Below are positions 1-44,881 of a stretch of DNA of 44,881 nt, one piece after another. A model generated the notes under the pieces. It worked only from the letters and a program-made list of their open reading frames with translations. It was not told the origin of the DNA and did not search any database. Source of the stretch: a virus; the IMG/VR virus record IMGVR_UViG_3300020202_000031, positions 1-44,881 of that record. The stretch is one strand, 5' to 3'. A program made the position numbers and the translations under genes. Each line of letters opens with the position of its first letter. Within the stretch, counting starts at the first letter, position 1.

Positions 1-127
1 AGGCCGCGAAGCTGTTCTTCAGGCCTCTGCAAGCGCTCGGCTCCGCATGATGGCTCTGTACTGCTCCAGCGTCATCTCGGGCCTGCGTTCTTCGAAGGAC
101 TCAACTTGTTCAACGGCGATTTCGCAC
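1..127. repeat. Terminal overlap, copy 1 (identical to 44755-44881)
   Basis: Read directly: aggccgcgaagctgttcttc...caacggcgatttcgcac occurs at both ends. A length of 127 is typical of an assembler k-mer overlap on a circular contig. Confidence 0.95.
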
Positions 128-267
128 AGGAACTCGAGAACCACGTCGTTATCACGGAAGATCTCGGCCATGTAGGCCGAGACTCTCATGACGTCTTCAA
201 CCGACTTGCACTCGCGCAGTTCGTCGACTGCGGCTGCGAGCGCTGACTGGGTTGTTACGTCTTCCAC
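19..267 (-). CDS. Hypothetical protein (82 aa)
   Basis: ORF with a GTG start at 267. The 16-bp palindrome CAATACTACAGTATTG lies 5 nt upstream and there is no SD. On the circular map its stop lies just inside the start of the HNH ORF. No recognisable motif. Confidence 0.45.
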   Translation of the reverse strand: MEDVTTQSALAAAVDELRECKSVEDVMRVSAYMAEIFRDNDVVLEFLCEIAVEQVESFEERRPEMTLEQYRAIMRSRALAEA

Positions 268-307
268 ACAATCAATACTACAGTATTGACTGAGTAAGGG
301 AAGAGTA

Positions 308-1120
308 TTACTCGCCCGTGACCCAGAGCTCCGGAAGTTTTATTCTGAACTGATCGCTCTTCGTCTTCGTGAGTTTGAACCCTTCGCGACTCTTCACCAT
401 GGGGTGTGTTGCAACGAACGGACGAAGACGTTCTTTGAGCGAGTCAAGATGCCCCTCAAGGCGCTTGTACTCGATGAGCGATCTGCCGAAGTCTTGCAGC
501 AAGGCGTCCATCTGTTCGTCTTTCACTTCAATGAAATCTAGATCACTCATCTCGGGGGCCTCATCTTTCATGACATGGTTCAGCCAGAAGTTATCAACCG
601 CGGCTTCGATCTCAGCCTGGCGCACTAGGTCGTGTGCGACTTGGATGATATGCATCGTTTCATCTTCCGGGCGGTAGCTGATGAACTCGGCGAAAGCCGC
701 GCCAGAGACGAAGAGGTTCCACTGCACCTGGCACTCGTAGTGCGGAGGGATGATCCCCTTCCCTGCCTTCTCGTGATTGTCGCGGCCCATGCACTTAATC
801 TCAAGAAGCGAGTTGTCGTCGACGTTGTAGCCGTCGTCACTGCACAAGTGCCACGCCTTCTTCCCGTTCCAGGTGCGAGGGCGGTAGGCCTTAAGGCGCT
901 CGGTCTCGAGCTTCATGCGGCAGGCTTCTTCGCCAAGGTGTCCGCGAATGATGTGCGGGAGGCCTGAGAGATCTGGCGGTGTGATGCGCTTCGTCTTCTC
1001 TTGCCACAACTGATACACCGACTTGTAGGGCGAGAGCCCTAGGATTGATGCGACCTCCGAGCCGCCGATGCCTTTAACTCGCCTATCGTGCCATGCGCCG
1101 GATTTTTCGAATGCGCTCAT
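308..1120 (-). CDS. YqaJ-like viral recombinase-family exonuclease (PD-(D/E)XK)
   Basis: N-terminal GIGGSEVASILGLSPYKSVYQLWQEKT is the YqaJ signature. Size is 270 aa and it sits in a recombination module with a Sak4-type ATPase. Confidence 0.8.
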   Translation of the reverse strand: MSAFEKSGAWHDRRVKGIGGSEVASILGLSPYKSVYQLWQEKTKRITPPDLSGLPHIIRGHLGEEACRMKLETERLKAYRPRTWNGKKAWHLCSDDGYNVDDNSLLEIKCMGRDNHEKAGKGIIPPHYECQVQWNLFVSGAAFAEFISYRPEDETMHIIQVAHDLVRQAEIEAAVDNFWLNHVMKDEAPEMSDLDFIEVKDEQMDALLQDFGRSLIEYKRLEGHLDSLKERLRPFVATHPMVKSREGFKLTKTKSDQFRIKLPELWVTGE

Positions 1121-1596
1121 GCAAATCTCCCCCGAGCGTCTCGCGCTCGTGCTCTCCTGTTTTTCGCCTGTTCGGACAACGTTGCCCAGCGACAGTTATC
1201 TGCGCTGTAACCAAGGTTGTTATCTATACGCTCAAGCGTAAGTCCGTTTGACTCGCCCATGTCGGCTAAAAATCGTTCGAACGATGAGAGCCATGCTTCG
1301 CTTACGGTGATGCCGCGACCCCCATATCTCGGGTAGTCCTTTGCCTTCTCGTATGTGCATCGAGCTATCATGCCGCTCCAAATGCGGTGTTCTCGAGTCC
1401 TGGAGAGTCCGTGCCGGTACATCGGGTTCTTCTCTCCCGGCATTGGCGTTACCGGCTTATGACAGCCGCAGGACTTATTCTTCAACCCGGTGTGATAGTT
1501 AGTCTCAAACTCTTTGGAGCAAAGCGGGCATTCAAAGATTCCACGGTATCGATACTTCCCATCCGGTCGGATGAGAAATCTCTTAATGAGTCGCAT
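1117..1596 (-). CDS. Phage DNA-binding / HNH_3-AP2-like protein
   Basis: CxxC...CGC zinc-type N-terminus. C-terminal EHRIWSGMIARC...YGGRGITV...LERIDNNLGYSADNCRWATLSEQ matches a common phage family. ATGA overlap with the exonuclease gene. Confidence 0.5.
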   Translation of the reverse strand: MRLIKRFLIRPDGKYRYRGIFECPLCSKEFETNYHTGLKNKSCGCHKPVTPMPGEKNPMYRHGLSRTREHRIWSGMIARCTYEKAKDYPRYGGRGITVSEAWLSSFERFLADMGESNGLTLERIDNNLGYSADNCRWATLSEQAKNRRARARDARGRFA

Positions 1597-1618
1597 CTGC
1601 CCTCCCCGAGCGTGCTTG

Positions 1619-1951
1619 TTACTTGATTAATCCGCGAGCGCGATACCAAGCCTCAAGCTCGGCGACACTGCGAATGATCCGGTACGTACCGCCGCGTTTC
1701 TCGACTTGGTACTGAAACGCTTTCTGATGCTGCGACTGCACACCACCGGCCGCTTTGTACTCGATCCAGTCGACGCGCCCGTCTGGCAAGAAGCAGACAC
1801 AGTCAGGTAGGCCCTTCGCCTCGAAGGGCGAGAGAGCGCGATAAGCTTTAGCCTTCTCATCATACAGGCCCACGTTCTTCAGCTTGATCGCCCAGAAGCC
1901 CCAGTTGTTGAGTGCCTTCAGACACTCCCTCTCGATCTCCAGCTCCCTCAC
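1619..1951 (-). CDS. VRR-NUC domain nuclease
   Basis: GLPDCVCFLPDGRVDWIEYKAAGG..SQHQ fits the VRR-NUC PD..(D/E)XK...Q pattern. 110 aa, GTG start. Confidence 0.75.
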   Translation of the reverse strand: MRELEIERECLKALNNWGFWAIKLKNVGLYDEKAKAYRALSPFEAKGLPDCVCFLPDGRVDWIEYKAAGGVQSQHQKAFQYQVEKRGGTYRIIRSVAELEAWYRARGLIK

Positions 1952-3611
1952 TGGTACTCATAATAGAGTACTCAAGTAACTTGTCTCTACCTTTGGCGTT
2001 TTTTTCAACGCGAATGCGGACCCGCTGCGTCGGTATGATGAGACGACGCTCAATCGATCGAACATCAAAGTCCGAGCATCCAGCCGCGCGCACGAGATCT
2101 TCCATCAGCTTCTCGTTCTTCTGCCTCGACGCCTTGACGTACATCCACTGCGGCATCGAACGGATCACCATCTCTGGGTTCTTCCAGAAGAAGTTGAAGA
2201 TGACATCCGGGTCAGTTGTCTGAACCTTGAGCATCTTGTTCTCACGTCGCATCGTCTGGCTTCCCCAGCACGAGAACTCCATCAGCTGCACTTCCCATTC
2301 GGTGACCGTCTGCTTCGGACCTAAATACAGAACCGAGTCCTCGTCATTGACGAGCTTAAGCCTGGGCTTGCGCTCTTGTATCTGCGGCATCGTCCCGCAC
2401 TCGATACACGCGACAGGGTCCATGCCGTGCTCTGGGAACTGAAACGTCCCGCACACGTGGCACTGGATGCAGCGCCATTCGAACTCGAGATCCTGCGCCT
2501 TCTTCTTCGTGCCCGTAACAAACGGCGCATCAAGTGGCCCGCAGTTCTTGACGACCTCGCCGTAGTCGAGGACCAGACAATCAGTCTTGCCCGGCGCTGG
2601 CCTCAGCCCTCGCCCGACCATCTGCACATATAAGTTTGCAGCCTTGGTGGGTCGCAAGAGGACGAGTGCGTCGATCGGGGCGTAGTCGAATCCCTCTGCC
2701 ACGATTGTAACGAAGACCAAGTGCCGACAGCCAGGATTTGATTCGAACTCGCCAAGAGATAGTTCTCTCTCGTCGCCATCCAGTGCAGACGTAATGACTG
2801 CGCACTGCTCGCCAAATTCGCGCAGATGGTCAGCGATCCGTCCGGCATGTGAAATGTTAACGGCCGCCCAGATAATCTTCTTTCGATCATGCGTCTTCCC
2901 TAGAGCATCTTCAATCTGGATCCGGGTCTTGCCGTCATCTTGCACGAGCACGTCGAGGTCTCGGGCGGAGAAGTCTCCGGCCACCACCGACAGCTTCGAT
3001 GTATCATAGGTGTGAGATCGATCGGCTCCTCGGAGCTTCGCCTTAACGGTGTACCCTTTCTCAGTCGTCCACGTAAGAGTGCGACTAAAGTGTACCCGGG
3101 GAAAGATCTTATCCTCACCATAGATGTAACCCGACTCCCTAAACGGTGTTGCTGTTAAGCCAAGGACCTTGGCGTCCGGCAGCCGATTAACGATTGCACG
3201 GTACTGCCCTCCCTCATCCATGAGGCGGTGAGCCTCGTCACAGATGACGATATGGAACCCGGACGTCTCTCGACGAGCAGCCGTCTGCACGGATGCAATG
3301 ACAACCTCGCCGGTGAGATCAGTAGAACCCAGCGCCGCGCAGCAGATCGTTGCATCGAGATTTCCAAATCTCTTAAGATCACGTGCGAAAGACCGGATGA
3401 TGGCAATCTTTGGGACGAGCACCAACACACGAAGCTGAGGGTTGTCTCGCTTGACGTCGGCAATGAGGCCACTCGCTGTGGCGGTCTTTCCGGACCCCGT
3501 GGGGAGCTGCCATAGGACAGCCCTATCCCCTCCCCTCCAGATCGACCGTGCACAGCGAATGGCTTCAAGTTGGTAGTCCCTTAACTCAGTAGCTGATGCC
3601 ACCAGCAGCAT
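1860..3611 (-). CDS. Superfamily-2 DEAD/DEAH-box DNA helicase with internal zinc ribbon
   Basis: LPTGSGKT (Walker A), ICDEAH (motif II), LTATP, VGRGLR (motif VI), and CIQCHVCG...CIECG. The start is placed at Met22 of the tracked ORF to limit overlap with the upstream gene. The 3' end overlaps the VRR-NUC start by 92 nt. Confidence 0.85.
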   Translation of the reverse strand: MLLVASATELRDYQLEAIRCARSIWRGGDRAVLWQLPTGSGKTATASGLIADVKRDNPQLRVLVLVPKIAIIRSFARDLKRFGNLDATICCAALGSTDLTGEVVIASVQTAARRETSGFHIVICDEAHRLMDEGGQYRAIVNRLPDAKVLGLTATPFRESGYIYGEDKIFPRVHFSRTLTWTTEKGYTVKAKLRGADRSHTYDTSKLSVVAGDFSARDLDVLVQDDGKTRIQIEDALGKTHDRKKIIWAAVNISHAGRIADHLREFGEQCAVITSALDGDERELSLGEFESNPGCRHLVFVTIVAEGFDYAPIDALVLLRPTKAANLYVQMVGRGLRPAPGKTDCLVLDYGEVVKNCGPLDAPFVTGTKKKAQDLEFEWRCIQCHVCGTFQFPEHGMDPVACIECGTMPQIQERKPRLKLVNDEDSVLYLGPKQTVTEWEVQLMEFSCWGSQTMRRENKMLKVQTTDPDVIFNFFWKNPEMVIRSMPQWMYVKASRQKNEKLMEDLVRAAGCSDFDVRSIERRLIIPTQRVRIRVEKNAKGRDKLLEYSIMSTSEGAGDREGVSEGTQQLGLLGDQAEERGPV

Positions 3612-4017
3612 CCTGCTTGGTGATCGGCTGATCAACGTCCAAGAACGAGAGCGAGTAGTTGGTGTACTTGTCACCAGGCTTCTTCTCGCGATGCTTGACG
3701 CGGACCTTTACCGGAATGCCCTTCAGGTAAGCAGCCAGTTCCGGAAACGTTCCGAAGTTTTGCTTCGCCTGAGCAACGCCAGCGGTGAGGAGCTTAACAA
3801 CTCCCTTCTTAGCGATCTCAGCCGACTTCGGGTGCTCGAGGTTGAAGCGCTCACGGAGCTTAGCCCCGGTGTCGAGCTTCATCTCAACGACGATCGTCTG
3901 GTGGCCAGCTTCAGTCTTCGTGACTTCAGCCTTCTCCACGCGACCCGTGTACTCGCCTTCCGGCACCACGCCGCCCGACTTAACTTCTTGAACGTCTTTA
4001 TCTGTGAACGAAAACAT
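3586..4017 (-). CDS. DUF669-like phage single-strand DNA-binding-type protein
   Basis: VPEGEYTGRVEKAEVTKTEAGHQTIVVEM resembles the DUF669 N-terminus. It holds the canonical position between a Sak4-type ATPase and a helicase. Confidence 0.55.
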   Translation of the reverse strand: MFSFTDKDVQEVKSGGVVPEGEYTGRVEKAEVTKTEAGHQTIVVEMKLDTGAKLRERFNLEHPKSAEIAKKGVVKLLTAGVAQAKQNFGTFPELAAYLKGIPVKVRVKHREKKPGDKYTNYSLSFLDVDQPITKQDAAGGISY

Positions 4018-4057
4018 CTTCCTAATTCCTCCCTAGATGTTTGTTGTTGCGAAATGC

Positions 4058-4792
4058 TTAGAGCGCTAGCTGCTTGGCCTCTTCGCGGATCTTGCCCAAG
4101 ATCGCAAAGAGGTTCGGTTCCTCAAGTTCAGCCAGCGCCTTGCTACGCGTCTTGGCTTGAGTTCTAGCCGTCGTCTTCGTAACGAGCTTACGATTCTTCT
4201 CGGCATCCACGATCATGCGGTAGCATTCATCGAACGCAGGCATGAGGTATTCCTTGATCTTCTTCCCGCCGATGTCGGGGAACGCCTTCGGCAGACCATC
4301 ATCGCCGTCAATGTGGCCCTCTAAAGCCGTCACGATCACGGTGTAGTGACCGAGATCGCGGAAGAACTTGAGGAACGCCTGCATCATGGCGGTGTATTCG
4401 CCCCAGGCTTTAAAGCCATCGTGCTCTTGCTGCATGCGCTTCAACACGTTCTGGGCGATCTCAGTCAGAGAGTCGATGTAGATGAACTTGTACTTCGCCT
4501 TCACCTCAGGACGCTGCACGAAGGCCATGAACTCCTTCAAGCGCTCAAGCCGCGCCTCTTCTGGGATCATCTCGCCTGTCTCGGTGCGAGCGAGCGGGAT
4601 GGAGTCGATTGACGTGCCTCTGAGCGATGCAATGCCGCTCTCTGCATCAAGGATCAACACCTCGTTCTGCGGGAGCGTTGCAGCCATCGACGTCTTCCCA
4701 ATGCCCGACGGGCCGTAGAGAAGAATGTAGCTAGGCTTAAACGCAATGTCCTTCGTGTTGAAGGTCTTCACTGCGTGCCGCCTTGAAACCAC
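4058..4792 (-). CDS. Sak4-like RecA-fold AAA ATPase (recombination mediator)
   Basis: Walker A at LLYGPSGIGKTS and a Walker B-like FIYIDSL. About 240 aa, in the expected module context. Confidence 0.7.
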   Translation of the reverse strand: MVSRRHAVKTFNTKDIAFKPSYILLYGPSGIGKTSMAATLPQNEVLILDAESGIASLRGTSIDSIPLARTETGEMIPEEARLERLKEFMAFVQRPEVKAKYKFIYIDSLTEIAQNVLKRMQQEHDGFKAWGEYTAMMQAFLKFFRDLGHYTVIVTALEGHIDGDDGLPKAFPDIGGKKIKEYLMPAFDECYRMIVDAEKNRKLVTKTTARTQAKTRSKALAELEEPNLFAILGKIREEAKQLAL

Positions 4793-4977
4793 GACGACAC
4801 GGGAACTTCTTGCTTCGATTTGTCTGCGATCTTCACCATCGTGCGAGGTGATGGAACCTGGATGCCGCGAGAGTAAAACGAGGCAGAACTAAGACTGATC
4901 CCGAGTTTCTTCGCTGCGACTTTGAGATGCTCGAATCGACTCACATAGTCGACGAACACCTTATTCTTTTTAAGCAT
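4768..4977 (-). CDS. Cro/YdaS-like HTH regulator
   Basis: 69 aa. AAKKLGISLSSASFYSRGIQVPSPRT fits a Cro/YdaS-type HTH. It is the first gene of the leftward early operon, at the divergent control region. Confidence 0.55.
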   Translation of the reverse strand: MLKKNKVFVDYVSRFEHLKVAAKKLGISLSSASFYSRGIQVPSPRTMVKIADKSKQEVPVSSWFQGGTQ

Positions 4978-5069
4978 TGTTGCCCTCCCTTTGTGAAGAT
5001 GACTTAATCATTACTCACTTGGGTACACAAGCTTACTTACCTAAATTTACTTGATGCGGAGGATAAACT
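4978..5069. promoter_or_regulatory. Divergent early control region
   Basis: A 92-bp spacer between the leftward cro-like gene and the rightward primase gene. It contains three direct TTACT(C/T)(A/G) words (aTTACTCAc, cTTACTTAc, tTTACTTGa) and the SD ggagg of the primase gene. Confidence 0.45.
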
Positions 5070-7409
5070 ATGGCGCACAACGTCTACTCTACTTTTGCCG
5101 CGAGCTTCTACGAGCTCGGCTACAACGTGATCCCCGTCACGGGAAAATTCCCTGTGACGAAGGGCTGGAGTCACTGGTCAAAGCATCGCATGAGCCAGAT
5201 GGAATTCGATCAGCTCGTTGCAGAGAACATGTCGCGAGCAAACGGCATCGGCGTCGTCTGCGGACTGGGAGTCGTTGCAATTGACATCGACATCGATAAC
5301 CACGCGCTGATCGATCAGCTGCCGCCAACACCCATGAAGAAGTTCGGGAAGAAAGGTGTCACAGCCTTCTACCGGGTTGATGGTGAGTGGAGGTCACGTC
5401 GCGATACGCAAGTCATCCCGGTTGAGCTCCTCGCTGTCGGCGCGCAGACCGTGATGCCGCCGTCTATCTATCCGGGGCTTGATATCAAGAACGCCTCGCT
5501 TCGCTACCAGTGGGTGGGCGAATCAGATGGCCCGGTCGATATCTCAGAGCTCCCGCTTGTTCCTGATCCTCACGCTCTTTATGAGACGCTTAAGTCCTAC
5601 TGCGTGAAGCACTCGATTGTTCGCGACATGAGGGCGCTGCAAGAGCGCAATCCTGAGGCTGATCGCCTTGGCACCGAGACAGCTGTGCCCGAGTACGGCG
5701 TAGGTAATCGCAACAATTTTCTATCAAAGGTGGCGTATGCCATCGCATGCGACATGTACATCGATCATTTGAGTGAAGAGCAGGCAGCGATGAAGCTCCT
5801 CGAGGTCGACCGCAAGGTCCACGGAGCTCGTGCCTGGTTCGATGACAAGGAAGAGACCAAGGGCAAGAGCGCAGAGGACGCGGCTCGCGAGTTCTTCCAC
5901 CGAGCGTATAAGAAGGCCTCGCTTGATGATGAGATCATCGAGTTCAACCTGACGATCGAGGACACAGGCAACCCTGAGATCGAGGTGCCAGACAATAGCG
6001 TTGATACGCCGAAGTTCCTCTATAAACGCGCCACGACTCAAGAATGGCAGGACCTCATTAACGAAGTCCCGATCCTGCTCGAGTTCGCGAAGTTCCTCCA
6101 CTCGAGGACTCCGGACTACAGCCCGTGCCTCGCCATGGGCGCAGGGCTCTCTCTTCTCTCGATCCTCTCTTCCAACATCTACGAGTTCAACGGCATCAGA
6201 ACCAACCTCTACGCCTTCAACATCGCGCCGACTGGCTTCGGCAAGACCGCGCCCCAGCAGGCGCTCCATCAACTCCTGATGGCAACGCCTGGCGGTGAGG
6301 CTCTTCTGGGCTTTGAGTCCTACCGCTCAGCCCAAGCCATCTACACCGGGCTCAATCAGAACTCCCGCCATGCACGTATCGACATCCAGGACGAAGTCGG
6401 CGAGCTCTTCGTCAAAGCAGCCGACAAGAACAACTCCACCATGTCGACAGCCCCCGACGTCATGGCGAAGCTCTTCACCTCAAGCGCTACAACGCTCGGC
6501 AAGCAGGCCAAGATCAAGGGCGATAAGAACGACTCTCAGATCGTCCCGGTCTCGAACCCCTTCGTTACCTGGTTCGCCTCGACCACGCCGTCTGGCTTCC
6601 GTTCCTTCATCCTCAACCAAGCAATCGTCTCGAAGGGCCTGGCCGGCCGCGTTCTCTACTTCATCGAAGACCGTGACGCCATCCTCGCCTGGCGGGACAT
6701 GTCGATCTACTCAGCGTCAGTCAAAGACCCGCCTCCACACCTCATCAACTACGCAGCCGAGCTCCTGTCGCTTGCCGTTGACCTGGGCGACACAGGTGGC
6801 GGTGTCCTCGACTCAACAACGCTCAGGCCCATCAAGGCCCGGCCGATCAGGGCACCGAAGGATGTCGCAGACCATTACTCGACGCTTGTGCACGAGAAGA
6901 TCAGGACGGTTGGCGTCACGCTTCTTCGAGAGGTCCGAGACGTTGATCCCTTCGCCGAAGAGCCGCCGATGGCACGGATCCTGGGTCAGGGGCCTGTGCT
7001 CTTCGCCAAGCTCTGTGCGCTCTACTGGCTTGGCCACGGGCGCTGGGCTGCACCGCTCAACCGCCAAGCAGTCGACTGGGCATACCGTGTGTACGAGGCG
7101 TCGCTCGCTAACGTCGAGTACGTGTTGGCGTCTGAGTCGCATGACGTGCAGGCTATCCGCTTCCAGAAGTCGATTGAGAACTGGCTCATGCAGCACTCCG
7201 ACCGATACCACCGGGGGGATAACCTCAAAGCCAAGGTCGGCTACTTCTGGAAGAAGATCATCGGCCGCCAGCCGACGGTTCCGGAGATCGACGGGTACTT
7301 CAAATCGCTCCTCAACACGGGCGTTATCGCTGACGCCGGACACGATAAGAGCGGTCGCCGGGTGTACTCGATCCCCCGACCTGAGCTTCAGGAGACGCTC
7401 GAAAACTAA
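5070..7409 (+). CDS. Bifunctional primase-polymerase (Prim-Pol) fused to a DUF3987-type P-loop helicase
   Basis: N-terminus YNVIPVTGKFPVTKGW and VVAIDIDID (DxD) fit Prim-Pol. A central PriCT-like segment follows, then the P-loop APTGFGKTAP. 779 aa. Confidence 0.8.
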   Translation: MAHNVYSTFAASFYELGYNVIPVTGKFPVTKGWSHWSKHRMSQMEFDQLVAENMSRANGIGVVCGLGVVAIDIDIDNHALIDQLPPTPMKKFGKKGVTAFYRVDGEWRSRRDTQVIPVELLAVGAQTVMPPSIYPGLDIKNASLRYQWVGESDGPVDISELPLVPDPHALYETLKSYCVKHSIVRDMRALQERNPEADRLGTETAVPEYGVGNRNNFLSKVAYAIACDMYIDHLSEEQAAMKLLEVDRKVHGARAWFDDKEETKGKSAEDAAREFFHRAYKKASLDDEIIEFNLTIEDTGNPEIEVPDNSVDTPKFLYKRATTQEWQDLINEVPILLEFAKFLHSRTPDYSPCLAMGAGLSLLSILSSNIYEFNGIRTNLYAFNIAPTGFGKTAPQQALHQLLMATPGGEALLGFESYRSAQAIYTGLNQNSRHARIDIQDEVGELFVKAADKNNSTMSTAPDVMAKLFTSSATTLGKQAKIKGDKNDSQIVPVSNPFVTWFASTTPSGFRSFILNQAIVSKGLAGRVLYFIEDRDAILAWRDMSIYSASVKDPPPHLINYAAELLSLAVDLGDTGGGVLDSTTLRPIKARPIRAPKDVADHYSTLVHEKIRTVGVTLLREVRDVDPFAEEPPMARILGQGPVLFAKLCALYWLGHGRWAAPLNRQAVDWAYRVYEASLANVEYVLASESHDVQAIRFQKSIENWLMQHSDRYHRGDNLKAKVGYFWKKIIGRQPTVPEIDGYFKSLLNTGVIADAGHDKSGRRVYSIPRPELQETLEN

Positions 7410-7710
7410 GGAGGAGCTATCCCGCTGCAATTGCTCGGGATAGCGTCCGTTCCTACGATTTCCTGCCTAAAACCCCTATAGAGAGGAGAGGCTGAAAAAG
7501 CCGGACGAGGGGGGGGTCTTTAGGTATATTAATAAAAAAACCCCCTATATATCTCTCTATAAGAATAAGAACTCAGTAACTTAGAACTGCCTGGCTGGCC
7601 ACTAGGCGCTGGAATGGTTTCCGGTAGTTGGCCGCAGGAAACTGACTAAATTACCTAAAATTGCCACACTGCGTTAATATAAAAATGTCGCAATAGGTGT
7701 CGCGATCGGT
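7410..7710. other. Convergent AT-rich intergenic spacer (terminator and/or origin candidate)
   Basis: No ORF. Contains a G8 run, the AT-rich block taggtatattaataaaaaaa, the inverted repeat TATAGAGAG (7477-7485) / CTCTCTATA (7553-7561), and the words CTAAATTAC / CTAAAATTG. Confidence 0.3.
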
Positions 7711-7953
7711 TCAGGAGCCGACGACCTTCTTGCACTTTGAGAGCTGGGTTGAGACGCGTACAAGCTGCGTTGGCCCAGCCTTCTTAAGCTCTGGCTTGAT
7801 GGGCTCGATGTGAACCTCGCGGTCGTTCAGACCTGCCCACCAGCCACCCATATAGACGATGCGCCCTACCCCACGGCGGATGATGTGGCTCTCGTACTGG
7901 ACGATGTCGCCTACGGCTATCGTCGCATCAACTGCGGCGGCCTTCTTACTCAA
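7711..7953 (-). CDS. Hypothetical protein (about 80 aa; start uncertain)
   Basis: This is the 3' part of tracked ORF 7711-8076. A TTG at 7953 overlaps the stop of the upstream gene. The longer N-terminal extension would overlap the better-supported ABA-sandwich ORF. Confidence 0.4.
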   Translation of the reverse strand: MSKKAAAVDATIAVGDIVQYESHIIRRGVGRIVYMGGWWAGLNDREVHIEPIKPELKKAGPTQLVRVSTQLSKCKKVVGS

Positions 7954-8308
7954 TAGTAACTCCGGCGTATCGAAGCGAGCCCAAGCAGATCGCTCGAGGC
8001 TCTGAGTCAGTCCACGACCCTTCGAATCCATCTCCGCGCAGTCGGTAGATGCAACCACCGTCGGGCCCGCGGTCAAAGTCGATATGCATCTGTGGTGATC
8101 GGCCCGCTTGTCTTAGCCGGTCGCTCAACTCTAGAAGCACATCGAAGGCTGCATGCATGTCCGTGGCGTACGGCTTCGGATCGGGACCATAGGGCCCTCG
8201 CACATGGGCCGTTACCCCCTGCAGCTCCACTGAGGGCACGGAAAGCGGGAGGTGCATGAACTCGCTGTGCACCAGCTGGGAGATGAGAGCATCGTCCGGT
8301 CGGTTCAT
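7946..8308 (-). CDS. Phage ABA-sandwich-domain-like protein
   Basis: KPYATDMHAAFDVLLEL...EPRAICLGSLRYAGV matches the recalled pattern of the Phage_ABA_S family (pYStD..aAw.v..kl ... AIC.AAL.A.G). Confidence 0.5.
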   Translation of the reverse strand: MNRPDDALISQLVHSEFMHLPLSVPSVELQGVTAHVRGPYGPDPKPYATDMHAAFDVLLELSDRLRQAGRSPQMHIDFDRGPDGGCIYRLRGDGFEGSWTDSEPRAICLGSLRYAGVTIE

Positions 8309-8550
8309 GTCAGCTGCTCCCTGTCGACTAAGAGCGCCGACACCACGTTCAATAGTTCATACTTCTCTCTCAAGTCCTTAACCTCCCTCTTGAGCATGGC
8401 GATAGTTTGCCGGTCGCTCGGCTTCCGTTGCTTGTTCTTTGTTGCTCTTGCATTTCGGATCTTCGACATGAGGTTCGTTCTCATCGTGGTGCGATCCGAA
8501 AACAAGATGTGGAAAAAAAATCGTGGTTGAGCGAGCTCATCGCGGTGCAC
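8305..8550 (-). CDS. Small basic protein (about 81 aa)
   Basis: An in-frame GTG at 8550 is preceded by aaggagg 9 nt upstream. The tracked TTG start at 8607 has no SD. The C-terminal half is a charged helix. ATGA-type overlap with the downstream gene. Confidence 0.4.
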   Translation of the reverse strand: MHRDELAQPRFFFHILFSDRTTMRTNLMSKIRNARATKNKQRKPSDRQTIAMLKREVKDLREKYELLNVVSALLVDREQLT

Positions 8551-8711
8551 GTAAGAGCACCTCCTTACGAGGGAGATGGGGCTTAGGTCGCCGTTGATGA
8601 CGAACAATTCATGAGTTGCGTCGACGACACGGTGCCGCTCGAAAACAGTTTTCGTTGAGCGTGAAGCGCACTTGCCTGAGAGACAAGTGGTCGTGGGATG
8701 TTGACCAATGT

Positions 8712-9278
8712 CTACGACGCCCGACGGCGCTTGAACGCGTTGAGCACGTCGTTATGGCGTAGACTCATCTCGATCTTGCGCACGTATGCCATGGTGGATG
8801 AAATGTTCTTGTGCCCAAGGTGGTCTTTCAGGAACAAGATGTCCTTACTTCCGGAATACAGGAATGCTGCGAAGGCTGACCTGAGTGAGTGAAGCGAGCT
8901 GCCCTGAGGCATACGAAGCCTCCGCTTGTACTTGGCGTAGAGCTTGCGAAGGGAGACCTTGCGGCTCTCGATGAGGTCAGCGTCCGACTGGTGGCCGCCA
9001 AGCCACTCGTAGGTGCGGAGATAGCGTCTGAGCTGGTGAGCGAAGTCAGGAGGCAGTGGGACAGGATGGTCGAGTGATCCTTTAACAGCGGTAATCTCGC
9101 ACACAGCGCGCTTTGATGAGACGTGGATGCAGTCCTCGGTCAAGGTCACCATCTCGTGTGTGCGCCCACCAAGACGCAGGAAGGCCTCCAGCACGAGCCG
9201 GTCGTTCGGGTCCTTGATGTATCGCTCGAGGTTCTCGAGGAGTGTTGAGGCTTGCTCAGGACTTAGGTTTAGAGCCAC
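8712..9278 (-). CDS. Minimal tyrosine site-specific recombinase (catalytic domain only)
   Basis: The catalytic set is present: R (GGRTHEM), K (AVKGS), HxxR (HSLRSAF), H (LGHKN), Y (STMAYV). At 188 aa there is no room for an N-terminal arm-binding domain. Confidence 0.75.
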   Translation of the reverse strand: MALNLSPEQASTLLENLERYIKDPNDRLVLEAFLRLGGRTHEMVTLTEDCIHVSSKRAVCEITAVKGSLDHPVPLPPDFAHQLRRYLRTYEWLGGHQSDADLIESRKVSLRKLYAKYKRRLRMPQGSSLHSLRSAFAAFLYSGSKDILFLKDHLGHKNISSTMAYVRKIEMSLRHNDVLNAFKRRRAS

Positions 9279-9429
9279 GGCGTGCGTCCTCCTCGTTAGA
9301 AGCGTTCTTCGAGCGGTCCTTGGTGCGTTCGCGCCTTAAGCGTGTCTCGTCCAGCACACGATCCACGCGGTTGTTGAGCTCCCTGAGCCAAGAGGTTTTG
9401 ATCGGGGGCTTTGGCGTCTTAGGACTCAT
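9256..9429 (-). CDS. Small basic protein (57 aa, below the ORF-track cutoff)
   Basis: My own translation: MSPKTPKPPIKTSWLRELNNRVDRVLDETRLRRERTKDRSKNASNEEDARRGSKPKS. ATGA overlap with the stop of the upstream gene at 9426-9429. Confidence 0.35.
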   Translation of the reverse strand: MSPKTPKPPIKTSWLRELNNRVDRVLDETRLRRERTKDRSKNASNEEDARRGSKPKS

Positions 9430-9785
9430 CGTGGACGGCCTTTCTTGCGAGCCCTCGGCGTGTCAGCGTCCCTCATCCGCTTGATAGCGCGCGCTACGTC
9501 AGCTGCCTTCGCCCCGGTGATCTGAGACACCCACACCACGATATCTTCATCCTTGTAGTGTTTGAGAGCATCGACGAACCGGTCAACGGCGTGCGCTCTA
9601 ATGGTAGATACGTCAGCAGCGCCGGAGTCGATAAGGTGGCGCACATCCTTCACTCCTTTACTCACGGCCTTGAGGCCTTGTACGGCGACCTGCAGGCGCT
9701 GAATGATCTCTTCGCTGAGCCTGGCCATGCTAGCGACTTCCTTTGATGTGAACGGCTTCGTATCGACAGGTGATGTTTTTCTCAT
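9426..9785 (-). CDS. Hypothetical protein (119 aa), first gene of the recombinase mini-operon
   Basis: ORF with a coding-like composition. No recognisable motif. Confidence 0.5.
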   Translation of the reverse strand: MRKTSPVDTKPFTSKEVASMARLSEEIIQRLQVAVQGLKAVSKGVKDVRHLIDSGAADVSTIRAHAVDRFVDALKHYKDEDIVVWVSQITGAKAADVARAIKRMRDADTPRARKKGRPR

Positions 9786-10558
9786 GCGTGGAGTCCCCTT
9801 GGGCTTTGGTGGTTAATGGCTCAGGCCTATGCATTCTTCGTTCCTCTCGCCTTGAGCTGACAAGGCATGGCTACGAAGATTCGAACGTTCGTAGCGTTTC
9901 TTTGCGGCATAAACAAGATGACTCTTATCGATTGGCGTTCATGATGTGCGGTCAATGTTTACTCGCACTCGCTTATTGTTGTGGGCGAGCGCACGACGTC
10001 ATCCACGACGCATCCCCTTACTCAGGTTACAGTTTCACGTGAAACAGTTTTACTTAGGTACTTGATGTGCAACTCGCTCGCCACGATTTCCGACAAGCGA
10101 AGTGCGTGGAATAATGGCGCTAAAGTAATTCATCGCGCGTAGCGCATGCGGAACTTCTGAACGGATTCATCGCAGCAACGCGTGAGCTCGAGCCAATATG
10201 AAGGGTTCATTAAGTAATTTCTGAGTGTAAAACTAATGAGCAAAACGAAGGTGAATCTGAACCTAAAATTCTAAAACTCTCGAGCTAGGTTTCTAAAAAC
10301 ACCATGTTTTCCAATACTTACCCGCTCGCTTATAGCCCTACCCGAGCGATCTGCACACAAATAGCCTGCGCGGGCTATGTGCGCACATGCAGTTTTCATA
10401 TGAAGGTTTCGTTTCGACTGCTGAGACCCGGGGGTGGGGGTGTTTTTTTCGATGAAAAATTGTATTTGGTCGCGCCTCCCACAAAAAATCGGAAAAACAA
10501 AAAAACCGACGCGCCTTACCTTACTCAAGTAGGTACTCAATCGTAATCTGTTCCCACG
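9786..10558. promoter_or_regulatory. 0.77-kb noncoding divergent region (switch / origin / ncRNA candidate)
   Basis: No credible ORF and visibly lower GC. Many palindromes: CGAACGTTCG (9883-9892), GTTTCACGTGAAAC (10032-10045), ATAGCC-N6-GGCTAT (10361-10378), ATGTGCGCACAT (10377-10388). Also TTACT-type words and a T7 run at 10442-10449. Confidence 0.5.
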
Positions 10559-10909
10559 ATGCCTGTACCCATCCGCAGAACGTATATCGTTGAGTCAGCC
10601 CCTGTCACAGAGCCCGCACAGCAAGAGCCGTTAAACACGGTTGTAGAGCGTGTAGCAGCCCAAATTCCTCTGCCATCCCCGCTCCCATTGGTGGTGCAGC
10701 AAGTCGAGATCCAGCTAATTTCTCGCGCACTCGAGTCCTCCGGCTATTGCGTAAGTAAAGCCAGCGGAGTACTCGGTATCTTACGTACTACGTTACTCGA
10801 TAAGGTACACAAGTACGGCCTGAAGCAAGAATTGCCAGGCTATGCGGCCAAGCTCAGGGAGCGAGCTCGTCGCAGACAGTACAAAGAGACCGGGGTGTGG
10901 GAGCCATGA
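10559..10909 (+). CDS. Fis-type HTH DNA-binding protein
   Basis: C-terminal VEIQLISRALESSGYCVSKASGVLGILRTTLLDKVHKYGL matches the HTH_8/Fis pattern (E..lI..AL....n.s.AA..LGi.R.TL..K...yGl). No SD precedes the ATG. Confidence 0.65.
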   Translation: MPVPIRRTYIVESAPVTEPAQQEPLNTVVERVAAQIPLPSPLPLVVQQVEIQLISRALESSGYCVSKASGVLGILRTTLLDKVHKYGLKQELPGYAAKLRERARRRQYKETGVWEP

Positions 10910-11010
10910 TCGATACAATCGGCCATTCGCCATTTGAAGCCTTGAGCTTGGTGTCAGCCACAGCTCTGTTTTCCATGTTTTTCATCAGCATCATCAGAAA
11001 GGACATCTAA
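10906..11010 (+). CDS. Hydrophobic micropeptide (34 aa)
   Basis: My own translation: MIDTIGHSPFEALSLVSATALFSMFFISIIRKDI. ATGA overlap upstream and TAATG overlap downstream. It exactly fills the gap between the flanking genes. Confidence 0.3.
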   Translation: MIDTIGHSPFEALSLVSATALFSMFFISIIRKDI

Positions 11011-12767
11011 TGACCCCATCTCTCAGACTTCTGGCGCTTGCCACCACCACGGCGATCGCCTGCAACGACGTAACGCCTCCGACAAGCGTCGTTACCGCCC
11101 CTCCCCCCTCCTCTACGGTGGGTGGAACGATCAAACTCGAGGCCGCAGCAAGCGATGACTCAGCCGTTGCTCGCGTTGAGATGATGATCGACGGAAAACT
11201 CGTCGCAACGGAGAAAGAAACGCCTTATTCGGCCACTTTCGACACGAAAACACTCCAAGACGGCGCCCATACGCTTGTTGCGATCGCGTTTGACGAGAAA
11301 GGCAACAAGACGGCGTCTGCTCCGGTCAGCTTCTCGGTCAAGAACGTCGTACAACCCCCCGTTGACCCGCCTACCCCGCCAGTTGCTGGCTGGACTGACT
11401 TCAAGCTCGCTCCCGACGCGATCAAGATCCATGTATCATCCTCTTTGGGTCTCGATTCAAACGACGGGAGCGAGTCGAAGCCTCTTAAGACCCTCAAAGC
11501 CGCTTATTCGAAGCTCCGGAACGGCAAGCCCGACCACTTGGTGCTTAAGCGTGGCGACACGTTCAAGGAAGCCTTCCCTTACTGGGAGAAGTCAGGTCGC
11601 TCAGCGACTGAGCCCATGGTGATCGGCGCGTATGGCGCTGGCACTGCCCGCCCTGTGGTGTCATCTGACGGTAACGTCCTCTCGACCCGCTCAAACATCA
11701 GCTTCATCGCAGTCCAGGGCCTGCGCTTCACGAGCCTCAACCGCGAGCCAGGCAGCTCGACGTTCAATACGAACGTGTCGAGTGACGCAGCCATCCGCTG
11801 GATGTCTAGAGGTCAGTTCCTTTTGCTTGAAGACATGCTTATCGACTTCCATCGCGTCGGTATCGTCTCAGAGCAGCCCGAAGCCCAGATGGAAGGCGCG
11901 CCGAAGGGCTGGACGAAGTGCGCAAGCTACTTCAAGAACCTCAAGATCCGCCGCTCAGTGATCGCGAACAACTGGAGCTACCCGTCAACCACGGAGGCTC
12001 GCAAGGGCGGCCATTCACAAGGTGCATATCTCCAGTGCGTTGATGGTCTCACCATGGAAGAGAACTTCTGGGACTCAAACGGCTACCACAAGGCCGTCTC
12101 TGGCGCTGTGCCCACGCAGTTCAACCACAACGTTTACTTGAACGCGAAATCAAAGAACGTCGTGGCCAAAGGTAACGTCTTCTCTCGAGGAGCAGCGACT
12201 GGCATCCAAGTCCGCACGGGCGGGATCTTTGAGAACAACTTAGTTGTCCAGAACCCTCAAGGCATCACCTATGGCATCGTTCGCGGCGGGAACAACCCGG
12301 AGGATCCGCAAGTTGTTCAAGGTGGCGTGACTGGCACGATCAAGGGGAACGTGTTCTTGGAAGGTGTTGACCTCGACGCCAATAACCCGCGCGCTCTTGC
12401 CGCTCAGATCGGCAATCTCAAGGACGTCGAGATGAGTGATAACGTCTTCGCCCACTACTCGCACATCGGCAAGCCCTACAACCACGGGTCAGTTGCGATC
12501 GACTGCGGCAACGGCATTGGACTCGGTAAGCTTGTCATGAAGAACAACGCGACGTGGAAGTGGGAACCCTGGCTCACGACCTCTGGCCCTTGCAAGAACA
12601 AGCCTGAAGAGTCTGGCACGGTGAAGACGAAGGCGATGGAGAAGAAGCTCGCTGACTACGCTCCTGACTTTTTTGAAGGCGCACGTAAGCAGTCGCGACT
12701 CACTTGGAATCAGAAGTACACGGCGACTGAGGCGGTCAAATACTTCCGCGCTCAGTTCGGTAAGTAA
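11010..12767 (+). CDS. Exported (possible lipoprotein) Ig-like plus right-handed beta-helix protein, polysaccharide lyase/hydrolase-like
   Basis: Signal-like N-terminus MTPSLRLLALATTTAIAC. A Big_7-type Ig domain (VGGTIKLEAAASDDSAVARVEMMIDG...PYSATFDT...GAHTLVAIAFDEKGN). Then beta-helix repeats (NHNVYLN, ENNLVVQN, GNVFLEG). Confidence 0.7.
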   Translation: MTPSLRLLALATTTAIACNDVTPPTSVVTAPPPSSTVGGTIKLEAAASDDSAVARVEMMIDGKLVATEKETPYSATFDTKTLQDGAHTLVAIAFDEKGNKTASAPVSFSVKNVVQPPVDPPTPPVAGWTDFKLAPDAIKIHVSSSLGLDSNDGSESKPLKTLKAAYSKLRNGKPDHLVLKRGDTFKEAFPYWEKSGRSATEPMVIGAYGAGTARPVVSSDGNVLSTRSNISFIAVQGLRFTSLNREPGSSTFNTNVSSDAAIRWMSRGQFLLLEDMLIDFHRVGIVSEQPEAQMEGAPKGWTKCASYFKNLKIRRSVIANNWSYPSTTEARKGGHSQGAYLQCVDGLTMEENFWDSNGYHKAVSGAVPTQFNHNVYLNAKSKNVVAKGNVFSRGAATGIQVRTGGIFENNLVVQNPQGITYGIVRGGNNPEDPQVVQGGVTGTIKGNVFLEGVDLDANNPRALAAQIGNLKDVEMSDNVFAHYSHIGKPYNHGSVAIDCGNGIGLGKLVMKNNATWKWEPWLTTSGPCKNKPEESGTVKTKAMEKKLADYAPDFFEGARKQSRLTWNQKYTATEAVKYFRAQFGK

Positions 12768-12933
12768 GAAACGGCAGACGGGGCACATCTATGGCTCCCA
12801 CAGCTCCAAGATCCCCGTCTTTCGACCCGGCATCCTCAGGTTAAGCCTGACCGCTCACCGGGGAGCGGTCTGACAACCGGAACAGCTTTGGTGACAGCCC
12901 GGAGAGACGGGCGCTTTTGAAGAAGGAGTTTTC

Positions 12934-13206
12934 ATGATCCCAGTAGCACCGAAATCGATCCAAGGACTCGCGAGCGCTGTTGCTCGTCGCGAAGGCAAGA
13001 AGAGCCAGGCCCGCATTGGCGAGGTTCGAGAGATCCTTGGCATCGTCTCTGATCTTCTGATCGAGACGATGGTCGTGGGCGAGAAATCAGTCGAGCTCCC
13101 GATCGCCGTTGTCCTCTACGAGGCAGGCGTTGCGCGCAAGAAGAAGAAAGCCAAGCCCAAGGGTGGCTTCGCGACCATCACCAAGATCAAGCAGCGAAGG
13201 AAGTGA
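12934..13206 (+). CDS. Small protein with a lysine-rich tail (90 aa)
   Basis: SD aaggag lies 8 nt upstream of the ATG. The C-terminus ARKKKKAKPKGG...KIKQRRK is strongly basic. No family recognised. Confidence 0.45.
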   Translation: MIPVAPKSIQGLASAVARREGKKSQARIGEVREILGIVSDLLIETMVVGEKSVELPIAVVLYEAGVARKKKKAKPKGGFATITKIKQRRK

Positions 13207-13245
13207 GGCGGAGCAGACCTTAAAAAAAAGAAAGGTCTGTTACCT

Positions 13246-14379
13246 ATGAAATCGATACTGTTCTCAACTCTTCTCACCGCGATCTCGGCTCAAGCAGTCG
13301 AGCCGACTGTCTTCTGCCCGAGCCCACTCGTGGCTGCGTGCGTGAGCCGCGAGACTCCTCCGCCACCTCCTCCTCCTGTTCCCGTGCCGACTCCTCCCCC
13401 CTCTGGCGGTGTCGTCATCTCGCCTTCTGACTCGCTTCAAGCGGCTGTCGATAAGGGCGGCACCGTGGTTCTCAAGGATGGCGAATACAAGGGGCCAGTC
13501 CGGATCAAGAAGGATGGCGTCACACTCGTCGCTCAAAACGCAGGCAAGGCTGTGATCAAGGCCGACTCAGGCGACAACCTCATCATCGACGCCTCGAACG
13601 TCACTGTTCGCGGGCTCGTCCTTCGCGGTGGCGGTGTGAGTGGAAAAGAATCTCACCATAACCATTTGGCTGCTAACCGCGTCGAGCGCGCGAGAGAGGA
13701 GATCCTCCTTGAAGACCTCACGATTGAAAAAGCAAGAGGTGTTGGACTGGCTCTTAACGGTGACAAGATCACAGCACGTCGACTTGTTGCGCGAGATAAC
13801 GGAGCAGCTGGAATCGGCGGGAGTCACGGAGAGGAGATACTTCTCGAAGACTCTAAGATCTTCGGTAACAACCTCATCGAGAAGAGAAGTGACGGTGGAG
13901 GTGGGAAGTTCACGCGTACGGATCGCGTGGTCCTTCGACGTGTTGAAGCCTATGGAAACGTAGGGCCTGGCATCTGGTTCGATATCTGGAACACGAACAC
14001 GACCATTGAAGACTGCTACTCCCACGACAACCTGGGCACGTCTAACATCCACGGTAAGGGGATCATGCTTGAGCTTCATGGTGGAGATAAGTCAGGCAAG
14101 CTCTCTGGCAAGTCGCGCCTCATCCGAAACCGGGTTGAGAACAACGACGTAGTGTCAGGGCGCTCGAAGGACCATCAGCGCGGGTTCAACATCTCGTCTG
14201 CTGCTGGCATTGAGATGATCGATAACATCGTTGCAGGTGGCGACACGCTCAACCTCAAAGACGCCTCAGGGCGCGAGATCAAGACACAAGACATCACCAT
14301 CCGGGGAACGAAGTTCCTCTCTGGTGGCCGCATCAACTGGGACGGGGCTTCTAAGTCCTGCTGCAAGATCGAGGAGTAG
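13246..14379 (+). CDS. Secreted right-handed parallel beta-helix protein
   Basis: Sec-type signal MKSILFSTLLTAISAQA|VEP, a proline linker PPPPPPPVPVPTPPP, then beta-helix repeat signatures (VTVRGLVLRGGG, ARDNGAAGIGG, KIFGNN, AYGNVGPGIWF). Confidence 0.7.
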   Translation: MKSILFSTLLTAISAQAVEPTVFCPSPLVAACVSRETPPPPPPPVPVPTPPPSGGVVISPSDSLQAAVDKGGTVVLKDGEYKGPVRIKKDGVTLVAQNAGKAVIKADSGDNLIIDASNVTVRGLVLRGGGVSGKESHHNHLAANRVERAREEILLEDLTIEKARGVGLALNGDKITARRLVARDNGAAGIGGSHGEEILLEDSKIFGNNLIEKRSDGGGGKFTRTDRVVLRRVEAYGNVGPGIWFDIWNTNTTIEDCYSHDNLGTSNIHGKGIMLELHGGDKSGKLSGKSRLIRNRVENNDVVSGRSKDHQRGFNISSAAGIEMIDNIVAGGDTLNLKDASGREIKTQDITIRGTKFLSGGRINWDGASKSCCKIEE

Positions 14380-14381
14380 AA

Positions 14382-14501
14382 ATGTTTAGGTGGCTCAGGC
14401 AGCTCTTCTGTTACCACGTGTGGGCGGTTCGTCTGCCTGAGTCACCGCTCTACATCTGCATCCACTGCGGCAAAGAGTCCCACGCAAGGAGTCTCATCTA
14501 G
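14382..14501 (+). CDS. Cys/His-rich micro-protein (39 aa)
   Basis: My own translation: MFRWLRQLFCYHVWAVRLPESPLYICIHCGKESHARSLI. SD gaggag lies 5 nt upstream. The stop overlaps the next GTG start by 1 nt. Confidence 0.3.
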   Translation: MFRWLRQLFCYHVWAVRLPESPLYICIHCGKESHARSLI

Positions 14502-14695
14502 TGCTTAAGCTACTCTGCCGTATCGGCATCCACAACGCCAAGCCCACTGGCATGTTCTACGTAACGAAGACCAAGGAAGAGTCTGAGGTCCGCCACTGTC
14601 GCTGGTGTCGCCGCGGGATCGTGAGGCTTAAGGATCATGTCGTCATGCTCACGCCAGGCTTCATGCGTGATGCGGGGTATGGAGGTGGGAAGTGA
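14501..14695 (+). CDS. Small Cys/His protein (64 aa)
   Basis: GTG start with aaggag 9 nt upstream. LLCRIGIHN...CRWCRRG, and an N-terminal pattern similar to the preceding micro-protein. Confidence 0.45.
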   Translation: MLKLLCRIGIHNAKPTGMFYVTKTKEESEVRHCRWCRRGIVRLKDHVVMLTPGFMRDAGYGGGK

Positions 14696-15081
14696 CGTTC
14701 GGTGAGGCATACAATAGCGGTCGTCCATTCCGTCGAGAAAGCTGGGATGAAGGGCGTTGGATTGGGCCATTCAAGCACTATGAAGTTCTTCCTCTCCTGG
14801 TCGAAGACTGGTTCGGGACTGACTACGAGGTTAAGCCCGTTGAGCCCAAATGGCTGAAGATCTGGTACTCGACGCGCTATGAGGGCGGCCTGATTGGTAA
14901 GCCCACGAAGACCCTTGGAGAGAGCGACCGGATCCTCCTCATCGACTCGCGGCCCGTGAAGGCGCTGGTTGAGGCGATGAAGCTGGCGAAAGGCCGCTTC
15001 TGGGATGACCGCGCTATCGACGCTACTCAGATTGAGTCTGAGCTTTGCGCTGTCGAGCAGCTCCTCAAGGAGTCACCGTGA
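14692..15081 (+). CDS. Hypothetical protein with a DUF2829(Tad2)-like N-terminal motif
   Basis: MTFGEAYNSGRPFRRESWDEGRWI...LLVEDWFGTDYEV resembles the recalled ends of DUF2829 (M.FgeAl..G..vrR.gW ... dlla.DWev), but the core is shortened and an extra domain of about 80 aa follows. GTGA overlap at the start. Confidence 0.3.
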   Translation: MTFGEAYNSGRPFRRESWDEGRWIGPFKHYEVLPLLVEDWFGTDYEVKPVEPKWLKIWYSTRYEGGLIGKPTKTLGESDRILLIDSRPVKALVEAMKLAKGRFWDDRAIDATQIESELCAVEQLLKESP

Positions 15082-15254
15082 CTAAGGTCAAGTATTCAAA
15101 TGGGCGAGAACTGATTCACATCTTTAGGCGCATTCCGCATTCGCTTCTGTGCATGTTCAAACTGAGCATGCCGATTGATCTCTACCGCGCGGATGGCCAG
15201 TGTCTGGCTATCGCATGCAGCTGTGGAAAGGTGTTCTGGAGGTTCGATCCATGA
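15078..15254 (+). CDS. Small protein (58 aa)
   Basis: An in-frame GTG overlaps the upstream stop (GTGA). The tracked longer start would overlap the preceding gene. Confidence 0.35.
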   Translation: MTKVKYSNGRELIHIFRRIPHSLLCMFKLSMPIDLYRADGQCLAIACSCGKVFWRFDP

Positions 15255-15454
15255 CCGACGAGAAGAAGCCCGCCAAGACATTCACCGAAATCATGAACGA
15301 AGTCACGAGGGACGAAAGCTTCCAAGTCGAGTGCCCCAACTGCGGCACCAAGGTCTTCTTCAAGATGATGAACGACGACGGCACTCGGTGCTGCTTTTGC
15401 CCAAGCTTGTTTATGCGAGCCATCCTAGATTTGAAGAAGGGGAGTGGGCAATGA
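15251..15454 (+). CDS. Zinc-ribbon protein (67 aa)
   Basis: ATGA overlap at the start. Two Cys pairs: CPNCG...CCFCP. Confidence 0.45.
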   Translation: MTDEKKPAKTFTEIMNEVTRDESFQVECPNCGTKVFFKMMNDDGTRCCFCPSLFMRAILDLKKGSGQ

Positions 15455-15681
15455 CCTCCCCCGAACAACTCCGCCGCTGGGTCTCGATGCACGGCGACCT
15501 CCCCGCAGGACAGACAGCTGAGAAGCTTCTGACGGCGATCTACGCGCTAGAGGACATCTTGACTGAGTGCCGACAGGCCCGGGCCTTCATGGCGACAGAC
15601 GACAAAGGCGCAGCACTCGAGTGTCTGCGAGATATCGAGGAGTGCGTACGCACGACTCTACAGAAGATCAGGAGGGAATGA
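15451..15681 (+). CDS. Small helical protein (76 aa)
   Basis: ATGA overlap at 15451. The remainder of tracked ORF 15175-15681 overlaps other genes. Confidence 0.45.
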   Translation: MTSPEQLRRWVSMHGDLPAGQTAEKLLTAIYALEDILTECRQARAFMATDDKGAALECLRDIEECVRTTLQKIRRE

Positions 15682-15824
15682 TGGCTGAGTACGCAGCAAC
15701 GATCGTGTTTCTGGCGATGTCGGGGGTGTCGGCACTGGCGTTTCTAATCGGCTACGCGCAAGGTGAGCTTAGCGCCAGGAAGAGGCCCGCCGAGCGTATC
15801 GCGGCAGGAAAGGATGGGGAGTGA
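15678..15824 (+). CDS. Single-pass membrane micro-protein (48 aa)
   Basis: ATGA overlap. Hydrophobic stretch AATIVFLAMSGVSALAFLIGYA followed by a basic tail. Confidence 0.4.
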   Translation: MMAEYAATIVFLAMSGVSALAFLIGYAQGELSARKRPAERIAAGKDGE

Positions 15825-16033
15825 TGGCGAAAGAAAAGTTCCCGCACTACTGGCTTTGCGACGACTGCGCGACCGCTAGGGGCGGCATCTGGCCAAAGGG
15901 CCACGTCTGCACGGTGACCCAAGGCGACTGCAAGTATTGCGGCATGAAGAACGCCATCCTTATTCCATGGGTTGATTACAACTGGCCTCGCGACAAACAA
16001 GCCGACCTGAAGGCGAAGGTGACTCGTGACTAA
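15821..16033 (+). CDS. Zinc-finger protein (70 aa)
   Basis: Cys pattern CDDC...C...CKYCG. GTGA-type coupling upstream. Confidence 0.45.
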   Translation: MMAKEKFPHYWLCDDCATARGGIWPKGHVCTVTQGDCKYCGMKNAILIPWVDYNWPRDKQADLKAKVTRD

Positions 16034-16337
16034 CGACGCCCAGGCCATGAGCGTGGCGAGAGAGCTAGATGAACTCCTCAGCGATGTTCCTACAGGTGGG
16101 TACGACAAACGAGTCGATCTCATCGAGCACGCCCTGATCCAAGCCGAGCGCAGGGGTGCCGTTCGCGAGCTAGAGCGCGTGAAGTCTGCCATCGCAGGCC
16201 AGATTCAAATCTACCGTGAGCAGCGGAGCACATCGGATGCGGCGGCACTATTGCCGTTGAAGCGGGCAGTGGATCACTGGCTAGAGTTCGAGCAGTCGCG
16301 TGGCGCACTCCTCGACAGCGGAAAGGGTGAGCTATGA
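16026..16337 (+). CDS. Hypothetical protein (103 aa)
   Basis: GTG start overlapping the upstream gene end. Helical, acidic. Confidence 0.45.
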   Translation: MTNDAQAMSVARELDELLSDVPTGGYDKRVDLIEHALIQAERRGAVRELERVKSAIAGQIQIYREQRSTSDAAALLPLKRAVDHWLEFEQSRGALLDSGKGEL

Positions 16338-16687
16338 GCGACGGCCCTGAAAGCGTGGCGAGGCGACTGATCCGCACGTATATCGGACACGAGGTATGCG
16401 ACGGGCCCGTTAACATCGCTAAGTGGGATGACCTAGCGCTGATCGTCGCACAAGCCCTCCGCGCGCACGGCGAGGCTGAGTATAGACGTGGGGTGAAAGA
16501 AGCGTCGAGGAACGTGCCGAGTGAGGAGATGATTGATGCGCAAGCTAGAGGCTACATCTCAACAAGCTATCCGCCTGGCCCTAATTTCATTGAACACCTT
16601 AGACATGGATTCAGGTTAGGTGGCCGGTGGGTCGCAGACTACGTACTCGACAGCGCGCTCGTCGCGAAGGGGGGTGGGGATGAGTGA
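16334..16687 (+). CDS. Hypothetical protein (117 aa), paralog A
   Basis: ATGA overlap. Shares WDDLALIVAQAL / ...HGFRLGGRWVADYV with the gene at 16790 (WRKLVALIADAL / ...HAGFSTGARWAISKM). Confidence 0.5.
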   Translation: MSDGPESVARRLIRTYIGHEVCDGPVNIAKWDDLALIVAQALRAHGEAEYRRGVKEASRNVPSEEMIDAQARGYISTSYPPGPNFIEHLRHGFRLGGRWVADYVLDSALVAKGGGDE

Positions 16688-16793
16688 GTGGTTCTTGGGA
16701 TTGACATCGTACTCGCAGCTTCTCTTCATTGTGTGGGCCGGCATCGTCCTGATGGTCTGGGCTCCATTCACGTCACGAGGGTCCAAGCTATGA
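16680..16793 (+). CDS. Transmembrane micropeptide (37 aa)
   Basis: My own translation: MSEWFLGLTSYSQLLFIVWAGIVLMVWAPFTSRGSKL. It overlaps the upstream stop by 8 nt and shares an ATGA with the downstream start. Confidence 0.35.
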   Translation: MSEWFLGLTSYSQLLFIVWAGIVLMVWAPFTSRGSKL

Positions 16794-17059
16794 CCGACCG
16801 CAAGGCATGGGCCGAAGAGATCTTAGATGAGTGGCGTGAGTCAGTCTCTGACTACCAGGTTATGTCGCGCTCTGATTGGAGGAAGCTTGTCGCGCTCATC
16901 GCAGACGCTCTGCCGAAAGATCCGCCCGAAGAGGAAGAGATGGAGCGCGAAGCTCTCCTTCAAGGCAACAAGAACGGCGCATGGCTCGAAGACAGCTGGC
17001 ACGCTGGCTTCTCTACCGGGGCTCGCTGGGCAATTTCCAAGATGAGAGGTGCGAAGTGA
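16790..17059 (+). CDS. Hypothetical protein (89 aa), paralog B
   Basis: Internal Met35 of tracked ORF 16688-17059. Similar to the 16334-16687 product. Confidence 0.45.
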   Translation: MTDRKAWAEEILDEWRESVSDYQVMSRSDWRKLVALIADALPKDPPEEEEMEREALLQGNKNGAWLEDSWHAGFSTGARWAISKMRGAK

Positions 17060-17253
17060 GACGGGCCGTCCGACACATGCTCAATCGCCGCTTTGGCCAC
17101 ACCATTTGCGGCAGGGACGAAGTCTGGCGCGTCGTCCAGGACTGGAAAGACGTAACGTGCCAGCGTTGCCAGAAGATCGCGCAGAGGCAGCAAGAGCCTA
17201 GCGTGGTCGAGCAGAAGCCAGCTACTACGAGCAAGGACACGGCAAGCCGATGA
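17056..17253 (+). CDS. Small Cys protein (65 aa)
   Basis: GTG at 17056 overlaps the upstream stop. Pattern HTICG...CQRCQ. Confidence 0.4.
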   Translation: MRRAVRHMLNRRFGHTICGRDEVWRVVQDWKDVTCQRCQKIAQRQQEPSVVEQKPATTSKDTASR

Positions 17254-17477
17254 GAACAGGCCATCGCGCAGGAGCCGGGCGCACCATCATCTCCCCTGCC
17301 CTCTCGGAGGGCGACGTCTGCAAAGTCCTTACTCTGTATCGCGAAGGTCATAGCGTTCAGTCCATCGCGAGGAATCTAAAGCTCACAACCGCCCGGGTTC
17401 GCGCCGCAGTTCTAGAGGCTGGCCTCATGCGACCCTCGACGCAGGCTAAGGCAGCGCGCGCAGCATTACTCAAGTAA
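17250..17477 (+). CDS. Small HTH protein (75 aa)
   Basis: LTLYREGHSVQSIARNLKLTTARVRAAV is a resolvase/sigma-region-4-type HTH. The stop codon lies inside a TTACTCAAGTAA motif. Confidence 0.5.
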   Translation: MRTGHRAGAGRTIISPALSEGDVCKVLTLYREGHSVQSIARNLKLTTARVRAAVLEAGLMRPSTQAKAARAALLK

Positions 17478-17614
17478 TTACTGAGCAGCGCAACATGAGT
17501 ACTTACTTTTCTACACAGTCTGTTAACTTTAGAACACGATGTGGTTCTTTGGTGCGCGAGCCGCGACCTTCCGCATGGCGGGGCGAGGGAAGAGACTAGA
17601 GGTAGAGGCTAGGT

Positions 17615-17980
17615 TCAGTCGTCCGACGACTTCGAGCCGTCAGAGCCCTTCTTGCGATAGACGCCAAAGGCGACGCGCATGAGATTGAGCTTCTCTTTCT
17701 CAGGAGTGGGGCCGAAGAGGATCTTCTCGAGCATATCGAGAACGAACTGCGCTGTTACGTCTTCAGGAGTGATTGCTTCTTTGCGAAGCGCGCCTCGCGG
17801 CTTCCCTTTGCCAAGGTTGAGTACTTTGTACAGTCGATTGCCGACGAACCACTGGTCCGGGGTTTTGCCCGTGGGAGTTTTGTATCCCTCTTTTGCGAGG
17901 ATCTTAGCTATCTGCGCAGCGCTTTTTCCCTCCTTGCGTAACTCAGCAATACGCAGATCCGGATCCTTATCATCTTTCAT
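17615..17980 (-). CDS. Orphan leftward HTH protein (121 aa), repressor candidate
   Basis: Met37 of the tracked ORF. RIAELRKEGKSAAQIAKILAKEGYKTPTGKTPDQWFVGNRLYKVL resembles the HTH/recombinase-domain motif. It is the only leftward gene between two rightward blocks and has no SD. Confidence 0.5.
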   Translation of the reverse strand: MKDDKDPDLRIAELRKEGKSAAQIAKILAKEGYKTPTGKTPDQWFVGNRLYKVLNLGKGKPRGALRKEAITPEDVTAQFVLDMLEKILFGPTPEKEKLNLMRVAFGVYRKKGSDGSKSSDD

Positions 17981-18001
17981 AGTCTTAAAACTGTAAATTA
18001 C

Positions 18002-18301
18002 GTGGAAAGGGGGCGTCAAGTGCAGAACGGGAGAGGGTACACATTTGGTACAGAAAGGCAGCTTCGTGCTGCGGAGGAGTACTACCAAAAGGTACTCACC
18101 ATCAACGCGCTCAGGAACGCCGCCCTTCGCAGCTGCCTAAATATAGCACATACGAGTCTGGAGGAGCTGCTTCAGATCACGGCCGTTGAAGAACTGCACT
18201 GCAAGGTTCGTGACACGATCCAGTCCATCGAGGCCAGGCTGGCTGAGGGGGTGGCAAAATCGACCGTAGCCCCGACGAGCGTCACGGTGGAAGTGTTGTG
18301 A
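18002..18301 (+). CDS. Hypothetical protein (99 aa), first gene of the late block
   Basis: GTG start. No recognisable motif. Confidence 0.4.
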   Translation: MERGRQVQNGRGYTFGTERQLRAAEEYYQKVLTINALRNAALRSCLNIAHTSLEELLQITAVEELHCKVRDTIQSIEARLAEGVAKSTVAPTSVTVEVL

Positions 18302-18882
18302 GAGCGATCGTCCACAATCTCCAGAAAAAGCCTGAGGTGTTCTTGGAGCTCCTGTCGGGACACTGCCCAGACATCGTCCTTGCCCAGGAAGTCACAGACG
18401 GCCTGCCACTTGATGCGGCGAACGTGTCGAGCCTTGGCTACGGTACAGGCATCTACTCGACAACGGATGTCACGAACATCAAGCGCATCAACTCACCGCA
18501 CGCTGAGTTCATCCCGACTATGCGAAAGAAGACAACGATCGGTACATCGCACGGTGTCGAGTGGGTGAGCTTCCACGGCTATAACGGCACGCCGTTTCGG
18601 AGCGCAAAGAAGCTTACAGCGCACGTGAGGGCGGCTCTCCAGGCACTTGGATCTGGCCCGTGTGTGTTCGCTGGGGACTTCAACACCTGGTCACAGACTC
18701 ACTTTGAGTCGGTGAAGTTCGAGATGATCAAGCACGGTTTCACCGGCCATTACTCAGCCCCCTACAAAGATCGCCCCCTGGCACTTGATCACGTCTTTGT
18801 GCGCGGATTGTGGATTGAGAGCGCTTACTACTACGAGACGGCAAGCGATCACCCGTGCCTTGAGGTGGTGCTCCGTGCGTGA
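18298..18882 (+). CDS. Compact endonuclease/exonuclease/phosphatase (EEP) family enzyme
   Basis: The EEP motifs occur in order: VHNLQ (Asn), DIVLAQEV (Glu), FAGDFN, LDHVFV, SDHPCLEV. Only 194 aa and no signal peptide. Confidence 0.7.
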   Translation: MRAIVHNLQKKPEVFLELLSGHCPDIVLAQEVTDGLPLDAANVSSLGYGTGIYSTTDVTNIKRINSPHAEFIPTMRKKTTIGTSHGVEWVSFHGYNGTPFRSAKKLTAHVRAALQALGSGPCVFAGDFNTWSQTHFESVKFEMIKHGFTGHYSAPYKDRPLALDHVFVRGLWIESAYYYETASDHPCLEVVLRA

Positions 18883-19123
18883 ACTGAAGGTCCTCGTCCG
18901 CGGAACCGGAGAAGCCGGGCACGACAAGAACTACTACGAGCTGAGGACGCTTGAGCGCCCTACCCGTACACAGATCCGTGAGGCTCAAGTTGAACTGGGC
19001 TTCCCGCCGTCTGGTTACGAGGGGCCACATAACATCAGTTCAAAGAACTACCTCTGGAACTCCAATGGTCGCCGCATCGTTGGTTACGTGACCGTCTGGA
19101 CGAGCAGGGCCACATGCGATTGA
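18875..19123 (+). CDS. Hypothetical protein (82 aa)
   Basis: An in-frame GTG at 18875 overlaps the end of the EEP gene. No motif. Confidence 0.4.
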   Translation: MRELKVLVRGTGEAGHDKNYYELRTLERPTRTQIREAQVELGFPPSGYEGPHNISSKNYLWNSNGRRIVGYVTVWTSRATCD

Positions 19124-19716
19124 CGTACTGCCCGTTTGCCAAGCGCACGGCGAAAGAGATGCCGACTCAAGGTGAGTACCGCAAGGGCCACCCGGAAGGC
19201 GCTGTCGTCCATTACACGGCGGGCCGCCACAACCTAACTGCGATCGATTCAGCGATTGCTAACGGCCTGTCCTATTTCCTCATCACGCACGACGGGACGG
19301 TCTACCAAGGCGCGCCGCTCAATCGGTGGGGTGTGCACGCGGGTAAGAGCGCTTATCCTGGGCTTGGCAAAGGCGTCTCTCAGTACCTCGTCGGGATCGA
19401 GCTCACCAATGCGGGGCTCCTCTCGGAGAAGGGTCTTGCGTGGTTCGGGCAGCCAGTCTCCGACTCACGACGGATCAAAGAGCCTCGTTATCAAGGTGAA
19501 GCGCCGGGCCTCTACGAGGCGTACACGACATCCCAGGAGAAGAGTCTCTTTGCGCTCCTCCAATGGCTCAAGTCAAACGCTCCGGACGTGTTCTCCTATG
19601 ACTTCGTCGTTGGCCATAACGAGGTCTGCGTTCCCGCGGGTCGAAAGCAAGATCCGGGCGGCGCTCTTTCCATGTCGATGCCAGCTCTAAGGGAGGCCCT
19701 GAAACGTGCACGATAA
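19114..19716 (+). CDS. N-acetylmuramoyl-L-alanine amidase endolysin (Amidase_2/PGRP fold)
   Basis: VVHYTAG, GVHAG, VGIELTNAG and GHNEV...RKQDPG are the T7-lysozyme-type zinc amidase motifs. Confidence 0.8.
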   Translation: MRLTYCPFAKRTAKEMPTQGEYRKGHPEGAVVHYTAGRHNLTAIDSAIANGLSYFLITHDGTVYQGAPLNRWGVHAGKSAYPGLGKGVSQYLVGIELTNAGLLSEKGLAWFGQPVSDSRRIKEPRYQGEAPGLYEAYTTSQEKSLFALLQWLKSNAPDVFSYDFVVGHNEVCVPAGRKQDPGGALSMSMPALREALKRAR

Positions 19717-19936
19717 CGTTGATAAGCCAGTTCACTACAACTCGTCTCCTGCTGTCTGCACGTGTGGTCGGCGCATTGAGTGCATTGATGTCGCCAAACA
19801 CATGAACTTCCCGCTTGGGAACGCGATGAAGTACATCTGGCGCGCAGGCCTTAAGGGTGAGGCGGTCGAGGATCTCAAGAAGGCGATCCAGTACCTCAAG
19901 TACGAGATCGAGAGGATTGAATCTAATGGCGCTTGA
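19706..19936 (+). CDS. DUF3310 (SaV-like) protein
   Basis: KPVHYN...IECIDV...FPLGNAMKYIWRAGLKG..VEDLKKAIQYL matches the DUF3310 pattern. Confidence 0.7.
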   Translation: MHDNVDKPVHYNSSPAVCTCGRRIECIDVAKHMNFPLGNAMKYIWRAGLKGEAVEDLKKAIQYLKYEIERIESNGA

Positions 19937-20633
19937 TCAAAGCCGGCTCGTCCCTGAAGACCAGGACCTCTTCTACAAGGGTGGCCCATTTGATGAGACT
20001 GAAGCCAGGTCACTCATATCAATCATGCCTCCTGAAGCGAAGAAGACGCTCTACCGGTCGCCTGCTTTCTACTTCAAGCTCCCGGAGCACGAGCTCCAAC
20101 GGCAGATTAAGCCTACTCCTCGCCTCAACCAAATCCGCATGGCGTTCTGGCGTGAGTACGATGCAGCGCAGTCGGCGATGGGGAAGATGACGCTGAAAGG
20201 GATCATTAGCTTCCTTGGCAATCTCCCGACGTTCTACGTGCGTGAGGCGCTCACCACGCCGAACCAACTCGCGTGGGTCCTCTGCCCACCGGTCAGTTAC
20301 GAGAACACGCTAGAGGAGGCCTTACAGCGCGGGCTCCAGCGCGTAAACGAGATCCTCGACATCTCCCTCCATGATGAGGACGGGCGATTTGATAAGGGAC
20401 GCGCTGAGCTCTTACTCAAAGCGGTGGCGTTCCTCGATGTCCGTAAGCACGGCATGCCGACTCAGCGCATCCAGCAGCACCAGATCCAGGAAGTGTCTGT
20501 GACACGTCGGGACGCGAAGCAGCTGGGCGGAGCCCGCGTTGAAGATCTTGATCAGAAGATCAAGCGCCTTGAGGCAGCCCTCCACGCCGAAGAATCGACT
20601 GAGCCCTTAAAGATCCCTGAGGTCGTCGACTGA
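19926..20633 (+). CDS. Putative small terminase subunit
   Basis: Called on position only: it lies immediately upstream of TerL and is coupled to it by ATGA. The start is taken at Met24 of the tracked ORF. Confidence 0.4.
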   Translation: MALDQSRLVPEDQDLFYKGGPFDETEARSLISIMPPEAKKTLYRSPAFYFKLPEHELQRQIKPTPRLNQIRMAFWREYDAAQSAMGKMTLKGIISFLGNLPTFYVREALTTPNQLAWVLCPPVSYENTLEEALQRGLQRVNEILDISLHDEDGRFDKGRAELLLKAVAFLDVRKHGMPTQRIQQHQIQEVSVTRRDAKQLGGARVEDLDQKIKRLEAALHAEESTEPLKIPEVVD

Positions 20634-22273
20634 TGGATGAGCATCAGATCAGGGAAGACCTCCTAAAGGCTAAGCTCGCAAAGCTCGAAGCTCTGCAGGC
20701 ACAGCTTCGCGAGAAGGAAGTCCTCCCCCACCGCCACCTTCTTAAGTATTACCCGTGGCAGCGCGAGTGGCTTGAGTGCATGGAACCGGTTCAGTCGGTT
20801 ACCGCCGCCAACCAAGTCGGGAAGTCCTCGACCATGATCCGCAAGTGCATCGAGTGGGCGACGAACAAGACGCTCTGGCCAAAGCTCTGGCCCGAGAAGG
20901 TGAAGAAGCAGAAGATCAACCCTTCGCAGTTCTGGTATCTCTACCCTTCGCGCGAAATGGCCACGACCGAGTTCTACGACAAGTGGCTACCTCTTCTTCC
21001 GAAGTGCAAGAAGGGTGATCCCGAGTGGGAACAGTACGGCTGGACCGAGATCAAGCCCCCCGCACGCAGCGGTTCCTTGATTGGCGTGAAGTTCAACTCT
21101 GGCGTCTCAGTGTACTTTAAGACCTACACACAGGGGCTTGAGCACCTTCAAGCAGGCACGGCGTGGGCTGTGTTCTGTGACGAGGAGCTTCCCGTCGACC
21201 TCTTGCCCGAGATCCAGGCTCGCGTGAACGCCACCAACGGCTACCTCATCTTCGGTTTCACGGCGACGCTTGCTCAGGAGTTCTGGCGTCAGGTCATGGA
21301 GGTCGGATCCAAGTGGCCCAAGGCCTGGAAGCGGCAGATCTCTCTCTACGATTGCCAGGTCTACGATGACGGGCAGAAGACGCAGTGGACGAAGTCCCGC
21401 ATCCAGCAGGTGATCGACAACTGTACCTCAGAGGCCGAGGTTCAGCGCCGGGTGTTTGGGAAGTTCGTAAAGGACGAAGGGCTCCTCTACTCGGCTTTCT
21501 CAAGGGACGCCAACATGGTGCCCTGGGAGCCCGTTACAGGTGACTGGCTCGCCTACGTTGGGATCGACTTTGGGAGCCAGAAGAAACACAACGGTCGGGC
21601 TCATCTCTCGTCGATCTGCTTTCTCATCGTCAGCCCAAGACTCGATCAGATTAGGCTCCTGATGGCCTGGCGTGGCCGCGAGGGCGAGGAGATGACAGCA
21701 GCCGATCTCGTCGAACGCTACCAAGACATGGCGCTCTACTGTAAGCACAAGATCGGCGGGCTCTACTACGATTTCTCGGCGGTAGACGTTGGCACGATTG
21801 CGAACCGGATGGGTCTGCCGTTTGAAAAGGCCGATAAGAACCGCGACCGCGGCGTGACGCTCCTCAACTCGGCCTTCAAGGACCGAGTGCTTCTTCTCAC
21901 CTCACCAAGCGAGGCGTCCCTCCGTGAGGGGATACCGTCTGACTATCTGCAGTCTGAAGAACTGGCTTCAGAACTCTCGAACCTCGGCATGAACGAGAGT
22001 AAGTCTCGCCCGTCAGTCCATGACGACATGGTGGATGCCCTCCGCTACGCGCTCATCAAGATCCCAGTCGACTGGGATGAGGTGAGACTCAAGCGTGCCG
22101 AGCGCATGGGGCTTCTCTCCAAGGTCCAGTCACTCCGCCCAACCGTTCACCCGCTAGGGAGCCCCCAGGCTCGGCTGGCGTACTGGAATGGAACCGACAT
22201 CCCCGCGCACATGCGGGAAGAGACAATCGAAGACGAGATCGCCTTTTGGGACGGCATCATCAATGGCGAGTAG
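20633..22273 (+). CDS. terL: Terminase large subunit
   Basis: Walker A at AANQVGKSST and Walker B at WAVFCDEE. The C-terminal nuclease region contains VHDDMVDALRYA. 546 aa, upstream of the portal gene. Confidence 0.8.
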   Translation: MDEHQIREDLLKAKLAKLEALQAQLREKEVLPHRHLLKYYPWQREWLECMEPVQSVTAANQVGKSSTMIRKCIEWATNKTLWPKLWPEKVKKQKINPSQFWYLYPSREMATTEFYDKWLPLLPKCKKGDPEWEQYGWTEIKPPARSGSLIGVKFNSGVSVYFKTYTQGLEHLQAGTAWAVFCDEELPVDLLPEIQARVNATNGYLIFGFTATLAQEFWRQVMEVGSKWPKAWKRQISLYDCQVYDDGQKTQWTKSRIQQVIDNCTSEAEVQRRVFGKFVKDEGLLYSAFSRDANMVPWEPVTGDWLAYVGIDFGSQKKHNGRAHLSSICFLIVSPRLDQIRLLMAWRGREGEEMTAADLVERYQDMALYCKHKIGGLYYDFSAVDVGTIANRMGLPFEKADKNRDRGVTLLNSAFKDRVLLLTSPSEASLREGIPSDYLQSEELASELSNLGMNESKSRPSVHDDMVDALRYALIKIPVDWDEVRLKRAERMGLLSKVQSLRPTVHPLGSPQARLAYWNGTDIPAHMREETIEDEIAFWDGIINGE

Positions 22274-22286
22274 CCAGGAGGAAAAA

Positions 22287-22565
22287 ATGGAAGTGGATTT
22301 TTCAGGGCTTACGAAACTTGTCCAGGCCTGCGCTAAGGCGAACGTGAAGAAGATCAAGCTTGGAGACATTGAGATCGACTTTACGCATGTTACAATTGAT
22401 GAGACTTACGTAACTACTAAGTCGGCGATAGAGTCATTGGGGGATGGGGCTTCCGGTCAAGAGAGCGCACAGGCGACTCTACGGCTGGATAGAGAAGAGC
22501 AAGATGACCAGGATCTTCTCCTAACGGACCCTCTCGAGTTTGAAAGGGTGCAGATGAGCTCATGA
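22287..22565 (+). CDS. Small acidic protein (92 aa)
   Basis: SD aggagg lies 6 nt upstream of the ATG at 22287. It sits between terL and the portal gene. Confidence 0.45.
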   Translation: MEVDFSGLTKLVQACAKANVKKIKLGDIEIDFTHVTIDETYVTTKSAIESLGDGASGQESAQATLRLDREEQDDQDLLLTDPLEFERVQMSS

Positions 22566-24685
22566 AAAAGATCCAGAACGCAGCTGACCTCGATACGCTC
22601 TACGTTAAGAGCGAAGAAGCCGACAAGGCTGACTTCGCCAAAATGCGCTCGGGCCTGATGCTCGTGGCCGGCGAGCATTACATGAAGAAAAACGCTCAAA
22701 TGTTTGAGCGTCTGCGTTCGGCGAAGAACCTCGATGAGCAGGTGAAGCTTCGGATCTCTAAGAACCATATCGGTCGCATTGCTCGCCGGTACTCAAACAC
22801 CATCATGACCGCAGCTCCCGGTGTAACGATCGGCCCCAAGCACAAGCGCGAGCTCCAGGACCAGAAGGCCGCTGAGCTTAACCAAGCCATCTGGAACGAC
22901 GCCAAAGAGAAGTGCAACCTCCCCTCCCTCGTTATGCAGTGGGCGGACGACTTCGTCGGAATTGGCGAAGTCTGGACGAAGCTCTATTACGATGAATTCG
23001 CGGGAGCTAAGGTTGGCGTTGCCCAGGCCATTGATGAAACCGGCCAGCCGATCTTTGACGAGATGGGCCAGCCCGTCCCTGATGAGTCTAAGCCCGTCTA
23101 CGAGGGCCAGATCCGCTTTGAAGAGATCTTCGCCTTTAACGTGCTGCGCGACCCCGCATGCCAGAACGTAAAAGAGTCGCCCTACCTGTGCATCCGTAAG
23201 GCTGTGACCGAGACAAAGCTCAAGGCGATGTTCCCCGATCACGCCGAGAAGATCCGCGCCAACGGCGAGACGCCTTTCTTGGTGTTTGACGTCGGTTCTG
23301 GCTACCGCAAGGGCAATGAAGACGAGCTCATCGTCAAGGAATGGTACATCCGCCCCTGCCCTGACTACCCGAATGGCTACTACTACATTCATACGGCAGG
23401 CGTGATCCTCGACGAGGGCGAGCTCCCTGAGGGCATCTTCCCGATCGTAGGCGAGCGCCTCGAGACGATCCAAACGAAGGCCCGTGGCATGTCAGCCATC
23501 GAGCCCTTGCGTCCTTTCCAAGCCGAGATCAATCGCTGCGCCTCCAAGATCGCCGAGCACCAGATCACGCTTGGCGACGACAAACTCATCATGCTCAATG
23601 GCGGCAAGATGTCTTCCGGTGGCCAAGTCCCCGGTGTCCGTGGAATCACTGTCAACGGCGGAGCGCCTACGATCCTTCCTGGTCGGTCTGGCGCTCAGTT
23701 TCTTGATTACCTCCAGTCCGAGATCAAGGGCATGTACGACATGGCCGAGCTCGACGAAGAGGAACTCAAATCGAACCTCGAACCTCACACGCTCCTCTAC
23801 CGGGCAGCCTCCCAGAAGAGGAAGTTCTCGCGCTACATCAACCGCTTTGAGCTGTTCCTTAAGGCTGTGTGTCAGACCTACCTCCGCATGGCGAAGGTTT
23901 ATCTGACCGAAGAGGCCGTTATCCTCGCCGTTGGCCGCGCAGAACAGGTCAACATCTCCGAGTTCAAGAACACCAATGACCAGTCGGTTGAGATCGTTGT
24001 TGAGCCAGCATCTGAGGATGTCGAGACAAAGCTCGGCCGTCAGCTTGTGATGCAGCACACTCTCCAATATGTCGGAGCGCAGCTTGATCCCAAGACCTTG
24101 GGCAAGATCCTTCGCAACATGCCTTACGCGAATACCGAAGAAGCGTTCTCCGATCTCACGATCGATGATGAGAACGCGACAAACGACATGCTCTCGCTCG
24201 ATCGTGGAGAGCTCCCGTTGGTGAACATGTTCGACAATAGCGAGTACCTGGTGACACGCGCCACCGCTCGCCAGCGACAGTCGGACTTCAAGATGATGTC
24301 GCCCGAGATCCAAGGTCTCTACGACAAGTACATCAGTCTCCACATGAAGAACATCGACGCCAAGAAAGAAGCAGCTCTTCGCGCACAAGCGGGATTCATT
24401 CCTGATGGTGGCGCTCTTGTCGGCATCGACTTCTTCATTCAAGACCCGAATAACCCAGAGCGCACGCGTCGAGCACGCGTGCCGTATGACGCACTTGATT
24501 GGCTTGTGGCTAAGCTCCAGGAGCAAGGCACCTTTAAGAAGATCGCTCAGACCCTGCCTGAGAGCGCTGTGGCCCGCATGGCGCCCAGCTCTCCTGAGAT
24601 GGCTGAAGCAGCCCGCCAGCAACCGGTGGCAGGTGGCGCACAAGCCGAAGTAGTTCCGCCCTCATCTACGCCAATGACGGCGTAG
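22562..24685 (+). CDS. Portal protein
   Basis: 707 aa, immediately after terL and before the scaffold and capsid genes. Called on size and position. Confidence 0.65.
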   Translation: MKKIQNAADLDTLYVKSEEADKADFAKMRSGLMLVAGEHYMKKNAQMFERLRSAKNLDEQVKLRISKNHIGRIARRYSNTIMTAAPGVTIGPKHKRELQDQKAAELNQAIWNDAKEKCNLPSLVMQWADDFVGIGEVWTKLYYDEFAGAKVGVAQAIDETGQPIFDEMGQPVPDESKPVYEGQIRFEEIFAFNVLRDPACQNVKESPYLCIRKAVTETKLKAMFPDHAEKIRANGETPFLVFDVGSGYRKGNEDELIVKEWYIRPCPDYPNGYYYIHTAGVILDEGELPEGIFPIVGERLETIQTKARGMSAIEPLRPFQAEINRCASKIAEHQITLGDDKLIMLNGGKMSSGGQVPGVRGITVNGGAPTILPGRSGAQFLDYLQSEIKGMYDMAELDEEELKSNLEPHTLLYRAASQKRKFSRYINRFELFLKAVCQTYLRMAKVYLTEEAVILAVGRAEQVNISEFKNTNDQSVEIVVEPASEDVETKLGRQLVMQHTLQYVGAQLDPKTLGKILRNMPYANTEEAFSDLTIDDENATNDMLSLDRGELPLVNMFDNSEYLVTRATARQRQSDFKMMSPEIQGLYDKYISLHMKNIDAKKEAALRAQAGFIPDGGALVGIDFFIQDPNNPERTRRARVPYDALDWLVAKLQEQGTFKKIAQTLPESAVARMAPSSPEMAEAARQQPVAGGAQAEVVPPSSTPMTA

Positions 24686-24726
24686 TGACCGCCGCCCTTG
24701 GAGGGATTTAGGGGCGGCCGGAGATC

Positions 24727-25740
24727 TTGCACATGTCAGAAGAAGGTAACGTTACATCAACCCCTGGTACTCCTGCGCCTACAGCGGCTCCGAGCGCTCC
24801 GACAGAGGCACCGTCCTCTGCGGCCGGCTCCACTCCTCAAGGCGGTGATATCACCCCTCAGGCAGCAGTGGCAGCCGCGCAGGCTCAAGCGTGGTCGCCT
24901 GACTGGAAGTACAAGTTTAACGGGCAAGAGAAGGAGCTCGATGAGTTCTTTCGTCCGCTCGCAAAGGACCCGACCTCTCTTGAGAGGCTAAAGGACTTCA
25001 TCCAGCGCGCTGATGCGTTTGATGTGAGCAAGCCGAAGCTCAAGACATACGAAGAGAAGATCAGCCAATACGAACCCGTGATCCAAAACCTCACGAAGCT
25101 CAATCAGCTCTTTGAGAAGGGTGATCACGAGCGCGTTCTCTCTGAGCTCGGTTTCTCGGACGATATGATTCTAAATCTCGCAAAAGCGAAGCTTGATCGC
25201 ATGCGAATGCCAGAAGATCAACGGAAGCTCTACGAGCAAAATACTCAAGTAACTCTTGAAAAAGAAGAGTTACTCAATCAGACTGAAACCTACAAGTCGC
25301 AGTGGGCGGAGGCTCAAGCGCAGTTAACGGAAGTCCAGCTCGATACGGAACTCGGGAGAGATTCCTATCAAGCCGTCAGGGAAGCTTACGACAAGCACCA
25401 CGGGAGTGGGGCTTTTAAGCAGCTCGTGATTTCTAGAGGAGCTGTTCTTGTTAGCCAGGCTGGGAAGCACATTCCCCCCTCCGAACTTGTGCCGATGGTC
25501 GCAAAGGAATTTGCGCCCTTCATTACGAGCCCGGCAGGCTCGGCGACGCTGTCAGGGATGCCAGCGCCCGAGACCCAACAAGCTCAGCCCCCGCAAGGGA
25601 TTGCGGTTCCGGGCACCGAAACTCCCACAAAACCAAAAGTTATTCCGCAGGTCGGACGTGGCTCAAGCTCGCCGGCCAAGACGCAAATTCGGTCACTCGA
25701 TGACCTCAAGAAAGTGCGTGCAGCGGCATTCAGTCGGTAA
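24727..25740 (+). CDS. Scaffolding protein
   Basis: Low-complexity A/P/T-rich N-terminus and a long charged coiled-coil centre. It lies between the portal and capsid genes. Confidence 0.6.
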   Translation: MHMSEEGNVTSTPGTPAPTAAPSAPTEAPSSAAGSTPQGGDITPQAAVAAAQAQAWSPDWKYKFNGQEKELDEFFRPLAKDPTSLERLKDFIQRADAFDVSKPKLKTYEEKISQYEPVIQNLTKLNQLFEKGDHERVLSELGFSDDMILNLAKAKLDRMRMPEDQRKLYEQNTQVTLEKEELLNQTETYKSQWAEAQAQLTEVQLDTELGRDSYQAVREAYDKHHGSGAFKQLVISRGAVLVSQAGKHIPPSELVPMVAKEFAPFITSPAGSATLSGMPAPETQQAQPPQGIAVPGTETPTKPKVIPQVGRGSSSPAKTQIRSLDDLKKVRAAAFSR

Positions 25741-25761
25741 GCAGTAGCATCCCAACCTAAC

Positions 25762-25792
25762 GGGATCTTCTGCCTGACCGGCAGGAGATCCC
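25762..25792 (+). promoter_or_regulatory. 13-bp-stem hairpin overlapping the capsid gene SD
   Basis: GGGATCTTCTGCC (25762-25774) pairs with GGCAGGAGATCCC (25780-25792) with one mismatch. The 3' arm contains the AGGAG SD of the ATG at 25796. Confidence 0.5.
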
Positions 25793-25795
25793 TAA

Positions 25796-27031
25796 ATGGC
25801 AACGTCCCGTAGCTTTAGCTCCATGTTGAATGAGTACCTCCCGACGGAGCTGCTCAAAGAAGAACTCCTCAAGCGCGACTGGATCCTCTCGAACGTCGAG
25901 AAGGATGACAACTGGTTGGGCGGAAACCTCGTGGTTCCCTTCCAAGGCGCCCGCGCTTCCAGCGTTGAGTTCGGCCAATTGGCTGCTCAAGGCGACATCT
26001 CCGAGTACCAGTACGTCCGCGGTAACGTTGCGGCGTACAAGGAAGTCTGGGGATCGCTCGTGTTCCAACACACCGACCTCATGCAACACGGCACGATCAG
26101 CGAGCAGAACTTCCTGAAGATGCTCCCTGACATGATCGACGACTTCATGGGCTACATGAAGGAAGTCATCTCGATCAACCTCGGCACCGGCCCTGAGTTC
26201 GCAGTCGTTTCCTCGTCTGCCGACGCAGCTACCGGCGTGTTCGTGGTTGACCGCATCGATCGCTTCTCGATCGGCCAGAAGTGCGTTCTCGACGACAACG
26301 ACAGCGGCCCGACCGATGTCTACGTCATCGGCGTGAACATCGACGACAACAAGGTGACCTTGTCTGCTACCCGTGGCGGCGCAGCTGCTAACCTTGCAGC
26401 CTACACCTCGGCACAAGCGGCGAAGTTCTACCACCCCGGCGCACAAGCTAACTCCTTCACCTCGATCCAGTCGGCTCTTCTCTCGCAAGCAGCAGGCGGC
26501 TCGGCCCAACTCCATGGCATCAGCAAGACGGCTTGGCCCTACCTCCAGGCAACCAACGTCTCGGGTGCTTCGGTCACCGCGACGAACATCGTTGAGAAGC
26601 TCTTCGATTTCTACACGACGGTTCGCCAAAAGGCTCGCGGCAACGCGAACACCTTCCTCATGAGCTACAAGCACCTTGCGTCTGTGATGAAGCTTCTTGA
26701 GACCCAAAAGGGCGGCTTCAAAGTCACCCCGACCACGCAGAACGCTTCGCTCTACGGCTGGACCGAGATCGAGATCACGTCCGTTAAGGGCGCTCTCAAG
26801 CTCGTCGGCATCCAAGAGTGGGCTGATAGCTCAATCGTCGCTCTCGACCTCTCGGCGTTCAAGTTCTACTCGAACGGCATGATGAAGAAGCGTCAATCGC
26901 CCGATGGCAAAGAGTACTTCGAAGTCCGTGGAACCACCGGGTTCTCGTACATCGTCGACGTGGCTTGCTTCGGCGAGCTCGTCTGCTTGAAGCCGTCGAC
27001 CTGCGGCGTTCTCCACTCGATCAGCTACTAA
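25796..27031 (+). CDS. Major capsid protein
   Basis: 411 aa. It follows the scaffold gene and is followed by the strongest intrinsic terminator in the window. Confidence 0.7.
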   Translation: MATSRSFSSMLNEYLPTELLKEELLKRDWILSNVEKDDNWLGGNLVVPFQGARASSVEFGQLAAQGDISEYQYVRGNVAAYKEVWGSLVFQHTDLMQHGTISEQNFLKMLPDMIDDFMGYMKEVISINLGTGPEFAVVSSSADAATGVFVVDRIDRFSIGQKCVLDDNDSGPTDVYVIGVNIDDNKVTLSATRGGAAANLAAYTSAQAAKFYHPGAQANSFTSIQSALLSQAAGGSAQLHGISKTAWPYLQATNVSGASVTATNIVEKLFDFYTTVRQKARGNANTFLMSYKHLASVMKLLETQKGGFKVTPTTQNASLYGWTEIEITSVKGALKLVGIQEWADSSIVALDLSAFKFYSNGMMKKRQSPDGKEYFEVRGTTGFSYIVDVACFGELVCLKPSTCGVLHSISY

Positions 27032-27046
27032 GTTCCCAGTTATCAG

Positions 27047-27082
27047 GGGAGCGTTCCGCGATGAGCGGGCGCTCCCTTTTTT
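27047..27082 (+). terminator. Rho-independent terminator after the capsid gene
   Basis: GGGAGCG (27047-27053) pairs with CGCTCCC (27070-27076), followed by TTTTTT. Confidence 0.7.
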
Positions 27083-27151
27083 CTTATCCCGGCACTCATA
27101 GGAGGCTTACACTATGATCACCGATCTTGGAACGAAGGGCGCTGCTCGGCC

Positions 27152-27466
27152 ATGGCGCTAATTATTAAAACATTCGCAAGAAACGTCCCAACTGCGGGGG
27201 CTCCAGTTCCCGTGTCACAGACGCGGATCTTTGCGACCTCGTTCCTGCTGCGTGCGCGCGAGGAAAACGTTGGGAAGATCTTTATCGGCGACGCTGCGGT
27301 GAATTCGACAAACGGTATCTATCTGCTGGCCGGCGAGGCTCACGACTTCTCTGCCATGCCTGTTAGCCGCGGAGTCCTTCAGGTGTTTGACCTCTCGAAG
27401 ATCTACATCACGTCTGCTGCCAACGGCGACGGCGTGATCGTGGAGTACGTCACAGAGGAACGGTAG
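27152..27466 (+). CDS. Hypothetical virion-module protein (104 aa)
   Basis: ORF in the structural block. No motif. Confidence 0.5.
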   Translation: MALIIKTFARNVPTAGAPVPVSQTRIFATSFLLRAREENVGKIFIGDAAVNSTNGIYLLAGEAHDFSAMPVSRGVLQVFDLSKIYITSAANGDGVIVEYVTEER

Positions 27467-27468
27467 CC

Positions 27469-27885
27469 ATGGCTCGCGTTGGGATTATCCCCCGATCTAG
27501 CGGCAAGTCGGCACCAGCCCCTGCAAGCCAGGCTCCTAAGCTTGTGCAGACCTTTGACACCGCTCAGGACACCACGGCAGGGAGTCTTCTTAAAGTTAGC
27601 GGCGCGAATGCCGTGGCGTCGATCTCGAGCAACGCAGTGGCAGAGATCCCAAATGGGATATTCGGTGTCGCAGTCTCTAAACCCACCTCCACCACCGTTG
27701 ACGTGCTCTTCATCGGAATTCTTGGTGGGTTCTCATCTCTCACTCCTGGTGCGCCCGTTTACGTTTCTGCTGCGGGCACGCCGACAACGACGCCTCCTCC
27801 TGGTGGTGTCCTTCAGCAGATCGGTTTCTCAGTCTCATCCACACAAATCTTTTTCATCCCTCAGCAGGCGGTTGCAAGAACATGA
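27469..27885 (+). CDS. Hypothetical virion-module protein (138 aa), possible head decoration
   Basis: A/S/T/G-rich and beta-rich sequence. Called on position only. Confidence 0.45.
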   Translation: MARVGIIPRSSGKSAPAPASQAPKLVQTFDTAQDTTAGSLLKVSGANAVASISSNAVAEIPNGIFGVAVSKPTSTTVDVLFIGILGGFSSLTPGAPVYVSAAGTPTTTPPPGGVLQQIGFSVSSTQIFFIPQQAVART

Positions 27886-28229
27886 ATTTCACAGGCGAAG
27901 AGTATTGGCGTTGGCGTAACTCAATCACTGAAATGTGGCTCGATGAGCAGAAGGTAAAAGTCGCCGAGCTCACAATGAAGCTCATGCAGAAGGAAGCTGA
28001 GCTTCACTCTGTAAAAGCACAAATATTTTTTCACACGGAAGTCGAGAAGAGGCGCTCAGCCCTTTGCGCTACACGTACAGAATACGATAAACTCAAGTCA
28101 GTACTCGAAAGTAAAATCGGTGAGTCACTCAATGGGAAGGTCATTGACGATTTCACGTATGAAGTCAGAGATCCTTCGTCACCTGACGCGCGGACGGCGG
28201 TCGCGAGCGGTCAAGGCGATGAGGGCTAA
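27882..28229 (+). CDS. Coiled-coil protein (115 aa)
   Basis: ATGA overlap. Heptad-like charged sequence. Confidence 0.45.
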   Translation: MNFTGEEYWRWRNSITEMWLDEQKVKVAELTMKLMQKEAELHSVKAQIFFHTEVEKRRSALCATRTEYDKLKSVLESKIGESLNGKVIDDFTYEVRDPSSPDARTAVASGQGDEG

Positions 28230-28252
28230 TTACCTGGGGGGGTATTAGAAAT

Positions 28253-29173
28253 ATGGCACAAGTGAAACTTCTCAAGATTGGCTCGACCGGCATTCCTACG
28301 GAGTTCGATGTCGTCAACGACGAGATCACTCTGAAGAGCTTTGCAGTCGACGGCGGGGGGCCGGTCCTCTCTGCTACGGGCCTCGACATGAACGGTCAGA
28401 AGGTCAGCGACCTTGCTGATGCGACGGCTGCTGGCGATGCGGTCTCTAAGGGGTACCTCGAGACGGCGCTTGGCGATTACATCCTCGAGACGGAGAAGGG
28501 CGCAGCCAACGGCGTTGCTCCTCTTAACGGCTCCTCGAAGATCGACGCTCAGTACCTTCCTAGCTACGTCGATGACATCGAAGAGTACGCGAACCTCGCA
28601 GGATTCCCCGCTACCGGCGAGCAAGGCAAGATCTACGTCGCTCTCAACACGAACAAGACTTACCGCTGGTCTGGTTCTGCCTACGTTGAAGTGAGCCCCT
28701 CTGACGTGAACTCGGTCTTCGGTCGTACCGGCATCGTGACCGCGCAAGCCGGCGACTACACGACCGACCTCGTCACGGAAGGCTCAAACCTCTACTTCAC
28801 GGATGCTCGCGCGCAGATGGCTGCATGGGACATGTCGTTCACGGCTGGCGAAGCGATCGCAGCTCGTGATGCCGTCTACGTGTCGGGAGCTGGCGAAGTC
28901 GGAAAGGCTGACTGCGGGACGCTCGCTAAGTCTGGCCTCTGGGGCTTTGCCAAGGCTTCGGCTTCGGCAGCCGCTTCGGTTGGCGTTCGTTCAAGCGGAA
29001 AGCTTGGTGGCTTCTCCGGTCTTACGCCTGGCGCGCGGCAGTTCCTGTCGAGCTCTGGCGCTATCACCGAGTCGCTCCCAACCGGTACGGGTAGCGTGAT
29101 CGTGCAAGCAGGTGTCGCTCTAAGCGCGACTGAGCTCGGCATCCAGATCATGCAGCTCGGCCGCCGTGCCTAA
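28253..29173 (+). CDS. Fibre-like protein (306 aa)
   Basis: NGVAPLNGSSKIDAQYLPS and GEQGKIYVALNTNKTYRWSGSAYVEVS are motifs that recur in phage tail/head fibre proteins. Confidence 0.55.
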   Translation: MAQVKLLKIGSTGIPTEFDVVNDEITLKSFAVDGGGPVLSATGLDMNGQKVSDLADATAAGDAVSKGYLETALGDYILETEKGAANGVAPLNGSSKIDAQYLPSYVDDIEEYANLAGFPATGEQGKIYVALNTNKTYRWSGSAYVEVSPSDVNSVFGRTGIVTAQAGDYTTDLVTEGSNLYFTDARAQMAAWDMSFTAGEAIAARDAVYVSGAGEVGKADCGTLAKSGLWGFAKASASAAASVGVRSSGKLGGFSGLTPGARQFLSSSGAITESLPTGTGSVIVQAGVALSATELGIQIMQLGRRA

Positions 29174-29191
29174 GGTCCACTGATTCATGCG

Positions 29192-29242
29192 CCCCCGGGG
29201 TTGGGAGTTAAGCCTTCGCCTGGCCCCGGGGGAGCCGTTTTA
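29192..29242 (+). terminator. GC-rich hairpin, weak terminator candidate
   Basis: CCCCCGGGG (29192-29200) pairs with CCCCGGGGG (29224-29232) around a 23-nt loop. Only a short GTTTTA follows. Confidence 0.4.
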
Positions 29243-29258
29243 AAGGAGATGCTGCACT

Positions 29259-29822
29259 ATGGTCGACAAGATCAAGCCCCTCAAACTTGAGTCCCCGACC
29301 GGTGGTGGCACAGAGTCCGACACCTTTCCCACTGAGGTTGATCCCACGGAGGATTTCCTCTCCGCCAAGGGAGTCGCCTTTGACGGTGGCGAGACTGTCC
29401 ATATTTGGTCCTCCAACAACGAGATCCGCTTCAAGGACTCGCTCGTCTCTGACCGCCCTCTTAAAGCTCTCATCAACGCTAAACTCCTTACGTTTACAAA
29501 TTCGGTCACCTCAGCCACCTCAACCTTCAGCACGCACATGACCTTCCCGTTTCACGGCGTCAATTCGGGCAGCCAGGTGAAGTCGATTGTGGGTGTCGGG
29601 ATGGTTGGCTCTGGCGTTACGGGCGAGGCTCGTATCTTTGATGTGACCAATAACCAAGTTATCGCTACCGGCACGTTTAACTCGGTAACTAAGACCATCT
29701 TCAACTTCTCAGCGCCCGCCAACATGTCAACGGGCGCAGCCGTCTGGGAGCTCCAACTCAGGCGCTCGGCTGGCTCCGGCTCAACTGTCGCGTCGCTCTT
29801 CTGCTTGGAATTGAGGTACTAA
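29259..29822 (+). CDS. Hypothetical structural protein (187 aa)
   Basis: ORF with SD aaaggag. Beta-rich. Confidence 0.5.
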   Translation: MVDKIKPLKLESPTGGGTESDTFPTEVDPTEDFLSAKGVAFDGGETVHIWSSNNEIRFKDSLVSDRPLKALINAKLLTFTNSVTSATSTFSTHMTFPFHGVNSGSQVKSIVGVGMVGSGVTGEARIFDVTNNQVIATGTFNSVTKTIFNFSAPANMSTGAAVWELQLRRSAGSGSTVASLFCLELRY

Positions 29823-30436
29823 TGGCAATCCTAAACAAGTATCGAGCCTACTGCCCAGCACACGGGGCGTATGTTGAATCCTGGGGTGAGGCCCCGCCAA
29901 CGGTGTGCCCTGACGGCCACCCGGTGGACGAGGCAAGCACAACGATCATCGAGTCTCTCAATGGAGAGGTGCAGAAGGTTGAGGTCACAAAGCAACCCGA
30001 CCCCTCGCCTTTCGCGCAGCCCACTTATCGCACAAAGCGTGAAGGCCGGGGCGTGATGACCGTGGCTCCCGGCGCCTCTGAGATCATCGACTACGTTCTG
30101 CCTGAGGAGCGCTATGTCTCTGGCGGGCGACTCATCGTCCAGGGAGCAAAGATCGGCGACTGGATCTCGGCTGAGATTCAGGACTCTAACGCTCTTATCC
30201 CTGAGCCCTATCGTGCCGCGACGTGTGAGGCCTGGCCGATGGTGGCGAAGTACATCATCAAGGAATTCGTGCCCGTGGCGCCCGAAGGCTGGACGAGCAT
30301 GATGGAGATCAACACCTGGCCCCTCAATGCCCGGGTTACGGCGGGCCTCGCGCTCCGAGTAACCTACCACGCAGGGAGCGAGGAAGGTGAACGCAAGGTC
30401 GCCATCAACTACTACCTCACCAAGAGGCTCGCTTAA
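29822..30436 (+). CDS. Hypothetical structural protein (204 aa)
   Basis: TAATG coupling to the upstream gene. N-terminal CPAHG...CPDGH pattern. Confidence 0.5.
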   Translation: MAILNKYRAYCPAHGAYVESWGEAPPTVCPDGHPVDEASTTIIESLNGEVQKVEVTKQPDPSPFAQPTYRTKREGRGVMTVAPGASEIIDYVLPEERYVSGGRLIVQGAKIGDWISAEIQDSNALIPEPYRAATCEAWPMVAKYIIKEFVPVAPEGWTSMMEINTWPLNARVTAGLALRVTYHAGSEEGERKVAINYYLTKRLA

Positions 30437-30437
30437 G

Positions 30438-30938
30438 ATGAAGGTCGTCTTCACGCGGAACAAGTGGCCCGTCTCGCGCCTTATCTGCTGGCTCTCAGGC
30501 GAAAGGATGAGCCACGTGGCCGTGGTGTTTGAAGACGCCTTGGTGTTCCAGTCGAATCTCTTCGGTGTGAGTGTTGGATGGTGGAGCGAGTTCAAGGCGG
30601 CGCACCATGTGGTCGCAGTCGTCGACTACCCGCATCTAGGCGAGGAGTGCGAGAAGAAGCTCTACCACGCCGTGATCGATCGATTCGTCGGCCGACGCTA
30701 CGACTTCGGGGCGCTCATCTACCTGCTCTGGCGTGGCCTTCGGTGGAAGTTCTTTAAGACGCGGCTCCCGAAGGAAAACCGTCTGGGTTCCCCGGGCGGG
30801 CTTCTGTGCACCGAGCTTGCCGCAGTCGTCCTTGAGGCCTTGGGCGTGGATGCCCCTGATAACGTGGATCTGATGAGCCCTGAGAGGTTTTTCCGGGCTC
30901 TGACTCAACCGAATCAAAAGAAGGAAGCTATCTCATGA
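30438..30938 (+). CDS. Permuted papain-fold NlpC/P60-like (YiiX/LRAT-type) hydrolase
   Basis: His comes first (MSHVAVVFED) and Cys second (GGLLCTELAAVVLE), as in permuted NlpC/P60 enzymes. The start is Met18 of the tracked ORF. Confidence 0.45.
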   Translation: MKVVFTRNKWPVSRLICWLSGERMSHVAVVFEDALVFQSNLFGVSVGWWSEFKAAHHVVAVVDYPHLGEECEKKLYHAVIDRFVGRRYDFGALIYLLWRGLRWKFFKTRLPKENRLGSPGGLLCTELAAVVLEALGVDAPDNVDLMSPERFFRALTQPNQKKEAIS

Positions 30939-31258
30939 TCGAAATCAAAGTTACGACCGGCGACGACAAGAAGAAGAAAGCGTTTGAAGACTGGGAGGTA
31001 GAGTCAGCCTCGGCAACTCTGATCCGCGCCGAGGAGATTAAGCAGGACAAGGAACTGATGAAGCTCGTCAATGAGCACGTCGAGAAGAAGCAGAAAGCCA
31101 TCTCCTCCATTGCTGACTTGAAGAAAGTGGCTAAGTCGAAGCTCCGCGAAAAAGCCCCCGAACCGGACCTAATCACTGAGGAAGATAAGGCAGCTCTCCA
31201 AGAGAAAAAACGCATCGACAAGAACCTGCGCGATATGGGGTTTAAGCCGAAGGGCTGA
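30935..31258 (+). CDS. Highly charged coiled-coil protein (107 aa)
   Basis: ATGA overlap. K/E-rich. Confidence 0.45.
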   Translation: MIEIKVTTGDDKKKKAFEDWEVESASATLIRAEEIKQDKELMKLVNEHVEKKQKAISSIADLKKVAKSKLREKAPEPDLITEEDKAALQEKKRIDKNLRDMGFKPKG

Positions 31259-31273
31259 TACAATGACTTTACT

Positions 31274-31291
31274 ACTTACGTATACGTAAGT
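31274..31291. promoter_or_regulatory. 18-bp perfect palindrome ACTTACGTATACGTAAGT
   Basis: Read directly in the 51-bp spacer upstream of the gene at 31310. Confidence 0.5.
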
Positions 31292-31309
31292 TCACAGGGG
31301 GAGAAATCA

Positions 31310-31603
31310 ATGGAACAGGCAGTTGGCGTTAAAGATACGAAAGAAGTCGTTAAGGCAATTCTCGAGCTCGTGAAGGTCTCGGCCGACTTGCTCAAGGACG
31401 GCGCTCAAGTCCAGGACCTTATCGCAGGCTACGCCGCACTGGCTGGCGATCCCGTTAAGAAAGCAGCTCTTGAAGCCGCTCTCCAAGGCATCGGAAACAT
31501 CCCCGCTGAAGTTAAAGACATCAACCTGGCTGAAGGGATCGAGCTTCTCGTCGCTGTCGCGCAAGAACTACCCGGCGTCCTGGCTGCCTTCAAGAAGGCC
31601 TAA
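31310..31603 (+). CDS. Hypothetical protein (97 aa)
   Basis: SD gggggag upstream. Ala/Leu-rich and helical. Confidence 0.45.
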   Translation: MEQAVGVKDTKEVVKAILELVKVSADLLKDGAQVQDLIAGYAALAGDPVKKAALEAALQGIGNIPAEVKDINLAEGIELLVAVAQELPGVLAAFKKA

Positions 31604-31609
31604 GTTTAG

Positions 31610-31846
31610 ATGGGTTGGCTCACTCTGATCCTCGAGGCGCTTCGTGCGATCCCGAAGATCATCCAGCTCGTTCAAACGCTGATGGAAGCTCAGCGCAAGG
31701 CTCAGGAACAGCGTCTGATTGATGAGACGCAGAAGGCGGTCAAGGATGGCGACACTCGAACGATCGAAGAGAACATTGGTAGTCCTCGTGCTGGGGCTCC
31801 TTCTGACCTCGACGGCGTCGTGCGTAGACCTTCGAAAGAGGGTTGA
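31610..31846 (+). CDS. Small protein (78 aa) with an amphipathic N-terminus
   Basis: MGWLTLILEALRAIPKIIQLV followed by a charged helix. Its 3' 101 nt overlap the next ORF in another frame. Confidence 0.4.
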   Translation: MGWLTLILEALRAIPKIIQLVQTLMEAQRKAQEQRLIDETQKAVKDGDTRTIEENIGSPRAGAPSDLDGVVRRPSKEG

Positions 31847-32090
31847 CGCTGTCGTCTGGGTTGGTGACGCGGCGAACGCTGGCGTCTACCGCTCGGTGAA
31901 GTGCACGCCCGCAGCTGAGCTTGAGGGCCTTTGCAAAGTGAAGTGTCCGAAGGACGAGTCCGAGTGCAAGGAAACCTACGAGGAGTTCCTGCCAGCGAGT
32001 CATCCTACGTTTAACCGTATGCGCGCGTTTCTCGACGACGATCTAAATCGCCTGCTCGAAGAAGCGATGAAAAAGTGCGGAGGCAAGTAA
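31746..32090 (+). CDS. Exported Cys-rich protein, possible lipoprotein (114 aa)
   Basis: MATLERSKRTLVVLVLGLLLTSTASC has a signal-like n- and h-region and ends in Cys (relaxed lipobox). There are 6 further Cys. The stop abuts the fibre gene start (TAAATG). Confidence 0.45.
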   Translation: MATLERSKRTLVVLVLGLLLTSTASCVDLRKRVDAVVWVGDAANAGVYRSVKCTPAAELEGLCKVKCPKDESECKETYEEFLPASHPTFNRMRAFLDDDLNRLLEEAMKKCGGK

Positions 32091-33944
32091 ATGGCAAATA
32101 TTGACGGCGTAAATCCTCCGGTCCTCAACGACCAAGACTATGTTACCAAGATCAAGAACTCCCTTGATGCGATCGATGATCACGATCACTCATCACTCAA
32201 GGGCGTCCAGATCCCGACTGGCGGTATCGCCAACGGAGCCGTAACTGACGCTAAGGTCGCAGCCGGAATTGACGCCGCCAAGATTGCCGATGGCACGGTC
32301 TCGAATGCTGAGTTCCAGCACCTGAATGGTGTGACCTCTGCGATCCAAACGCAGCTCGACTCCAAAGCTACAGCGACTGGCCTCTCTGACCACTTGGCTG
32401 ACACGACGGACGCTCACGACGCATCAGCTATCTCAAGCGTGCCGGCTGGAAACTTGGCTGCAACCGACGTGCAGTCAGCACTCAATGAACTCCAAACGGA
32501 CATCGACACGCGAGCCACGAGCGCAGCGCTCACCTCCCACACGGGAGCAGCAGTAGGCGCGCATGCGGCGAGTGCTATCTCGAGCGTGGCAGCCGGTAAC
32601 CTGGCAGCGACCAATGTGCAGTCGGCGTTGAACGAACTCCAGTCTGATATCGACACCCGGGCGACGACTGCCGCGATGACCGCAGGGGACTCTACGGTGG
32701 CGACTAACGCTGCGACGGCTCTCTCTAACCACACCGGCAACGCAACAAACGCGCACGCTGCCTCTGCTATCACAAGCGTTGCTAGTGGAAACCTTGCAGC
32801 AACGACCGTGCAAGCGGCTCTTGATGAGCTTCAGACCGATGTCGATGGTCGCGTTGCAAAATCGACTGCGACCACCAAGGGTGACCTCTTGGTAGCGACG
32901 GCAGCCTCGACGATTGCACGCCAAGGTGTCGGCTCAGACGGCCAGATCCTCACGGCTGATTCGGCTCAAACAAACGGCATTAAGTGGGCAACACCTGCAT
33001 CGGCGCCCTCCTACAGCTTCGAGACCTCAAACCTTGCCGTCGCGGCGTCGGTGGGCTCAAGCGCTCTGACGGTCTCTCTCAAGGACGCTTCCGGCTCGGA
33101 CCCATCGGTAGGTAGCCCGGTCAAAATCGGTTTCCGAAGCTCGACGAGCACATCAGGCGTCTACAACCAACGGACGGTGTCTGCCGCGACTAACGTGGTC
33201 GTTTCGTCCGGCTCGACTCTGGGTCACGCTTCCGGCGATAGCCGCTACATCTACGTCTATGCGCTCGACAACGCGGGAACGGTCGAGCTGGCTGTGTCAT
33301 CAGGACTTTATCTCGACGGGTCGCTCGTCTCGACGACGGCGGAAGGCGGCGCAGGTGCTGCTGACTCCAACCATGTGATCTATTCGACAACCGCAAGGAC
33401 CAACGTCCCGGTGCGAATGATTGCCCGCCTTACAGTTAACCAGGCAACGGCTGGTACCTGGGCGTCGAACCCAACGGCCATTGTGCTGACTGCTCCCGGC
33501 TTTGCTGAGAGTGAGCCCGTGGTGGCGAGATACACGACGGCAGCTGGCCAGAGCATCGACAACGCAGCTAATGAGATCATCGACTTCGGAACGAAGGACT
33601 TCGATTCCTGTGGATGCGTGACCACTGGAGCCTCTTGGAGATTCACGGCCAATTCCGCAGGCAAGTACGAAGTTGTGGCCTCAGCGCTCTACGCGTCTGC
33701 GTCGTTCACAGCAACGAACGCCAACGACATTCAAGTTTGGAAGAACGGTTCTCGGCAGTCGATTGGTACCGTTTTCATTCCAACTACAGCCACCCGGTCG
33801 GTGGCCGTGGCGGTGAGCGACATCGTGAGCTTAGCTGCTGGCGACTACATCGACATTCGCACAAGTCACAGTGAGGCCGCGCCCCGCAGTCTGCTTTCTA
33901 ACGCTCAATACAACTTCATCACGATCAAGAAGATCGGGAACTAA
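32091..33944 (+). CDS. Tail fibre / receptor-binding protein
   Basis: Three tandem copies of AH(D/A)ASAI(S/T)SV..GNLAAT.VQ(S/A)AL.ELQ.D(I/V)D. The C-terminal part (about 130 aa), GKYEVVASALY...IQVWKNGSR...LAAGDYIDI, resembles a C1q/TNF-like jelly-roll. Confidence 0.7.
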   Translation: MANIDGVNPPVLNDQDYVTKIKNSLDAIDDHDHSSLKGVQIPTGGIANGAVTDAKVAAGIDAAKIADGTVSNAEFQHLNGVTSAIQTQLDSKATATGLSDHLADTTDAHDASAISSVPAGNLAATDVQSALNELQTDIDTRATSAALTSHTGAAVGAHAASAISSVAAGNLAATNVQSALNELQSDIDTRATTAAMTAGDSTVATNAATALSNHTGNATNAHAASAITSVASGNLAATTVQAALDELQTDVDGRVAKSTATTKGDLLVATAASTIARQGVGSDGQILTADSAQTNGIKWATPASAPSYSFETSNLAVAASVGSSALTVSLKDASGSDPSVGSPVKIGFRSSTSTSGVYNQRTVSAATNVVVSSGSTLGHASGDSRYIYVYALDNAGTVELAVSSGLYLDGSLVSTTAEGGAGAADSNHVIYSTTARTNVPVRMIARLTVNQATAGTWASNPTAIVLTAPGFAESEPVVARYTTAAGQSIDNAANEIIDFGTKDFDSCGCVTTGASWRFTANSAGKYEVVASALYASASFTATNANDIQVWKNGSRQSIGTVFIPTTATRSVAVAVSDIVSLAAGDYIDIRTSHSEAAPRSLLSNAQYNFITIKKIGN

Positions 33945-33957
33945 GGAGAGCTAGGCA

Positions 33958-34266
33958 ATGAAACGGTACGAGATCAAGCGGCTCGACGGGACGATTGGGT
34001 GGAGCGCTGAATTTGAGGCCGACTCGGAAGCGCAGGATTGGATCGCGTTGAACAGGGCGAACGGCTCCTGGGGCTCAGCGGCGGAACATTCAATCGTAGT
34101 AACCGATCTGACCGCGGAGCGAGCAGCTGAGAAGCAAGAGCGCCAAGACCGCAAGCAACGCCTCCGCGCTGCGAAAGCAGTGTTGGCGAGCGCAGGCACG
34201 CTTACGGCCGCACAGACCAAGGCGATCCTCAAAGACATGGTCGATGAGCTTGGGATCGGAAGCTAG
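33958..34266 (+). CDS. Hypothetical protein (102 aa)
   Basis: ORF with SD aaggagag. Position is compatible with a fibre chaperone, but there is no motif. Confidence 0.45.
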   Translation: MKRYEIKRLDGTIGWSAEFEADSEAQDWIALNRANGSWGSAAEHSIVVTDLTAERAAEKQERQDRKQRLRAAKAVLASAGTLTAAQTKAILKDMVDELGIGS

Positions 34267-34270
34267 AGCG

Positions 34271-34525
34271 ATGAACGACAAAGACAGCCAAAAGCCCTCC
34301 TTCTTTCACGAAGGCACCTGGCTGCCTGTGTCATTGGTCCTCAGTATCTTGGGCGGCGTGGCATGGGCTTCGGTTCAAGCTCACCAAGTCAGCGTCAACA
34401 CGCAGGACCTCGCTCAACTTAAAGCCCACACTCGTGAGACCCGCATCTCACAAGATGAGAAACTCGATGAGATCATCCAACGGCTCTCGCGTATCGAGGG
34501 CCAAATGGAGGGGTTGAAGAAGTAA
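34271..34525 (+). CDS. Single-pass membrane protein with a coiled-coil tail (84 aa)
   Basis: Met10 of the tracked ORF. TM segment WLPVSLVLSILGGVAWASV, then KLDEIIQRLSRIEGQMEGL. Confidence 0.45.
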   Translation: MNDKDSQKPSFFHEGTWLPVSLVLSILGGVAWASVQAHQVSVNTQDLAQLKAHTRETRISQDEKLDEIIQRLSRIEGQMEGLKK

Positions 34526-37089
34526 TGGCTATCTTGTCGGTCAAAGACTTCATCGGCGGCAAGACTGACTTCGCCGTGGGCGCTAACCCCTCGCAGTTTG
34601 AGAACGCCGACAACCTCGTCATTAACGAGTACGGAGATCTAGAGCACAGGCCAGGGACGCTGCTCGATTTCACGACCTCGGGCTCTAGAGCTCGCCTTCC
34701 AACGAATGCCCGCGTGGGCCTCCTGGCGCCTCAGACCACAGGTGCCGCAGCCGCCTTCACCATTCTCAAGCAGAGCGGAACCAAGCTCTTCTATGACAAC
34801 GGCACGGCTCGCACCGAGCTTGTTGGCCCGGGCTCCGCCTCGGCCTTCAACGTCCCAAGCCTTGATACCGAGGTGTCGTTCTCCTACTCCGAGTGGAACA
34901 ACCACACCTTCATTACCCACGAAAGCCCCTGGCAGCTGCCAGTTATGATCTACAGAGATTCTAGCGGAGTGTTGAGACTCAGAACCGCGGGGCTCCCCCC
35001 GGTCGCAGGCTCATCGATTACCGCTGTGGGTGGTGCCGGGGGCTCCTACATCTACGCCTTCGTCTATAAGTATTCCTACACGGTAGGCTCGACGACGTAT
35101 GAGATCCGGTCTCGCCCGTACCTTAAGTCCTTCACCAACATCGCCTCTGACCCATCGGCGGCGAACATCACGGTGGGATCCATCCCGACACTTTCGTCTG
35201 GTACCGGCGAGCACTACGACACGACGACCATCAAGGTTGAGATCTACCGCACCACCAATGGTGGCAGCGTCCTCTACTACGTAAACGAAGTCACCAACGG
35301 CACAGCAAGCTACATCGACTCAGCCGCCAATGCGACTCTCCAGACTGCCAACAACACCCTCTACACGACGGGTGGCGTGTCGGGGAATGACCGCGCTCCT
35401 AAGTGCAAGTTCGTTCACTCAACCTCTGACTTCACCTACTGGGCCAACGGCTATGAGGTAACGGTGGGCGGCGCTGACGGTGAGTACCTCCCGCAGCGCG
35501 TGTGGCAGTCAAAGCGTGGTGGCCCCTACTCTGTTCCGGCAAGCTTCTACGCCGACATCGAAGAACCGATCACGGCGATCTCGTCTGTGAAGTCGATCCC
35601 GATCGTCTTCGGCGCCAACTCCGTATACCGCCTCGATGGTACGTTTGATAACAACGGCCGTGGTGGCATGAGCCCTCGGAAGATCTCTGACCGCGTGGGG
35701 TGTGTCGGCCATCTGTCGGTGGTGCAGACGCTTGATGGTCTGTACTTCGCAGGTAACGACGGCTTCTACTTCACCGACGGCTACAAGATCTACTCGCTCT
35801 CAGCCGAGGATTTCAAGGCGACCTACAAGCGGCTAGTCGAGACCGACCTCCAGAAGAAGCGGATCTACGGTACCTACGACTCGCTCAACAAGCGCGTTCT
35901 GTGGTCTGTGCACGATCCCGATGGCGACACGACTCAAGAGAACAACACGATCTTCTGCATGTACCTGCCGGCGAAGAAGTTCACCACCTGGAGCTCAGGC
36001 TCTGAGGGCCGGGGGTACTACAACGAACTAACGGTCACAGCAGCTGGCACCACTCTGACGCTTGGATCAACTGAAGGGATCTCGGCTGGCGACTTCATCC
36101 GCATCCCCGGCGTGAACACGTTTGACATGTACGTCACAAGCGTTGATAGCACGACGCAGCTCTCCATTAACACCTCGGCAGGAGTTGGCCCCGTCACGGT
36201 GCAGTTCTTTGTGAACGAGCCGATTCGAATTGATGTCTTCGGTAACTTCCAGCCGTCGTCTCTTCTCTTCGCTAACCAGATCGTCTGGCAGGGTGATGGG
36301 CGCGGCTTCACGCTCAAGTACGATAACGACACGCTCTCTGATGTGCAGATCGATGAGCGCTGGGATTCCTCATCAAGCGACCCCATCGTCCCGATCAAGC
36401 GCACGATCCTCTTCAACTACTCAGGCCCGATTCTTGATCTTGGCACAACGGAGTTCCGTAAGTGGGTGAACTCGGTTGTTGTTAAGGCGCGGCCCCGTTC
36501 TGACATCTCGGCCAATGTGGCCATCCAGCCGTATGGTGAGAACGACGACAGTAACTCGCTTCAGGAGCTGAAAGAGATCTTCGCCACCTCGTTCTACCCG
36601 TGGGGCGCACCTCTCATCTCGTATGGTGACCCGGCCCTCTACCGTCGGCGTCAGCAGATCGTGGACGAGATCAGGCGCTTCCCCAAGGGCCGCATGCGCT
36701 GCGAGTATAAGCAGGTGCACCTAAAGTCGGCGTTCGTGAACCTCTACAACTCGACCTCCTACGGTGAAGGCACGATCTCGGTGGGCTCAGCGCCCCTGAA
36801 GACCAAAGTCCTCACCATCACAGGCCAGGCACCCAGCGACCTCTACAACTCATGGATCACGTTTGAAACGGACGACTACACGGCCGAGTACAAGATCCTC
36901 AGCCAGACCGAGACAACGATCACGTTCCTTGACCCGGCTGGAGCCATCGCCGTTGGCGCAGGAGCCCCTTGGATCATCCGGTCCTACCCCACCAACAACT
37001 TCGTCAACCTCGTCGAGTACACGCTCTACTATGAAGTGATGAGCGCGACTCAGTCGTCCTTCCGGGCGACGTCAGGGCAGAACACGTGA
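34525..37089 (+). CDS. Large virion/tail structural protein (854 aa)
   Basis: The largest ORF of the late block. Beta-rich, TAATG-coupled. No enzymatic motif seen. Confidence 0.5.
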   Translation: MAILSVKDFIGGKTDFAVGANPSQFENADNLVINEYGDLEHRPGTLLDFTTSGSRARLPTNARVGLLAPQTTGAAAAFTILKQSGTKLFYDNGTARTELVGPGSASAFNVPSLDTEVSFSYSEWNNHTFITHESPWQLPVMIYRDSSGVLRLRTAGLPPVAGSSITAVGGAGGSYIYAFVYKYSYTVGSTTYEIRSRPYLKSFTNIASDPSAANITVGSIPTLSSGTGEHYDTTTIKVEIYRTTNGGSVLYYVNEVTNGTASYIDSAANATLQTANNTLYTTGGVSGNDRAPKCKFVHSTSDFTYWANGYEVTVGGADGEYLPQRVWQSKRGGPYSVPASFYADIEEPITAISSVKSIPIVFGANSVYRLDGTFDNNGRGGMSPRKISDRVGCVGHLSVVQTLDGLYFAGNDGFYFTDGYKIYSLSAEDFKATYKRLVETDLQKKRIYGTYDSLNKRVLWSVHDPDGDTTQENNTIFCMYLPAKKFTTWSSGSEGRGYYNELTVTAAGTTLTLGSTEGISAGDFIRIPGVNTFDMYVTSVDSTTQLSINTSAGVGPVTVQFFVNEPIRIDVFGNFQPSSLLFANQIVWQGDGRGFTLKYDNDTLSDVQIDERWDSSSSDPIVPIKRTILFNYSGPILDLGTTEFRKWVNSVVVKARPRSDISANVAIQPYGENDDSNSLQELKEIFATSFYPWGAPLISYGDPALYRRRQQIVDEIRRFPKGRMRCEYKQVHLKSAFVNLYNSTSYGEGTISVGSAPLKTKVLTITGQAPSDLYNSWITFETDDYTAEYKILSQTETTITFLDPAGAIAVGAGAPWIIRSYPTNNFVNLVEYTLYYEVMSATQSSFRATSGQNT

Positions 37090-37421
37090 CAGCTCCACTT
37101 CGCCGCCCAGTCTTTGACGCCATCCCAGATGAGCGCGTGAGGGAGTTCTTCCAGTGGTTCTACGAGTTCCTCTCTGGCCAGCCGCTTCTCTTGGGGCGCT
37201 TTGAGCACTTCGAGATCGAAGTCACGCAGGCTGAGACCGGGCTCCTCATCCCGCACAACCTGGGCTTCGTCCCACTCGACATCCTCCCGACCTCTGTCAC
37301 GGGGCCAGGCACGGTGACATTCAACTACACCGCCTTTACTGAGAACTTCATTTCCATCACGACGACGGGCGCCTGCAAGGTCCGCTTCTTCGGAGGGTCC
37401 TATGTCAACGAAAACGTATAG
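37086..37421 (+). CDS. Hypothetical structural protein (111 aa)
   Basis: GTGA overlap with the upstream gene. Confidence 0.45.
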   Translation: MTAPLRRPVFDAIPDERVREFFQWFYEFLSGQPLLLGRFEHFEIEVTQAETGLLIPHNLGFVPLDILPTSVTGPGTVTFNYTAFTENFISITTTGACKVRFFGGSYVNENV

Positions 37422-38322
37422 CAGCCTGAAGACGCTCGTGCAGGATAAGCTTGACCTGCGCGACGAGGACTTCATCGACGACGCCGAGATGCTTCTCTAC
37501 GTCGAGGAAGCGGTTCGCTTCTGCGAGGCTGAGATCCACAAGCTCAACATCGAAGATCAATACTTCGTCTCTCACGCTCCCTTACGCGTGCGTTCGGGCT
37601 TCTCAGATGTGGATCTCCCCACAAACATCTACGCCAATAAGATACTCCGCGTCGTCTACTCGAATGGGTCGACGACCCGCGACATTCCGCGCATGAGATC
37701 CCTCACCCGCTACTCGGATGCTGAAGCGACCCGCAAGGACGCACCGGCAACACCTGGCGCCTACAGCTACATGCTTGTTAACAACTCGCGTAGCTCCGGC
37801 ACGCGGCTCCGCCTCTTCCCAACACCGAACGAAACATCGACCTTCGCCACGCTCTCTTCCGAGTTCGCAGCCACGGCTGGAAGCGAAGTCATCACAGTCA
37901 CAACACCTGCTTCGTGGACCGTCGGTCACTTCGTCACAAGCGCCACCTTCCCTGCTGGCACGCGCGTGTCGCATGTGAGTGGATCGACCGTGACGCTTTC
38001 AAACAAGGCGCTCGCCACGGTCGCTGCTGGCACGGTTGAGCTCACGTCTGATCTCTTTCAAGTCTGGTTTATCCGCGATGCGGAAGTGCCGGCAACCGAT
38101 GAAGACGTGATCGATTTCCCAGAGTTCTGGTCCTTCATCGGGCAGCACGTGGTGGTAAACTGTTTAAAGAAGGAGCTTGGTAACCCCAGGCTCGGGATCG
38201 AAGTCGAAACGCTCAGAGAGCTTAAGGAACAAATGCTCTCCACGCTCTCGAACATGGTGCCTGATCAGGACGACACCATCCAGCCAGACGTGGGTCACTA
38301 TCAGGATATGGGGGGATTCTAA
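37402..38322 (+). CDS. Structural protein with a head-tail-connector-like N-terminus (306 aa)
   Basis: SLKTLVQDKLDLRDEDFIDDAEMLLYVEEAVRFCEAEI resembles the gp6-type adaptor opening motif. The rest is unassigned. Confidence 0.35.
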   Translation: MSTKTYSSLKTLVQDKLDLRDEDFIDDAEMLLYVEEAVRFCEAEIHKLNIEDQYFVSHAPLRVRSGFSDVDLPTNIYANKILRVVYSNGSTTRDIPRMRSLTRYSDAEATRKDAPATPGAYSYMLVNNSRSSGTRLRLFPTPNETSTFATLSSEFAATAGSEVITVTTPASWTVGHFVTSATFPAGTRVSHVSGSTVTLSNKALATVAAGTVELTSDLFQVWFIRDAEVPATDEDVIDFPEFWSFIGQHVVVNCLKKELGNPRLGIEVETLRELKEQMLSTLSNMVPDQDDTIQPDVGHYQDMGGF

Positions 38323-38324
38323 GT

Positions 38325-39065
38325 ATGTCGAAGAAAGTCGTAATGACCGAGTCCGAGTATCGGGACTGGGCGAGAAAGAATAACTACAAACTGATGGTGA
38401 GGCCCGGCAACTTCGTCGTTGTTCCCGATGGTTCTGCAAAGACACAGTACGGAAAAAAGGAGGAAGACACCAGGAAAAAGGAAGAACAAGCGCTACGCAA
38501 GCTGATGAAGGCTCAGCCCGCTTACGAGAGCCTGCTGAAGTCCAGCGCAGCTCAAGATCTTCAGAAGAGCGCGTACGGCACGGACCCCTTGGCCGAGTTC
38601 CAAGCACAACGTGCGCAGGCACAGGCCGCGGCCGAACAGGGCAAGCTCAAGATCGGGCAGCAGCTTCACGACGAGCTGCAAGACCAGTCGATCGCTCAAG
38701 CAGGCCAGACCGCTAACGCCTACTCTCAGCTTGCTATGGGTGGTGGACTCTCCTCTGGCGCTCGTGAGCGCGTTGCCTCAGGCGGCCTCGAGAGTAATCT
38801 CTACGCCGCTCAGGCAGCTCGCCTTGATAATCAGCGCGCTCTTCAAGAGCAGCAGTCGACACTCGATCAAGGTCTTCTTGGCATTACAGCTAAGGAAGGC
38901 GAAACGCGTCGCGGTCTTCAGAACAGCTACCTTGACCTTCAGAAGCAAGACACCGCGGGCATCAACTCATACAAACAAGATCAATGGGCGAAGAGGGCGG
39001 ATCTTGAGTCCGGCATCTTGAAGTCTCGCAGCGAAGAACGCATCGCTAAGAATAACCAGAGATAA
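38325..39065 (+). CDS. Q/A-rich internal virion (ejection)-type protein (246 aa)
   Basis: Low-complexity helical sequence. It lies in the terminal block of the late operon. Confidence 0.4.
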   Translation: MSKKVVMTESEYRDWARKNNYKLMVRPGNFVVVPDGSAKTQYGKKEEDTRKKEEQALRKLMKAQPAYESLLKSSAAQDLQKSAYGTDPLAEFQAQRAQAQAAAEQGKLKIGQQLHDELQDQSIAQAGQTANAYSQLAMGGGLSSGARERVASGGLESNLYAAQAARLDNQRALQEQQSTLDQGLLGITAKEGETRRGLQNSYLDLQKQDTAGINSYKQDQWAKRADLESGILKSRSEERIAKNNQR

Positions 39066-39079
39066 GGGAGGAAGAATCA

Positions 39080-39442
39080 ATGTTACCACTTCTTGCAGCG
39101 GTCGGAGCCCTTGGAACTGGCTTAGTCAGCCTGACAAACGCTCGCGCCAACAACGCCGAAGCAGCCCGTCGCGAGCGCCTCAATGGAGAACTCGCAAGCC
39201 TCGACACGCGCTTTGGCGCCTTCCAGAAGGGTAACTCCCGCGAGCGTCTTGGAATGAACCCGCTCGAACGGAAGTCTATGCTCGGCGCCGCTCTAAGTGG
39301 CGGGCTTTCGGGCGCACTTCAAGGCGCGAATGTCGCCTCCGCCATTGATAGCCAGAACGCCTACAAGAGTCTCCTCAGCCGTTTGTCGGCAGGCCAAGGC
39401 GGTAACGAAGCCATCCGCATGATCAAGGAGCTGAAGCCGTGA
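39080..39442 (+). CDS. Small protein with an N-terminal hydrophobic segment (120 aa)
   Basis: Begins MLPLLAAVGALGTGLVSL. SD gggagg upstream. Confidence 0.45.
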   Translation: MLPLLAAVGALGTGLVSLTNARANNAEAARRERLNGELASLDTRFGAFQKGNSRERLGMNPLERKSMLGAALSGGLSGALQGANVASAIDSQNAYKSLLSRLSAGQGGNEAIRMIKELKP

Positions 39443-40512
39443 GCCCACTCCCTCCGAATAAGGCTCCAGTCACTCCTGAGGAGCTGGAAGAAGCGGCCGC
39501 GCTCGGGCTTCCCGTTCAGCCCTTGGTCGGAGGTGGTGCAGATGTCGTCATGGCAGCTGACGACCTACCTCTTCCCCCGGTTGACTTAGGTGAGCTGCCC
39601 CCAGAGGAAGAGCTCTCGCCCTTGCAGCTGATGCTCGAGGAAGAAAAGAAGTCCGACGCCGCACGCCGTGAGATGCTCTTAGGCGAGTTGACTGAGCGCT
39701 TGAAGATGAAGCCCGGCACAGTCGACTGGACCCCGCTGGCGTCACAGCTTGATTCGATGTTCGGCACTAAGACCATGGCGGCTGCTGAGTCACGAAACCA
39801 AGTCGGTGCTAAAGAAGAGAAGCGAGTCACTGATCTCTACGACAGACTCACTGCAAGGGACACGGACAAGTTCGGCAAAGCGCTTGCTACGAGCACTGAG
39901 CGCAAGGCTCGTGATGTTCTCTCGGGTGAAGACAAGCTTCGCGATGACTTCATGAAGAGCGATCTGACGAAGCAGTTCGACAAGGCAAAAGAAGGCATCG
40001 ATAAGGTGCGCGCTCTGGCGGCTTCGAAGTCGCAAGGCGGCGCAAATGATGTGGCGCTGATCTACGCGTTCATGAAAGCTCAGGACCCAGGCTCCGTAGT
40101 TAAAGAAGGCGAGTTCGCGACCGCTCAGAAATACTCGGGCTCGCTCTACGATATGTTCGGCATCAAGTTTGACCGCATCCGCGGCGGCTCCGATATGCTT
40201 ACGCCTGAACAGCGCCAGTCGATGATCCGTGCAGCAGAGACGGCGTTCGGTTCTCAAGAACAGAGCTACTCGGCCTTCCGAGAGCAGTTCGCTGACCTTG
40301 CCCGCAGGCGTGGATACGACCCAGCGAGCGTTCTCGTGGGACACGCCCACGCGGCACGCCGAGTTCCCACAGCACCTGCAGCAAAGGCTCCATCGCCGGC
40401 ACCTCGTCGTACTGCCCCGGCACCAGCGCCTGCACCGAAGAAAGCGGCAACGCCAGCAGGGCAACTTTCACCTACCTCCCAGCGGCTCATTGATAAGTAC
40501 GGGAAGAAGTAA
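39439..40512 (+). CDS. Internal virion (ejection)-type protein (357 aa)
   Basis: GTGA overlap. A conserved-looking core DVALIYAFMKAQDPGSVVKEGEF and a P/A-rich tail. Confidence 0.4.
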   Translation: MSPLPPNKAPVTPEELEEAAALGLPVQPLVGGGADVVMAADDLPLPPVDLGELPPEEELSPLQLMLEEEKKSDAARREMLLGELTERLKMKPGTVDWTPLASQLDSMFGTKTMAAAESRNQVGAKEEKRVTDLYDRLTARDTDKFGKALATSTERKARDVLSGEDKLRDDFMKSDLTKQFDKAKEGIDKVRALAASKSQGGANDVALIYAFMKAQDPGSVVKEGEFATAQKYSGSLYDMFGIKFDRIRGGSDMLTPEQRQSMIRAAETAFGSQEQSYSAFREQFADLARRRGYDPASVLVGHAHAARRVPTAPAAKAPSPAPRRTAPAPAPAPKKAATPAGQLSPTSQRLIDKYGKK

Positions 40513-40514
40513 CA

Positions 40515-42251
40515 ATGACCAAGGAACAAGCAGCACAGATCGTTCAAGCCATCCAAGAGAAGCTTGCTACCGGCGAGATCACCGCCGCTGAAGCTGACCA
40601 GGACCTCATGGACCTCGAAGGCGCCGTGAAGGAAATGGAACTGGCTGAGATCGAGGCCGAGCCGATGGATCTCCCGACGTCGCCTATGACCATGGGCACG
40701 GAAGATATGTCGATGGACGAGATGCAGGGCGCTGGGCAGTACGCCGGCCGATTGGCAGAGGTCGCCACTGGTGCTGCTCCTGCCCGCCTTGCTGCCGCTC
40801 AGGCAATGGGCGCTGACTACTCCTTAGATGAACTCCTCGACATGGCGCTCAAGCTCGACGGGTCGTTTCCCTCTGGGGAAGAGATCGTCAATCGCACTGG
40901 TACTGGGAAGGGAAGCCCTGTGCTTCAGACTGCAGCGTCGGTGGCTCTTGATGCCGCTGACCCGGCCGTCCTGCTCGGCCTTGGCGGGCTTATCAAGAAG
41001 GGCGTTCAGGCTGGCGGCAAGAAGATATTCCAGTCGGGCCTTAAGAACGTCGACAAGGCTGTGCAGAAAGCCGGCAAAGATTTCAACGCGTACTCGGACA
41101 CCCTGTTCCGCCATGGGATCGCTGGCACGAGCGAGTCGATGGTTGAGCAAGCCGACGCCCTGGCCGACAAGCTCTACAAAGAGCAACGCTCAATCCTGGA
41201 GGCGGCAGCTAACGCTGGTGCCGTGGTCGACCCGCAGCGCGCATTTAACCCTGTGCTCCTTCAAGCTCAGAAGATCGCAACAAGCGGCCCTGGTGGAAGA
41301 GCCACACTGAAGTCCGTGAAGGGCCAGGCGCAGAACTTCCTAGAAGAGTTCGATGGCCTCGTGCGCGATCACAAGTACCGCCCCGAGATGAAGGAAGGCC
41401 CGACGCAAGTCCCGGCGTTCTTCGAGCACGAGCTCCCGACCCGTGGCACGGCGACGAAGTCCGAGATGGTTGTCGATGTCGATCAACCTCTGACGGGCAC
41501 GCCCGGATCTCCCGATCAGGGCGACATGTTCCGCTCGCATCCTGAGCACGTTCTAGGTGCAAATGCTCGTCGCGGCCAGATGCCGCTCTTCTCACGCGAT
41601 TCTGTCACGGCGGCTCAGACCCCGGTTTCGGCCGAGACGGTGCAGTACCAGCAGGCGCTTATGGACATGCCGAAGGGACAGCAAAACCTTCTGCGCCCTA
41701 GCGACATCATGGCCCCTAAGGCTCCCATCATTCCTGCAAGTGGCGGCGTGGCAGTCGACGATTTCTCCGACATCAAGTCTCAAATCTACGATCTAGCGGG
41801 CGATGACGCCTACTCGAAGCTCAAGCGATCTGACGTGGGCGAGAAGCTCATGAAGCGCGCAGGACGTCGCGCTAAGCTCGCCACAGAGCTTGCGGTGAAG
41901 AAGGTCGATCCGGCCGCTGCCAAGCGCCTGAAGGAACTGAACAGCGATCTGGGCGCTCTCCTGAGCGGCCGAGAAGCCATGTTCGGCGAGTTCTCGAAAG
42001 AGGTCACGCGCAACGCTGTGACGCCGGTTGATATGGCACTCGGGATTCTGAACCCGAAGGCCGCCATGTCGAAGAAGATGGGCGACCTCGCTAAAGGCGC
42101 CTACGTCCGGACGAGCCTCGGCAAGCTCCTCAACAACCGTGGGGTGTCGGCTGCTGCCGGTGTTGCTGGGACGGCTGCCACCAAGCAGGCCATCCCGTCG
42201 GCGTACGAGTACCTGATGCTGAAGCTCCAAGAGGACGAGGGCAAGAAGTAG
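40515..42251 (+). CDS. Internal virion (ejection)-type protein (578 aa)
   Basis: The last gene of the late operon. Acidic N-terminus and no enzymatic motif. Confidence 0.4.
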   Translation: MTKEQAAQIVQAIQEKLATGEITAAEADQDLMDLEGAVKEMELAEIEAEPMDLPTSPMTMGTEDMSMDEMQGAGQYAGRLAEVATGAAPARLAAAQAMGADYSLDELLDMALKLDGSFPSGEEIVNRTGTGKGSPVLQTAASVALDAADPAVLLGLGGLIKKGVQAGGKKIFQSGLKNVDKAVQKAGKDFNAYSDTLFRHGIAGTSESMVEQADALADKLYKEQRSILEAAANAGAVVDPQRAFNPVLLQAQKIATSGPGGRATLKSVKGQAQNFLEEFDGLVRDHKYRPEMKEGPTQVPAFFEHELPTRGTATKSEMVVDVDQPLTGTPGSPDQGDMFRSHPEHVLGANARRGQMPLFSRDSVTAAQTPVSAETVQYQQALMDMPKGQQNLLRPSDIMAPKAPIIPASGGVAVDDFSDIKSQIYDLAGDDAYSKLKRSDVGEKLMKRAGRRAKLATELAVKKVDPAAAKRLKELNSDLGALLSGREAMFGEFSKEVTRNAVTPVDMALGILNPKAAMSKKMGDLAKGAYVRTSLGKLLNNRGVSAAAGVAGTAATKQAIPSAYEYLMLKLQEDEGKK

Positions 42252-42270
42252 CCCTTCTAGCGGCGTGATT

Positions 42271-42310
42271 TTGTAACTGGTTTGTAACTGGTTTTTTTTG
42301 AAACCAGTTG
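42271..42310 (+). repeat. attP arm repeat E1 (GTAACTGGTTTGTAACTGGTTTTTTTTGAAACCAGTT)
   Basis: A tandem GTAACTGGTTT half-repeat plus the hairpin AACTGGTTT/AAACCAGTT. It is a direct repeat of E2 and lies 20 nt after the last late gene. Confidence 0.6.
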
Positions 42311-42441
42311 TGGATTACGAGTTTCAACTCCCCGTACGACTGTACGGTGCGTCATGAATACGTTAGTCGTGACGCACACTTACACGCACGGCCTCGTGTC
42401 AACATTACGAAACCTGTCCCGATCGCTTTCCCTCTAAATGA

Positions 42442-42488
42442 GATTTCTAATCAGATGGTCGCAGGTTCGAGTCCTGCCGGGCGTGCCA
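42442..42488 (+). other. attP core: 3' half of a tRNA-Arg(UCU)-like gene
   Basis: TTTCTAA (anticodon loop, TCT), TCAGA, TGGTC, GCAGG-TTCGAGT-CCTGC (T arm), CGGGCGT-G-CCA. It parallels the 3' half of E. coli argU as I recall it. No matching 5' acceptor or D arm lies upstream. Confidence 0.6.
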
Positions 42489-42534
42489 CAGAAAACCCAA
42501 TAATATCACTAATTAGAATGTTGGCAAAAGCCAC

Positions 42535-43713
42535 TCAGGCTTTTTCGCTTCGCTTTTTCGTAACTGGTTTATAACTGGTTTTTTTTGAACCAGAACCAGT
42601 TACACGAGATTCGGGTTCGAAGTTCAAACGGTCCGCGTGCTGACGGTAGTAGTCGCTAGAGATCGTTCCGTAGCGTTCCGCCATGCGTGGTGTTGCGTGT
42701 CCCAGCGCACGTTGGATTACAGGCGTCTCAGCGCCCGCCATACGCAAGAACGAGGCGAAGGTATGTCTGAGGCCGTGGAACGTGATCGTCGCGCCTGTGG
42801 CCTTCCTGAAGGCCTTCATGCGGCTATTGAGCTGGTGGTAGCCCATCCCTGTCCCGTCGGTGTGCGAGATGACCCAAGCCTCAGGCGATTTGAAGGGCAT
42901 CCTCTCAAAGTGCGCCTTGAGAAACGCGGAGAGCTTAGCCGGCAGTAACCCTTCGGCGATTGGCCCACCCTTACGACCCTCGACGATCTTGTTACTCCGC
43001 TGGAGCCTGCGCCGGCGCACGAAGATCACTCCCTTATCGAAGTAGACGTCCCGCCGTTGAAGCGCCAACGTTTCCTGCGTCCTCAGCCCGGAGTACACCA
43101 TGAGCATAAACGCCGCGTGCAGCATGTAATCAAAGGTCCGGGCCCCATCGAGAAGCAGCTGCACCTGGCTTCGATCGAGAATCACGTTCTCAAGATCAAA
43201 GGTTTTGATCCGCTCCTCAAAGCCGGAGATGCGGTCGACCGGGTTGACAGTTATCTCGCCCTCTAACAGCAAGTCTTTGAGAAACACACGGACGAGAGCC
43301 AATGCCCGATTGTGCTGGATCTTGCCGGACTTCTCAGCGATCTCATCGAAGATGGGGCGCAGATCTTCTTCGCGCAGGCGAGCGGGCGCGAGGTAACCAA
43401 TCTTCCTATCAAAGAACTTCGTCCAGACACGCCGCTCTTCCTTCACCGCGTCTGGCGACTTAGGGCCCTTTCGCTTCTTGATCTGCGTGCGCCCTAGCCC
43501 CTTCTCCCTGTCCTGCATCCACCGTTCGAAACGGGCCGACGTCGACTCTCGCGTGTTCTCGATTCGAGGGCGCACGACGCCGCCTTGGGAGGCCTTCCTC
43601 TCCATCTTGTGGCGGAGCTTCGCCTCCAAGTATTCGGCTTCGGTATCGAAGTACTTCTGGAACGGCTTACCGTTTAGATCGTGACCTTGAAAACGCCAGT
43701 ACTTGCGTGCCAT
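42535..43713 (-). CDS. int: Tyrosine integrase (phage integrase family, full length)
   Basis: 392 aa with an N-terminal SAM-like/arm-binding region. Catalytic residues: R (LRTQETL), HGLRHTFAS, LGHATP, ERYG. Adjacent to the tRNA-like attP. Confidence 0.85.
   Translation of the reverse strand: MARKYWRFQGHDLNGKPFQKYFDTEAEYLEAKLRHKMERKASQGGVVRPRIENTRESTSARFERWMQDREKGLGRTQIKKRKGPKSPDAVKEERRVWTKFFDRKIGYLAPARLREEDLRPIFDEIAEKSGKIQHNRALALVRVFLKDLLLEGEITVNPVDRISGFEERIKTFDLENVILDRSQVQLLLDGARTFDYMLHAAFMLMVYSGLRTQETLALQRRDVYFDKGVIFVRRRRLQRSNKIVEGRKGGPIAEGLLPAKLSAFLKAHFERMPFKSPEAWVISHTDGTGMGYHQLNSRMKAFRKATGATITFHGLRHTFASFLRMAGAETPVIQRALGHATPRMAERYGTISSDYYRQHADRLNFEPESRVTGSGSKKTSYKPVTKKRSEKA
42559..42606 (+). 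repeat. attP arm repeat E2 (GTAACTGGTTTATAACTGGTTTTTTTTGAACCAGAACCAGTTAC)
   Basis: Direct repeat of E1. It lies within the last 24 codons of the integrase gene on the opposite strand. Confidence 0.6.
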
Positions 43714-44032
43714 GCACCGGGCGGCTTAGTAGCCAGCGCTCGACCGAGTCAATCGTAGCCTTCCTACGCTTACCCACCCAGTAGGTAGGAATTTCGCCCG
43801 ACTGAAACGCCTCGCGCACGACATCGACCGAAACGTCGCCAATATGTGCGGCGATCGTCGGTGCGCTGTAGAGCTTAGTAGCAGTCTCAAGCGTTAGCTG
43901 ACTTGCCCTGCGGCCATGCGACTGAAGGCGCTTAGGCTTGCTAGCGCGGCGGAGCTTTCGATCTTCGGCCTCCCGCTCCTCGCGCTCGACTTGTTCTGGT
44001 GATTTGTCCCACGGAATTACCCTTTCCCCCAT
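43667..44032 (-). CDS. xis: Excisionase-type HTH_17 protein
   Basis: LTLETATKLYSAPTIAAHIGDVSVDVVREAFQSGEIPTYWVGKRRKATIDSVERWL fits the MerR-like excisionase HTH. Directly upstream of int. The start codon abuts a TTACTCAAGTA motif. Confidence 0.6.
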   Translation of the reverse strand: MGERVIPWDKSPEQVEREEREAEDRKLRRASKPKRLQSHGRRASQLTLETATKLYSAPTIAAHIGDVSVDVVREAFQSGEIPTYWVGKRRKATIDSVERWLLSRPVHGTQVLAFSRSRSKR

Positions 44033-44067
44033 ACTTGAGTAACACTCGTGTAGTTACGCGCCGCTCG

Positions 44068-44475
44068 TCAAGCAGGCGATTTACGAATTTGCAGTTTGAA
44101 ACTGTGACTGACCCACTTCGCCACGAGCTCGCAAAGCACCTCTTCGGTGTCGCTCGACCATGACTCCATCTGCCTGAGTCCCGCCTCGGAGATCTCGGCG
44201 TGCATCAGCTCGTGGAGGAGCGTCTCCGGGATGTCCGCTTCGTTCGACGCGTCGATGTAGATCTCGTGCTCGCCTGGGCAGCAGAGGCCAGCGACAGGCT
44301 TGCCTTGAAACTCGATCGCTGAGCAGTACTTAAGCTCATAGTCCTTGCGGCTGACACGGACTCGATGTCCGTAACGCTGACGCAAGACTTTGAGTCGCTT
44401 GGGTTCAATCTCACGGTAGCGAAGCTCGCCAGACCCACGAGCATTTTTGGTAAATGGCCCAGCAGATCGCCCCAT
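44068..44475 (-). CDS. HEXXH zinc-metalloprotease-like protein (ImmA/IrrE- or SprT-like)
   Basis: EIYIDASNEADIPETLLHELMHAE carries HEXXH. SD aaggggg lies 8 nt upstream of the ATG. Confidence 0.55.
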   Translation of the reverse strand: MGRSAGPFTKNARGSGELRYREIEPKRLKVLRQRYGHRVRVSRKDYELKYCSAIEFQGKPVAGLCCPGEHEIYIDASNEADIPETLLHELMHAEISEAGLRQMESWSSDTEEVLCELVAKWVSHSFKLQIRKSPA

Positions 44476-44786
44476 GAGAGAACCCCCTTGATTGAGTTAC
44501 ATACTGCGCACGATGGTACGCAGTTCCCCCGGACGTATCCCCGTTGGTTATTAATTCTATCAAGACCGTGGACCTTTAGGTCGTTAGATTTTGCGTTCTG
44601 GAGCCGATATATATGTGATAGCGGCCTTGACGGCTCAGCACCGCAAAAGAAGCAAGGCCGAGTCACCAGATCAATGAACTCGCCAGTCTCAAGCTCAAAC
44701 GGGATCCCTCGCCCTCGGGCATCGTGTCCGGCTTTGTAATGGTGCTGGCGCGGCAGGCCGCGAAGCTGTTCTTCAGGCCTCTGCAA
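44205..44786 (-). CDS. HNH-type zinc-finger nuclease-like protein (3' end doubtful)
   Basis: Residues 1-101 carry CFFCG...GLDRINNQRGYVRGNCVPSCAVCNSIKG. The remaining ~90 aa are S/T/R/A low-complexity read out of frame across the HEXXH gene (271-nt overlap). Confidence 0.5.
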   Translation of the reverse strand: MQRPEEQLRGLPRQHHYKAGHDARGRGIPFELETGEFIDLVTRPCFFCGAEPSRPLSHIYRLQNAKSNDLKVHGLDRINNQRGYVRGNCVPSCAVCNSIKGVLSWGDLLGHLPKMLVGLASFATVRLNPSDSKSCVSVTDIESVSAARTMSLSTAQRSSFKASLSLASAAQASTRSTSTRRTKRTSRRRSSTS

Positions 44787-44881
44787 GCGCTCGGCTCCGC
44801 ATGATGGCTCTGTACTGCTCCAGCGTCATCTCGGGCCTGCGTTCTTCGAAGGACTCAACTTGTTCAACGGCGATTTCGCAC
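44755..44881. repeat. Terminal overlap, copy 2 (identical to 1-127)
   Basis: Exact 127-bp match to the window start. Confidence 0.95.

Follow-up and report, generated by a model that had tools for sequence, protein, structure and literature searches.

A second, catalytic-domain-only tyrosine recombinase in an uncultured phage and its possible role in integrase-independent recombination

The window analysed here, i.e., the whole 44,881-nucleotide stretch of the virus record IMGVR_UViG_3300020202_000031, contains a gene for a catalytic-domain-only tyrosine recombinase of 188 aa (positions 8712–9278, minus strand), identified by its PF00589 match, its catalytic residues, its AF2 fold and its place in the tree. 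As proposed in the preliminary description and borne out by the ORF coordinates, this gene is the third of a leftward string, after a 119-aa ORF (9426–9785, minus strand; 100 aa in an alternative gene call) and a basic 57-aa ORF (9256–9429, minus strand), the two coupled through a 4-nt ATGA overlap. The recombinase ORF starts with GTG, overlaps the 57-aa ORF by 23 nt, and has a strong Shine-Dalgarno sequence 8–9 nt 5' of its start codon. Downstream of it lies another small ORF (8305–8607, minus strand), of 100 aa if read from a TTG codon or about 59 aa from an internal ATG. Neither the latter nor the 57-aa ORF matched any family, and no homologues of the three small ORFs were detected in the related phages. 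The 119-aa product, which carries a basic AT-hook-like tail, found only itself among 5.8 billion clusters, and its all-helical AF2 model (pLDDT 73) had no Foldseek match at E ≤ 0.001. The idea of a split recombinase, in which the 119-aa or the 57-aa ORF would provide a core-binding domain in trans or by frameshift, was rejected on the basis of this ORFan character, the weak model and the lack of homologues in relatives. PADLOC gave no defence match. An origin-like region with an AT-rich stretch and short repeats (7445–7710) separates the recombinase gene string from a gene encoding a 779-aa primase (5070–7409, plus strand; PHROG DNA primase, 9e-32).

Both palindromes flagged in the preliminary description were found: a perfect one of 15 bp (8640–8654), located 57 nt 3' of the recombinase stop codon, and one of 14 bp which, together with a 9-mer, spans 10032–10051 within the 773-bp intergenic region between divergent operons. 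Their supposed relatedness is weak. They have the 9-mer in common, present in 3 copies in the window versus 0.22 expected, although this 9-mer was picked after the fact. The 13-mer core, allowing up to 3 mismatches, gave 7 matches versus 9.5 expected. No equivalent of the 15-bp palindrome was found in the related phages, and a CRISPR-repeat-like match on it (E = 0.47) was dismissed, Rfam showing no family at gathering score. The 14-bp palindrome sits among promoter-like TACT..AGTA motifs and is more likely regulatory. A third, imperfect 9-8-9 palindrome (9870–9895), 85 nt 5' of the recombinase operon, is a candidate site only; read as an 11-6-11 site it matches at 8 of 11 positions, and chance alone would give about 0.9 sites of this quality in 773 bp, so it carries no weight as evidence. 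No link could be established between the two flagged palindromes and the recombinase.

Analysis of the 188-aa protein revealed a nearly complete PF00589 domain (E = 3e-16, 60.1 bits over a cut-off of 27.1, profile positions 3–168 of 172), which, together with its AF2 fold and its relatives, sustains the claim of a second, minimal tyrosine recombinase. The six catalytic residues R-K-H-R-H-Y had been read correctly, and E42 can be added to them: R39, E42, K66, H130, R133, H156, and Y165 showed no variation in an alignment of the protein with 21 relatives (22 sequences), and they align to the active sites of XerD and XerC-like proteins. In the AF2 model (pLDDT 96, pTM 0.89), the chain opens directly on the initial helices of the catalytic domain. 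Its best Foldseek matches were XerH, XerA, IntI4, and the catalytic domains of P2/HP1 Int, and the probability was 1.00 against XerH, XerA, IntI4, P2/HP1/lambda Int, and Cre. In addition, both the alignment and the model showed that the catalytic tyrosine is followed by a long C-terminal helix, conserved among the relatives, which, by analogy with tetramer-forming recombinases, may dock on the neighbouring subunit. Among NCBIfam models, the best scores were those of XerA (54.8 bits, cut-off 220), XerC (48.4, cut-off 335), and XerD (38.9, cut-off 330), all of them well under the family cut-offs, with XerS at 31 (cut-off 267) and the integron integrase IntI models at 28.5 (cut-off 265) and 20.9 (cut-off 435). 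An N-terminal core-binding domain is absent, as judged from the length, the open frame and the AF2 model; since the frame is open for just 207 codons from stop to stop, there is no room for a hidden one upstream. Judged from sequence and model, the protein is apparently an intact and active enzyme. Its short length and the lack of N-terminal domains could also point to what is left of a full-length integrase in decay, but this explanation is effectively refuted by the invariant active site, the high AF2 confidence, the gene position kept across the lineage and the length of 168–192 aa kept in the 17 closest among 1.84 billion representatives.

Tyrosine recombinases are normally held to require a core-binding domain as a DNA clamp, FimB and FimE being the textbook exception. 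Phylogenetic placement, suggested in the preliminary description, put the 188-aa protein in a distinct short clade and not among the Fim proteins, with its active site kept rather than degenerate. In FastTree trees, a split comprising 74 rows (73 of them of 215 aa or less) and including the 188-aa protein received an SH-like support of 100, and of 99 in a second tree, with FimB/FimE, XerC/XerD, and lambda Int all on the opposite side. We define here a "mini-Xer" clade as proteins of 160–215 aa on the short side of this supported split that have the conserved C-terminal helix after the catalytic tyrosine; the 188-aa protein falls within it by length, by tree position and by the presence of the helix. 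The short clade accounted for at least 73 of the 50%-identity clusters among the best 150 matches, and one sub-clade alone had 199 relatives in IMG/VR. The clade is a large family, mostly from uncultured phages, with a conserved architecture of about 180 aa. Searches among INPHARED phages and PLSDB plasmids gave only matches of about 27–37%, mostly annotated as integrases, and the portal protein of the window phage had no match in isolated phages. Two peptide patterns taken from the closest relatives of the window were not matched by any of 185,579 species genomes, and scans of genome contigs and metagenome contigs with recombinase patterns yielded no match either.

The preliminary description had also put forward an inversion switch of the FimB/FimE type, in which the enzyme would flip a promoter or a gene segment near 8.5–10.6 kb or elsewhere in the phage. 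In favour of this, FimB and FimE of E. coli likewise consist of a catalytic domain alone, are about 200 aa long and carry every residue of the R-K-H-R-H-Y set, and the gene-free region between the divergent operons is rich in palindromes. However, the invertase model (PRK09870/PRK09871) scored only 16.9 bits for the 188-aa protein, far below its cut-off of 222, and FimB/FimE form a separate clade across the supported split. No inverted-repeat pair above chance was detected either within positions 5500–13,500 or genome-wide, in agreement with the earlier inspection by eye for long pairs, in scans blind to repeats no longer than 9 bp; no invertible segment was found in the window phage. Moreover, relatives that have retained the recombinase share neither the intergenic region nor the neighbour genes. 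Inversion is therefore disfavoured and appears very improbable, whereas dimer resolution and a second integration specificity, the further roles named in the preliminary description, are both more plausible.

The full-length integrase mentioned in the preliminary description is indeed present at the other end of the window (42535–43713, minus strand; 392 aa; PF00589 at 1e-21, PHROG integrase at 1e-39). Upstream of its gene lies one for an Xis-like HTH protein (43667–44032, minus strand; PHROG excisionase at 9e-6, HTH_17 at E = 0.0017, under the Pfam cut-off), and the attP (42270–42589) contains a tRNA 3' end (42442–42492) between arm-type repeats at 42270–42302 and 42557–42589. The tRNA fragment showed 98% identity over 47 nt to the end of a tRNA gene in Bdellovibrionota genome G140. 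The 392-aa Int thus has an arm-binding domain, arm sites, a host-matching attP and a partner Xis, the very elements of lambda/P2-type integrases that the 188-aa protein lacks, and the whole cassette is missing at the same junction in the related phage G004. Judged from its sequence, the Int-Xis-attP module is a classical integration system separate from the small recombinase. This tRNA match, the chromosomal homologues described below, and a related circular contig lying in a Halobacteriovoraceae bin point to predatory bacteria as the predicted hosts of this phage group.

With regard to gene order, five related viral contigs (L003–L007) have the recombinase gene adjoining an iteron or AT-rich region and genes for primase, AAA_24, SSB-like and helicase proteins. 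Synteny of the primase gene, which keeps its place close to the small recombinase gene across the lineage, was seen in L003, L005, L006, and L007, L004 having a differently typed protein of 737 aa at this place, and the repeats at the origin-like position of L007 read as DnaA-box-like. Located beside the origin-like region and the primase gene, the small recombinase gene is a core syntenic early gene of the phage lineage. Among 13 near-complete phage genomes, nine had no tyrosine recombinase other than this one, and the remaining four, including the window, had a full-length Int as well. Two complete genomes with whole-genome synteny to the window, G004 and G005, had it as the sole PF00589 match, with no serine recombinase and no Int-Xis-attP cassette. 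Uncultured phages with genomes of some 40–45 kb have clade members among their core genes. The place beside an origin is not universal: many phages of sub-clade 1, like the MAG phage, carry the gene 5' of presumed terminase subunits (recognised by size or BLAST similarity), with no recognisable origin beside it.

In the MAG phage, translation of the recombinase gene is coupled to that of an XRE-type HTH gene. This coupling and the position of the gene among early and regulatory genes, along with the failure to find a pair of target sites (see below), would suit a protein devoid of recombinase activity. It could be a regulator that binds DNA, as YopR of SPbeta does, or else an enzyme that nicks or relaxes DNA at specific sites in the service of replication or late transcription. 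Against this, all seven catalytic residues are invariant in the clade, whereas YopR keeps three of the seven, and the long C-terminal helix is conserved too; we consider such a role unlikely. A further alternative, a recombinase that exchanges cassettes or morons in an integron-like manner, moving accessory genes at the adjacent variable region, draws on the variability of the surroundings: the gene borders a hypervariable stretch, with about 9 kb between it and the EEP gene in the window versus 1.7 kb in G004, and its neighbours are ORFans that differ in each relative. Nevertheless, no repeated recombination-type sites were found around the variable genes, and the 13-nt direct repeat of L005 resembles a promoter or leader motif, which leaves cassette exchange improbable. 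The same repeat, which flanks the gene set, was also discarded as att-like, as it precedes two start codons, and a 10-mer flanking the gene string in the window was discarded too, its frequency being about that of chance.

Chromosomal members of the clade were present in about 80 of 401 Bdellovibrionota genomes. They are proteins of 175–183 aa in a housekeeping context, and none of the eight examined lay in a prophage. In most loci tested, a conserved 28-bp palindrome with an 11-6-11 organization was found 150–250 bp 5' of the gene, and a site matrix built from eight of these palindromes found the site in nine of ten loci outside its building set. For Bdellovibrio bacteriovorus, the predicted XerCD dif site has a sequence other than this palindrome (PMC2731167); as this species is predicted to have XerC/XerD along with a different dif, even the module of the cellular members is distinct from canonical dif systems. 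In several single-contig genomes the chromosomal gene lies at 48–52% of the sequence, suggestive of the terminus, a point that local GC skew did not settle.

Then, sites for the small recombinase were sought in the phages. Local and genome-wide palindrome scans detected no lox/dif-like sites near the gene in the window phage, G004, G005, or the MAG phage, and the matrix scan detected no host-type 28-bp site in the same four phages. Over 39–40 related phage loci, palindromes of the lox/dif type showed a marginal excess 5' of the gene (mean 6.9 vs. 6.6, p = 0.03) and none 3' of it (p = 0.54). The only phage that scored with the host-type matrix was L144, with a half-site of 20.7 bits located 430 bp 5' of its recombinase gene; this match lacks significance, since 0.125 are expected at its score, which 5 of 40 shuffles attained. 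No tRNA-like attP was found near the small recombinase gene of the window or in G004 and G005, and a search of the MAG for a second copy (attB) of the DNA around the recombinase gene of its phage gave nothing convincing.

These data have to be weighed against the main rival explanation, in which the small recombinase is the basal integrase of the lineage. As in IMEX elements, a short core site on the phage would be joined to a dif-like palindrome of the host, here by a phage-encoded enzyme, so that the window phage would have two integration specificities. The model comes from elements of the CTXphi type, which integrate at dif through the host XerCD and carry no recombinase; the window phage brings its own recombinase, and no dif-like attP was found in it. 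The likeness would lie in Xer-type chemistry between a short dif-like site and a host palindrome (PMC4246890). That nine of the 13 near-complete genomes have no other tyrosine recombinase fits an integrase well, the conserved palindrome of the cellular relatives could act as attB, and L144 has its half-site of the host type. In addition, neither ParA nor ParB was found in the window phage, G004, or G005, so episomal maintenance as a stable plasmid prophage requiring dimer resolution is not indicated. On the other hand, the 20 family clusters looked up lie on contigs of at most 42.6 kb, and each of the 18 Bdellovibrionota loci examined among the 401 genomes had either the chromosomal context or the palindrome that goes with it, with no prophage seen. 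The gene is also kept intact beside a complete Int-Xis-attP in four of the 13 genomes, and the site searches described above, including the lack of a tRNA-like attP in G004 and G005, of a host-type site in the four phages and of a second copy in the MAG, speak against integration as well. On balance, we regard a basal integrase as a possible but doubtful explanation.

The reading that we prefer, to which we give a probability of about 0.4, is simple-site recombination in the style of Xer or Cre, independent of Int. The stand-alone catalytic domain would act on a short core site, as in Xer/dif or Cre/lox, with no need of arm sites, and the Int-Xis-attP(tRNA) module would take no part in the reaction. 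The most probable task of the enzyme would be the housekeeping of a circular phage replicon, in which dimers, or DNA with terminal redundancy, are resolved to circular monomers, with inversion and tRNA integration being less likely. In favour of this reading are the intact active site and fold, the distinct short clade, the place of the gene by the replication module, and the lack of integrated copies in the contigs, species genomes and Bdellovibrionota loci covered. Independence from Int is argued by the presence of the small recombinase in phages with or without an Int and by the fact that the Int of the window has its own Xis, arm repeats and attP. An ancestry of the Xer/dif type is argued by the chromosomal members beside the 11-6-11 palindrome and by the best NCBIfam scores being those of XerA, XerC, and XerD. 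However, several observations count against the preferred reading: the lack of lox/dif-like or host-type sites in the four phages scanned, the lack of a clear palindrome excess by the gene over the 39–40 loci, the absence of ParA/ParB, the location of the gene away from a recognisable origin in many sub-clade 1 phages and in the MAG phage, and the difference between the chromosomal palindrome and the XerCD dif site predicted for B. bacteriovorus. Furthermore, a headful-packaging phage has no obvious need of monomer circles for lytic growth, and sole recombinases in nine of 13 genomes would fit an integrase too.

More broadly, the domain-less "mini-Xer" proteins may constitute an undescribed class working on short palindromic cores in the absence of a core-binding clamp. 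Bdellovibrionota would keep one such enzyme beside its own 28-bp site, besides XerCD/dif, and phages would have taken the gene over as a core gene, for replicon processing or for docking at the host site. This proposal is tentative, and we consider it unlikely rather than likely in its entirety. What is new here is a half-size enzyme set separate from, and much larger than, FimB/FimE. If the class is real, tailed phages of predatory bacteria would have a second, Int-independent layer of site-specific recombination; provided that its members can work on sites this short, they would make very compact recombination tools, and the phage life cycle would include a recombination step separate from classical integration. 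The chromosomal gene and its palindrome form a pair that offers a concrete substrate for the biochemistry of the family.

Among known systems, the closest are the single-recombinase Xer modules (XerS/difSL, XerH/difH, and archaeal XerA/dif), as the best sequence and fold matches of the 188-aa protein are Xer proteins and the cellular clade members adjoin a 28-bp 11-6-11 palindrome (for XerS/difSL, PMC2731167). Unlike them, the clade has no core-binding domain, and no linked site could be detected for the phage copy. Cre/loxP of P1 is the model for the proposed role, as a phage-encoded simple tyrosine recombinase that, as we propose here, does not serve chromosomal integration; in the P1 record, Cre is annotated as "cyclization recombinase" and lox lies about 430 bp 5' of cre. 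In contrast, Cre has 343 aa with a core-binding domain and no match to the clade profile, and no 13-8-13-type site was found beside the small recombinase gene. Tyroviruses, finally, differ in their genomes of 160–170 kb and in their recombinases: the CDD domains of the three are XerC- or XerD-type, one of them also with an N-terminal phage-integrase domain (PMC9703825). Like the window phage, they carry several distinct tyrosine recombinases per genome, some of them outside the lysogeny module, and an 11-6-11 site has been reported beside one of these (PMC9703825).

The small recombinase encoded at 8712-9278 of the window (minus strand) is an intact enzyme of a distinct, conserved, domain-less clade. 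Its position as the third gene of a leftward operon, as proposed in the preliminary description, was borne out, with open reading frames at 9426-9785, 9256-9429, and 8712-9278, all on the minus strand; the first two overlap through an ATGA and the last two by 23 nt. The 188-aa product matched almost all of the PF00589 profile (3e-16), and its alignment to XerD and to an archaeal XerC-like protein ran through both catalytic boxes. The catalytic residues read earlier were also recovered, with R39, E42, K66, H130, R133, H156, and Y165 in invariant columns among 22 family members. Since the frame spans only 207 codons from stop to stop and the GTG start is preceded by a strong Shine-Dalgarno sequence, the catalytic domain by itself makes up the complete protein; decay of the gene and a role other than recombination are among the less likely readings. 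AlphaFold2, using the family alignment, gave a pLDDT of 96, and Foldseek matches included XerH, XerA, IntI4, the catalytic domains of P2 and HP1 Int, lambda Int, and Cre. A core-binding domain supplied in trans by the 119-aa protein (9426-9785) was considered and set aside, as the fold of this protein gave no evidence for such a domain. This ORFan shows a basic C-terminal tail with an AT-hook-like G-R-P core behind a possible helix-turn-helix, and it could bind AT-rich DNA nearby. Neither for it nor for the 57-aa protein was any homologue found in any of the collections searched.

When 1.84 billion cluster representatives were searched exhaustively with HMMER, 1194 matched, the best 17 of them all of 168-192 aa and at most 41% identical. 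The best 150 of the 1194 were placed in a FastTree phylogeny together with FimB, FimE, XerC, XerD, and lambda Int from annotated records, with P1 Cre omitted because it did not match the clade profile. A split with a support of 100 (99 in a second tree) left 74 rows on the side of the window protein, 73 of them of 215 aa or less; the references FimB/FimE, XerC/XerD, and lambda Int fell on the opposite side, as did the large Int of the window. NCBIfam scores followed the order XerA, XerC, XerD, XerS, integron, and Fim-type invertase, every one far under its cut-off, which rules out a Fim-type invertase, a Xer orthologue, and an integron integrase. The 188-aa protein is a member of a separate clade, short by design. 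Its ESM Atlas neighbours, most of them viral, were clusters of about 180 aa. Of the family clusters, 20 were looked up; every one was metagenomic, and none of the 20 bore a specific functional name. The window protein falls in sub-clade 2 (43 rows, all viral or metagenomic), sister to sub-clade 1, which holds the protein of G006:C486, a circular phage contig binned with a Halobacteriovoraceae MAG, and, nested within it, a tight and short-branched cluster (99) of chromosomal proteins from Bdellovibrionota.

The family profile was searched against 401 genomes of Bdellovibrionota, the phylum of this MAG, and about 80 of them held a match of 112-145 bits in a short open frame, mostly of 174-218 aa; the longer Xer-like frames (290-340 aa) reached only 85-100 bits. 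In eight genomes inspected (GC 0.35-0.51), a gene of 175-183 aa lies outside any prophage and has neighbours of housekeeping type; judged by their N-terminal sequences, these probably include genes for fatty-acid synthesis, for ribosomal protein L32, and for an amino-acid dehydrogenase. Each of the eight also has a conserved gene of about 160-230 aa in divergent orientation to the recombinase gene. A 28-bp palindrome with an 11-6-11 layout is linked to the cellular members and conserved among them, at 150-250 bp upstream of the recombinase start; it is perfect in loci L204 and L199 and has 9-10 of 11 positions matched in six other loci. A matrix built from eight sites found a site of 19-25 bits in nine of ten loci outside the set used to build it. 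The module of a ~178-aa recombinase, palindrome, and divergent gene (loci L204-L211 and L194-L203) is additional to XerC/XerD-like genes, and no description of it was found in the literature searched. The gene stands at 48-52% of the contig in several single-contig genomes and at 25%, 65%, or 86% in others; local GC skew around it was uninformative. The palindrome is dif-like in design but not the canonical dif, since B. bacteriovorus HD100 is predicted to have XerC/XerD and, at 1.94 Mb, a dif of different sequence (Carnoy and Roten; PMC2731167; PMC11318664).

In the window, the inversion switch suggested in the preliminary description found no support: inversion architecture is absent, with no inverted-repeat pair above chance either within 5500-13500 or genome-wide, and inversion, like cassette exchange, is one of the less likely roles. 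The two palindromes noted on either side of the gene are both present, but their mutual relatedness is no better than chance given their post hoc choice. A search for palindromes (arms of at least 10 nt, spacers of 5-9 nt) found none near the gene in the window, in the complete related genomes G004 and G005, or in the MAG-binned phage. For 39-40 non-identical loci, the strongest lox/dif-type palindrome in the 250 bp on the downstream side did not exceed what random windows gave (p = 0.54), and upstream it was only marginally stronger (mean 6.9 versus 6.6, p = 0.03). With the host-type matrix, the window, G004, G005, the MAG-binned phage, and 38 other phage loci gave no site, except for a non-significant match in L144, the only one in a phage. 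A 13-nt direct repeat flanks the gene set of the related contig L005; its copies sit before two start codons and resemble a promoter-like TACT..AGTA motif recurring in the window (repeat family D2). A lineage-wide short motif with the core CTTACT, found at 5235-5247 and 6473-6485 of L005 and at 10016-10027, 10049-10063, and 10519-10531 of the window, 15-30 nt before early-operon start codons, is probably a promoter or leader element common to these phages.

Within the lineage, the small recombinase is a syntenic core gene, present independently of Int. Five related viral contigs (L003-L007) carry in the same module a recombinase 33-39% identical to that of the window. In four of them (L003, L005, L006, and L007), the recombinase is followed by a non-coding stretch and then, on the opposite strand, by the primase, a small HTH gene, AAA_24, and an SSB-like gene, with a helicase after these in L003; in L004, a differently typed 737-aa protein occupies the primase position. 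The non-coding stretch of every contig contains iterons and an AT-rich run, each phage with its own iteron family, and L007 also has what we read as DnaA-box-like repeats. These origin-like regions lie downstream of the primase gene (window 7445-7710; L003 6529-6876; L005 7330-7700; L006 6508-6860; L007 7310-7670), and we infer that the stretch beside the primase may be a replication origin. Directly upstream of the recombinase, the genes vary from phage to phage, being ORFans, lipoproteins, or, in L005 and L007, a small protein with an N-terminal 'KHT.GPW' and a later 'AAPDM.EAL' motif. This last family is shared by three phages that otherwise differ, each time upstream of the small recombinase (L005 5406-5738; L007 5379-5708; G006:C486 7728-7982).

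Both G004 (41,129 bp) and G005 (42,064 bp) assembled as complete circles. Their synteny with the window extends from packaging to replication genes and takes in the tail genes. The sole PF00589 match in each is the small recombinase; no serine recombinase, ParA/ParB, or tRNA-like attP was found in either. The Int-Xis junction of the window corresponds to about 130 bp in G004. The 392-aa Int of the window is a complete system of its own, accompanied by a Xis-like gene and an attP (42270-42589) in which a tRNA 3' end with T arm and CCA end (42442-42492) lies between two copies of a ~33-nt arm-type repeat (repeat family D3), the second overlapping the 3' end of int. That an intact small recombinase is kept beside a complete Int module argues for a role not redundant with integration. 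When the count was extended with ten sub-clade 1 phage genomes (nine at least 90% complete) and the MAG-binned contig, the small recombinase was alone in nine of 13 near-complete genomes and accompanied by a full-length Int in the other four. The MAG-binned phage (44,772 bp, circularly assembled, 141-bp end overlap, GC 0.41), a distant relative of the window phage (portal 35%, terminase 39%), carries a 327-aa Int, and its small recombinase gene is coupled to one for an XRE-type HTH protein.

The enzyme would perform simple-site recombination in the Xer/Cre style. Because it coexists with a full integration module, has an origin-like neighbour, and was not seen integrated in the loci examined, we tentatively favour replicon housekeeping, that is, monomerisation or cyclisation, with a probability of about 0.4. 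Integration at a palindromic host site, the main rival, would fit a gene that is the sole recombinase in most genomes of phages with no partition genes; we regard it as somewhat less likely.

The window (44,881 bp, an entire IMG/VR virus record, CheckV completeness 100%) has the gene content of a tailed temperate phage, with a YqaJ exonuclease, helicase, AAA_24 protein, SSB-like protein, primase, P22-like portal, beta-helix proteins, and the 392-aa integrase. Its exact 127-bp 'direct terminal repeat' (1-127 and 44755-44881), of the same length in G004 and of 121 bp in G005, looks like an assembler k-mer overlap rather than a physical terminal repeat and thus indicates circular assembly of the window and G004. 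The tRNA fragment of attP matches, with 98% identity over 47 nt, a tRNA gene end in one Bdellovibrionota genome, G140, and other genomes of the phylum at 80-95%; this match, the chromosomal homologues, and the MAG-binned relative make a Bdellovibrionota host likely. A lone antisense gene at 17615-18088 (minus strand) lacks a catalytic resolvase domain; the 'Recombinase' domain of large serine recombinases was matched weakly there, under the cut-off (E = 0.004). Finally, the early-left operon encodes an HNH endonuclease (1117-1596) and a VRR-NUC-like endonuclease (1619-1951; weak, under the Pfam cut-off), both on the minus strand; if the latter is a junction resolvase, the small recombinase has company as a candidate for that job.

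Follow-up and report, generated by a model that had tools for sequence, protein, structure and literature searches.

The window analysed here is a viral contig of 44,881 nucleotides from a metagenome, with a circular map of 44,754 bp. The locus of interest contains five ORFs on the same strand (Table 1), as described in the initial annotation, and the ENA copy of the contig, annotated with a separate gene caller, shows all five as well. The first gene opens the rightward arm and faces a leftward gene for a 119-aa protein across a 770-nt gap. The claim that the 34-aa micropeptide is coupled at both ends holds as well: its ATG at 10906 overlaps the TGA of the HTH gene at 10907-10909 (ATGA), and its TAA at 11008-11010 overlaps the ATG of the 585-aa gene at 11010 (TAATG). 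The locus is indeed remote from the tail module: tail-fibre and tail genes map to 32-42 kb, in a module that lacks signal peptides and is separate from the beta-helix genes. The phage, a temperate one, also encodes an integrase, and its endolysin candidate, an Amidase_2 protein (19114-19716), lies apart from the genes discussed here. Codon use and GC content of the module match the remainder of the phage, and show no sign of recent capture.

Table 1. Features of the locus and of its two beta-helix proteins (a slash marks a predicted cleavage site)
Feature	Position	Strand	Basis or detail
116-aa Fis-type HTH protein	10559-10909	+	ORF, Pfam HTH_8
34-aa hydrophobic ORF	10906-11010 from ATG (10897 with upstream GTG)	+	sequence, contig's gene caller
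585-aa Ig and beta-helix protein	11010-12767	+	ORF, Pfam Big_7; core part 1 of cassette
585-aa: signal/lipobox-like segment	residues 1-18		MTPSLRLLALATTTAIA/C
585-aa: Ig-like Big_7	residues ~24-110
585-aa: Pro-rich linker	residues 113-123
585-aa: right-handed beta-helix	residues 139-525
585-aa: conserved C-terminal helical segment	residues 547-581		ARKQSRLTWNQKYTA..YFRAQFGK
166-nt spacer 3' of 585-aa gene	12768-12933	+	sequence, folding
90-aa Lys/Arg-rich-tail protein	12934-13206	+	ORF, good RBS (AAGGAG)
377-aa beta-helix enzyme (putative)	13246-14379	+	ORF, Pfam Beta_helix; core part 2 of cassette
377-aa: signal peptide	residues 1-17		AQA/VE
377-aa: cysteines	Cys24, Cys32
377-aa: poly-Pro linker	residues ~36-53
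377-aa: beta-helix	residues 56-376
377-aa: C-terminal motif			SCC
377-aa: putative active site, D216	residue 216
377-aa: putative active site, K221	13906-13908 (codon)	+
377-aa: putative active site, D246	13981-13983 (codon)	+
377-aa: putative active site, E276	14071-14073 (codon)	+

The two large proteins are built around right-handed beta-helices. The 585-aa protein matches Pfam Big_7 (E 7e-17, residues 24-90), with Beta_helix slightly under the cut-off, and the 377-aa protein matches Beta_helix (E 3e-12). In both AlphaFold2 models (pLDDT 84.0 and 87.8, respectively), the first 26-28 residues or so are disordered and the helix follows. Together with the HTH_8 match of the first gene, these Pfam matches and confident models support the domain calls made initially (Fis-type HTH, Ig plus beta-helix, and beta-helix).

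A structural search had been proposed as a way to name the enzyme families. The best Foldseek neighbours of the 585-aa model are the GH136 lacto-N-biosidases LnbX, ErLnb136 and TnX (PDB 5GQC, 6KQS and 7V6M; E 3e-9), but the TM score is about 0.35 and the GH136 catalytic residues cannot be aligned. The family profile also matches GH136 (E 5e-20), in a region confined to the cap (window residues ~139-222, with the motif YVSSS.G.D.NDG...P.KT...A......PD..LLKRGD.F); past the cap the similarity ends, and no catalytic residues can be assigned from the profile comparison. The C-terminal helical motif AR.QSR..W...YTA is unmatched among the GH136 matches obtained here, and no gene for an LnbY-like chaperone was recognised. 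Several acidic or polar residues inside the helix (E274, H373/Y376, N389 and N410) are invariant. By sequence, the protein falls into a family that is uncharacterised and whose N-terminal cap is GH136-like.

For the 377-aa protein, a search with the sequence alone gives no PDB relative at E <= 1, and the link to GH120 appears only at the profile level, where the family matches the GH120 beta-xylosidase XylC of Thermoanaerobacterium saccharolyticum (PDB 3VST) with E 6e-47. In XylC, D382 is the nucleophile and E405 the acid/base (PMC3507262), and the core alignment pairs XylC E353, K358, D382 and E405 with window D216, K221, D246 and E276, so that the putative active site would keep counterparts of four XylC residues, two of them catalytic. 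Across 39 homologues, K221 and D246 are invariant and E276 is near-invariant. On this basis the protein is best taken as a retaining glycosidase, with Asp246 as the likely nucleophile, Glu276 as acid/base, and Lys221 and Asp216 as helpers. The protein also differs from XylC: it has 377 residues rather than 638, and is missing both the N-terminal cap and the beta-sandwich (XylC residues 76-200) that carries Trp113, a residue termed indispensable (PMC3507262). Because this sandwich closes the -1 pocket in XylC, the window protein probably works on an open groove. Its substrate is probably not a xylo-oligosaccharide. XylC is also a tetramer for which no signal peptide is described, whereas the 377-aa protein is predicted to be exported. 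Other beta-helix enzymes are similar in structure or profile. The profile core scores AlgE epimerases at about 45-47 bits, above the XylC core (31.5 bits), and RbmB and AlgE4/AlgE6 are among the Foldseek neighbours of the model; however, the AlgE catalytic motif YG(F/I)DPH corresponds to a non-conserved KARGVGLALNGD in the 377-aa protein.

Export signals were judged by rules (PROSITE PS51257 for lipoproteins, the AXA motif for signal peptidase I). The 585-aa protein satisfies PS51257 at Cys18 (AIA/C), with an AXA site equally readable; its lipobox is atypical, with A at -3, and its h-region is only moderately hydrophobic. The N-terminus of the 377-aa protein reads MKS, ILFSTLLTAIS and AQA/VE in succession. 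Such N-termini are rare in this genome, occurring in about 4 of some 60-70 proteins, including both beta-helix proteins. In the orthologues P0002, P0035 and P0036, and in a 390-aa paralogue in the contig L001, the sequence of the signal-like segment has drifted, yet it remains hydrophobic and retains the cleavage motif, and the fibre-like neighbours in contigs L001 and L007 likewise combine diverged signal peptides with a near-identical mature N-terminus, DTPGPVLNKTCP. A crude hydrophobicity rule detects export-type N-termini in 19/29 and 31/38 cellular homologues of the two families. Cysteines shortly past the predicted cleavage site and the conserved C-terminal SCC motif are further hints of an extracytoplasmic location. 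The initial claim that both proteins carry export signals thus stands as a prediction of Sec-dependent export. P0083, which is orthologous to the 585-aa protein, lacks a signal peptide and lies 3' of a lysis cassette, which indicates that export is optional in this family and does not define it.

The remaining genes are less closely tied to the pair. The 116-aa protein has a C-terminal Fis-type HTH (residues ~44-90; HTH_8, E 6e-7; 29.5 bits, cut-off 22) and weak Fis, FleQ and NtrC-type matches. Judging from the layout, its gene sits where a Cro-like switch regulator would be expected, and it is probably a switch or early regulator of the phage that is not specific to the enzymes. The 34-aa ORF (MIDTIGHSPFEALSLVSATALFSMFFISIIRKDI) is a plausible gene in view of its hydrophobicity and its exact fit to a 100-nt gap, and possibly encodes a single-pass membrane peptide; it matches no family, and has no counterpart 5' of P0002 or P0083. 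The 90-aa protein, which has no signal peptide, matches nothing in Pfam, NCBIfam, PDB or PADLOC, and its PHROG match, to phrog_16492 of unknown function, is weak (E 1.3e-3). The spacer following the 585-aa gene contains three hairpins, among them GACCGCTC-ACCGGG-GAGCGGTC and GCCCG-GAGAGA-CGGGC, the latter followed by GCTTTTG. It is possibly an attenuator or terminator; a scan for consensus terminators was negative, and its overall fold is no better than that of shuffled sequence (z-score -0.95).

The genes are present in only three or four contigs. Orthologues of the 585-aa protein (P0002, 61% identity; P0083, 48-53%) are found in unrelated phage genomes, and those of the 377-aa protein (P0035 and P0036) are 59-60% identical. 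L001 is the sole other genome with both enzyme genes, in the same order as in the window, separated by a 126-nt gap without an ORF. When all window ORFs were compared by blastp with L001 and L021, the contig encoding P0083, matches were confined to these genes (59-61% and 48% identity, respectively). In L021 the 585-aa type occurs alone, directly 3' of genes for an M15 endolysin, holin-like proteins and a spanin-like lipoprotein; GC content is 46.6% in this phage and 56.9% in the window, and the gene copy in L021 has the GC content of the genome around it. In L001 and L007 the genes adjoin fibre-like and collagen-like genes just 5' of the terminase gene. Given these three positions (early arm, before the terminase, after the lysis genes), a common timing cannot be read from synteny, but the sequence relationships indicate a cassette that is mobile between unrelated phages. 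The survey of synteny shows the enzyme pair recurring in order, and does not support the initial proposal of five genes forming a unit under a Fis-type regulator of their own: the HTH, micropeptide and 90-aa genes are all absent from L001, and neither L001 nor L021 has an HTH gene next to the cassette. Rather than a five-gene system, the actual unit is a cassette of two genes, for the 585-aa Ig and beta-helix protein and the 377-aa truncated GH120-like, probably retaining, glycosidase.

Both proteins appear to descend from secreted enzyme families common in Planctomycetota. All 13 genome matches belong to Phycisphaerae, as do all cellular relatives found for the 377-aa protein, which by sequence is a truncated derivative of the secreted GH120-like glycosidases of that group. 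Cellular relatives are at most ~38% identical (42-43% over short local segments), longer, and mostly equipped with signal peptides; the phage versions are trimmed, having lost the GH120 beta-sandwich, the N-terminal cap and accessory domains.

The term "undescribed system", used initially, is too strong, as free phage depolymerases (PMC6966330, PMC10131341) and prophage CAZymes with signal peptides (PMC13507307) are already documented. The former include PghP and a levanase of Bacillus phage phiNIT1 and soluble forms of the TP-84 depolymerase, which degrade glycan or capsule away from the particle and are proposed to aid progeny spread or to strip neighbouring cells (PMC6966330, PMC10131341). 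The signal-less P0083, 3' of a lysis cassette, fits this description directly. The window cassette is an unusual variant of these enzymes: release of the known examples is thought to occur mainly by lysis or alternative translation starts, whereas here the proteins are paired, bear Sec-type signals, one of them lipoprotein-like, and are encoded where the early arm begins. Sec routing itself has precedent in Lys44 of Oenococcus phage fOg44 and in SAR endolysins, which use a genuine N-terminal signal and accumulate outside the cytoplasm before lysis (PMC6116005), but these are peptidoglycan hydrolases of lysis cassettes, and the endolysin candidate of the window phage is a separate gene. Vibrio RbmB, Pantoea WceF and AlgE-type epimerases and lyases are beta-helix enzymes, monomeric and exported, with which the producing cell remodels its own exopolysaccharide, but they are chromosomal and not phage-borne; WceF has been described as tailspike-like (PMC7949094).

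Three other explanations were weighed. The cassette could encode auxiliary or lysogenic-conversion CAZymes, additional secreted glycanases with which a polysaccharide-degrading planctomycete host attacks environmental polymers (plant, algal or microbial) and is better nourished during lysogeny or infection. The secreted cellular members of both families, the GH120-like character of the 377-aa family and the integrase are in keeping with this, as are the neighbours of the cellular homologue P0044, GH2-like and rhamnogalacturonan-lyase-like genes in a nutrient-degradation setting that also counts against a host-surface glycan as the target. SignalP signal peptides are present on 5% (3,261/64,678) of prophage CAZymes (PMC13507307), and virus-encoded glycoside hydrolases are documented from peat soils (PMC6786970). 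Such a role is nevertheless rather unlikely, given that identity to cellular proteins falls well short of the 48-61% seen between unrelated phages, that the phage versions are trimmed and fully phage-like in composition, that a signal-less orthologue follows lysis genes, and that one survey reads most viral CAZyme annotations as entry or lysis functions (bioRxiv 10.1101/2024.12.20.629349).

It is distinctly unlikely that the two are depolymerases attached to the virion (tailspikes or side fibres) whose genes happen to lie outside the tail module, with hydrophobic N-termini left uncleaved and serving, for instance, in assembly or anchoring. Virion proteins often carry Ig-like domains, exchange among unrelated phages is typical of receptor-binding proteins, P0083 closes a late operon, and the best BFVD matches are uncharacterised Caudovirales beta-helix proteins. 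Foldseek matches include the tailspikes Det7, CBA120 TSP2 and Depo32 (E 1e-5 to 1e-4), but enzymes rank above them, and the nearest cellular homologues are secreted enzymes. As noted initially, no N-terminal particle-binding domain is recognisable; there is also no match to a PHROG tail family, the N-termini act like true signal peptides across orthologues, and the phage has a signal-less tail fibre and tail genes of its own. The fibre-like genes adjoining the cassette in L001 and L007 themselves encode signal peptides, and this adjacency is therefore no argument for cytoplasmic assembly. Exported but non-catalytic binders or decoys, a surface lipoprotein and its partner masking or binding a glycan or receptor, would provide superinfection exclusion or altered adhesion. 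Phage T5 Llp and Cor-type lipoproteins are made early, reach the outer envelope and inactivate the receptor that the phage itself uses, so that infected cells and progeny are protected. The 585-aa protein, with its lipobox-like signal, Ig domain and unassignable catalytic residues, may work alike. In L001 and L007 the cassette has neighbours that encode exported proteins of a fibre-like, adhesin-like kind, and in the window phage another lipoprotein gene lies immediately beside the tail-fibre gene. Llp and Cor, however, are small receptor-blocking proteins, not enzymes, and have no sequence or fold relation to the 585-aa protein. The conservation of Lys, Asp and Glu at the XylC catalytic centre, the invariant helix residues of the 585-aa family and the lack of a PADLOC match make a purely binding role very unlikely.

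The best explanation, to which we assign a probability of roughly 0.45, is that the mobile pair encodes non-virion, Sec-exported glycanases directed against the host envelope or exopolysaccharide, which serve progeny release or receptor removal; the position of P0083 directly 3' of lysis genes favours this reading. The genes stand at the head of the rightward arm, with translational coupling to its first gene, so that transcription along with the early genes is probable, presumably with the HTH protein as early or switch regulator and the three small genes as neighbours rather than obligate parts. Sec would carry both proteins over the inner membrane, as predicted by the rules and by comparison of orthologues. 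The 585-aa protein may then be lipidated at Cys18 and tethered to a membrane via its Pro-rich linker, or cleaved after AIA, and the 377-aa protein would be released to the periplasm or medium. Outside the cytoplasm, both would cleave a glycan belonging to the host itself, in its envelope or its exopolysaccharide. The phage may gain in that its progeny are freed from matrix and debris, and/or in that a glycan receptor is stripped, such that infected cells and lysis debris would neither trap phage nor admit superinfecting phage.

Five plus-strand genes form the start of the rightward arm of the phage map, 3' of a gap of ~770 nt. The five co-oriented reading frames of the initial annotation were called identically by the gene caller in the ENA copy of the contig, and the 34-aa reading frame is coupled at both ends as described there, through ATGA (10906-10909) with the stop of the upstream helix-turn-helix (HTH) gene and TAATG (11008-11012) with the gene that follows. 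The Fis-type HTH of the 116-aa protein also holds up, with a Pfam HTH_8 match at E 6e-7 (29.5 bits against a cut-off of 22) and weak similarity to FleQ, NtrC-type activators and Fis at their C-terminal HTH; the protein falls below every NCBIfam full-length cut-off. The 90-aa protein has no match in PDB, Pfam or NCBIfam, the 34-aa reading frame has no family match, and PADLOC returned no defence-system match. Scanning the window from end to end for Rfam families and tRNAs gave no match, and the non-coding stretch preceding the genes contains no Rfam family, tRNA or plus-strand sigma-70 consensus. A scan of 9300-15000 for sigma-70 promoters and terminators found sites no more numerous than in shuffled sequence, and the spacer 3' of the 585-aa gene folds no better than shuffled sequence.

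Coordinates of features in the window and in related contigs
Feature	Location	Position (nt)	Strand	Remarks
188-aa tyrosine recombinase	window	8712-9278	-	
Non-coding stretch, ~770 nt	window	9786-10558		between divergent arms; GC ~49% vs 57%
Short palindrome	window	10029-10048		ACAGTTTCAC/GTGAAACAGT; within the non-coding stretch
116-aa Fis-type HTH protein	window	10559-10909	+	
34-aa micropeptide	window	10906-11010	+	
585-aa protein	window	11010-12767	+	Ig domain and beta-helix
90-aa basic protein	window	12934-13206	+	
377-aa protein	window	13246-14379	+	beta-helix
114-aa lipoprotein-like gene	window	31746-32090	+	MATLERSKRTLVVLVLGLLLTSTAS|C, six Cys; abuts the 617-aa tail-fibre gene (one base before its start)
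617-aa tail fibre	window	32091-33944		
120-aa protein	window	39080-39442	+	within the tail module
392-aa integrase	window	42535-43713	-	
Lysis genes and P0083	L021	8229-11608		
162-aa lipoprotein gene	L021	11850-12338	-	FLFG|C
Signal-bearing fibre-like proteins	L001	14156-17068, 18047-19225		3' of beta-helix genes
Signal-bearing fibre-like protein	L007	1455-3167		3' of beta-helix gene
P0009 region	L006	8001-13878		

Comparison with other phage contigs reduces this group of five to the two genes encoding the 585-aa and 377-aa proteins. The contig L001 (34.7 kb) encodes a primase, helicase and terminase of its own. When all reading frames of the window were compared by blastp with L001, over all of it but 12.8 kb and outside its tail module, only the two enzymes matched (61% and 59% identity); their order is the same there, and a third paralogue is present as well. 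The HTH, micropeptide and 90-aa genes are absent beside the L001 pair. Shared synteny is limited to the two enzyme genes and their order, and the claim of a self-regulated five-gene system is dropped. A role of the HTH protein as a dedicated regulator of the module, as had been proposed, is likewise not supported: neither L001 nor the phage contig L021 has an HTH_8 gene upstream of the cassette, and the 116-aa protein has no blastp match there.

An exhaustive HMMER search, whose results were dominated by Ig-repeat matches, found P0083, an orthologue of the 585-aa protein on L021 that had been missed by a word-indexed search. This protein is 48% (BLASTP) to 53% (HMMER) identical to the 585-aa protein, Ig domain included, and its contig is a 46.6% GC phage with nothing else in common with the window or L001. 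The P0083 gene is directly 3' of genes for an M15 endolysin, holin-like TM proteins and a spanin-like lipoprotein (LALFLTS|C), at the end of the late operon and next to a CI-like HTH_3 repressor. Because of the comparisons with L001 and L021, the two enzymes are phage genes moving between unrelated phages, which deploy them from differing genome positions, some with a signal and some lacking one. A gene for a 162-aa lipoprotein is found on the opposite strand, between the P0083 gene and the CI-like repressor. In L001 and in L007, another related contig, the related genes adjoin fibre-like genes whose products have signal peptides themselves; these include a 970-aa fibre-like and a 392-aa collagen-repeat protein, both with signal-peptide-like N-termini. 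Exported proteins of the tail-fibre type are odd in a phage genome. A homologue of 579 aa, P0009, lacks a signal peptide and is 34% identical over the helix; it occurs on the 373-kb ENA contig L006, where its gene is followed by a 99-aa gene and one for a 1,283-aa Laminin_G_3 protein, with a PDDEXK nuclease gene nearby. This region is possibly a prophage or the tail region of a giant phage.

The window itself is the complete circular map of a temperate tailed phage. Its identical ends (nt 1-127 and 44755-44881) were read as an assembler k-mer overlap, and it is therefore a closed circle with a unit length of 44,754 bp; the ENA copy has the same unit length (44,895 bp minus 141; k = 141), and three assemblies break at different places. 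The genes include an integrase, helicase, primase, large terminase, P22-like portal, internal-virion/tail-appendage protein and Amidase_2 endolysin candidate, along with a tail fibre with typical repeats. Two tyrosine recombinase genes are present, the full-length integrase and a shorter one whose product resembles Xer/integrase models in their C-terminal catalytic half only. No relative of the region or of either enzyme was found among GenBank phages by DNA (blastn) or protein (tblastn), none turned up in IMG/VR when the 377-aa family, the 585-aa protein or the terminase served as the query, and scans of metagenome contigs gave no match.

Over the helix, the best identities to cellular homologues of the enzymes are 27-38% (42-43% in short local segments), and the cellular proteins are longer. 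All 13 genome matches to the 377-aa family, at 27-35% identity, are to Phycisphaerae, namely MAGs of Tepidisphaerales and Phycisphaerales of which several have a peat or soil origin, and those homologues of the 585-aa family that are named likewise belong to planctomycetes; the host is therefore likely to be a Phycisphaerae planctomycete, as judged by gene sharing only. The two enzymes are not neighbours in cellular genomes, as the 377-like gene is not accompanied by a 585-like one at any of the 13 Phycisphaerae loci. The GC content and codon use of the module are those of the rest of the phage, which argues against recent capture from a host. The close cellular similarity and retained cellular domain architecture of a host-derived viral auxiliary metabolic gene were not found, given the low cellular identity, shortened architecture and phage-like composition.

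Export was judged by rules, namely a positive n-region, a hydrophobic h-region and either AXA at -3/-1 or a lipobox with Cys at +1. The N-terminus of the 377-aa protein (K2, an uncharged hydrophobic h-region at 3-14, AQA|VE) is a textbook Sec signal by rule. That of the 585-aa protein (R6, h-region 7-17, AIA|C18) passes the PROSITE PS51257 lipoprotein rule but fails the stricter lipobox [LVI][ASTVI][GAS]C, with an atypical A at -3, and cleavage by signal peptidase I can also be read into AIA|C. More weight lies with the orthologues, in which, at 57-61% identity, the signal feature is kept while the sequence drifts: P0002, the L001 orthologue of the 585-aa protein, has AFA|C15, P0035 and P0036, orthologues of the 377-aa protein, have AQA|I and ALA|Q, and a 390-aa L001 paralogue has ALA|Q, each then followed by Cys and a Pro-rich linker. 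The exception is P0083, which lacks a signal peptide and whose ATG is immediately preceded by a good RBS. The fibre-like protein of L001 and L007 has dissimilar signal peptides (MTSKLLALVALVCSAFAWA vs MKSKILWALAFLGVSAFA) and a near-identical mature N-terminus (DTPGPVLNKTCP). Most cellular homologues in both families start with an export-type segment or an LE.LE.R..LS motif. Together, the signal rules, the orthologue comparison and the N-termini of the cellular homologues make the export of both enzymes, as initially proposed, well supported as a prediction. Among the cellular 585-type homologues, P0003, P0005, P0007 and P0206 have an LE.LE.R..(L/F)S N-terminus instead of, or besides, a classical signal peptide; we take this to be a planctomycete-type N-terminal motif of secreted proteins.

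The initial annotation had also pointed to the lack of a particle-binding N-terminal domain and the distance from the tail genes. Both observations stand: the signal-like segment is followed by the Ig domain or the Pro linker (P0002 is without the Ig domain as well), there is no PHROG tail match, and the tail genes of the window occupy 32-42 kb, with products that do not start with signal-like segments. The 120-aa protein encoded within the tail module starts with a hydrophobic segment (MLPLLAAVGALGTGLVSL), the fourth of few such N-termini in the genome. The 114-aa lipoprotein-like protein encoded next to the tail fibre has no family match. T5 llp adjoins the receptor-binding protein gene, and cor adjoins tail-fibre genes; by analogy, the 114-aa gene is a candidate for a superinfection-exclusion lipoprotein.

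In the AF2 models of both enzymes, a disordered N-terminus of ~26-28 residues is followed by a linker and a right-handed beta-helix. The helix of the 377-aa model (alignment of 39 homologues, pLDDT 87.8) is at 56-376, and Pfam Beta_helix matches at E 3e-12. A Foldseek search, initially suggested as a means of naming the enzyme family, did find polysaccharide enzymes, with AlgE4/AlgE6 best (E 3e-8, TM 0.5-0.6), PL6, PL9 and alginate lyases near, and tailspikes ranking lower; however, the motif of the nearest family, AlgE, is not kept, and the GH120 link described below came from the profile. A mannuronan C5-epimerase or alginate lyase was rejected because the AlgE catalytic motif is not conserved. 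This motif in the A-module is YG(F/I)DPH(D/E); the YGFDPHE of AlgE4/AlgE6 aligns to ngaGasvagd in the profile (KARGVGLALNGD in the window), and AlgE has no residues opposite the Lys221 loop. A PL6/PL9 lyase was rejected because the profile matches are confined to a cap region that the window protein lacks.

A profile of the 39 family members matches the GH120 beta-xylosidase XylC (PDB 3VST) at E 6e-47, with most of the score coming from an N-terminal cap and beta-sandwich present in cellular members only. This N-terminal part, ~250 profile positions found in cellular homologues only, matches XylC 2-283, and the match to the shared core has 31.5 bits (i-E 7e-7). The GH120 link is made via the family profile only, since the single 377-aa sequence has no relevant match in PDB at E <= 1 (phmmer). 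In XylC, D382 is the nucleophile and E405 the acid/base, K358 hydrogen-bonds D382, and Trp113 of the beta-sandwich is indispensable (PMC3507262). By profile alignment only, XylC E353, K358, D382 and E405 align with D216, K221, D246 and E276 of the window protein; K221 and D246 do not vary among the 39 sequences, and E276 is conserved in at least 90% of them. The beta-sandwich insert (XylC 76-200, with the -1 stacking Trp113) is missing, and the signal peptide and Pro linker lead straight into the helix at residue 56. From the aligned, conserved catalytic residues and the missing beta-sandwich, the 377-aa protein is best described as a putative truncated GH120-derived glycosidase that would retain the catalytic centre and has lost the domain closing the pocket. 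By the structural definition of GH120 itself, it is a relative of the family but no member.

The 585-aa model (alignment of 27 homologues, pLDDT 84.0) consists of an Ig domain at 40-110, the beta-helix and C-terminal helices, and Pfam Big_7 matches at E 7e-17. Here the Foldseek search gave GH136 lacto-N-biosidases as the nearest structures (E 3e-9, TM ~0.35, rmsd ~10 A), but the family profile (A3) matches the GH136 structures 7V6M, 6KQS and 5GQC (E 5e-20 to 1e-11) only at profile positions ~87-211, the N-terminal cap, and there is no sequence alignment of GH136 with the family past this cap. The invariant residues of the family are E274, H373, Y376, N389, N410 and N478, and there is a conserved C-terminal helical motif as well.

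The reading we prefer, at a probability of about 0.45, is that of a two-gene cassette encoding glycanases outside the virion, both of which would be made with the early genes in this phage. The Sec pathway would export both; one would stay tethered, or in any case be cleaved at AIA|C, and the other would be free. The target of the exported enzymes would be a glycan in the envelope or matrix of the host itself, and cutting it would lead to progeny escape and/or receptor loss. Of this, the gene order with its translational coupling, the folds, the conserved GH120-type catalytic residues, the movement of the cassette and the lysis-gene setting of one orthologue are shown; export and lipidation, timing, substrate and the advantage for the phage are inferred. 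A narrower reading, possible if doubtful, is a receptor-destroying device of Planctomycetota phages, in which the early, Sec-exported pair, a tethered lipoprotein and a free enzyme, would strip the glycan to which the phage adsorbs. Infected cells and lysis debris would then neither trap progeny nor admit rival phages, the cassette would hop between unrelated phages with a common host surface, and L001-type relatives would add exported fibre-like proteins. The problem would be the same as that addressed by T5 Llp, whereas the answer here would be enzymatic and neuraminidase-like.

Both gene products may instead be CAZymes secreted in an auxiliary or lysogenic-conversion role, with polymers in the environment as their target, and the nutrient-type gene context of the cellular homologue P0044 and the prophage CAZyme catalogue (PMC13507307) speak for this; low identity to cellular genes, trimmed architecture and sharing from phage to phage speak against it, and we regard it as unlikely. 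The N-terminal anchor and the location in the tail module by which a tailspike or virion depolymerase would be recognized were not found in the window, and it is very unlikely that the enzymes are virion proteins of some unusual kind. Non-catalytic surface binders are the least probable of these readings. As regards the non-virion glycanase cassette, the initial claim of an undescribed system must be narrowed: free soluble phage depolymerases are known (PMC6966330), with TP-84 as an example (PMC10131341), as are phage endolysins exported by Sec (PMC6116005), and SignalP signal peptides are found on 5% of prophage CAZymes (PMC13507307). What is new is the particular combination of a paired cassette passed from phage to phage, a predicted lipoprotein-like and a predicted secreted enzyme, a truncated GH120-type site, an uncharacterised second family and a probable planctomycete host.

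If this reading is correct, phage depolymerases would not be just virion spikes or lysis by-products but could also be routed to the envelope by host export, and a two-enzyme, envelope-routed cassette would pass between unrelated phages. The hosts are probably soil or peat Phycisphaerae, about whose phage biology little appears to be known, and the cassette would provide a testable model of matrix escape or own-receptor destruction in phages whose hosts are rich in polysaccharide and poorly studied. It also brings two candidates for new glycanase specificities, the truncated GH120-like enzyme and the uncharacterised family of the 585-aa protein. Most viral CAZyme annotations have been argued to represent core infection functions (bioRxiv 10.1101/2024.12.20.629349), and the cassette would bear on whether the "CAZyme" genes of soil viromes are to be read in this way or as carbon-cycling auxiliary genes.
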